DNA of 41,780 nt from Catajapyx aquilonaris (lineage: Eukaryota), in the NCBI GenBank assembly GCA_000934665.2, contig JYFJ02003446.1:1-41780 (forward strand), given 5' to 3'. The notes beneath the pieces were generated by a model. It saw nothing but the letters and a program-made list of their open reading frames with translations, was not told where the DNA came from and ran no database searches. How positions within the stretch are numbered: position 1 is the stretch's first letter; each line of letters begins with the position of its first letter. Both the position numbers and the translations under genes were made by a program. Below are positions 1 to 41,780 of the stretch, one piece after another.

Positions 1-94
1 GCGTTTCCGGACACGGTTTCCTATGTCAAAAATGTTTGTCTTGGTCCCCTCTATTACCCCTAGAAGTTTGTAAAGTTAGGTCGTAAACACCCTG
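1..94. mobile_element. Right end of a Tc1/mariner-type MITE, same family as 29242-29746, cut off by the window edge
   Basis: 1-70 closely matches 29651-29722; ends ...CACCCTG followed by TA (95-96). Confidence 0.8.
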
Positions 95-96
95 TA

Positions 97-536
97 TGAT
101 ACCCAAAAATGAAATATTTCGTGCGGAGGCCCATATTTGTAAAAGTTATGACGTCTTAAAGTTCCAAAAATAATACATTTTCATTCACAACGGGATTACA
201 TTAGCGACCACATATAGTGATATTGAAGTGTGTCACGAGTTTCTACACTTTTTCTCATAGAAAAAAAGTCCTACAGAACGGCTCTGTCCGTCTGTCCGTC
301 TGTGGACAGATATCAAGGCCTAAACAGTAAGAGATATACAGAGCCGTTACGTAGGACTTTTTTTTCCTATGAGACAAAGTGTAGAAACTGATTACACACT
401 TCAATGTGGTCTTATATGTGGTCGCTAATGTAATCCCATTATGAACTCAATGAAAATGTGTTTTTTTTTAACTTTAAGACGTCATAACTTTTGCAAATAT
501 GGGCCTCCGCATGAAATATTCCATTTTTGGGTATCA
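97..536. mobile_element. Foldback MITE with ~180-bp inverted arms around a DINE-1/HINE-like GTCY core
   Basis: 95-~275 is the near reverse complement of ~350-538; TA on both flanks; central GTCCGTCTGTCCGTCTGTGGACAG also occurs at ~13800 and ~14800. Confidence 0.8.
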
Positions 537-870
537 TATATTGTCCTGTATTAGCATGTTAAACATCAAGATCCGTCATTATCCCCCTGTGACCTTCCCC
601 TGTGAGTATACTGTGCACTGGGCCAAGAGTAATCTTCCTCTCTTTACTAGCGCATATGCTGTGTAAGTCACACGTTACACGTGGGGATCTATCCATGGGA
701 ATGCGCATGGGCTACTTGAACCCAATCCATCACGTTTTACCCTGCCCCGTTGTTGGAGGTGTTCTATTAGACTTGGCAAGTGTATATCATCATGTACAAG
801 GCAACCGAAAGAGCTCGTGACTATAAATAGTGTTGTGAAGTCATGCATTATGCCTTACTCAGAAACTTAC

Positions 871-938
871 CTTCTACAAAGGTTAGTTCATCCTGAATTT
901 CGCTGTTGCTGACTTCAAAAGAACTATTCATTGCAGAT
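871..938 (-). CDS. Probable early coding exon of a minus-strand gene continuing left of the window (SAMNSSFEVSNSEIQDELTFVE); product unknown
   Basis: Acceptor ccttttcttctttcAG, donor AG|GTAAGT, open frame with an ATG; 68 nt, phase 2 in and phase 1 out. Confidence 0.55.
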
Positions 939-1074
939 CTGAAAGAAGAAAAGGCATTTTCAGTGGGGATGCACCATGCACTTGGTATCATAGTCTCCAT
1001 TATCAGTTTGAATACACATATTGAATCCATGTTGTAAAATAAATACATAAAATTCAAAAAAATCCAATAAATTC

Positions 1075-1258
1075 TTATTACAGTACTGTTACAACTATCC
1101 TATATTGTTAATTGTTGTTGTCTAATATGTAGCCTACTGTATAATTCTCAAATTAAACTTATCGCAGGTGTATACGTACTCGAACGAGGTATGTTTTTAA
1201 CATATGTATTACATAGGGTTCGGTTTATCCGCGGGTTTCACCTTTCCGTGGAGGGGTG
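1075..1258 (+). mobile_element. 3' remnant of a pogo/Tigger (MER44/Tigger7-like) DNA transposon
   Basis: TTATTACAGTA...AAATTAAACTTTATC...ATAGGGTTCGGTTTATCCGCGGGTTTCA resembles my recollection of the MER44/Tigger7 right end; outermost TIR missing. Confidence 0.55.
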
Positions 1259-1351
1259 GGGTGGGGATGGGGGCGCTTTGAACCAATACTGCGGTTGGCC
1301 GGGACTAACTGCAGTGGCTTCCTCCAGAAAGCACTATTAAAACCGAGGTTT

Positions 1352-1636
1352 GGTTTGGTTTGGTTTATTTGGAAGAAGCCAAAGCAACTGTGGCTATCTG
1401 GCTGTAAGAAGAAGCAAAGGTGGGACAGATGGAGGGAGAAACGAAGAGGAAAAAGAAGAGAGGAAAGACTGGCATCTCTCTTAGTCTGTCTCCTATCCCA
1501 AAGACCTGTCCGGCTTGGGTGGCCCTACCAGTAGACGAAGCTACCGCCGGCATAGCTCTTGGGGTCATGGGAGAAACGCAAACCCCACCACCACGATAAG
1601 GTGGAGATACCATCGGGGAGATACCATCGGGGGGGT
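1352..1636 (-). mobile_element. Short non-autonomous retroposon derived from an RTE-clade LINE (RTE-like 5' UTR plus (AAACC)n tail)
   Basis: 12-bp TSD AAACCGAGGTTT (1340-1351, 1637-1648); minus-strand CCACCTTATCGTGGTGGTGGGGTTTGCG...GGTAGGGCCACCCAAGCCGGACAGGTC resembles Expander/Rex3/BovB 5' ends; tandem AAACC tail. Confidence 0.75.
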
Positions 1637-1695
1637 AAACCGAGGTTTAAATCTAGGTCTGACTCTGATTGCGATACCAAATCATACGAGTAATG

Positions 1696-2059
1696 GGAAG
1701 GTGTGGTGGCCGAGATGGTAACGTCTCGGCTTGCTGAGTTAAAGGTCCCAGGTTCGATGCTTCAATCCCCGCCTGGGAGTTCCCTTTCACCTGCGTCGGC
1801 GAGGGTCTCGGGAGGTGTCTGGCTATGTAACCTCCTGACACATGACCCACACATAATGACAACGCACTTGCACCCGTGTCCCATCCCCAAAAATCCCTAT
1901 CCTGACCCAATGTCCTTGATTCCCTGCACCGGTGTTCGAAGAGAAAAATGGAAAATAATACTGAAAATATGGTGGTGTCCCACCCCCCCCTAAGAGAGCC
2001 AATGGCTCTAGCACGGGGTAGCAAAAAATAAACAAAACAACAAATATTTTTTTTAAAAC
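1696..2059 (+). mobile_element. tRNA-derived SINE, family A, copy 1
   Basis: A-box TGGCCGAGATGG, B-box GGTTCGAT, A-rich tail, TSD CATACGAGTAATG (1683-1695, 2060-2072); homologous to copies at 5286 and 27564. Confidence 0.9.
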
Positions 2060-2405
2060 CATACGAGTAATGAAGCTAGTGGTTTACAATTAGAACAAAA
2101 TTCAAGATAAAATATTATAATACAGTAATTAGTCCTTTCTAACACCGGAAATCGACAAAAAAAATGTTTCAAATCTGGAACTACTGATCGTAAAAATGAA
2201 CAAATTGTTGCTTCACCACCCAATTATTTCAGTGTTGACCATGAGTAAGTAACACAGGCGAGAGTCACTAAAAAATTCACATGTAGCCTACACTCCCTGG
2301 CATATCTGGACATCTATATTCTTTATTATTCAGGGGACCCAGGTCATTCCCCATGATGTCATTGGGTGGACTAGAGAGAGAACTTTGCCAATTGACAATC
2401 AATAT

Positions 2406-2659
2406 AATAATGGATACCCCGTGATATGCCTCCTTGAGCCTCTTAGGGGATCATCTTTTATTTAACCGACTTTAATAATTGTCTGCTCTGTGATGGATTT
2501 TGATTGTGGGAGAAAACGGGAGAACCCCGAGAAAACCCACGCGAACACGGAGAGAACCCATCGAAACTATATCCACATAAGTATCCTCCGTCCGACCCGG
2601 GGATCGAACTCGGGACCTCAGAGGTGGAAGGCTATGACCACTCCGCCACCCCATTGCCC
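2406..2659 (-). mobile_element. tRNA-derived SINE, family B, with a V-domain-like body
   Basis: Minus-strand A-box TGGCGGAGTGG and B-box GTTCGATCC; body TGTGGGAGAAAACGGGAGAACCCCGAGAAAACCCACGCGAACACGG resembles the V-SINE central domain; 15-bp TSD ATTGACAATCAATAT (2391-2405, 2660-2674). Confidence 0.85.
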
Positions 2660-2729
2660 ATTGACAATCAATATGAAAGGTGTCACATCATATTATACAC
2701 ATAATACTTCTGTACGTGTGTTTAGTTGC

Positions 2730-2730
<1 letters not shown>

Positions 2731-2772
<42 letters not shown>

Positions 2773-2793
2773 GTTGTTGTTGTTGTTGTTGTT
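2731..2793. repeat. Compound microsatellite (ATT)n(GTT)n
   Basis: Directly visible. Confidence 0.98.
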
Positions 2794-3017
2794 AACTTAT
2801 TTATTTCCACAGGAACCCAAGTACAGAATTGTTTTCTCATGAAAATTTTAAAAGTACTGTATATCCAACACAGGATTATTTCAATCAGTTAAAAAATCAT
2901 GCATTTGTTAGGTACAACATAATTATACTGTATATCTGCAGATTCACGAAGAAGCAAGAGGGAACTTTCTTTTTCGTTCTCCCCTAAAAATAAACAGACA
3001 AGTACAGTAAAAACAAA

Positions 3018-3585
3018 TACCGTCAAACGGGGTGAGATTGTGCCAGGTGGGGTGAGATCATGCCAGCGCATTTTTTGGGACACATCGTACCCTACTGGCA
3101 GCAGGCGTAAACTAGCGAATTTAGGAATATTCCATTGCATTGGTTGTCCATCACGAAGAGAAATCGCGATTCGTTGTGATAAAGCCTGTAAAATTACATT
3201 TTTGTTGAAGTTTTGATTTTCGTAAAGTTTTGCATTTGGTGGTATAGTATTGGTTTCCGTTACCAAGTAAGTTAATACTTCGATAACTATGTTACTGAAG
3301 GTAATAAATACGACTGGACGTTTTTAAATCTGCATTTGGTCTTGAACTACGACACAATCAGTTTAAAAAAGCAGTTGGGGGGGTGAGATTGTGCTTCGGT
3401 TTATCCCAATTATTTCTTAATTTTTATGTGTGACAGTGATGGGAAAGGTTTACGTGAAGATCGGTCGGAATCTTTGGCAGAAATCATGGCTAACATATCT
3501 GCGATGAAAAAAAGAGTAGAAAATTGGAATTGGAATAGTGAGGGGAAACTGGGAAAAACAGTGCCACAATCTCATCTCGTCAATT
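3018..3585. mobile_element. Degenerate TA-flanked DNA transposon/MITE remnant, possibly pogo-like
   Basis: TA+CCGTCAAACGGGGTGAGATTGTGCCA, with the motif repeated at ~3050 and ~3381 and a diverged inverted copy CCACAATCTCA at ~3564. Confidence 0.4.
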
Positions 3586-4554
3586 GCTCTTTTTAAAAAC
3601 AACAACAACAACAACAACCTCAATGCCATGTTTCAAAAACATCTCTGGTGGTTCTACCCGAATGCATGGGGAGAAAGACTGTGGCAAGACGAGCTCAGCA
3701 GAGCGGCTGGGATGGAACTATGGAAGAAGCGGGAGGCAGGTGTCTCAGGTGAAATATTACGGAAAGGTGCGGTGCGGGACATCTTTCATGAGCACCTAAG
3801 CCACAGCCTGAGATTCTAACGCCCACCTGATTAAGAGCATTAAGAGCAGTACATACACATTTCTCACACAGCACTATCGTCACCGCAACCATTTTCGTGC
3901 GACATTGTGAAGGTAACGTTCACAGTTGGGGTTTCGACCTTTCTCAGCCATACATTTCTAACTTACACTGTACAGTATTAGTTCCTCCAATACCCCTTAA
4001 TTCAGGGTTCAAGCTGGACCTAAACTTCCCGCCCATGCTCAGGTGAGTAACAGAATGGAAGACAGATACGGCAGAACNCCCCCTCTGTGTGTGTGTCATT
4101 ATTACTGTTCTTGTTTTACTAGCCCAAGGTAATTCCCCATGTAACCCCACATGTAACACTGTAAGCCTTTCTTTCTCCTGCACCCCATACCTTTCTCCGC
4201 TAGACTATTACTGCGCTACTATTGCCAATCGCTGTCACCAGGTACAAAATATTATTCATGAAAAATTGCCGTTGTATTGGCATATGATGAGAAATCACCG
4301 AGCTTGCAAAAAAAAAATTGACCCGTGGGTTGTCCAATTGAAACGAAATTTGGCCAGTCGGTTTAGTTCCTACGTCCCAGAAGAATACCCTTCACGCAGT
4401 TTTGTGATATACCGGTACCTCCCCCTTTAGGAGAAATGACCACCGAAAAAAACAACCTATTCAAAAAGGAGGATTTCATAAATCCGTAATATCTCGTGAA
4501 CAAATTGAGCTACAGAAGTCGGGGAACAGTCGGTTTGAAGGGATATTCATACTA

Positions 4555-5150
4555 CAGGGTGGCCACGAAGTAAGGGGCACAAGTTCGATGAGCAACAAGT
4601 CAATAATAAAATTTAATGAAAGCAAATAAAACTACTGCCAAGAAAACATGTATAGAGTCAGGAAAACATAATGAATACCGAATTTCCAACCTGGGTCAAC
4701 TTAGGTCAACTTGGGCACCATTCATGTAGATGCAAGCTTGAAGTCGTATTTTGCCCTTCTCTCATGCTATTATGCTGATCACTACAAGAATTGAATTAAA
4801 CTCCTCAATAATAACTTGGTGAAGATGAGTCACATCACGTTTTGAATGATTTGGCATGCTTGTACACTTGATTTTTTTTTACATGTTCGCAAAGGAAAAA
4901 GTCAGCTGGCGTAAGGTAAGGGGAGAGTATGGCCCATTTCTCAAAGTAAGGCCGCTTCAAGCTTGCATCGACATGAATGGTGTCCAAGTTGACATAAGTT
5001 GACCCAAGTTGGAAAATATGTATGCATTATGTTTTCCTGACTCTATATACATGCTCTCTTGTGGTTTTATATGCTTTCATTAAATTTTCTTATTGACTTA
5101 ATGGCTCATAATTTCATCAAACATGTGCCCCTTACTTCATGACCACCCTG
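4555..5150. mobile_element. Tc1/mariner-derived foldback MITE made of two right ends around a transposase C-terminal fragment
   Basis: TA|CAGGGTGG...CCACCCTG|TA; ~190-bp inverted arms; the interior on the minus strand encodes PYSPxLTPADFFL and RLQACIYMNGAQVD, typical Tc1/mariner C-terminal motifs. Confidence 0.85.
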
Positions 5151-5246
5151 TAGATGGTAGATGCACTATCTAATGTGAAGGTTATTATATATGCGACCAT
5201 TGGGTATCACAACAGTAAAATAATACAATACTTGCATACTATTATC

Positions 5247-5285
<39 letters not shown>
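5247..5285. repeat. (AAT)n microsatellite 5' of SINE A copy 2
   Basis: Directly visible. Confidence 0.98.
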
Positions 5286-5617
5286 GGGGAGGTGTGGTGG
5301 CCGTGATGGTAACGTCACGGCTTGCTGAGTGAAAGGCCCCAGGTTCGATCCCCGCCTGGGGAACTTTCCTGTCACCTGCGTCAGGAGGGTCTCTGACCTG
5401 CACCAAGGAGGTGTCTGGCAACCTAACCTCCTGGGGAACAGCACATGACCCCTTTACCGACCTTGCACTTGCACCAATGTTCCCTCCCCAAAAATCTCTA
5501 TCCCTACCCTACATCCTTGACTCCTTGCACCGGTGATGAAGTTAAAAGGAAAATTGGAGAGTAATGGTGGTATTCCACCCCCCTAAAAAGGCTAAGTCTT
5601 ATCACGGGGTAACGTAA
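5286..5617 (+). mobile_element. tRNA-derived SINE, family A, copy 2, embedded in (AAT)n
   Basis: A-box, B-box GGTTCGATCC; body and 3' tail align with copy 1. Confidence 0.9.

Positions 5618-5713
<96 letters not shown>
5618..5713. repeat. (AAT)n microsatellite
   Basis: Directly visible. Confidence 0.98.
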
Positions 5714-5850
5714 CCAACCACCCTGTACAGAAGCAGATGTCCAGAAGAGCAAGATTTATCCACACTCCTCCTTCTGTATCTCGTTCCAACGTAGACATCT
5801 CCCTCCACTCCACTCCACTCCCCTCCTCTCCCCTTTACACACACACACAC

Positions 5851-6117
5851 GTTATAAAGTGCTATCCTTGTGAGAGTCTGGCAAAAATAAAAATTTAAAA
5901 CTAACCTAACCTAACCTAACCTAACCTACCAAATACACACGAAATTTTGGTGACCTATTTTTTCACAGTAAAAAGGAGGTCTTGGTTTGATTTTCCGCCA
6001 TCCTTGTGAGGACTGTGTACATTATGAGGGCCTGAAAAAAGTCCTCGTAAGGTTTTCGGTCCTCACAAGGATAGGAAACTTGCGAAAAATATCCTCACAA
6101 GGATAGCAATGTCTGAT
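5851..6117. mobile_element. MITE inserted in (CA)n, with subterminal inverted repeats and an internal (CCTAA)n array
   Basis: TGCTATCCTTGTGAG (5860-5874) is inverted at CTCACAAGGATAGCA (6094-6108), with further internal copies; (CCTAA)~5 at 5901-5928; CA repeats on both sides. Confidence 0.75.
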
Positions 6118-7002
6118 CACACACCCACACACACACACACACACCCACACGTGCAATATTTACGTGACTGTAATGTGCAGCTTCAATCACTTGACAGCAT
6201 GTTTATGATTCTCCTCATTACTTCCACAACCAAGGTAATCATTGATCAAATATTAATATATTGGAAAATGGTGCTGTGTAAATTACTGTATTAAAATTTC
6301 AACATTTATTGATTTAACTCACCCAGTGCGATAGCTTCCCGACAGTATCATCGATAATGTACCACTATCGATGAATAAACTTTAACATGTGTCTATCTGT
6401 AATGTCTTGCAGCCGATGTAGCTAAATTAGCTACCCAGAAGGGACACATTTGACTCCTGACTACTGAAGAACTAAAAGTACTCCTCAATATCGTTATCAT
6501 CGTATAATAGGCTAGTAGTAAATCTGGTGTTGTCCGGGTCCTGTACACTACTTCCCACAACCCCATCTCGGATGCTACTGGGTAGGCCTACCAAGGCAGG
6601 ATACTGTGTGAATTTCAGATTTTAGTTCACAACAGTGGAAAGAATGTTAGCAAGTTCGACAGGTAATTTGTAGGCCAACTATTTTGCTTGGTCAGCTCAG
6701 ATTTTTGGTGAAAATGGTGCTTGATAGGGTGTACTGGAATGGTAGTACTGCAAACCAGGGGCACAGCTGAAATACTGTGGTCAAAATGCTGCGAATTTGA
6801 AAATTTTAAATGTCTCAAATGGCCACAGGAAAGAGCCTAAACCCTGAAAACAGTATTTATATTTGACATTGGCATATGACAACATATTTTTCGAGTCTCA
6901 CACTGCTGACTAAAATGGATATGATTACAATACACTATTCTTTTTGCACCAAGTGGCAACCTCTCGATATGGGGTATTGCAAAAGGATAACTCACCGAGT
7001 TA

Positions 7003-7703
7003 TGAGGGAGAATCAAAAAGTAATTGAGTAATTCTTAATTCACAGGTTTCACTAGAGAAACTGAAACTGTGATATACATATGAAAGTGCAAGTCTCTCTC
7101 TAATTTTAGACATAGTCGCCATACAATTTGGTGCATTTGTCCCATCACGACACGAGTTTTTCCATACCCCTGCAGAAAAAAGCGTCAGACTGGGTGGGAA
7201 TGTCGCTGAAGTTCTGAACTGCCAGGTGCTTCTTCATTGGTCCAAAGAGATGGTAGACCATGGGTAAAACAACCCTCTTTGGACCAAAAAAGAAGCAGCT
7301 GGCAGGTCAGAACTTCAGCGTGGGTGAGAAGCCAGTGAGGGATGATCTCTTTCACTTCCTAACATGTCACTGAGAAGCTAGTGCTTCTTTTTTGGTCCAA
7401 AGGGGTGGTTTTACCCATGGTATACCATCTCTTTGGACCAATGAAGAAGCACCTGGCAGTTCAGAACTTCAGCGAGATCGAGGAAGTGAAAGAGGCCATC
7501 CTCCACTGGCTTCCCACCCAGCCGGACGCTTGTTTCTGCAGGGAAAAACTCGTGTCCTGATGGGACAAATGCACCAAATTGTAAGGCGACTATGTCTAAA
7601 ATTAGATAAAGACTTGCACTTTCATATGTATATCTCAGTTTCAGTTTCTCTAGTGAAACCTCTGAATTTAAAAATTACTAAATTACTTTTTGATTCTCCT
7701 TCG
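7003..7703. mobile_element. Mariner-derived foldback element with a rearranged centre
   Basis: TA flanks; ~200-bp inverted arms starting (T/C)GA(G/A)GGAGAATCAAAAAGTAA; + strand encodes YHLFGPMKKHLAVQNFSEIEEVKEAILHWL...KLVS*WDKC..GDYV, a mariner transposase C-terminus. Confidence 0.9.
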
Positions 7704-8468
7704 TAATTAAATGACAGTTTTAGTGTAGAATATTTCTCAAAAATGATTGGGCACCATTTACCAGTGTCATAAAAATATACACAAATGATTTCAAGTTCCT
7801 GGAGCCTATTGTGGCCATTTGAAACAAATAAATTCAACATTCGTCAGTCAACTTCATGCAGACATGGTTACAAATATTATTAGTCAATGACCAAATATGA
7901 TTGAAATCTGGAGAAGTATCATCTATCACATGCCACATTGCTGGCAAAAGATTGGCAGGAGTGACACAAGAAGATATTAAGAACGGGACCTCCCAGCTCT
8001 GGGCCCAGAGAGTAATATTTATGTCAACATGTTCAATAGAATAAGAGGTGCCTGTTGGTTCATTAAAAGCATTCAAATGGTCACATATTGTTTGCATTAA
8101 TTGCAACTACAAATTTTTAGTGTCATAGAGCACGATGTGATTTTATCACGCACATTTCTGGCTTGCCGTCGATACATTCGCGAAGTAATTCGGATTATAA
8201 ACGGCCAAGATAACAGAGGTGTGCAATTAACTTAAATATAATTACACAAATAGTGTTTTCTAAGTTTCAAATGTATCATTAGATAGCCAAAGATTTGCAC
8301 TATCCAGGGTTCACAGGGAGATTTTTTTTTTTTTTTTTGCCTCGAGAAGTGTCATAAAAAATTCATTTTGCGGCGTAACGTCGGCAACTAGTCAAAAAAT
8401 GACACCTTTCCGTGTTATTCTTACGATAAAAAAATACACAATGAAGATAGGTAAACAACTCTCATATA

Positions 8469-10058
8469 TGGGTGATTCTCCAAAAACTTACCATTTTCAA
8501 AGCAAGAATTAATGAATTTCAAAACTAGTTTTTAAAATCTGGAAAAATTCTCACTTACTCTATATGAGGTCACAAATCAGGGAAAAATATGGAGAACTAA
8601 TTCTGATATTCTAATGCCAGGAGAGTGAATATTTCCAGGAGTTCGGGAGCCAGAAGAATGACCTATGCATGCAATAGGATTAATATCACGGTCCAGAACA
8701 AACGTTGTCTATGGAGATTTCGGTGGGTTCAAGAAGACCCTTCATTCCATGGAACCACAGTTATTTCAAAACATTTAAGCTATTATGTGACATAGAAAAA
8801 TGAGCCAGGAGTGTGAACTTTTTATTTCCGGGCGAAAAATGACCTTTGGATGCATTAGGATTAAAGGGACACTCCACTCAAAATACAAGTTGGCCCCCAA
8901 AAATCGGGCAAAAAAATACGATTACAACGACACCGATAATTATTTTTTCCGATGAACGATGAGCCCAGGGGAACCGGTTAATTATGCGTATTTTGGCGAT
9001 ACGGTTGCAACCGTATGCTACTGTTCACGACACCCTCGCCGCCTGGCGGCAGGAATGGGAAATGGAGGAGACGCATGGCTCTGCCCGCGAATTCAAACCG
9101 GAACGTATTCGAACCGTATGCAACTGTTCACGACACCTGCGCCACCTGTTGTTGATCTTCTCCTCTACTTCTCCGGCTTGCCGCGGGATGGTGTTGAATC
9201 ACCCTTCTTAGCAGACGACGTGTGTAGATATATTATTTTCCGTGTTACCGTTGGGCGTAGCAAAAAACCGATTGCACATTCGGAATCATGATTTTTTGCC
9301 CGATTTTTGGGGGCCAACTTGTATTTTGAGTGGAGTGTCCCTATTATCACGGTCAAGAACGAACGTTGACTCTGGAAATTTCTGTGGGTTCAAGAAGACC
9401 CTTCATGCTATGGAATCATGGTTATTTCAAAACATTTAAGCTATTTTATGACATAGAAAAATGAGCCAGGAGTGTGAACTTTTTATTTCCGGGAGTTTGG
9501 GAGCCAGAAGAATGGCCTTTGGATGCATTAGGATTAATATCACGGTCCAGAACAAACGTTGTCTATGGAGATTTCGGTGGGTTCAGGAAGACCCTTCATT
9601 CCATGGAATCACAGTTATTTCAAAATATTTAAGCTATTTTGTGACATAGAAAAATGAGCCAGGAGTGTGAACTTTTTATTTCCGGGAAAACTCGGGACAC
9701 ACTTTGGAGTGATGCAGCAAGGTCATGTCAAATTAATAAATCGTTTTAAAAATGTTGTTTTATACCTGCAACTGTGTACAATTTCATTATAGTATTGAAA
9801 CTTGTCTAATGTTAATAATAAAATTGTAAGAAAATATAGCATGCTTTAAAAAGAGATCGGGACATGCCAAGAATAGTGATTTTAGGCCCTTTGACATTTT
9901 TTGCAGTAAAACTTAATTTAATATTTTCTTTGTTTTCATGGGGATGGCTAGGTGTCAACTGCTTCTCCAAATGTTTAAAAAATCAACTCTCTCAGTCAAG
10001 CCATTTTTGAGTTATTATGCTGGGACATGGTATTGGTAAGTTTTTGGAGAATCACCCA
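8469..10058. mobile_element. Non-autonomous TIR element carrying an internal ~193-bp tandem repeat array
   Basis: Perfect 25-bp TIR TGGGTGATTCTCCAAAAACTTACCA (8469-8493, 10034-10058) with TA flanks; repeat units start at ~8614, 8800, 9461 and 9654. Confidence 0.85.
8865..9342. mobile_element. Kolobok-like non-autonomous DNA transposon nested in a tandem-repeat unit
   Basis: ~50-bp perfect TIR AGGGACACTCCACTCAAAATACAAGTTGGCCCCCAAAAATCGGGCAAAAAA; inserted at TTAA (8861-8864) of the unit sequence GGATTAATATCACGG; right TSD degenerate. Confidence 0.8.
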
Positions 10059-11249
10059 TATATACGAGTATGTTACGTGGATTTAAACAAGCTTTCTGAC
10101 GATGTATAACATTATTTTTTTGGACCATTTTCCTAAGAATTATTTAGAGTCAAACACAGGGGCCAGTATTAGTAGGGATGTATCTTTCCTCAATTTCCTG
10201 GGTAAGAAAATTGGTGCCATCCATGGATAATGTCAGCAAGCTCTTCAACAAACCTACAAGCTACATTGATTTCAATGTTGCAGATGTTCATCTGGTTGGG
10301 TAAGAAATAAGAACATCCTCTTCCATGACTTTCGAATCGACAAACATAATTATATCCCATATCCAATCGAACATCATCATCCAAATCATCCAAATCCAAA
10401 TCATCCGAATCATATCCAACAATATATCAGAACCACTGCAGGTCATCTAACCTAATCAACTACTATGGCACCCAGTGTTTCATTATTTAAAAAGCATCTG
10501 CAGATAATGAAAACACATGAAACCTTTCTGAAAAGTCTGCTGGTGAGTATAAGCCTGTACAGAACAGTACGTCAGTACCTCATATTCAACTAATATGAAG
10601 TTGCATAACAATCCATTCACCCATCATCCCGCTGCCTCCTGTAACAATTTCCCAATCATTACCTGTAATCATGCCAAGTTCATGTCACGGAGTCTGTCAA
10701 GGGTTTTTAGCTTTCTTCCCCCATCCAAGTGCTTCATTTAATCAAAATAAACAAAAATAACTCATGTGCCTGCATAAAATTAACAGAGTAATAGACCATT
10801 AAACTGGATATATTTCATTTTCATAAACCTCTCCCCAAGTCGAAGTTTACTCCAGAAAGCACAACATGAATAAGTGAGGAGCCTAATTCCAATGTGTTCA
10901 AGGAGTCACTGAGCAAATTGCTCTCCCCCCCCCCTCCTTTTTACATGGTGATAAATGACAATATATCTGTCAAAACTTTTTCTGTATTGTTACCACAATA
11001 CAAATGATCACATGGTTAAAATGTGGCCCATATAATCTATTCTGATTAATAAAACTTTTAATTTGAAGAGAAGACACTGATTACTGTAATGTGTCAGACA
11101 GAAGACTCATTTTGTTTGTACCCCCTAGACTTCACAATGGTTTGACTTCATATGAGACCCATAATCTTGTCTCAACAGCTGTACTATCAATAATCCATAT
11201 TATAAAATATAACCTGCCTATGACAGATCATGGGTTCACAAAATCTAGA

Positions 11250-11318
11250 CCAGAAGTTCCCAAACTGTGCGCCGCGAAGCTTCTCCAAGTGCTCCGTGAA
11301 GAGGTTGGGGAAAAAAAT
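11250..11318 (+). mobile_element. Truncated hAT (Charlie/Buster-like) MITE end, same family as 40738-40870
   Basis: CAGAAGTTCCCAAACTGTG...GAAGCTTCTCCAAGTGCTCCGTGAAGAGGTTG matches the reverse complement of ~40790-40870. Confidence 0.7.
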
Positions 11319-11544
11319 GAATTCTTCAATATGTTAATGACTTTAGTCTCTCGCTTCAAGGAAAAGCAGTAAATGTTTTTGATGTCAGTGATAAAGTACA
11401 AGCATTTAAAACTATAATCAAATTTTTGGCAGAATCAATGAAAAGTCAAAATCTAGAAAGCTTCCAAAAAATGGTGAAATAATATTTAGAGAACTAGATT
11501 CCGATATACCCAGAGATATTTTTAATGAGTTTCACACGTTCATC

Positions 11545-11599
<55 letters not shown>

Positions 11600-11604
11600 C
11601 CACC

Positions 11605-11682
<78 letters not shown>
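11545..11682. repeat. (AGT)n and (AAT)n microsatellites
   Basis: Directly visible. Confidence 0.98.
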
Positions 11683-11683
<1 letters not shown>

Positions 11684-13689
11684 CATGGCGTTTGTTTATG
11701 GGTTGCAACATCTTTGATCTTCAATGTCAATTGACTCGTTGATCAGTGAACACCATTATCAACAACCATGAATCATTGACATCACTACTCGAGCGTAGAG
11801 TACAATGCAACAGCAGGTAGACGCCCGCCTGATTGCGTTCCATGACACGTCCGCCATGTTTCCTGGTTACGTCACCACCCGGAGGGGGGAATGGTTACCC
11901 TACCCTCAGGCAACCGAAATGGTACAATAGTTGACCAGGCAGGTCCAAGATGGCCGCCTCCCCCTCACGTGACAAGCATACCAACTGTAGTAAAACTAAA
12001 ACACCCCGCACCATCCCTACCCGGCAAGAAACGCGGGCTTTTCATCCATCCATCCACTACCAACCAGGCAGCCAGCCCCAACAACAAACCCCACAGCATG
12101 CGATGGAGGGAGCGAGAGAGAGATAGGGTCAAGATACTCACAGGGCCACCGGCGAGAGTGTCCCGTAAGCCGCACATGCCTACGAGTATGAAGCGCTCAT
12201 CCAGACCGGCAACGTGCCAAATAGCAGAGTCCACTATTCTATATGCCGGCGGGTGACATGGGGGTGGGGAAGGAGGGGGTCAACCACAAGTGTCGGGCAC
12301 TATCAAGACAGGCTGAGCTCCCGCTGAACCCTGCTCACCAAACACACGTTCCCAAAACAAGTGGGGGTAAAAAGCGAGCCAGGCGGGCAGGCAGGCAGCC
12401 AGCGAGCCATTCCTCCCTCCCTCCTTCCTTGCTACCCTCATGGAGTGAGAGCCCATCAACTACTGGCTCCCTATTGGCTGCAGGAGGGAGGACCAGGCCG
12501 CCCATCCCATTGGCTGGATGTGGTATTCTCTCTCGGATGGGGAAATTGGAGTCAGGGGAGGGGGAGCAGGCACCAATAGTGGGGAGGACGATAGTTTAAT
12601 TGCAGTCCAAAACTATTTTACCCAGGCCCTCAGGGATTGAGGCCGACAGCTGGGGAGAGGAGTATAGTCGGGTATATGTAATCGCTGGGGCTGGTTTATG
12701 GGACGGAAAAGGGCGTCCCACTCAGCCGGAGGGAGGGAGGAAAGGTGGGTGGCGCAATAGCACGGCCTTGGAAATACCGCAATGGAAATACTGACTGCGG
12801 AAATATTGTGCGTGTGACTCACGCACCCTTCTGTCATGTTGGCAAGTTGCGGGGTGGGAATGGTGATGGTGACGTGGTGTGTTTTCACTGACCTACTGTG
12901 TACACGGTTAGTACATGGGAGAAAGGACATGTTGCGGGCCTGGTTTCCTTTTGGGGCCCATGACTGCCCTTGATATCCAGAAAATATCAGATCGACTTGC
13001 TCCAGCTTGCTCTCCTACCGTACCCCATGGTTACGATGTGTACACGACACCACTCGCGCTGTTGCCGGACTGCTTACATGATGAATCCTTGAAAAGTTGG
13101 TCGTGCGTAGAATTTATCATGTAATATCAGGTAATATGTATGCGGAAAAGTTACCGTAACTTTTTTGTGCCAGTTAACTATTTCCAGGCTGAAGCAGCTC
13201 GGTGTAATAATAGTAGCTGACACTTTTGATAACCATCAATAGTACAGCTAACCATGTAGTCCCCGACTTACGTAGCTCCGACATACGTAGACTCGGACTT
13301 ACGTATTTTTAAAAATCCGACGTGCGTTTTTTATATGTACCGAACAAAGCGGTATGAGATTTTGGACACCTCAGTTCTAGTTTTAATAAACAAGTGCCAT
13401 CTGAAGAAGTCAGTCACTATTTACCATTGTTTAAAAATAAAATTTAAATCATCTAACATTCTTTGCGCCTCCTGTCGTGATTTGAAAGGGAAACAAGATT
13501 GGCAATTCACGCGAGCGTGATTTGAGTATACTTTTTGTCGTTGTACAGTGGGATATTATAGGCTCACAAACCCGATACGACACGATGCGAACAGCAATGA
13601 CGCTGATTGTCAGTCTCATTTCCCGTTGCCAAGAAAGTCAATTTAAATGGTGATCTGCCTGTAACTTGTCCTTGGCGGATAGAGTGGAC

Positions 13690-13880
13690 ATGGAAAACCG
13701 ATAGTGACCGGTCACAGGAAGTTGATAATAAAACATATTTTGGTCACGCTGAATCCGGATCCAAAAACCGTTTGTCGCTATCTCTTGCGGTTTAGGCCCT
13801 GATACCTGTCCACGGACGGACGGACGGACAGAGCTGTGTTCTATTATAGGGTCTTCGACTTTTTTCGATGAGAAAAATAT
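13690..13880 (-). mobile_element. DINE-1/HINE-like (Helentron-associated) element fragment
   Basis: (GGAC)n microsatellite plus CGGTTTAGGCCCTGATACCTGTCCAC; inverted homolog of 14769-14935 and of the core at 278-347. Confidence 0.6.
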
Positions 13881-14647
13881 ATAATTGAGCATTTGAAGTA
13901 GGCCTACGTATTTTCGCAAAACCCGAATGTATAGAACAAAACTAACTCTCGTGTTTTCATCTCTCATTATTACGAACAACTGGTACTTCTACTAAAAAAT
14001 TTGGCGTACCGTACGGACTGAGGAATATACAGTATAGAGGGTATAGACTATAGACGTATCATAAACCATTTACGATGCACACTATACTCCTATACTTTGA
14101 GCTGAGGCTTCAGTGCAGATAACGGTATTCTTTGCAATTTATGCTTATCATACAAACTGCTGCAGATATGTCCCATTAGTGAGCAAAGGGCGGCTCTATT
14201 TTTTATGGCCTTCAATATTGAGTGCGTACACATCTAGCGGGAATGCATCATAAAAATAAGTGTGCGGTAAGAATGGCCGGAAATGACTCAGCTTTCCAGC
14301 TATTTGAACTCACAATTATTCAGGGTTAGATCTGGTGTCTGGTTACCTAAGTAGCCTACTATTGTGAGACGGGCAGGCTATGCGGGGAAACATTTTCCCT
14401 AGTATTTAACTTGGGGCCGATTCATTACAAGTTTGCCTGACAGGAAACTTATTTTTTGTTGGTCAAGTGACGGAAAAGGGGAAAGGAGCATTGTTGTATG
14501 TTGTTTACGGCATTTATTTGACGGGAATCAAGTTGCTCCATAAAAAATACACACTACCCTCTCTCCACCTCCAGCACTTCCCACATGATCACTACTGATG
14601 TTGTCAGGGAAAGCGAAATGACCTTCGGCAATAACAAATGAACGAAA

Positions 14648-14700
<53 letters not shown>

Positions 14701-14764
14701 TATTATTATTATTATTATTACTATTATTATTATTATTATTATTAATTTATTATTATTATTATTA
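14648..14764. repeat. (ATT)n microsatellite, imperfect
   Basis: Directly visible. Confidence 0.98.
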
Positions 14765-14768
14765 TATA

Positions 14769-14935
14769 GACTCGTCATCAAAAAAGGCTTCAGATCGGCT
14801 CCGTCCGTCTGTGGACAGGTATCAGGACCTAAACCGCATGAGATCGCGGCAAGCCGTTTTCGGATTCTGATTAGAGTACTACCAAAATAATCAGGTGTCA
14901 TGGCCAACTTCCTGTGACCCGCCACTTCCGGGTTT
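14769..14935 (+). mobile_element. DINE-1/HINE-like element fragment
   Basis: CGGCTCCGTCCGTCTGTGGACAGGTATCAGGACCTAAACCGC...AACTTCCTGTGACC is shared with the 13690-13880 copy. Confidence 0.6.
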
Positions 14936-15144
14936 CCTGGTTCATTCTATCCGCACAAGTCTACTTTACGGGCAGCTGGTTATCGCTGGATTGCGAAATT
15001 AGTTTACTTGGATTTCTCACCATGTGTGTCGGGGATTGACCCAAACAGGTGTCGCGGTAACTACCCATGAAGTTTCATACTTGAAAGAATGCCGATAAAA
15101 AAGTCAACTCTAATCACGTATCACCCTCACGTGATTTGCCAATC

Positions 15145-15182
<38 letters not shown>

Positions 15183-15259
15183 ATGATGATGATGATGATG
15201 ATTATTATTATTATTATTATTATTATCGTTGTTATTATATTATTGTTGTTATTATTATT
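15145..15259. repeat. Compound microsatellite (GTT)n(GAT)n(TAT)n
   Basis: Directly visible. Confidence 0.97.
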
Positions 15260-15486
15260 AGCTCGATGGCATTAACAAAACAAACACTATACACAAGTTT
15301 CATCCTATGTAAATATGCACACACAAAATGATGATGTAAACAACTGGCAGGCAAACATATGTATAGTCTATAGGTCATATGAGGTGGCAAGGTGTATTCA
15401 CCTGGTAATCGCTGGCTATCCCATCCTGGGATGCCATGAGGAAATGAGTGAATGATTTTTTTAAGGCAGCGCGTATCCAACATCTT

Positions 15487-15692
15487 ATATGACCCCCACC
15501 GATTCCGGATCGCCCACCGCGATAACTGAGTGCGACATGCGAGTAGGAAAGAATTGGAGTTGTCTTAAATATCATAAAAGGGTCCTTGTAAATGATAATA
15601 ACAAGCAAAGGATGACGGCGCCATGTCTTTCCGGCTTTCTTGTCGCACTCAGTTATCGCGATGAGCTATCCGGAGCGGGTGGTATTCTGATA
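15487..15692. mobile_element. Palindromic MITE-like element
   Basis: CGCGATAACTGAGTGCGACA (~15518-15537) is perfectly inverted at 15641-15660, with diverged outer and inner arms; no TSD established. Confidence 0.6.
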
Positions 15693-15726
15693 TGGCCATG
15701 GGCGGAGCTACCTTTTAGACCGTGAC

Positions 15727-15797
15727 CAGGGAGCATATACTACATGTATATAAGTATATGTATATGTATAGTATATGTATGTAGTATATGCTCCCTG
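15727..15797. mobile_element. 71-bp mini-MITE with 7-bp TSD, possibly P/Galileo-like
   Basis: 19-bp TIR CAGGGAGCATATACTACAT; TSD CCGTGAC at 15720-15726 and 15798-15804. Confidence 0.85.
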
Positions 15798-16234
15798 CCG
15801 TGACGGCCAATAATATTGCACTGCTGTATCATTGAATGTGGCTGAGTCGCCACCTATCAACGCCAACTAGCGGAACCCGTGGTGAGCAGGCCCGATGTGT
15901 ACATTAAGTGTTGCAAAAACATCCCATCGGGGTCACGGATCCGTTGCACCATGTGTGAACATGTGCCGTGCAAGCAAGGGAATGTGTGTGCATTGGCAAA
16001 CAGCCTGCAGAGGCAGCCAGAGAAAGCTGCACCTCGATATTGGTGGATTCAGACCGGATGTGGTGCATTTGAATTTCATTACACACGAGCCAATCAGGAG
16101 CTCTCGCTTTCTCAATTCAGAAACCAAAATCTCTTGTGCATCAAGCCATGGGAATATTCACTAGTGACTAGGCTATACATTATTTGGATACATTACTGCG
16201 TTGGTATGGACTAACGGACTATTAAAATACTTAC

Positions 16235-16505
16235 AGGTTCATTTACTTCTGGGCGACGCTCGTGCGGTTCATTTTCTCCGGTACGCGGTACCGGTACTTT
16301 CCTGCTAGCGGTGCCACTCAGAGAACCGGACTCCCAAGAATGAGAGTTGTTGAGGTTGTGGCTGGTTCGTCAGAGGGCAGTACTTGGACCTGAAACCTCA
16401 AATGAGTTGACGAGTGCAGGGTGGACCTGTTCTACAGAATGTTAGCAGAAAATGTAATCGGCAAATATTACAGCTGGAAAGAATGCCTTGACGAATGAGG
16501 GAAAG
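16235..16505 (-). other. Probable mostly non-coding (5'UTR-like) exon ending in ATG AAC CT
   Basis: Strong acceptor ttttttcttcttctcttcaacaccgcAG and donor GTAAGT (16234-16229); stops in all three frames; the terminal ATG would be in frame with exon 938-871. Confidence 0.45.
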
Positions 16506-18501
16506 CTGCGGTGTTGAAGAGAAGAAGAAAAAAAATACATGCCACGCATTACACTGACCCCATTTTCTCAAGTCACTGCTCTAGTACGGTACATTGTGAG
16601 CAGTGGGGAATAGGGCCAGTACTGTACGACCCACTTTTACTGTACAATATGAGCATCCTTTGTGCAAGAAACTTGAATGGCGAAACTTATCCTGGCTGGA
16701 AAGTTACGCAGTGTAGAATATGAAGAACCTTGAGAAGCTATAAAGTAACATTTCCTGAGGGGAACTGTTTGAAAAGTGGGAGGGAACAACCTACCAAGGC
16801 CACCGTTCCAGAACAGGAAATTGTCATAGAGAGCACAAAAAAAACATCACAAGTTGTATGTACTTGCGGCTTGGCCCGAATACGCTGTTATTTAGAACCG
16901 GTTAGGCTACTCTTTTTTTTCTTGTAAATAAATGGACATGATTGCCGACGACGATCCCTGTATGTGTTTCACCGTATGACTTCAAATGTGTTTTACGGAC
17001 CTGTGCCATCTGCCATGTAATATATTTTTATTGCTACTCTACCAACGGTACCCAAATGTTAGCTGGCTATATGATAGCCTACTATTCATCTGCTGATGTG
17101 TTTTTGTGCCATAAATTACACGTGAGGAAATCCAACAACTTTATTATGACGAACAATACAATACCAAACTGGATTAACGTGTCAAGGACGGCAGTAACGA
17201 TACCAACACTTTTTAAAACATTTAACAACATAAAAAGTCAGTGTTGACAACCTTTACACTGCACGTGTCTAGTAGGCAACAGTGTCGGTGCAAAATACTA
17301 TTAACGTACAATGCGAAAACTGCATCATCTCTCATCTGCTTCGTGAAATAATAACAAGCAATAACAAGAACGTGGAAATCATTGAAAACTAAAACTATTA
17401 ATTAAAGGCAATTATGCCTCAAAACTGAAACTTCTGAAACGTTAGACAGCTTATATTGCTTATGTTTTTGTACTTTTTCTGGCTAGAATTGTCTTGGTAC
17501 TGTACAGTAATATGCAAACTGACCATTTTTAATATACTATGCGTATTAACTATCTTATGACTTATCGGTAGCTCATGCTCATAAAAGCACTGAAACTTCG
17601 GCATTCTGATGAGCCCGAGTGATTGTCTCGCATACCTATTACAAAAATCCTTAACAGTAATCATCTTAAAATATTTACATACGTCGATGGTATAGAACGG
17701 GAAACTTAAATTAATGTCTTTGGAATTTGAACGGAAACATTGGTCGCAACCCTTCACTCCCTTCACAAGAAATAAAGCAATATCCCCCATCACACCCGCA
17801 AACCAGGGAGAGAAGAACATGCACTATCTCCTGACACAATTCCATCACACACTTTTGTGACTATCCATATGGGTTGCAAGAGTTCTTTATTACTTTAGAG
17901 TTTTCAACTGAGGCCTGAATTCAGCCACCGTCCCGCCGGGAATGAACTGCGTGTGTCTGATGAACTCCATCAAAGACTGTGCGAAACACCAAACAACAAA
18001 ACACTAGAACTCAGAAGTAGCACTTTACCATCCGAGTCCTGACAATGTCACAGAGAACGAGTCAACTTGAACTTTGAAACGGGCTGAGGAGCTGCTACTG
18101 AGTACTGCACGTGGACATGCTGGGGTACTACGTAGCCTAGGATGGATGGATGATTGTATTCCTTGTAAGTCAGGTGACGTCTTCGAAGTCTGAAGTACTC
18201 AGGCAGCTGGAAAGTGTGGATTTGCGTCTGAGGAATCTTCAAAGAGCGGAAATGCTGCTTGAATAATATCCGTGAATGACCACGAGTCGAAGCTGCAACA
18301 CAACAAAAAACATACAAATAATAACTCTGTGTATCTCAGAACTGAAAATTACATCGCCAGTTTTGGAAATGCTTTATAGTATCTAAAGTGCTACATTTTT
18401 TGCTTATCATTACGTAAATAGTGGCACAGTCTCACCTAAACGTAACTACATACCTGCTCGTAATGTTTCTCACAAGGCGTCTTTGTTGGGTCGGGGAGTG
18501 A

Positions 18502-20659
18502 CTAGCAGTCCAGGTCGAGCATCCTTACGGAGTTGGGCAAGATGTCGTTGAGAAGGGACTCCACACTAGCAGCTGCGCCACGGTATGGGGTTCCGAACAA
18601 GAACTTGGACGACAGCGACATGCAAGGGGTTGAAGTGAAGAAGCGCGTTCTGTCATCCACAGACGTGTCCGTCTGAACTCCTTTACAGAAACCTTCTCGC
18701 CTGAAAAGTTCCCGTTCTTCGTCGCTGTTACATAAGGTGGAGTTTAGAGTGCTTGAAGCAAGAACCGCTTCCTCCATGCTGTCCACAGGGTCGGATGAAT
18801 TAGGGATGCCAGAGGACTCATCCACAGTGCATTGCTTCGTCGTCTTCTTGACCTTGATAACCTTCTTACCCTTGATTTTCCTTTCGCACAACTTGGCTGA
18901 AGATTCCGCTGATGCATTCCAACAAGTGGATGTGTCAAGTGTCGCGACAAATCTGGCAGCTGTTGATGTTCCCAACGAAGAGTCAGTGAAAGTGGCAGCC
19001 CTACTGATGACAAGAACATCATCGTTACGAAGTGTCTGCATTTTGCGGATTTTGCTGAGTTCGGTTGGAAGTGCTGGCTTTTTTACCTTAGTAGCCGCCA
19101 CATCTTCATCGACACGTCTCTTCTTCCCTTTTTTCTGGACCTTTGCGGATTCCTCATGAATATTGCTGAGGATTGTAACCTCTATCTCCAATAGCACTGT
19201 ATCATTACGTAAGCACTGAAGCAGGTATCCTTTAACTTTTGGCACCTTTGAGACCGAAATGTTCGGTCCTCCGTGAACTTTGAAGGACTCTAATTGCTCT
19301 TCAGTCGATGTACACTTGCCGCACTTTATTTCATTTATTATGGTGAACACCCTCTTGGTCTGAATAACCTCACTGTAGAGTTTAGCGGGAGTACCACTCT
19401 TCGGACTCGTGATGCACACGATGTCTGCATACTGTACCACTCGTGCACCAGTCGATGGTACCTTAACCGGCTTATTGCTACATGGAGAGGACATCTTGTC
19501 TCTGGCACTGGTGGACTTGACAAAATCTGCTGTAATTTCCTCGGGACGGGTGATGACATTAGGCGTCACCTGCACACCAGGTAAAACTGCATCCTCCTCT
19601 TTACCGTGGATATCACATCTGAGAGAGAAGGAAATGTCGCCCCCCGAAGGAAAGTACTGCTCCCTTGCTTTCTTATCTCGTTCACAGTACTTCCGAGAAA
19701 TACTCTCAGCTGATGGTGTGTACTGCTCTACTACCTCCTTTTCCAGATAGGGCAGCTTCTTACTGTTGTTAGCCTCCGAATCTTCCCCCATTGGTGCAGA
19801 ATCATTCTCCAAATATCTTATTATTGAGAAGTCCCTGGTAGTTTTGCCAAATATATTGCTGTCACGTAAGGCCTCGCTGTACAGCTTATTACTGGTAGCA
19901 GGCATAGTCACACTCTCCTTTTCCGTCGAGTATGGAGTCAGAGGGGGGTATTCCTGGTTAAGACGTGTCCTGGGCGACGACGGTGCTGTGGCGCAAGTTT
20001 CGGTAGCGATTGGAGTGGTTCGCACCACATTGATGTCTTCTGCAGAATGTGCCCTCGATAATGGAGGTTCTGATCTTGGCATACTAGACCTGTTGGGGTT
20101 GAGTGGTAGAATCAAAGGTGGACCATGGTTCACATCCCCTTCCTCCCACGTGTAGTTCACTGGATTACATAGTTCCTTGACTTCACTCCATTCGTCCTCT
20201 TCGCTTGGCAAAGACGAATCTAAAGATTGTTCACTCTCGTGCGACATGATGGAAGAGTTTATGCTGGAAATACCATTTGACACCATTGAAGACGTCGGAG
20301 ATCGATTAGGAGAAACGGATGTGGATGATGATTCCGATTCTGTGACGTTGCCTGACCCAGATTCTTCCTCCAAGTCTCGAGGCTGAACAATGGTGACTGT
20401 CTCACTGCTCCAAGTCTGACTGACTGCAGGGTGTTCGCAGGTCTTCCTAGTTCCTCGCCCTACCAGCTGAATAAGGTTATCTGCAACAGCTCCGGTTCCT
20501 CTATGCCTCCTCAATTCTGCAGTGTAGTCTTCCGGAGGACGAATGAACACAGGTATCGGACGGTTGTCGTTTCCAGCCATAGTACGGTTTATGGTAGCAG
20601 GAACATAACCAAAAGCGGATGTCGTGGGTACCCGGCTTGCACAGCACTGGCCCACGGAA
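18502..20659 (-). CDS. Gene 2 exon 5 (last coding exon, ~718 aa; Ser/Pro/Thr-rich with basic NLS-like patches); uncharacterised protein
   Basis: 731-codon ORF; acceptor cactctttgttgtgcattgcAG at 20661-20660, phase 2; TAG stop at 18504-18502. Confidence 0.85.
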
Positions 20660-21990
20660 CTGCAATGCACAACAAAGAGTGGGATGGGGAAAACCATAAA
20701 TCCGGTAGGCTACTGTATTAACTTTTCCGGCTAAAATTAAAGCTGTGTGGTGGAGTTATACGCGTAATACCCTTTACGTGCTTTCCCGTGATCCATTGCA
20801 AAGAAAAGGTATAGGGTATTTTAATTGTTCCTTTGCAACAAATTAAACTACACGTTTGCCGCTCTTATGGAGTATATTTATGTCAAAAGAAAACTTTTTG
20901 CAACGTTCACCCAGGTGTTTAAAACTTACAATACCATATTTATAAGCTCCAACTTTTACTTCTTAACCGATATTCTAACAACAAACTCTGACACTGAAAG
21001 TTAGTACTCGCGGACCATGGCAAGCCAGCCCTGGAACAAGTCTTATGCCTGAATTTAATCCATTGCATTCCTACTTCACTTGATACGGCAGGAAGGAATT
21101 CCCAACCTTCGATAATTTTATTAAGTTCACTAATTCGGCACAATGCCATAATTATATCCTTCCTCCACTCTCAGATATCTGTATACCTCACAGCTGCCAA
21201 AGGAACTGCTTACTTGATTCTTGTCTGGTCACCGCCTACTGCTCTCGCAAAGGGATAAAGCAGGACTACTACATCGGACAAATACTGACAAGTGAAACAG
21301 TTCTGAATTATCTGCAATATGATCGTCTGCGCATCTTTATTTTCCAGTACAGTATATCAGATCGGATGAGATTATTTGCCACAGTTGGGAGGAACTAACT
21401 GAGAACATAACATAACATAACAATTGGAGCCTTCTCTGCAATATTGACACGTTAGGTACTTTTATCTCACAGCAAAAATGGTTTTTTCTCTCCAATTTTC
21501 CCACTATGCCTAGATAAATATTACCACATATCTGTGGTTTTAACTAATGCGTATATACGTACAGTAGTGAAGTAATTATAGTAATACGATTAACGGTTAA
21601 CAACAATCCTGTTTTGTGTCAAAACATCAAATAAAAACACGGGGAAAAGTTCCACAAATCAACTAGGGCAATTTCATCTTACAATTATAATTACAATTAG
21701 AAATTCACAATGTCTAAAATCAGAGAGGAAGTAGTGCGCACCTTTGGGACCACTCTGTGCCCAGGTATATTTTCAAGCCAACAGTCACAGAAAAGCCAGA
21801 CCTAGTATCGATTGATTTTCTGCCCTCTCCCCCAGTTAATGCATCCAACCACACACATCGAATTGAACTCGTTACTTCATCTGAGACTGTCTTATTTTAA
21901 GTGTCACCATCTACTTTTTGAAGCTGATTCGTGAGTCAACGACGGTCACTCCGAAAACTTGGTTCATCTTACTAAGCGAGAAGGTCGTAC

Positions 21991-23052
21991 CTTTTGGAAT
22001 GTCCAGCGCAGCTGATGGGATAGTTGTGACACACTGAGAATATCGACTGTGGATTCCGAAGCACATTGGGAGTAACCACATTTGGAGTGTTACAGGTGCC
22101 ATATCTATGCTGCCCTTGATTTGTGGCTCTCTCGAACGACTGAGGACTAACCATAGGTCTTCCAAACAGTTGCTGCAGCATCCGTTGTTGCTCCTGCTGT
22201 TGTTTCTGCAATATCTGCTGATATTGTAGCTGCTGTCGCTGCCTCTCTAGAATCTGCGCCCGATAAGTCATGTTGTAATTGTAGTAATCAGGACATTGTG
22301 TTGTAGTGGGTGTCGGCAAGTACGTTTGTGCTGGAGGATACGTTGGAAGCATTTGATGATGGTGGTGGTGGTGGTAGGCATAGCCAGTCTGTTGCCTGTG
22401 GACATCCGGATTCGGTGGCTTGTATCCATACTGCTCAGGAGGTGGAGATGGTCGAAAACAAGGACCAGGTGTCCCACTTTGCAACTGCAAGTTATAATTA
22501 GCTGAAGCCGGACAGGTTGTAGGTGGATAATCTGTCCATCGCTGAGGGTAACTGACAGGACGAGGTTGGAACCCTGGTGGAGGTGGCAGTTGCCACTTTG
22601 TCTCACTTCTTTCTGGCTCCCTAGACGATGCCTGTTCAGTCTTGTGCGTTTCTTGCCCCCCTCTGCACACCATCTTCTGTGAGTCTTTTTCCTTAGATTC
22701 TCGTTCAGCTTTGACCTTAGATTTGGATCGCCTCCGTGTCTCCACTTCATCGCTGTTTACGTCTTCGTCTGTGGAATACCAGGTTGGCACAAAAGACGTG
22801 GCGTCGACATTCATCTTATACATTGCTTGGCTGGACTCAGGAAGAAGTGGTATTTTGTCCATGGCTGATGAACTCGTTGCTGAGATCAGGCAGCTTTTCT
22901 CCAACAATCTGGGAATGTTGGTGTCTGAGAGGAAGAATGATGGACGAACTTTCTTCTCACGTCTGTTGTGCCTCAATTTGGTCTTCAGATGGCTGCTAGT
23001 CTTTTCTGCACTATCGGCTAGTTCTTTAGCTTCATTCGATTGTGATGAAGTA
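21991..23052 (-). CDS. Gene 2 exon 4 (PAM2-like motif, PPPPGF, Q/P/Y/H-rich region); reads on to a stop at 21972 if unspliced
   Basis: 382-codon ORF; acceptor tctgttattctAG, phase 2; donor AAAAG|GTACGA, phase 2, matching exon 5. Confidence 0.8.
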
Positions 23053-23236
23053 CTAGAATAACAGATTACGCAGCAATGTAATAACTGAAAATGAGTACCG
23101 GTACTACACACTATCTGCAAATAATTTAAATCAGCAGCAGTAGAAATGATTAAGCACAGTTTCTGTTAATGTGTCTTTCTGGAAAATGTGTGCAATTTGT
23201 CCATGAATTTCAGTAATCACATGACACATGGTATAC

Positions 23237-23390
23237 CTTGCTTCCAATCGTGGAGCAGTCCACAGCTGCGTCCTTCCGTGAGTGTGGGGTTTGTTCTCGG
23301 ACATCCCTTCCTGGCATGTGGAAGTGGCATTTTTGCATCGACTTTTCCTTTCTTCCTCTTCATGTTCTCGAACTTGTTCTGATGCGTCCA
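23237..23390 (-). CDS. Gene 2 exon 3
   Basis: Acceptor tattacAG, phase 1; donor AG|GTATAC, phase 2; open hydrophilic frame DASEQVREHEEEERK...RLEA. Confidence 0.7.
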
Positions 23391-23565
23391 CTGTAATATA
23401 CATAATCATTTCTTAAGTCACATCCTCAAAGTCTCGGCAGAAAAGAAATGGTGCCGTGCATCACTATAAGATCACTTAACTCCATATCCATCCTCACAAT
23501 GTCACCTAGGTGTCCCATAACTCGTATGCTATACATTACACAAAATACACAATGAATATGTTTAC

Positions 23566-23807
23566 CTTTTTCATCACTGCACTTGTCCTCACCACTCTTC
23601 GCGTCTTGATCAGGGGAATTTGGTGGATTCATTAAGTCTTCGCACTTTTGAACCCATACTTTCAAGTACTGGTGCCACACTAAACTTTGATAGTAAGCCA
23701 TTTCACCCAACATAGAAGGATCGAATCCAGTGGCACCAAAACTGTACAGCGTGCGGTGATCCTTGACATCGTCCAAACTGTGATTTTTTGGTAGCAAACG
23801 TGACAAG
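23566..23807 (-). CDS. Gene 2 exon 2
   Basis: Acceptor ctctctttcttccttAG, phase 2; donor AG|GTAAAC, phase 1; open frame LSRLLPKNH...KCSDEK. Confidence 0.8.
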
Positions 23808-24528
23808 CTAAGGAAGAAAGAGAGGAGCACAGAATGTCGACTATACAGATTTATACACACTAGTGGCTACATAATGCGATGTAAATATATCATGATAAAC
23901 TCACGTGAAGTTGTCTCCAAATGGATTGTATTCTCCCGGGAAATATCGATGAGGCCTGTTTGGTGGGTAGTAGTTGGACGTCTGGTAGTATAAGATGTTG
24001 GGATTACGAGCCAAATCGTACCTAAATGTAAATATAATACCGCATGCATGAGTTATGGGAATGTATATACACTGCGCGAAGGCATCATAATTATTATAAG
24101 AAATTACTTAAATCCTAGTTGCCTTCTGTCATTTGACTATATGCCAAATTTATTATCCTACGGTACATAACGCATGACAACTCTTCGCCTTGCCGGGCTT
24201 ATTACCGCAGTCAATATTATTATCACGGTGGATGATTCGGAGTGACTCGCATTCAGAATAGGCGTGGCTGGGGCCTCGGGGTTAGAGCAGAATGAAGGCC
24301 ATATTTGCATATTGGGCCCAATTTACAGACTTAGTAATCACCCGTATAGTGTATAAGTGCAATCTGATCGGTGACTCACATATTGGCCAGATTTGGCTGT
24401 GTGCCTCATTATGGGCGTGTCGAGGCAATTGCGTTTTGGTAAAATCTCTGCGTGAGTTACATACGTATATAGGAAATAAGTTATCATGACTGCCATGCAA
24501 CCTCCTAACCACCCGTAGCACATGAATA

Positions 24529-25419
24529 TAAGGGATGTTCAAAACAAGACCGAACTTTTTAAACGGCGCGTGAACTGGCACAGAGAGCGTGTTGAGGCTA
24601 CTGACAGCACCTACAGCGCTACAGCGACATGTCTTGGCAACAAACTGTCATGTGCTACGTTGACCATTGGTCATCGAGATACATCCACTTAAGTGAGCAG
24701 TTGCACAAGCTGTTCGTCGGATTAGTGACAAAGTGAAAATGAAACAGCTTGATAAACAACATGTTTGTGTGAAATTTCGCTGCGAAATTGGTAAATATTT
24801 TACAAAGACACTTCAATTGCTTTACCAATAATACTAGCATCCTTGACCAAAACAAGCACAGATGAGTCGGTCAAAGGTCAAAGTGATGTTGGTTGTGTTT
24901 TTGGATTGGAAAGGCATTTTCATTATGAATTTGGACTATAGTGTTGTCAAATAGTTAACAAATAGTTGCACCGGAATGTTTTAGCGCATTTGAGTGATGC
25001 GATGCCCAGGGAGAGGCCTAAATTGTGGGAAAGACAGACTTGAATGAAATTGAGCCACGCCATGGCAATTTGGTGGCTTACACATCGCTCCTCGCCATCA
25101 GGTATCTGGCAAAACATCAGACATATGTTGTGTCAATCTACCCTATTCTCCGGATTAGCCCCAGCAGACTTTTTCCTATTTTATAAAATTAAAACCAATT
25201 TGAAATTTCCAAACCATAGATGCGATTCATGACAATGCGATAAGAGCACTGCGCGCCATCACAGAAAGTGCGTAAGTATTCCAACAATGGAAGAAAAATT
25301 AAAATGGTATATTGCCAGTAGAAGAAACTACTTTGAAGGACACAGTGCTTAAAATGTATCGCAAATTGAGCAATAGAGTCCATATAGAAAGAGTCCGGTC
25401 TTTTTTTGAACACCCCGGG
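24529..25419 (+). mobile_element. Decayed, internally deleted mariner transposon in gene 2 intron 1
   Basis: Imperfect TIRs GGGATGTTCAAAACAAGACCGAACT / AGTCCGGTCTTTTTTTGAACACCCC with TA flanks; fragments KQHVCVKF, SRSKVKVMLVVFLDWKG and GLAPADFFLFYKIK. Confidence 0.9.
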
Positions 25420-25743
25420 TAAGTTATACCGGTATATTCATGGCGCTATGTACCACGAATGTGCTGGCGTTAACATGAAAACCTTTTCCACCGAACATGA
25501 AGTATCATACATATTACATGCTTCCAATAAAAAATATTGTGCAGAGTGTATTGGCCGTGGAATGAAACATTATAGGCGAAGGAATATTACTTCACTTCCT
25601 ACCCGTTGTTCGAGAAATTATTATTTAACACCTTGTGTAACGTGTTGGGAAGAACATAAGATAATGGTATTACAGCGCACTGATAAATAAATATCATACT
25701 GCCCCATTGACTTCATGCTGAGAAGAGTATTCAAAGGCTGTGG

Positions 25744-25793
25744 AAGAAGAAGAAGAAGAAGAAGAAGAAGAAGAAGAAGAAGAAGAAGAAGAA

Positions 25794-25857
<64 letters not shown>
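25744..25857. repeat. Compound microsatellite (GAA)n(GAT)n
   Basis: Directly visible. Confidence 0.98.
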
Positions 25858-25859
<2 letters not shown>

Positions 25860-26699
25860 TATCAAGCTTTTAATGGAGTCCCACGGTAATAGATCCCACG
25901 ATATTACAAACCAACAACACAATAATACCCACATTACTACATCGAATGAAGGTTATTTTCAGTCGTCCTTTACATTGTGTCATGGGTTCTCATGGGCCCT
26001 TATTCGTGAGAGTTACTGTACATATTAGCGGCGCAGTACATCCTCTTTAGCTCAGCCAATTTAATGACTGTCGAAGCAAGCTTCGCCATATAGTAAGTTC
26101 CATAATGATCAGGGAGTCGTTCTGATGCTATTATCTGAATGATTATGAAAATATAACTGCCTACTCACTATTTTCACACCTAACATCATAATGTGTCACT
26201 GGCATTTTACAGCCAAACGTTCATGTAACAACACAGTAGATTACCTTCACTGTGAATGCCAAAATTTTCTTCACATTAGAATTAAATTCAAGGTGAAATC
26301 AAGTACCATTTACGGGGCAGTTTAACACTCCACACAAGCCCTCCGCCCCTCCTATAAAAATTCGATATGTGTTAGCAGACATACACGCTTGTTAAGATAT
26401 TAAAATGACCAGTCGATTGATTAATAAAACGTCCAAATTTATCCAGCCGTATAGTAAGCCTAAGTTATATGACAAAAACAAGGCTCGACTGTCATCAAGG
26501 TAGCAAAAAGGGGGCGTTTAGGATTTATATTAGCGATAATAATCATACCTGACTCGGAGTTTAAAGACACAGTGGATATAGGTTTCCCGCTTGCGGAAAA
26601 TTTCGGTAGACTTTGAGAAAATATATCCATAATTTTTGGGCTGCAAGTTACTGTTAACTTAGAAGTACCATTGCCAACACTGGTACTGCTAAGTTAGCA

Positions 26700-27000
26700 T
26701 AACTATCAGTGGTAAGAAAATTCCACCCATTGATTCTGGAAGTGCTGCAACAACATACTGTGACAATTTAGGCCTCTAGGTGCAGTTATGTGGCAAACTA
26801 GCACACCCTCAATAAATCGACATTGCACAATGTGGGTAGCATTTGGCGGCGTGAGGTTTCTGACCTCAAAGTGTAGGCAATGTAGATCTGATGTATACGC
26901 TACCTCCTGCATCATTAATATTGTTATTGACGACAACGCCCCAGGAAAGTTCATTGATCTACTTCAGGCGATGAAAGGTGTACACGCGGTCGGAAGAAAC
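26700..27000 (-). pseudogene. Possible highly decayed pogo-type DDE transposase fragment
   Basis: NLTPPNATHIVQ resembles the pogo motif LPPNxTHxLQPLD; little other support. Confidence 0.3.
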
Positions 27001-27563
27001 CATGGCAGAGAACTAATTATTATTCTACTTTCATTTAGGCGCAAAGCTTGCGTGTCCATAAATACATTATGTACCAATGGAATAGTCATCAAGTAAATTC
27101 ACTGTACCGGTAGGTCATCATTCACATCAGCGCTCCAATTTACCTAACTCTGAGTTGTACTTTTTTCATACTTGTTTCAAATTGCCTCGTACTATTAAGA
27201 ATGAGGGGGGAAACGTTATTTTGCAGTTACGGAACTTTCATATCATAGTCATAGAGTTTTTAAAACAAACCGTATAGAACCTATTAACACACTAGGGCCC
27301 CTACCTATAGCGGTAGGCCGGTAGAACACTCGTCCAAGATAAAGTTTAGCAGAGGGAGAAGGGACGAAGAGTATAGGGTATACATTGCTTTTTCAAAATC
27401 ACGCTTAAGCTAAATCGCTAAATCGCAGGTGGGTCAATTATCTCAGTAATGAGGCGGCCCAGGCATAATCACTCCTCTACATAATGTGATCCTCTGGTGC
27501 CTAGGTAGGGGGTGGTATAGGTTTGTCGGTGTTGCTCATGAACACCCTGTATATTTACTTCTT

Positions 27564-27886
27564 GGGGGAGGCACGGTGGCCGAGATGGTAACGTCTCGGC
27601 TTGCTATGCGAAAGGTCCCGGGTTCAAATCCCCACCCGGGAACAAACCTTTCGCTTGCGTCAATGCGTCTTGGCAACCTGACCTCCTGGGGGACTGCACC
27701 TGGCCCACCGCTGGACAATGCACCTGCACATGTGTTCCCTCCCCAAATCCCCAACCCTTCCCCTATTTCCTAGTAATCATTGCACCGGTGATTCGAAGAA
27801 AAACTAATTAGAAAACTGTATGGTGGTCTGCCACCCCCGAAAGGCCCATAGAGGGCCATCAAGGGGTAAAAAAAAAAAGTAAGTAA
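27564..27886 (+). mobile_element. tRNA-derived SINE, family A, copy 3 (diverged subfamily)
   Basis: A-box, B-box GGTTCAAATCC, poly(A) tail, TSD ATATTTACTT (27551-27560, 27887-27896). Confidence 0.9.
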
Positions 27887-29241
27887 ATATTTACTTTTCA
27901 CAACCATGTGGCTCTTGCCTTTCGTATAGCGAAAAAGCCAGCATGGGAAGTAGTTGTACCAGCTGAGTCACGAGAGCAAAACAAGTCAAATAAATTGATA
28001 TAAATTATAGTGTGCATTGTTGACAAACTGAAAAAGTAAAAGTTCTAATTTGATTGTCCTGAGACCATAGAGTCTGCATGAAATGGTTACTTATTCATCA
28101 TGAGTATACTCGATTGATGCTCATCATGCTATTTTTGGTGACACTGTCAGTTTTCCCCTCAAGATTATGCACGACAACTGTCCAAATTATAGGTTAAATG
28201 CATCACAAACACGATCGTCCTGTTGCACTACAGACTACTGAAAAAAGATGATCTACCGAAAATTTCACGGACGTTGTTAATTGCTGTATATAATACAGTA
28301 AACAGTAAAATATGAGGCTAGTTTACCCGACAGTCGCTGCTCGATCTTGATATTGGCTCTTGTTGTAGGCCCTCTCCCACTGACCTCCCTCACTGCCCCT
28401 TCTCCTATCAAGAAACTCGTCATGCCCATCAATGTAGCTGATGCCGAAATCAAATTGGCCTAAAATAGCTCATATTTTTCATGCCAATCCCGAATTTCAG
28501 TCTGTCCTTGTTAACAGAGAAAGCGCATGGGTAGTGCTGAGAACTGAGGTTAAAAATACCTAACACGGATCAGTCCCATTCAATTGGGTGGGACGGTGGA
28601 AGAAGGACGTTTCCCAACTGAGTTTGCATTAAAAATACTCATGACGTCATTTGCATCGTTACATTTATTATGAAAGTTTGTGTGGACTAGGATACCCAAT
28701 TTTAAAAAAAACGCAGACAATGCAATGCTTTTATACGGGTTTTAAAAACTCATTCGTATTTCAGTGCTACGAAGCATGTCATCCTGAGTTACCATTGGAC
28801 AGGATCGGTAGTTAAAAATATGCATGAAATTGTCTAGCATATGACGAAAATCGAAATAAGCAGCAAAGAATCATTGACTATTTAATTTGCCATTTCGCGA
28901 AGTTGGCCATTCGCCTACCGACCAACTCTGTACTGATATTACCATATACCCAGTATGAACAAATAATCATGCAATAGACAAATCATGTAATACTACATGC
29001 AGCGTCCAAAAATAATATCATCCTGATTCCTGAAGAAGATAATAAAGAAACGGGTACCTTATCCTTATACGTCAATCACAAAGTCACAGGTCTCCTTAAC
29101 ATTACACCTCTGCAAAAATATCCTCATTCCTAATCTCATCTAACTTAGTAACCCCACAAACAGCCCGGAGATAACGCATCTCTGTAGCTAACACCCTACT
29201 CTTGTAGCCTACCTATCTGACCAAACCCACACTTCGCTATA

Positions 29242-29746
29242 CAGGGAGTTTCTTAATTCAGGGGACAAACTTGCAGGGGTAATAGAGGGGACCAAGACAA
29301 ACATATTTCACATAGGAACCCGTGTCCGGAAACGCCATCTAGAGGGGGTTCTAGACGAGCAACGGGTGCGCTCAGATGCGTCGCGCGGGAGGCGCTAGGC
29401 GAGCAGACTGTTTTGTTGAGAGATGGCACGCGGATAGTAAACCACAACACGATGTGCCATAACCTCAACAAAGAGCAACTAAAGTACTCCTCCTAGGAGA
29501 CGCGCTGACGGTTCTGTTGTTGCCAGGTTATGACACATCGAGTTGTTGTATCCGCGTGCCATCTATCAACAAAGCAGTCCGCTCTCCTAGCGCCTCCCGC
29601 ATGATGCGTCTGAGCGCACCCATTCCTCGTCTATGAACCCCCTCTAGATGGCGTTTCCGGACACGGGTTCCTATGTGAAATGTGTTTGTCTTGGTCCCCT
29701 CTATTATACCCCTGGAAGTTTGTCCCCTGAATTCAGAAACTCCCTG
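29242..29746. mobile_element. Tc1/mariner-type MITE with ~200-bp TIRs
   Basis: TA|CAGGGAGTTTC...GAAACTCCCTG|TA; 29242-~29435 is inverted at ~29548-29746. Confidence 0.92.
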
Positions 29747-30367
29747 TATAGGGTACCATACGTAGCCTAAGTGAAGGAACAATAACGTGCGAATGGACAA
29801 CCTACGGGCAGTAGATAAGTCCTTATTTTTATTCCTTATCAAGCTTTTAGAATTTAATATTGAACAGAATGGATTGAATGAAGACCTTGATGAACGAATG
29901 GCCAGAGTCACAATGAAACTATATTTCGAGACTCACTCTATACTTGGAAATTAGAATGATGCATGTTTTATCCCCGATATTTTAAAATATGGGACATCTC
30001 CAGCACAACATTGAGACGAATGTATCATAAAACTGATTCTACCAGCGTGGCCCCGGAAGCCCTGATTCCCCAATTCCTAACTCAATTTCGACCAAAATTC
30101 TACTGTGACGCTTCTGTTATTTTCAGATCTTCAAATGAACCAGAATTAAGGCATTGAGAGTTATCAGAGTTATTGATACTGTCGGGATCAAAAATCAGGA
30201 GTGATAATATTAAGCTCCCATTTTCCTACAGATCTGAGATCACACCTGCAACGGTTAAAGAGGCTGCTTCATTCAACATCAATAATTATTGCTGCTCTTG
30301 AAAGTGACAATTCGAATGCCATATTACAGTTCGATTCGCTACCTCATGAACCCCCAAATGTACTCAC

Positions 30368-30798
30368 ACATCATCGCAAGGAGGTGGCATATACTGCGTC
30401 CTCCGGTACTCCTCCCCGATGCTACGGTCCATCCAGAAAGCACCTTGACCGACGTTCTCCGCTTGACAGGGGTCGGTCTTGAGGGCGTCCATCCCAAAGT
30501 AATAAAAGCTGGGCAGGAGGGGATAGTCGTCGTCGTCGTACCTGTAGTCACCGTACCTGGTCAGCCTGGAGAAGGGGATGATGCTCTGGACCGACCTGGG
30601 GTGCTCCACTCTGATCTTGGACAGGATCTCGGCCACTGATTCCTCCGCCTCGGCCTTCTGGTTTTTATCCATCCGATCGTAGACCAGCAGAAGCTGGGAT
30701 GGCGACAGACCCTGACCGAAGGCAACGGTTTGCGACCGCGAACCATTGGCGTACACCTTCATCCTATCCGCGCCGTCCCGCTGGGTCGTACCGGACAT
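30368..30798 (-). CDS. Gene 2 first coding exon (MSGTTQRDG...PPCDDV)
   Basis: GC-rich ORF; ATG at 30798; donor GT|GTGAGT, phase 2, matching the acceptor at 23807; a possible upstream acceptor tttctgcAG lies at 30848-30847. Confidence 0.75.
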
Positions 30799-30859
30799 GT
30801 CCGACGATGAGTGGGACGGATGAGGTACGGAATTAGTACGTACAGCCTGCAGAAACACC

Positions 30860-31170
30860 CATTTGGAAACAACCCGCCCGTGCTGCTACTGCCGCCCAGT
30901 CGGTGTTCCAAACGAGAGGTCAGCGACCTCTGCTCCCTGATGACGTCACGAGCCAAACGCAAGGGGTGCCAATCGCACATATATACTTTACGGCCATGCC
31001 AGATAATATTTATGTTTCAGCGTTTTTACTATAAAAGTGCTCTAAATTGAAGAAAAGGCTTCGTTTTAAAATACATTCGCATTAGTGTGGTCATCCGGAA
31101 TATGACTGGCACCAAATATTCGAATAAAATGGCGCCGTCAGAACCACGGTCAGAACGACAATGACGACGT
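30860..31170. promoter_or_regulatory. Candidate promoter region of gene 2
   Basis: CpG-rich; CRE palindrome TGACGTCA at 30941-30948, CCAAT ~30969, TATA-like ~30980, CCGGAA ~31095, YY1/Pho-like AAAATGGCG at 31126-31134; lies directly upstream of exon 1. Confidence 0.4.
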
Positions 31171-32009
31171 TGACCACCATCACAACAAAAATACTAAAGT
31201 TGCTTGTTAATTTCTTAACAACAAGGTCAACAACAACATCAACAACAACAGACCTACCGACTGTACCTCATTCTAACCTTTGCCACATAAAATTCCAAAA
31301 GCACCGTTGAGGTTCAGATGGTTCGATCCCTGGGTCAAGCACATGGGAGCAGTGGGATAGATGATTGAAGATACGTAGATCAAGACCAATTTTAAAAAGT
31401 GCACTCTGAATATATTTTTAATGATCCCATAGAACTGCATCAATAGCCTCTGGCATGCAGTATTTTCTAGTTCTGGCCTAAGGTCAACGGTTACCCCAGA
31501 AATCCACGACGAATGTTAGTCTGACGGGAGTTCCCACGATGAGTCACCGATGGCGGATGGAGGTGGAATAACTCTATCTGCCCAGATATTTAAAAAAGAG
31601 AAATTCTGATGCAAAAAGAGAGGGGAGTGGCAGGGGTGGGACTTTTCCATGGACGGGTATGTCCGGATAATTCGAAAAGGGTCCTAGAAAACTGCCAGTC
31701 GTAGAAGCTGCTTTAAATCAGGTTTAATCGAAAGAACAATATACTTGAGTTTGACTTCTGCATAAACTCTGTTACATTTCTTTGCGAGGCATACTGTCCT
31801 TCTTTCGGACCTTTATTGCTAACTTTTGATTTTGGCGATGCACGCATAATAGCGAGTACAGTGTATATCATTCATTGTTGGACTATGTATTACTTTTTCT
31901 TCCATCTACAAACAAGAAGTAATATATGAGCCTCTCTGTAGTAGGTCCTCCATATCGCTCAAATAAGGACACTTTAAAACTTCATGAGGTTAATTAGAGG
32001 TAATCTCTT

Positions 32010-32460
32010 TACTAGCTCATTCGAATTGAGATGTACGGATATTCTCCAAGATTGCTCGAATCAGAACTGTTGCACATGAAAATTGATGAAATGTGCAAAT
32101 CTTCGCAACAAAATAATAGTAGCAACAAATAATGGTGAATGTTACAGATCACCATTAGTGTGTGCCAAGTATTGAACAAAAACGAAGAAAATATCTGCTC
32201 CATACCTCCTGTCTGGCTGAATGAATGACTCCAGTCTACGCATGAATTTGCCTGATATACACACCAACTCTGAAGTTAGTCCCATCACCCTCCTAACATT
32301 CAATACCTTTCCAAAGCTGTACCCATTGGTTTGTAGGCCTGAAAACTCCCTAGGTCTTCATGTGAAACTGATGCTCCAACGTCTTCTAGTACGTATTTGT
32401 AAATCAGTGGGTGGTCTACCTAAATTCATGGTGTGAACCAACCCATAATACACCAGTTCT
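32010..32460 (-). mobile_element. Highly decayed non-LTR retrotransposon reverse transcriptase fragment
   Basis: Collinear degenerate RT motifs ISGKFMRRLESFI, FSSFLFN and LLFCCEDLHI..SSDSSNL (compare GISGKLL.WI.SFL, LSP.LFN, LFADDLKI). Confidence 0.45.
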
Positions 32461-33099
32461 GGTGCCAATCATAGCCTGACTGTATATCACCCTGTTACCC
32501 CCAACCTCATTCCACTGCTGCAGTGTAGCTAAATTAATGCAACTTTGCCTGTCCTTCATCACAAGCATAAAATTAAAATGCAATTATGATTCACCAATTA
32601 ACATTCTCCCCTGTTGTTCTCGAATACTACTGCCCTACACATGAAATTACCAATTGCAGAAAGACGTGAGGGTCGCAATACCAACTTGATGCAAAGCATT
32701 TCGAGGCATGTTGATCCTCATTCCCAACTGCATGACAGGCTCTCTTATGTAGGGCTGCAGAATACTGTTAACAGTGCAATGACACTTGCATGTAATATTA
32801 TTATTCTCAGCATATAATGTTGGCGATCCCAAATATAAGTGGGCCAGAATATTGCTTGCAGAACTGAATAATGAGAGACTCTCTTTGTTTCTTTCTTTTA
32901 ACTTGTGCACAATATCAGTTTTGTATTACACAGTAGAGTACATTATTTATAGAAAAATACAAAATACAAGTGTCAGGGAGATGCAATTATTATATATAAT
33001 ATATAGGAACACGCTAACAAAGATCCTATTCCTGTACACATGGTGACAATGGTCTTCGCCAACTGAAAAAAGAAGAAGAAAAAAAGAGAAATGCAGCAA

Positions 33100-35232
33100 T
33101 CAAACAACTCTCAAAGGCTTACCAAAAAACTCGTTATCCTACGTTATTCACAAGAGTTGTACATCCAGTGCTTTCCTTAGAACAAGAACTCACTTTGGGT
33201 CCAATATACAAAATAAAACGTTGGGACAAACAGAAAACACAAAATTCAATTAATTACACTCCATTTTCAAGGAGTTCCAACAGTTTTGATGGGTTATATA
33301 TACATGGCTTGTTTCAGAAATTACGGCCACACCCTAAGAGCTGATGGTTGGCACACGGTACAAAAAAATTTATATACATGTTGGTATGTCACAATAATTC
33401 CATTTTTCCAGTCACAGCAATAACATTATTGAAGCAGAAATCTTCTGCGACTGATAACATCTATGATAATTAGAGATGAGATCATAGTCAGTGGTCAACT
33501 TTGAAGAATCTTGCTCGGATACAGAGACACTTATGTAATGGTAATGCTGTGAGCATCTAGCCTTAATTCAAAAGATGTACGAATTTTTACGACCTGCTAT
33601 CAATTGTGTCATTTCTCTTGGAGAATGTTGCCACAATTTCTAAAACACTCAATGTATTTATATGCATATAATAATCTATGTGTATATATTATATATTTAT
33701 AAAATGGTATTCTGCAACTTATGGGGTATGCAAAAACATTTTTTACTTCACATTTTAGTAGCTTTTTTTTCAAAGGCTCCAGTCATACACCAGCAGTGCA
33801 CTTTTAATTGAGAAAAGAGTCTTCAAAAAAAACTTTTGTTTTTAACATAACCAAACACTTCTTCACATTCTCCCCCACTACAAACAGAACACTACTTAGG
33901 TGAGGTATACAACTTCTTTTCCTCCATTTACTCTTTTTAATCAAATTGGGATTGCCAAGTCCTCTAGACTCCATTACTAAAATACTATGGTTTGTAAATT
34001 TGTACACTAGGCTGATTTTCTATAGTCAACTATGTACAAAAAAGTAAAAGGAAATGAACTTTATGTACACACATTGTTAAGGCCAATTGCTTTTGTCCGT
34101 CACAATGGCCAGGGAGAAACAATAATTATAATAAACAAAAAATCTCTCCCATCATCAGCAATAAACAAACAAAAGGCTGTCTGTGATCCCCTGGGGGCTA
34201 TGGGGATTGTAAAAATTAACACAACTGATTGTTTTAACACTGTTATCACAAGATTTTGGAGGCGGCTTCTCCAAAACTTAAACGGGTTGACAATATACCT
34301 CACTTGACTCAAAACACATTCACACTACATGAAAAAAAAATAAGGGAGGGCAGGGGGGGGAGGACAGTATTTGCATGATAATCACATGATAAAAACCGCT
34401 CATAAAACTCTTTTCACATTATATACAAAAAAGTGGTTTTCATTGACAATAGAAAGGGGCAAAAAATGGTCAACAACAGGCTTGGTTAATAAGAAAAATA
34501 TTAAATTACAGTGATATTTTGCAAGGCAAAAAGGGGGAGGAAAGAACTAAATAGAAGCAAAGATGTCTAAAAAAACAAATAACTCCCTTTTCAAAACTTT
34601 ACAATTGCCTGAGAGAAAGGCTGTGTTTTCACTAAATACACAGCAAATTTTAGTAGCACAGTAGCTACCTGCATTAAAAAGTTTGTATTATGTCCTGTTT
34701 TTCTCCATTGCTGTGCGTTTTTATCATCAATCCCCCACCCCCTCCCCCCGCCACATTAAAAAAAAACATCTGTTATTTTTGCAGCCACAGCACCACTTTT
34801 AAAAGTTCACTTTGGTATCTTTCATCATTTTTTCATCATTTGCCCCCATCCCTTACTGGCCTCTCTTTATGGCAGGCAGGGCAAAGCAGACCGAATATCT
34901 GAGTTACACTTTTCTCCATTTCCTTGAAGGGAGCTAGGACAACTTACACTTACAGTCTCCATGAGTGCAATTATGGGGGGAGCAAAACCAAACGCACAAT
35001 TCTTTCTGTTTTGTTATAACAGGCAACAACGGTTCAGCCTCCGATTCTCTCACAAAACATGATTTGATTCCCTATTTTTGTCTGTCCGCTGGCTGCCTCC
35101 TCTTCTTTGTTGGGTAGGTGGGTTTCTTCATTAAGCCTTCTGACTTCTTGCATAAGAAGAAAACAAAAAGAAATGTAAAAAAAAAACACATTGCACTAAG
35201 CCCTGGTGTGTCAACAGCAATTCTCAATCGGG
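33100..35232 (-). other. Probable long U-rich 3'UTR of gene 1; 3' end approximate
   Basis: Follows the TGA at 35233; no recognisable transposon; many A-tracts on the + strand, so U-rich in the mRNA. Confidence 0.5.
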
Positions 35233-35291
35233 TCACTTGGTGTCTTTAGACAGGCGTCGCCTTTTGTTTGTTGGCAGTTCTGCATCTGTAA
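35233..35291 (-). CDS. Gene 1 terminal coding exon (VTDAELPTNKRRRLSKDTK*)
   Basis: Acceptor ttgttacAG, phase 1, matching the donor at 38776; NLS-like KRRR; TGA stop. Confidence 0.7.
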
Positions 35292-35621
35292 CTGTAACAA
35301 CATTTCCGTTAATTTCCTCAATATTCTTTAATAATGTATTGTTAGCATCACACTACTCCAAAATTTGATGCACACCCATATCATGTAAGTGATCTGATCA
35401 GTTCTCTCTGAGTATCCTGAATATCTTCCATAAAGCACTGCTTGAATAGTTCAGTGATGAATATCTCCTCCTAACAATACAATTTCATGCTCAACTGATA
35501 CACTGTGGAAAAGGAATAACAGCTCAATTTGGACATTTCAGTTACTGCACCACCATCATGTAGTGAACGCCCATAAGATTGCACTACATCACAATAGAAC
35601 AGCATATGGCTCCCCTGAGGG

Positions 35622-35690
35622 CAGTGGTTCTCAAACTGTGGGGTGCGCGAAGGGGTGCCTGGGGAGCTGGGGGGGGCGCAGGGTGAATCC
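35622..35690 (+). mobile_element. hAT (Charlie/Buster-like) left terminus
   Basis: CAGTGGTTCTCAAACTGTGGGGTGCG; no matching right end found. Confidence 0.55.
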
Positions 35691-36238
35691 AGAAATTATG
35701 TGCATCTGTATAAGGGCAAGTTAAGTGAAAGTGAGCCAAGGGACTATGTCTGAAAGCATGGTCGAATCTTAAATTTTTAGTCCAGGTGCAACGTTTATAC
35801 TCCAGTCTTTCATCTGGTATCCTGACAACTGGCTGCTGGTCAATTCGCTGCCGTGTCATTTCGCTGCCGTCAAATTGGCTGCTGATTACATTGGCTGTGG
35901 TCAGAGTTGCTGGATCAAATAGTTATGTACATAAGCTTTTTGCAGAATATAAATCAGAGTATATAAATGCAAACTTGGCGTTTGTTAATGGAAACGGTTG
36001 TTCCTGTTGAGTTGGTGTCATCTGTATGACTTTGGAGTGACCGCACCAGTACTGTCTGTCTTGTTTCCCTGTCAGGCACGGTACGTCACACTGCATGATG
36101 ATTTTAGTGAATTGTGGGGCGTTAGCGGATAGGCGCTTATTGTGAGTTTTGAATGCAATGTTTACTGCCCATCTTGTGGCGCCACAGGCCAATGAGCGTT
36201 ACTGTGGCTTTGCCAAACTTCAAGCTCACGCTGACACA

Positions 36239-37243
36239 CAGTGAAACCTGCACATTATGGACCATGGGTATAGCGAAAACCTATCCATTGCTGAATTTTT
36301 TTCTGGGAAATGGGCATATGCATAGGGCATGCAATGTGTTTCTGACGTATATTACGGAACCTGCCCAACGCGAAAACGGAAGGGATTTTTGGCTCCCTCA
36401 GAGAAAATCTCGGTTCATAACGGAAATCAAAAGGTTCACATTACCTCCTGCGAATCACAAAAATAGAAACTACAGCCGGGTTCACTCTCGGCCCTCCCAG
36501 GAGGCCTCTGAGTAACCCTTCCTGGACCATCAGACACCATACTGTGTCTCATAATTGCTGTAATTGCTACCAGATCGTGGCCTTGAAAATAGGCCTATTT
36601 GAAAAGGTGACTTTTTGGTTGGAAAATGTACAGAGGGCTTGCGGGAGGGCCAGGAACATTCCAAGTTGTGATTTGTAGGGGCCTTGGCTTTCAGTTTATT
36701 TCACTGTTCAGTCCAGTTTTAAATGTCGGTGAAGAGGAAGGGGTTGACACAGGGTCAATGTATAGCCGTGCCCGGGCCGATGGTTCAATAGAGCAGGCAA
36801 AATTAATAGCCCAAGAACTTGGTGTGGTAAAATTTAGTGCTTCAAATGGGTGCCTGGAATGTTTTCGCAACAGGCACAGAATTTCGTGGAAAACTGTGGT
36901 GATGCAAGTGTCACGAATCTCAAAGTAGAAAATTGGAAAGAGAAGGTGGGAAGCGTTTGTTTGGGGTATTCCAAGGAGGACATTTACAACTGCAACGAAG
37001 CTGACATTTTTTAGATGTGCTATACTGTACGCCAGGCAAAACAAATTATTCAACAAAAATGCTACTGTATGGACTGATTTTGCACCATATTGAGGTAAGG
37101 TGCTTATTTTTGCTCTCCCATTTTCCTCACTTTCTCATTGGAAAAAATATCAGTATCATCCTTGATCTGAATATAGCGGAAACCTATCCATTACGAAAAA
37201 AATTTGGAGTCCAGTGCGATTCCGCAATACACAGGTTTCACTG
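36239..37243 (+). mobile_element. Internally deleted pogo/Tigger transposon with a CENP-B-type HTH remnant
   Basis: TIR CAGTGAAACCTG / CAGGTTTCACTG|TA; encodes EQAKLIAQELGVVKFSASNGCLECFRNRHRI and YSKEDIYNCNE. Confidence 0.88.
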
Positions 37244-37870
37244 TATAATTAATTTTGCTCTCACGTTCAATTGATGTTTTATTACGAATTATTTGGTGCA
37301 CACCAGCCAATCCTGTTTGAGAACATTGTCGATGTTCCAAACAATAATGATATTTCGGTTTGTACTTGGTTTGAACTCTACTTGTACTTTATGCGCTTTG
37401 ATTTACATTCTGCAAAATCCTTATGCTCATAGCCATTTGATCCAGCAACTGTGATTGCAGCCAAGTTAATCAGCAACCAAAACGCAGCAGCCAATTTGAA
37501 CACAGCGAGTTGCGCAGCAGCGAAATGCCATAGTGGAGTGCAAATTACTTACTTGGGAGTGCTTAATTTTAAATTACTAGGTTATGCCAAGTTAAAAAGC
37601 AGGGCCAACTGGCATGCAAATGTTACACTCCAAGGCTCAGTTCAGAGTGCAGATAACAATATATTTTGGTGTGCAAATTGCACCTTTACATCCTAATGTT
37701 TCAACCCCTGTGAAAGTATTACTTTTATGTCAAAAAAAGATCGCAAAACCCTACATCAAGGCACTTGTACTGATGAACGAGCCTGATGATTCTACTCTCA
37801 CATAAATCTCTTGGTTGCTGCATCAGAATTAGCGTAATTGCCTTACGGACATTAGCATCCAACTTTTTGA

Positions 37871-38138
37871 CGTGGATACGTCTTTAAAATCGGATCAGGG
37901 GGCATGCAGGCAAACTCGACCGTGGTCGAGTACAGAAAAGAGTTACAGCAGGGTCCTGCCAGGGGGCCCATGGCGGGGCATGCAGGCAAACTCGAGCCAG
38001 AAAAGCGCTAGTCTATTATAACCGAGTCTGCTCTAACCAAGTATGCTATAACCGACGCTTTTCTGTAACGCTCGAGTTTGCCTGCATGCCCCCTGATCCA
38101 ATTTTAAAGATGTATCCACGCCTGCATGCCCCCGCCAT
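37871..38138. repeat. Interlocked inverted repeats, probably a rearranged MITE
   Basis: 37871-37919 is inverted at 38072-38120; 37970-37987 is inverted at 38120-38138. Confidence 0.75.
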
Positions 38139-38775
38139 TATAGTCTAGAAAAGGGAAACATAATGTAGGTTGAGCCCGCAAAAGCTGCGGCTTGTGTCCC
38201 CGACACAACATAATGTAATTTTTTTTTTACTGCAAGGGACCATTACTGATTGAGTACACTGAACATGGGGACTGTCAATGCTCCCAACTTTGTGGCTTAT
38301 TATTAGTAGGTGTCACCTCGTTGCATTACAATGCGTGCCTCCACGTCACTAATGTGACTGAAAAAACTGTGGAAGTTCAAGTGGGAAAGCCTTGCACATC
38401 CTCCCTACATCCCAGACATTTAGCCTTGAGACTTTCCCACTTTCAGTGGGTCAAAAAAGCAGCTGAAGATTTGCATCAGAGACTGATGTCCAGGAGGCAT
38501 GTACACTAATTCTGATGCAGCAACCAAGCAACTTCTATGAGCATGGAATCACTAGGCTCATTCAAAGAGTATACTTTTCAATATAATTACATTGGCTCAC
38601 TTTCATTCACCTTGGTCTTATCTTATTATCCTAGGAAATACTGTAAAACTTGTGTGCAGCAGAATAATTCCATTCCGCAAAATTGCTATGAGCCGCCAAA
38701 TGCAGATTCTAGTGTGTGCAAAGGAGGTGATAAATTTTCTAGTGTTAACCTTTGCAAAAATATTATTGCACTAAC

Positions 38776-39080
38776 CTGTTGGTCCACTACTCCTGGTCTT
38801 TCTCCTGGTGTTAACCTCACTTTCTACCTCTCTTGACCTAAGCTGACCTCTTCCTGCCTTGCTGGTCCCTCCGGTCACTGGTGTCTGCCCCTGAGATGAT
38901 GCCCTCTCTGTCCCTGTTGCTCCCAATGTTGCTGCCACCACTGGTGCCACTGCTTCTACCTTGCTCCCACTTTCCTTGCTACCCTTCACTCCAGCCTGTC
39001 GACCTGATCTCCTAGGAGGAGTGTCCTCTCTCGAGTCCAAGCCACCTCGATGAGGTCTACGATGATTGACTCGGACTGAT
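38776..39080 (-). CDS. Gene 1 penultimate coding exon (Arg/Ser/Gly-rich, likely disordered); gene unidentified
   Basis: Acceptor actttcttcttcAG, donor CAG|GTTAGT, 305-nt open frame SVRVNHRRPHRGG...RRKTRSSGPT. Confidence 0.78.
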
Positions 39081-39655
39081 CTGAAGAAGAAAGTTGGGAT
39101 TCAACACCTTAGCTATTTCTTCTGGTATTATGATTAATTTTGGGATGTCCAACATACTCGTAGTTGAATGTCTGGTTCTGCCAATAGGACATTATGAAAC
39201 ATGTTCAATAATGTTGTGGCAAAAGGAGACATGTGACAAAATAGGAAATTATATTGCTGTAACATTTTCTGCATAGATTTTCACTTTTGTAACATCTGAT
39301 TTTGCAAGCAATAAAATGTCAATATTTCATCTCTGAGTTGCATGTGCAGTGATATTATATGCTTGCTCTTTGAGCTGGACCGTAATATTTTATAACTACA
39401 GTAGAACCCTGTTTATCCAACTCCTTGCTTATCTGACTGTCCCACTCCGGCAATAAAATCTATGTTTTCTCATGAAATACTGTAATATTCTACAGATTAG
39501 TTTGTTTTGCCTTAGTTAAATTGTCAATACAGTACAGTATAGCGTGTGTGTAAAAGAAAAATACTTCACTTCTTCTTAGAAAACCATAATGTTGTACATT
39601 ATTTCCGGTTTTTGTTTTTTTGTGTCTTATTAAAGGTTTCCTACTCCTCGGATTA

Positions 39656-40658
39656 CACTATGCAACAAAATTTGACTTTTTTTGTCCATGGAAATTCATC
39701 GTCATATTCATGTTCCTTAGGTCACAAGTAACTCACCAAGAGTTCTGCTATTATATATAATAGCAGAACTCTTTGGTAACTCATAATGGCAATGGGCATT
39801 CATTTTGTCTTTGATTTGTTTTTGACCTCGAGGCGGTCAAAAAACCAAAGTCCTCAATTATAGCAGTTTCTTCCCAATAAAGTGGGCCTAAATGTTGTTA
39901 AACCATCTCGGATTTTTCTGAAAATAATCACAGCTGCCCACACCTAAGCTGTAACACTTCATATCAAGTTTCATCCAAATTGCAAAATACCATGGGGAGG
40001 GAAAAAATCGCGAAATTTTGAAAATTGGGCCTTTTTTGGATAGTTTTTTTCAGTTATTGGAAGTTTAGTCGTCAAAACTCAAACAACATATACATCAAAT
40101 GAGAGAGAAATGCGAGTAGAATGCATCTATGGAATTGGTTTTTTTTGTCAAATGCACTGAGAACAACAAGTGTGATTCCATCGGTCACATGCTCAGTAAC
40201 ATGTCCAAGTGTTTAGACCCCAAAAATTAGTGATGTATAGAGAACGGATTTCTAGGTTTTTACCTACTTTTTCTTTTGTAGGCAGAACACCGGAACCAAA
40301 ATATCTATCGGTTTCATAACACAAGGACCTCAAAAATCGTAGTTTTATAGAACCTAAAAATGCCTATTTCGGGTGTTGGGACCTAAATGGCCTATTAGCA
40401 CCTATTAGTGCCTATTTCGACCTTTTTCACGCCATTCGGTAAGATTTTCGAAAGTTCTGCAGGTTTTCCATTCAAGGAATCCCTCCCACCTCAACCTGTG
40501 ACGAGAGAAGAAGCGTTTGATGGGTAAGATCCTGGGAAATATGCCCGAGGTCAAAAACAAATCAAAGATAAAATGAATGCCCATTATGAGTTACTTGTGA
40601 CCTAAGGAACACGAATATGACAATGAATTTCCATAGACAAATATCGTGTTGCATAGTG
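39656..40658. mobile_element. CMC-superfamily (Chapaev3/CACTA-like) non-autonomous element
   Basis: CACTATGCAACA...TGTTGCATAGTG termini, ~110-bp inverted arms, 3-bp TTA duplication. Confidence 0.85.
39736..39775. mobile_element. 40-bp palindromic mini-MITE with 8-bp TSD (P- or hAT-like)
   Basis: CCAAGAGTTCTGCTATTATATATAATAGCAGAACTCTTTG; TSD GTAACTCA; absent from the opposite arm of the host element. Confidence 0.85.
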
Positions 40659-40737
40659 TTATCTGACATTTCCGGTTATCCGACGATGCCCCAGTCCCAT
40701 GGGTGATGGATAATCAGGGTTCTACTTTGTCTAAGCG

Positions 40738-40870
40738 CAGAGGTTCGCAAACTTTTTGAGTTGCGGAGCACTGAATGGGTATAGCTTTTTTTCTCAACCT
40801 CTTCGCGGAGCACTTGGAGAAGCTTCACGGAGCACCAAGTGCTCTGCGGAACACAGTGTGGAAACCTCTG
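40738..40870. mobile_element. hAT (Charlie/Buster-like) MITE
   Basis: CAGAGGTTCGCAAACT...AGTGTGGAAACCTCTG; near-perfect 8-bp TSD GTCTAAG(C)G / GTCTAAGG. Confidence 0.85.
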
Positions 40871-41094
40871 GTCTAAGGGATCAGTTTCATGCCAATTCAG
40901 AATCGAACAAATACAGGGTGTTCCAGTTTTGTGGGTCACTTTTTGATAACTGATATCGCTCGATAGCAGTTATTCTTTTGTAGCTTGTTATGCCCCTAAC
41001 CATTTGCTCCATTCTATAACTACTGCTATATTCGACCCCCAATTGCAGGCATACAAGACTACTAGGGAAGGATGGGGTAGTAATAAATTCATTT

Positions 41095-41096
<2 letters not shown>

Positions 41097-41156
<60 letters not shown>
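41097..41156. repeat. (TA)n microsatellite
   Basis: Directly visible. Confidence 0.98.
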
Positions 41157-41165
<9 letters not shown>

Positions 41166-41780
41166 TTTTAATGGGTGGAAAAATCTTTTAAAAAGCAACT
41201 GAGAACCTCGACCCCCATGCTGCAAAAATTCATCGGCTTAATTTATCTTTTTCTAACTTTTTATGTGACTAAATATGTCTAAAGACCCCCATGTCAAGGC
41301 CTGAAGCCTACCAGGGTTAAATAACCTGAACTAAACTATGTCTAAAGAAAACTTATTAAACCCAAAGTTGCACTTTTTTTGCAAAAATGCCAAACTTTGG
41401 TGACACCTTTTTTTAAAAAAAATTTCAAAAACCCAATCTTGTATGCAATAAAAGGGCTTTCAAGTTTGTTTTTTTTACTTCCCTCACATATAGGGGTGAG
41501 CTAGACAAAATAGGTTTTTCATTGCAACAATTTTAGTTATTTAATTGCGTAATATGGAACATATTTTTTACTTTCCAGATTAAATTCTCAATAATTTTGG
41601 CCATGGTTATAGAAGACTCAGGTTAGGTCACTCCCACCCACCCCCTGCCGAGGGGGTTTTGCAGTGGTTGCTCACCTGAGAGCGCCATGAGACGTTTCCC
41701 GGAGCAATTATGTGGCGACCCTACCGGACTAGGCTGAACTTTATAGGTACAAAAGGGAAGCGCTACATTGGGGGACCCAA

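Follow-up and report, generated by a model that had tools for sequence, protein, structure and literature searches.

A very abundant non-autonomous non-LTR retroposon with a plausible, unproven divergent HDV-like ribozyme at its head is the explanation we favor for a 285-base element on the minus strand of a Catajapyx aquilonaris contig (positions 1636-1352), and we hold its probability to be only just short of even. The stretch analysed, referred to below as the window, is 41,780 nucleotides long. The copy is full length and lacks both a small-RNA head and any coding capacity. On the minus strand, the sequence contained every feature of the fold laid out in a preliminary description of this DNA, each at the position assigned to it there.

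The ends of the element are defined by a 12-bp target site duplication (TSD; AAACCTCGGTTT), the two copies of which (1648-1637 and 1351-1340) were identical at 12 of 12 positions in a blastn alignment. TRF detected (GGTTT)x4.0 at 1347-1366 and, close to the 5' end, a perfect repeat (100% match) of period 14 present in 2.1 copies at 1603-1632. Since the first five bases of the downstream TSD copy (AAACC) are the same as the tail unit, the border between tail and TSD is ambiguous by 5 nt. The TSD, the (AAACC)n tail, the many dispersed copies and the lack of an RT ORF are those of a non-autonomous, non-LTR retroposon of the TPRT type. Insertion took place by target-primed reverse transcription, in which the (AAACC)n tail found its match in the nicked target (..AAACC) and the 12-bp duplication was left behind. 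Sequence, blastn and TRF bore out the architecture proposed earlier, with its 285 bases, 12-bp TSD, (AAACC)n tail, pyrimidine tract and 14-bp 5' duplication, and the 12/12 TSD, the TRF tail and contig depth agreed on a TSD-flanked, tailed, multi-copy retroposon. The 14-bp duplication appears to be private to the 1352-1636 copy, as family depth falls to about 2 at 1624-1640. The coordinates of all features are collected in Table 1.

Table 1. Parts of the retroposon copy and of the candidate ribozyme fold, with the evidence for each.
Feature	Positions	Strand	Evidence or remark
TSD, upstream copy AAACCTCGGTTT	1637..1648	-	blastn, 12/12 with 1351-1340
Retroposon copy, full length relative to the family	1352..1636	-	summed contig depth, loose ends
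Candidate P1 5' strand CCCCCCC, preceded by A1636	1629..1635	-	sequence, scans
Tandem repeat of two identical 14-bp units CCCCGAUGGUAUCU, private to this copy	1605..1632	-	TRF, contig depth
Candidate P2 5' strand UGGUAUCUCC	1603..1612	-	sequence, tighter scan
Candidate P3 ACC, L3 UUAUCGU, P3' GGU	1590..1602	-	sequence
Candidate P1' GGUGGGG, directly 3' of P3'	1583..1589	-	sequence
UU after P1'	1581..1582	-	possible pair U1582-A1597 (L3); U1581 faces U1598
Candidate P4 rod, long	1486..1580	-	MFE -32.4 kcal/mol, z -0.66
Candidate J4/2 CUAA, putative catalytic C at 1484	1481..1484	-	sequence, scans (C-N-R-A)
Candidate P2' G(A)GAGAUGCCA	1470..1480	-	sequence, contig depth at 1473
3' body, pyrimidine-rich, highest family depth	1371..1469	-	sequence reading, contig depth
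Tail AAAT(AAACC)3	1352..1370	-	sequence reading, TRF
TSD, downstream copy	1340..1351	-	blastn, TRF, sequence reading

Between 2,324 and 2,514 contigs per DNA run aligned to the element at a likeness of at least 80%, with differing flanks, and summed contig depth amounted to 31,000-120,000 within 1352-1606 versus 23-35 in the flank at 1250-1334. Beyond 1618 the loose ends were heterogeneous, their agreement of 0.4 being that of the flank, and the heterogeneity set in at the C-run that would form P1; the loose-end consensus past this point, at the same flank-level agreement of 0.4, begins GGCC on the plus strand. The family has a defined 5' end, at the C-run. No other copy of the element was found within the window by blastn. 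Viral contigs gave 0 matches to 20-mers from the element; metagenome contigs gave one, in a bacterial coding region with no resemblance beyond the 20-mer itself, and genome contigs one, in a bacterial MAG alike over a 21-base core alone, which in the element's frame encodes PPYRGGG. A literature text search with sequence strings from the element returned no match.

The preliminary description had denied the element a recognisable small-RNA (Pol III) head, and this was supported: ARAGORN found 0 genes, and the Rfam search of 1300-1800 at E<=10 returned no small-RNA family, so that no head of the kind derived from tRNA, 7SL or 5S in SINEs was seen. The label "RTE-derived" found no support, and neither did the placement of the element in sense orientation within an intron of gene 3. 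Pfam was run on 121 of the 122 window ORFs of at least 75 aa (the one containing N being excluded) and yielded nothing above curated cut-offs; neither an RT or endonuclease ORF (0 of 121) nor a conserved exon was found in the window. The only long frame of the element, of 82 aa (ATG at 1613 to TAA at 1367), had no Pfam match, and five of the six common variants within it, among those listed, alter the amino acid (by hand). Its interpretation as the remnant of a LINE ORF was rejected, as a near-length search and 1.84 billion representatives gave 0 relatives. No parent LINE was found, either by an RT ORF in the window or by protein relatives of the element's frame, nor were homologues of the window's 735-aa ORF. 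A tail of short repeats would suit RTE, but other LINE clades as well.

The candidate helices follow the nested double-pseudoknot order of HDV-like ribozymes, P1-P2-P3-L3-P3'-P1'-(P1.1)-P4-J4/2-P2', with a P1 of about 7 bp adjoining P3', a P3 of 3 bp and an L3 of 7 nt. In P1, CCCCCCC pairs with 1589-1583 at six of seven positions, with one C.U mismatch (duplex -10.3 kcal/mol); with the duplication in place, UCUCCCC (1621-1615) offers an alternative 5' strand. P2 is formed by UGGUAUCUC (1612-1604) and GAGAUGCCA (1478-1470), which pair over 9 contiguous bp including one U.G, and is extended by C1603-G1480 if A1479 bulges. P1.1 is reduced to the single pair A1597-U1582, which passes the P1.1 test of scan tier B and of the tighter scan; the two C-G pairs of the standard P1.1 are lacking, since L3 has U and A at positions 2-3 and P1' is followed by UU. 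In the CPEB3 ribozyme, too, P1.1 is a single pair beside a U.U. The G1:Y pair (G.U wobble) at the cleavage site is also lacking, the first pair of P1 being C-G or, in an 8-bp register, A1636-U1582. The A at position 3 of L3, where C is conserved, speaks against a ribozyme, as does the internal C.U mismatch in the P1 of this copy. Both P4 helices, UCUCC/GGAGA and CCC.AAGA/UCUU.GGG, are present in the MFE fold of 1582-1486. In the descriptor given in PMC6326823, L3 carries U19, C23 and G24 (reverse wobble U.G), which correspond to U1599, C1595 and G1594. J4/2 lies within CUAAGA (1484-1479), with C at 1484; measured against the C-R-R-A of the same descriptor, CUAA fits at C, A and A and has U for R as its second letter, and it adjoins P2' only with A1479 bulged.

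Descriptor scans were made with literature-based patterns, written after the candidate had been seen and without validation on known ribozymes. A relaxed descriptor matched 4 loci in the real window versus 0.675 per shuffled window (200 shuffles), the candidate being accompanied by three unrelated loci, one within a GC-rich ORF; real DNA thus over-produces such matches. With a tighter descriptor (P1.1 + G1:Y relaxed), the candidate was the sole locus on both strands (83.5 kb), and 500 shuffled windows contained 16 loci. When the de-duplicated 5' 163 nt were dinucleotide-shuffled 20,000 times, 12 shuffles matched anywhere and 2 matched with a P1 that begins within the first 4 nt, 0 of these also having a P1.1 pair. 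The strict descriptor of tier C (G1:Y35, CC/GG P1.1, C-R-R-A) gave 0 matches in the window, and the candidate has 6 of the 13 fixed letters of the PMC6326823 descriptor (counted by hand). In these scans the 5' ~160 nt follow the helix order of HDV-like ribozymes more closely than chance predicts; the strict descriptor does not recover them. The interpretation put forward in the preliminary description is, overall, partly supported.

The class assignment fared worse against Rfam (release 15). The whole window had 0 families at the gathering score, and at E<=10 the HDV-like models still matched neither 1300-1800 (501 nt) nor 1460-1640 (181 nt); these covariance models take no account of pseudoknots, and a P4 of 95 nt would lower their score. 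Hammerhead, twister and other ribozyme classes likewise had no match at E<=10 in these two intervals; the matches returned for 1300-1800 were all non-significant and below gathering (E 1.4-8.5), and a small-RNA head was not among them. Thermodynamics were neutral to unfavourable for the HDV-like fold. The P4 region (1582-1486) had a stability z of -0.66, with 50 of 200 shuffles folding equally well, and the whole 172 nt a folding z of -0.36. The nested HDV-like part (-45.9) plus the P1 duplex (-10.3) compares with -55.4 for the pseudoknot-free MFE, which has a different inner helix, and the probability of P2 in the nested ensemble was 0.04-0.06.

Variation across the family was read as marginal letter counts from contigs rather than raw reads, in which the family's P1 5' strand was not readable. 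Position 1473 differs from the family majority, which is T for C on the plus strand (58% of depth; 54-65% in X1-X3), hence A for G on the minus strand. The majority letter turns the U.G of P2 into U-A, making the helix fully Watson-Crick, and, with pairing by hand, places an A across from C1578 in GCGUUUCUC/GAGAGAUGC, the helix that competes with it. The folded P4 (1486-1582) contains 20 of the variants listed; of the 13 transitions that fall on paired sites, 10 leave the pair intact, among them all 5 variants with a share of at least 10%, via G.U on the minus strand only, and those that break a pair, among the variants listed, have a share of 5.7% or less in every case. By these marginal counts, the changes in P2 and P4 are one-sided and pair-keeping, and family variation is compatible with the candidate helices. 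Between 1569 and 1623, a variant-poor stretch with three CpGs, no alternative letter reached 5% among the variants listed, versus at least 14 positions reaching 5% in X1-X3 within 1390-1568; conservation of the core is uncertain, as there are four further variants beyond those listed and alignments are clipped near the element end. Loose ends at 1564 mark a subfamily that differs in the G-run region. Given the lack of a listed variant of at least 5% in 1569-1623, the weak P1.1 would be a trait of the family, not decay of this copy. The preliminary description had set the imperfections down to this copy; the family consensus mends P2 through 1473 and leaves P1.1 as it is.

The same family might carry no ribozyme, its stable 5' C-run/G-run hairpin and rod-like body serving another purpose, such as stabilising the RNA, acting as an internal promoter or being recognised by the reverse transcriptase of a partner, with the HDV-like reading a chance overlay produced by a flexible search. 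We take this to be a serious contender, somewhat less probable than an even chance would make it. The pseudoknot-free MFE of the de-duplicated head, in which ACCCCCCC pairs with GGUGGGGU around an inner helix AUGGUA/UAUCGU, equals or beats the HDV-like arrangement; Rfam contains no ribozyme match; P1.1 and G1:Y, which shape the active site, are not in place; and the relaxed descriptor, with 4 loci against 0.675 per shuffled window, matches real DNA more often than shuffled. Pair-preserving variation in P4 argues for a structured RNA alone, not for catalysis. A chance overlay would, however, have to account for a tighter descriptor satisfied solely here in 83.5 kb and rarely in shuffles (16 loci in 500 windows; 2 in 20,000 at the 5' end), for an L3 U..CG and a C-N-A-A junction exactly where the fold requires them, and for a majority letter at 1473 that, with pairing by hand, favours P2 over the competing helix.

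It is also conceivable, and in our judgement improbable, that a parent LINE, as in an internally deleted element, passed on an HDV-like ribozyme of its 5' UTR that survives in the 5' part as a relic, inactive in the family, whose 5' end would be set by the parent's history or otherwise. Such a relic would be expected to look much like the candidate, with its topology kept and its active-site pairs weakened (the single A-U P1.1, the A at the conserved L3 C). According to PMC3774820, a like change in L3 went with lost activity in one R2 element, whose ribozyme, with C-to-A and G-to-A at conserved L3 sites, was inactive in vitro; internally deleted derivatives that retain the ribozyme are described for R2 and L1Tc (PMC3414825 and PMC3383444). 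Set against this are the thousands of copies sharing the core letters, with no listed variant of at least 5%, which is easier to understand if the core mattered during the spread of the family, and the parent LINE itself, which was found neither as an RT ORF in the window nor through a protein relative of the frame.

If the head is a ribozyme, as we favor, the first ~160 nt would fold as an HDV-like nested double pseudoknot comprising a C-run/G-run P1, a GA J1/2, a 10-bp P2 with a bulged A, a 3-bp P3, a 7-nt L3, P1', an A-U P1.1, a long P4 and a CUAA J4/2. Transcripts reading through from a host promoter would cut themselves immediately upstream of the C-run, either at the element's first nucleotide or one base further in, with C1484 presumably acting as general acid. 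In this way the family, lacking its own promoter, would acquire a uniform 5' end, and a putative partner LINE would reverse-transcribe the RNA through the tail. Such a ribozyme would be divergent and probably slow, with C-G or A-U in place of G.U at the cleavage site and a single A-U as P1.1. In this copy, the 14-bp duplication would either lengthen J1/2 to 16 nt or shift P1. In its most specific form the proposal is a tentative one, in which we place rather less than even confidence: a divergent HDV-like ribozyme, with P1 starting from C, an A-U P1.1 and a P4 of ~95 nt, may head a promoter-less, SINE-sized retroposon of thousands of copies, and copies lying in sense within host transcription units may cut host pre-mRNAs at thousands of sites.

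One close parallel in architecture is L1TcRz/Pr77 of L1Tc and NARTc in trypanosomatids, a ribozyme that occupies the first nucleotides of the element, as the candidate does. NARTc, the short non-autonomous partner of L1Tc, keeps its 5' HDV-like ribozyme, likewise a candidate feature of the short element described here. According to PMC3185411, L1TcRz is active with a P1.1 of a single pair, the arrangement also seen in the candidate, and PMC4035085 states that P1 G-C orientation and P1.1 are constrained too tightly in the standard descriptor; these are the two respects in which L1TcRz, like the candidate, departs from it. L1TcRz differs in being 77 nt long, with a short P4, and in doubling as a promoter, whereas the candidate P4 measures ~95 nt; the tail of L1Tc is poly(A), that of the present element a pentamer repeat. 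RTE, Baggins and R2 are promoter-less elements that rely on an HDV-like ribozyme at the 5' end to free them from read-through transcripts (PMC6765202), much as proposed here, and the internally deleted, non-autonomous R2 SIDEs retain it (PMC3414825). Unlike the candidate, the ribozymes of RTE, Baggins and R2 have the conserved C in L3 and a P1.1 made of G-C; mismatches in P1 occur in about one in four R2 ribozymes, at the top of the stem (PMC3774820), whereas the C.U of the candidate is at the third pair from the top. The canonical HDV/CPEB3-type descriptor, as given in PMC6326823, shares with the candidate a 7-bp P1 adjoining P3', a 3-bp P3, a 7-nt L3, U19, C23 and G24, a catalytic C followed by N-A-A, and a P2 that closes the fold; by contrast, G1:Y35 is replaced by C-G or A-U, C20, C21, G36 and G37 by U, A, U and U, and R53 by U, and P2 requires one bulged A. 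Short, abundant retroposons with a self-cleaving motif are also found among the schistosome SINE-like elements (hammerhead) and as twister variants in Schistosoma non-LTR elements (PMC6765202 and PMC8501958). The former are described as transcribed by RNA polymerase III and as often standing in tandem repeats (PMC6765202), whereas the present copy is single and dispersed, and the ribozyme class is a different one.

An HDV-like ribozyme at the head of a retroposon is not new in principle. Should the RNA show no cleavage, the element would be a useful case of a non-catalytic retroposon head closely imitating HDV topology. If the reading is true, a very abundant short element would have active-site pairs that fall outside the standard search descriptor, supporting the view, expressed in PMC4035085, that present descriptors miss many natural HDV-like ribozymes, and it would provide a natural test of how weak P1.1 may be. 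Host transcripts would, moreover, contain potential self-cleavage sites by the thousand.

The features of the 285-base retroposon copy on the minus strand are compiled in the table below. All of the helices and junctions named in the preliminary description, which had proposed an HDV-like ribozyme in the head (the 5′ part) of the element, were found in place; the element length and the 14-bp tandem duplication at the 5′ end were likewise borne out. The duplicated target opens with five bases identical to the tail unit, presumably because the tail annealed at the nicked site during target-primed reverse transcription.

Features of the retroposon copy and of the candidate HDV-like fold in its head (plus-strand coordinates; a prime marks the 3′ strand of a helix)
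Feature	Position	Strand	Basis or remark
Upstream flank end, target-site duplication (TSD) copy AAACCTCGGTTT	1648-1637	-	sequence
A + seven-C run	1636-1629	-	sequence
14-base unit CCCCGAUGGUAUCU, tandem x2	1632-1605	-	TRF period 14, 2.1 copies, 100%; units identical
CC-ACC-UUAUCGU-GGU-GGUGGGG-UU	1604-1581	-	sequence
About 95-nt segment, interrupted-rod fold	1580-1486	-	predicted fold
A-CUAA-GA-GAGAUGCCA	1485-1470	-	sequence
Pyrimidine-rich stretch	between 1470 and 1370	-	sequence
Tail AAAT(AAACC)3	1370-1352	-	sequence
Downstream TSD copy AAACCTCGGTTT	1351-1340	-	12/12 identity with 1648-1637
Candidate P1 CCCCCCC / GGUGGGG	1635-1629 / 1589-1583	-	6/7 pairs, one C.U
Candidate P2 UGGUAUCUCC / G-[A]-GAGAUGCCA	1612-1603 / 1480-1470	-	10 pairs, A1479 bulged
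Candidate P3 ACC/GGU, L3 UUAUCGU; P1′ directly 3′ of P3′		-	sequence
Candidate J4/2, exactly CUAA	1484-1481	-	sequence

No second copy of the element was found within the window. The stretch is present in four DNA runs of one sample and in one small run from a second study of the same organism. Family data were obtained from contigs of three of these DNA runs (X1-X3) and of the small run, aligned to 1250-1750 at a likeness threshold of 80%. The three DNA runs yielded 2,324, 2,514 and 2,407 contigs aligned to the element region, in agreement with the multi-copy nature initially suggested. Summed contig depth, which is not equivalent to copy number, was 23-35 in the left flank and 31,000-120,000 over 1352-1606, falling to about 16,000 over 1607-1623 and then to about 2 over 1624-1640. 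These data show a family on the order of thousands of copies. In each run, 21-23 contigs continued beyond 1618 into unlike sequence with a consensus agreement of 0.4, the level also seen in the flanks of the neighbouring SINE (0.39-0.44 at 1694-1699); therefore, the family ends at the C-run. The present copy is full length, and it alone carries the second 14-base unit. The retroposon is genuine, non-autonomous and highly repeated.

A further 12-13 contigs per run depart from the alignment at 1564 with a shared consensus (agreement about 0.6) that is element-like except in the region of the G-run (P1′). The upstream part of this subfamily would be the natural place to seek compensatory P1 changes. 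A second repeat on the plus strand (1692-1900, aligned to 1750) begins some 45 bases away from the element and is commoner still, with a summed depth of 160,000-600,000 and heterogeneous loose ends before 1694-1699. On visual inspection its head looks tRNA-like and contains a B-box-like motif, GGTTCGAT; neither ARAGORN nor Rfam (to 1800) called it as a tRNA.

The reference descriptor, as described in PMC6326823, has P1 formed by nt 1-7 with 29-35 (G1:Y35 fixed), P1.1 by C20-G37 and C21-G36, fixed U19, C23 and G24 in L3, and C-R-R-A in J4/2. The candidate satisfies six of the 13 fixed letters (U19, C23, G24, the catalytic C and both As of J4/2) and departs at G1, Y35, C20, C21, G36, G37 and R53. 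Its P1.1 has shrunk to a single pair, A1597-U1582, next to a U.U; A1636-U1582 could add a pair to P1. J1/2 is GA without the private duplication and 16 nt with it, in which case P1 could shift to UCUCCCC (1621-1615). Bulging A1479, a new reading that differs from the original map, removes both irregularities of that map, the single C left unpaired between P2 and P3 and the J4/2 of 6 nt.

The frequency of such matches was gauged with two scans, both written by ourselves after the candidate was known and carrying no validation on known ribozymes. The relaxed scan tolerated one mismatch in P1, a J1/2 as long as 20 nt, a P2 of at least 6 bp, a P2-P3 gap of 0-1 nt, L3 as U-N3-C-G-N, C-N-R-A plus 0-2 nt, and P4 up to 150 nt. 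It returned four loci in the window, the candidate and those with P3 at 30686, 10376 and 8432, against a mean of 0.675 over 200 shuffled windows; therefore, matches are several-fold commoner in the real DNA. The three other loci, all on the minus strand, all fail the tighter scan and were treated as false positives calibrating the descriptor; the one at 30686 lies inside a GC-rich 173-aa ORF and depends on G.U pairs. The tighter scan, which required P2 to abut P3, a J4/2 of exactly C-N-R-A, a P2 of at least 7 bp holding no more than one bulge, a J1/2 no longer than 5 nt and, as a minimum, the inner pair of P1.1, found the candidate alone on both window strands and 16 loci in 500 shuffled windows. 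When the de-duplicated 163-nt head was shuffled 20,000 times, 12 shuffles gave any relaxed match, and in two of them P1 began at one of the first four bases; of these two, none had a P1.1 pair and one had a P2 of at least 9 bp. A strict version, with all fixed letters required, matched nothing in the window, the candidate included. The topological match, at the very place expected for a retroposon ribozyme, is unlikely to be pure chance; given the latitude used in defining the descriptor, the nominal chance figures should still be discounted, by one to two orders of magnitude. A 20-mer of the P3-L3-P1′ core recurs in a bacterial MAG contig, with likeness limited to a 21-base core; this match is chance, and the G-rich core is not unique.

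Other identities for the element were considered. ARAGORN found no tRNA gene, and Rfam gave no match in the whole window at gathering score; in 1300-1800 and 1460-1640, neither small-RNA nor ribozyme families appeared even at E<=10. These results agree with the claimed lack of a Pol III head, and the HDV-like models of Rfam do not match the head. An 82-codon frame on the minus strand (1365-1613) runs from an ATG at 1613 inside candidate P2 to a TAA at 1367 just before the tail. It had no relatives in a near-length search or among 1.84 billion representatives, and five of six common family variants change a residue (by hand); the frame is therefore probably fortuitous. The RTE derivation put forward in the preliminary description found no support: the analysis turned up no partner LINE, Pfam cut-offs were reached by none of the 121 ORFs of at least 75 aa in the window, and no reverse transcriptase or endonuclease domain was detected. 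The pentamer-repeat tail fits RTE and also other LINE clades. As to the proposed sense position within an intron of gene 3, no conserved exon was found near the element. Minus-strand open frames at 18502-20709 (735 aa) and 21972-23165 (397 aa, Q/H/P-rich) resemble sizeable exons of a gene on that strand; Pfam gave no domain in either, and for the 735-aa frame no homologue of comparable length was found. At 14554-14946 (minus strand), a long simple repeat of trinucleotide type yields a poly-Ile/poly-Asn open frame.

Family variation was assessed from letter counts alone, taken from aligned contigs. In the pairing test of P4, which covered all 20 listed variant rows of the folded stretch 1486-1582, five fell at unpaired sites; of the remaining 15, ten keep and five break pairs. 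Transitions divide ten to three (binomial p 0.046 against one half; structural null 34:28). Each of the five variants whose share is at least 10% keeps its pairing via G.U, valid on the minus-strand RNA alone, and no pair-breaking variant exceeds a share of 5.7%. Such a pattern is expected if subfamily-founding changes were filtered for structure and later decay was not. P4 variation speaks for a sense RNA that is structured, rather than for catalysis specifically, as would also suit a non-catalytic structured head, which is quite possible. The majority letter at 1473 (54-65% of depth in X1-X3) converts a U.G of P2 to U-A and sets an A opposite C1578 (partner by hand-pairing) in a competing helix, GCGUUUCUC/GAGAGAUGC, seen in the pseudoknot-free MFE fold. 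Neither the 172-nt head (z -0.36) nor the P4 segment (z -0.66) folds better than its shuffles. Folded without pseudoknots, the de-duplicated head has an MFE of -55.4 kcal/mol, its C-run and G-run pairing to enclose a different inner helix. With P2 and P3 forced and the pseudoknot strands kept free, the value is -45.9 kcal/mol, to which the P1 duplex contributes about -10.3 kcal/mol before any pseudoknot penalty, the pseudoknot being something that the programs used cannot score; P2 has a probability of 0.04-0.06 in the nested ensemble. Thus, the HDV-like fold is competitive, not favoured.

The preliminary description had hoped that the weak P1.1 was a fault of this copy alone. Among the variant rows listed (all but four), none between 1569 and 1623 reached 5%, despite three CpGs, with alignments clipped near the element end; 1390-1568 had 14 such positions in X1-X3. 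At face value, L3 and the letters after P1′ are those of the family, and therefore the weakness is not private decay. In R2 ribozymes the catalytic C and four further positions are rigidly conserved, and an R2 ribozyme with C-to-A and G-to-A changes at conserved L3 sites was inactive in vitro (PMC3774820). The candidate, unlike R2 ribozymes, has A at the conserved L3 C, and that inactivity counts against the fold. L1TcRz, like the candidate, has a one-pair P1.1 and is described as active (PMC3185411); trypanosomatid ribozymes deviate in P1 G-C orientation and in P1.1 pair number and identity, and the original descriptor is called too restrictive (both PMC4035085). The candidate's deviations are therefore partly precedented among active ribozymes. 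The combination of a C-first P1, a single A-U P1.1 and a U after the catalytic C was not found described in the papers examined, and a literature text search with three element strings returned no paper. We tentatively regard an HDV-like self-cleaving ribozyme as the most likely single mechanistic reading of the head; an inactive relic seems improbable. Set against the non-catalytic head and the relic together, the ribozyme is close to a coin-flip.

According to a review (PMC6765202), HDV-like ribozymes occur at the head of R2, L1Tc, Baggins and RTE elements, and certain SINEs employ hammerhead or HDV-like ribozymes; non-autonomous derivatives of L1Tc (NARTc) and R2 (SIDEs) are likewise described as keeping theirs (PMC3383444, PMC3414825). 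If the head is indeed a ribozyme, it would be a divergent one, exemplifying a principle already known rather than a new one.
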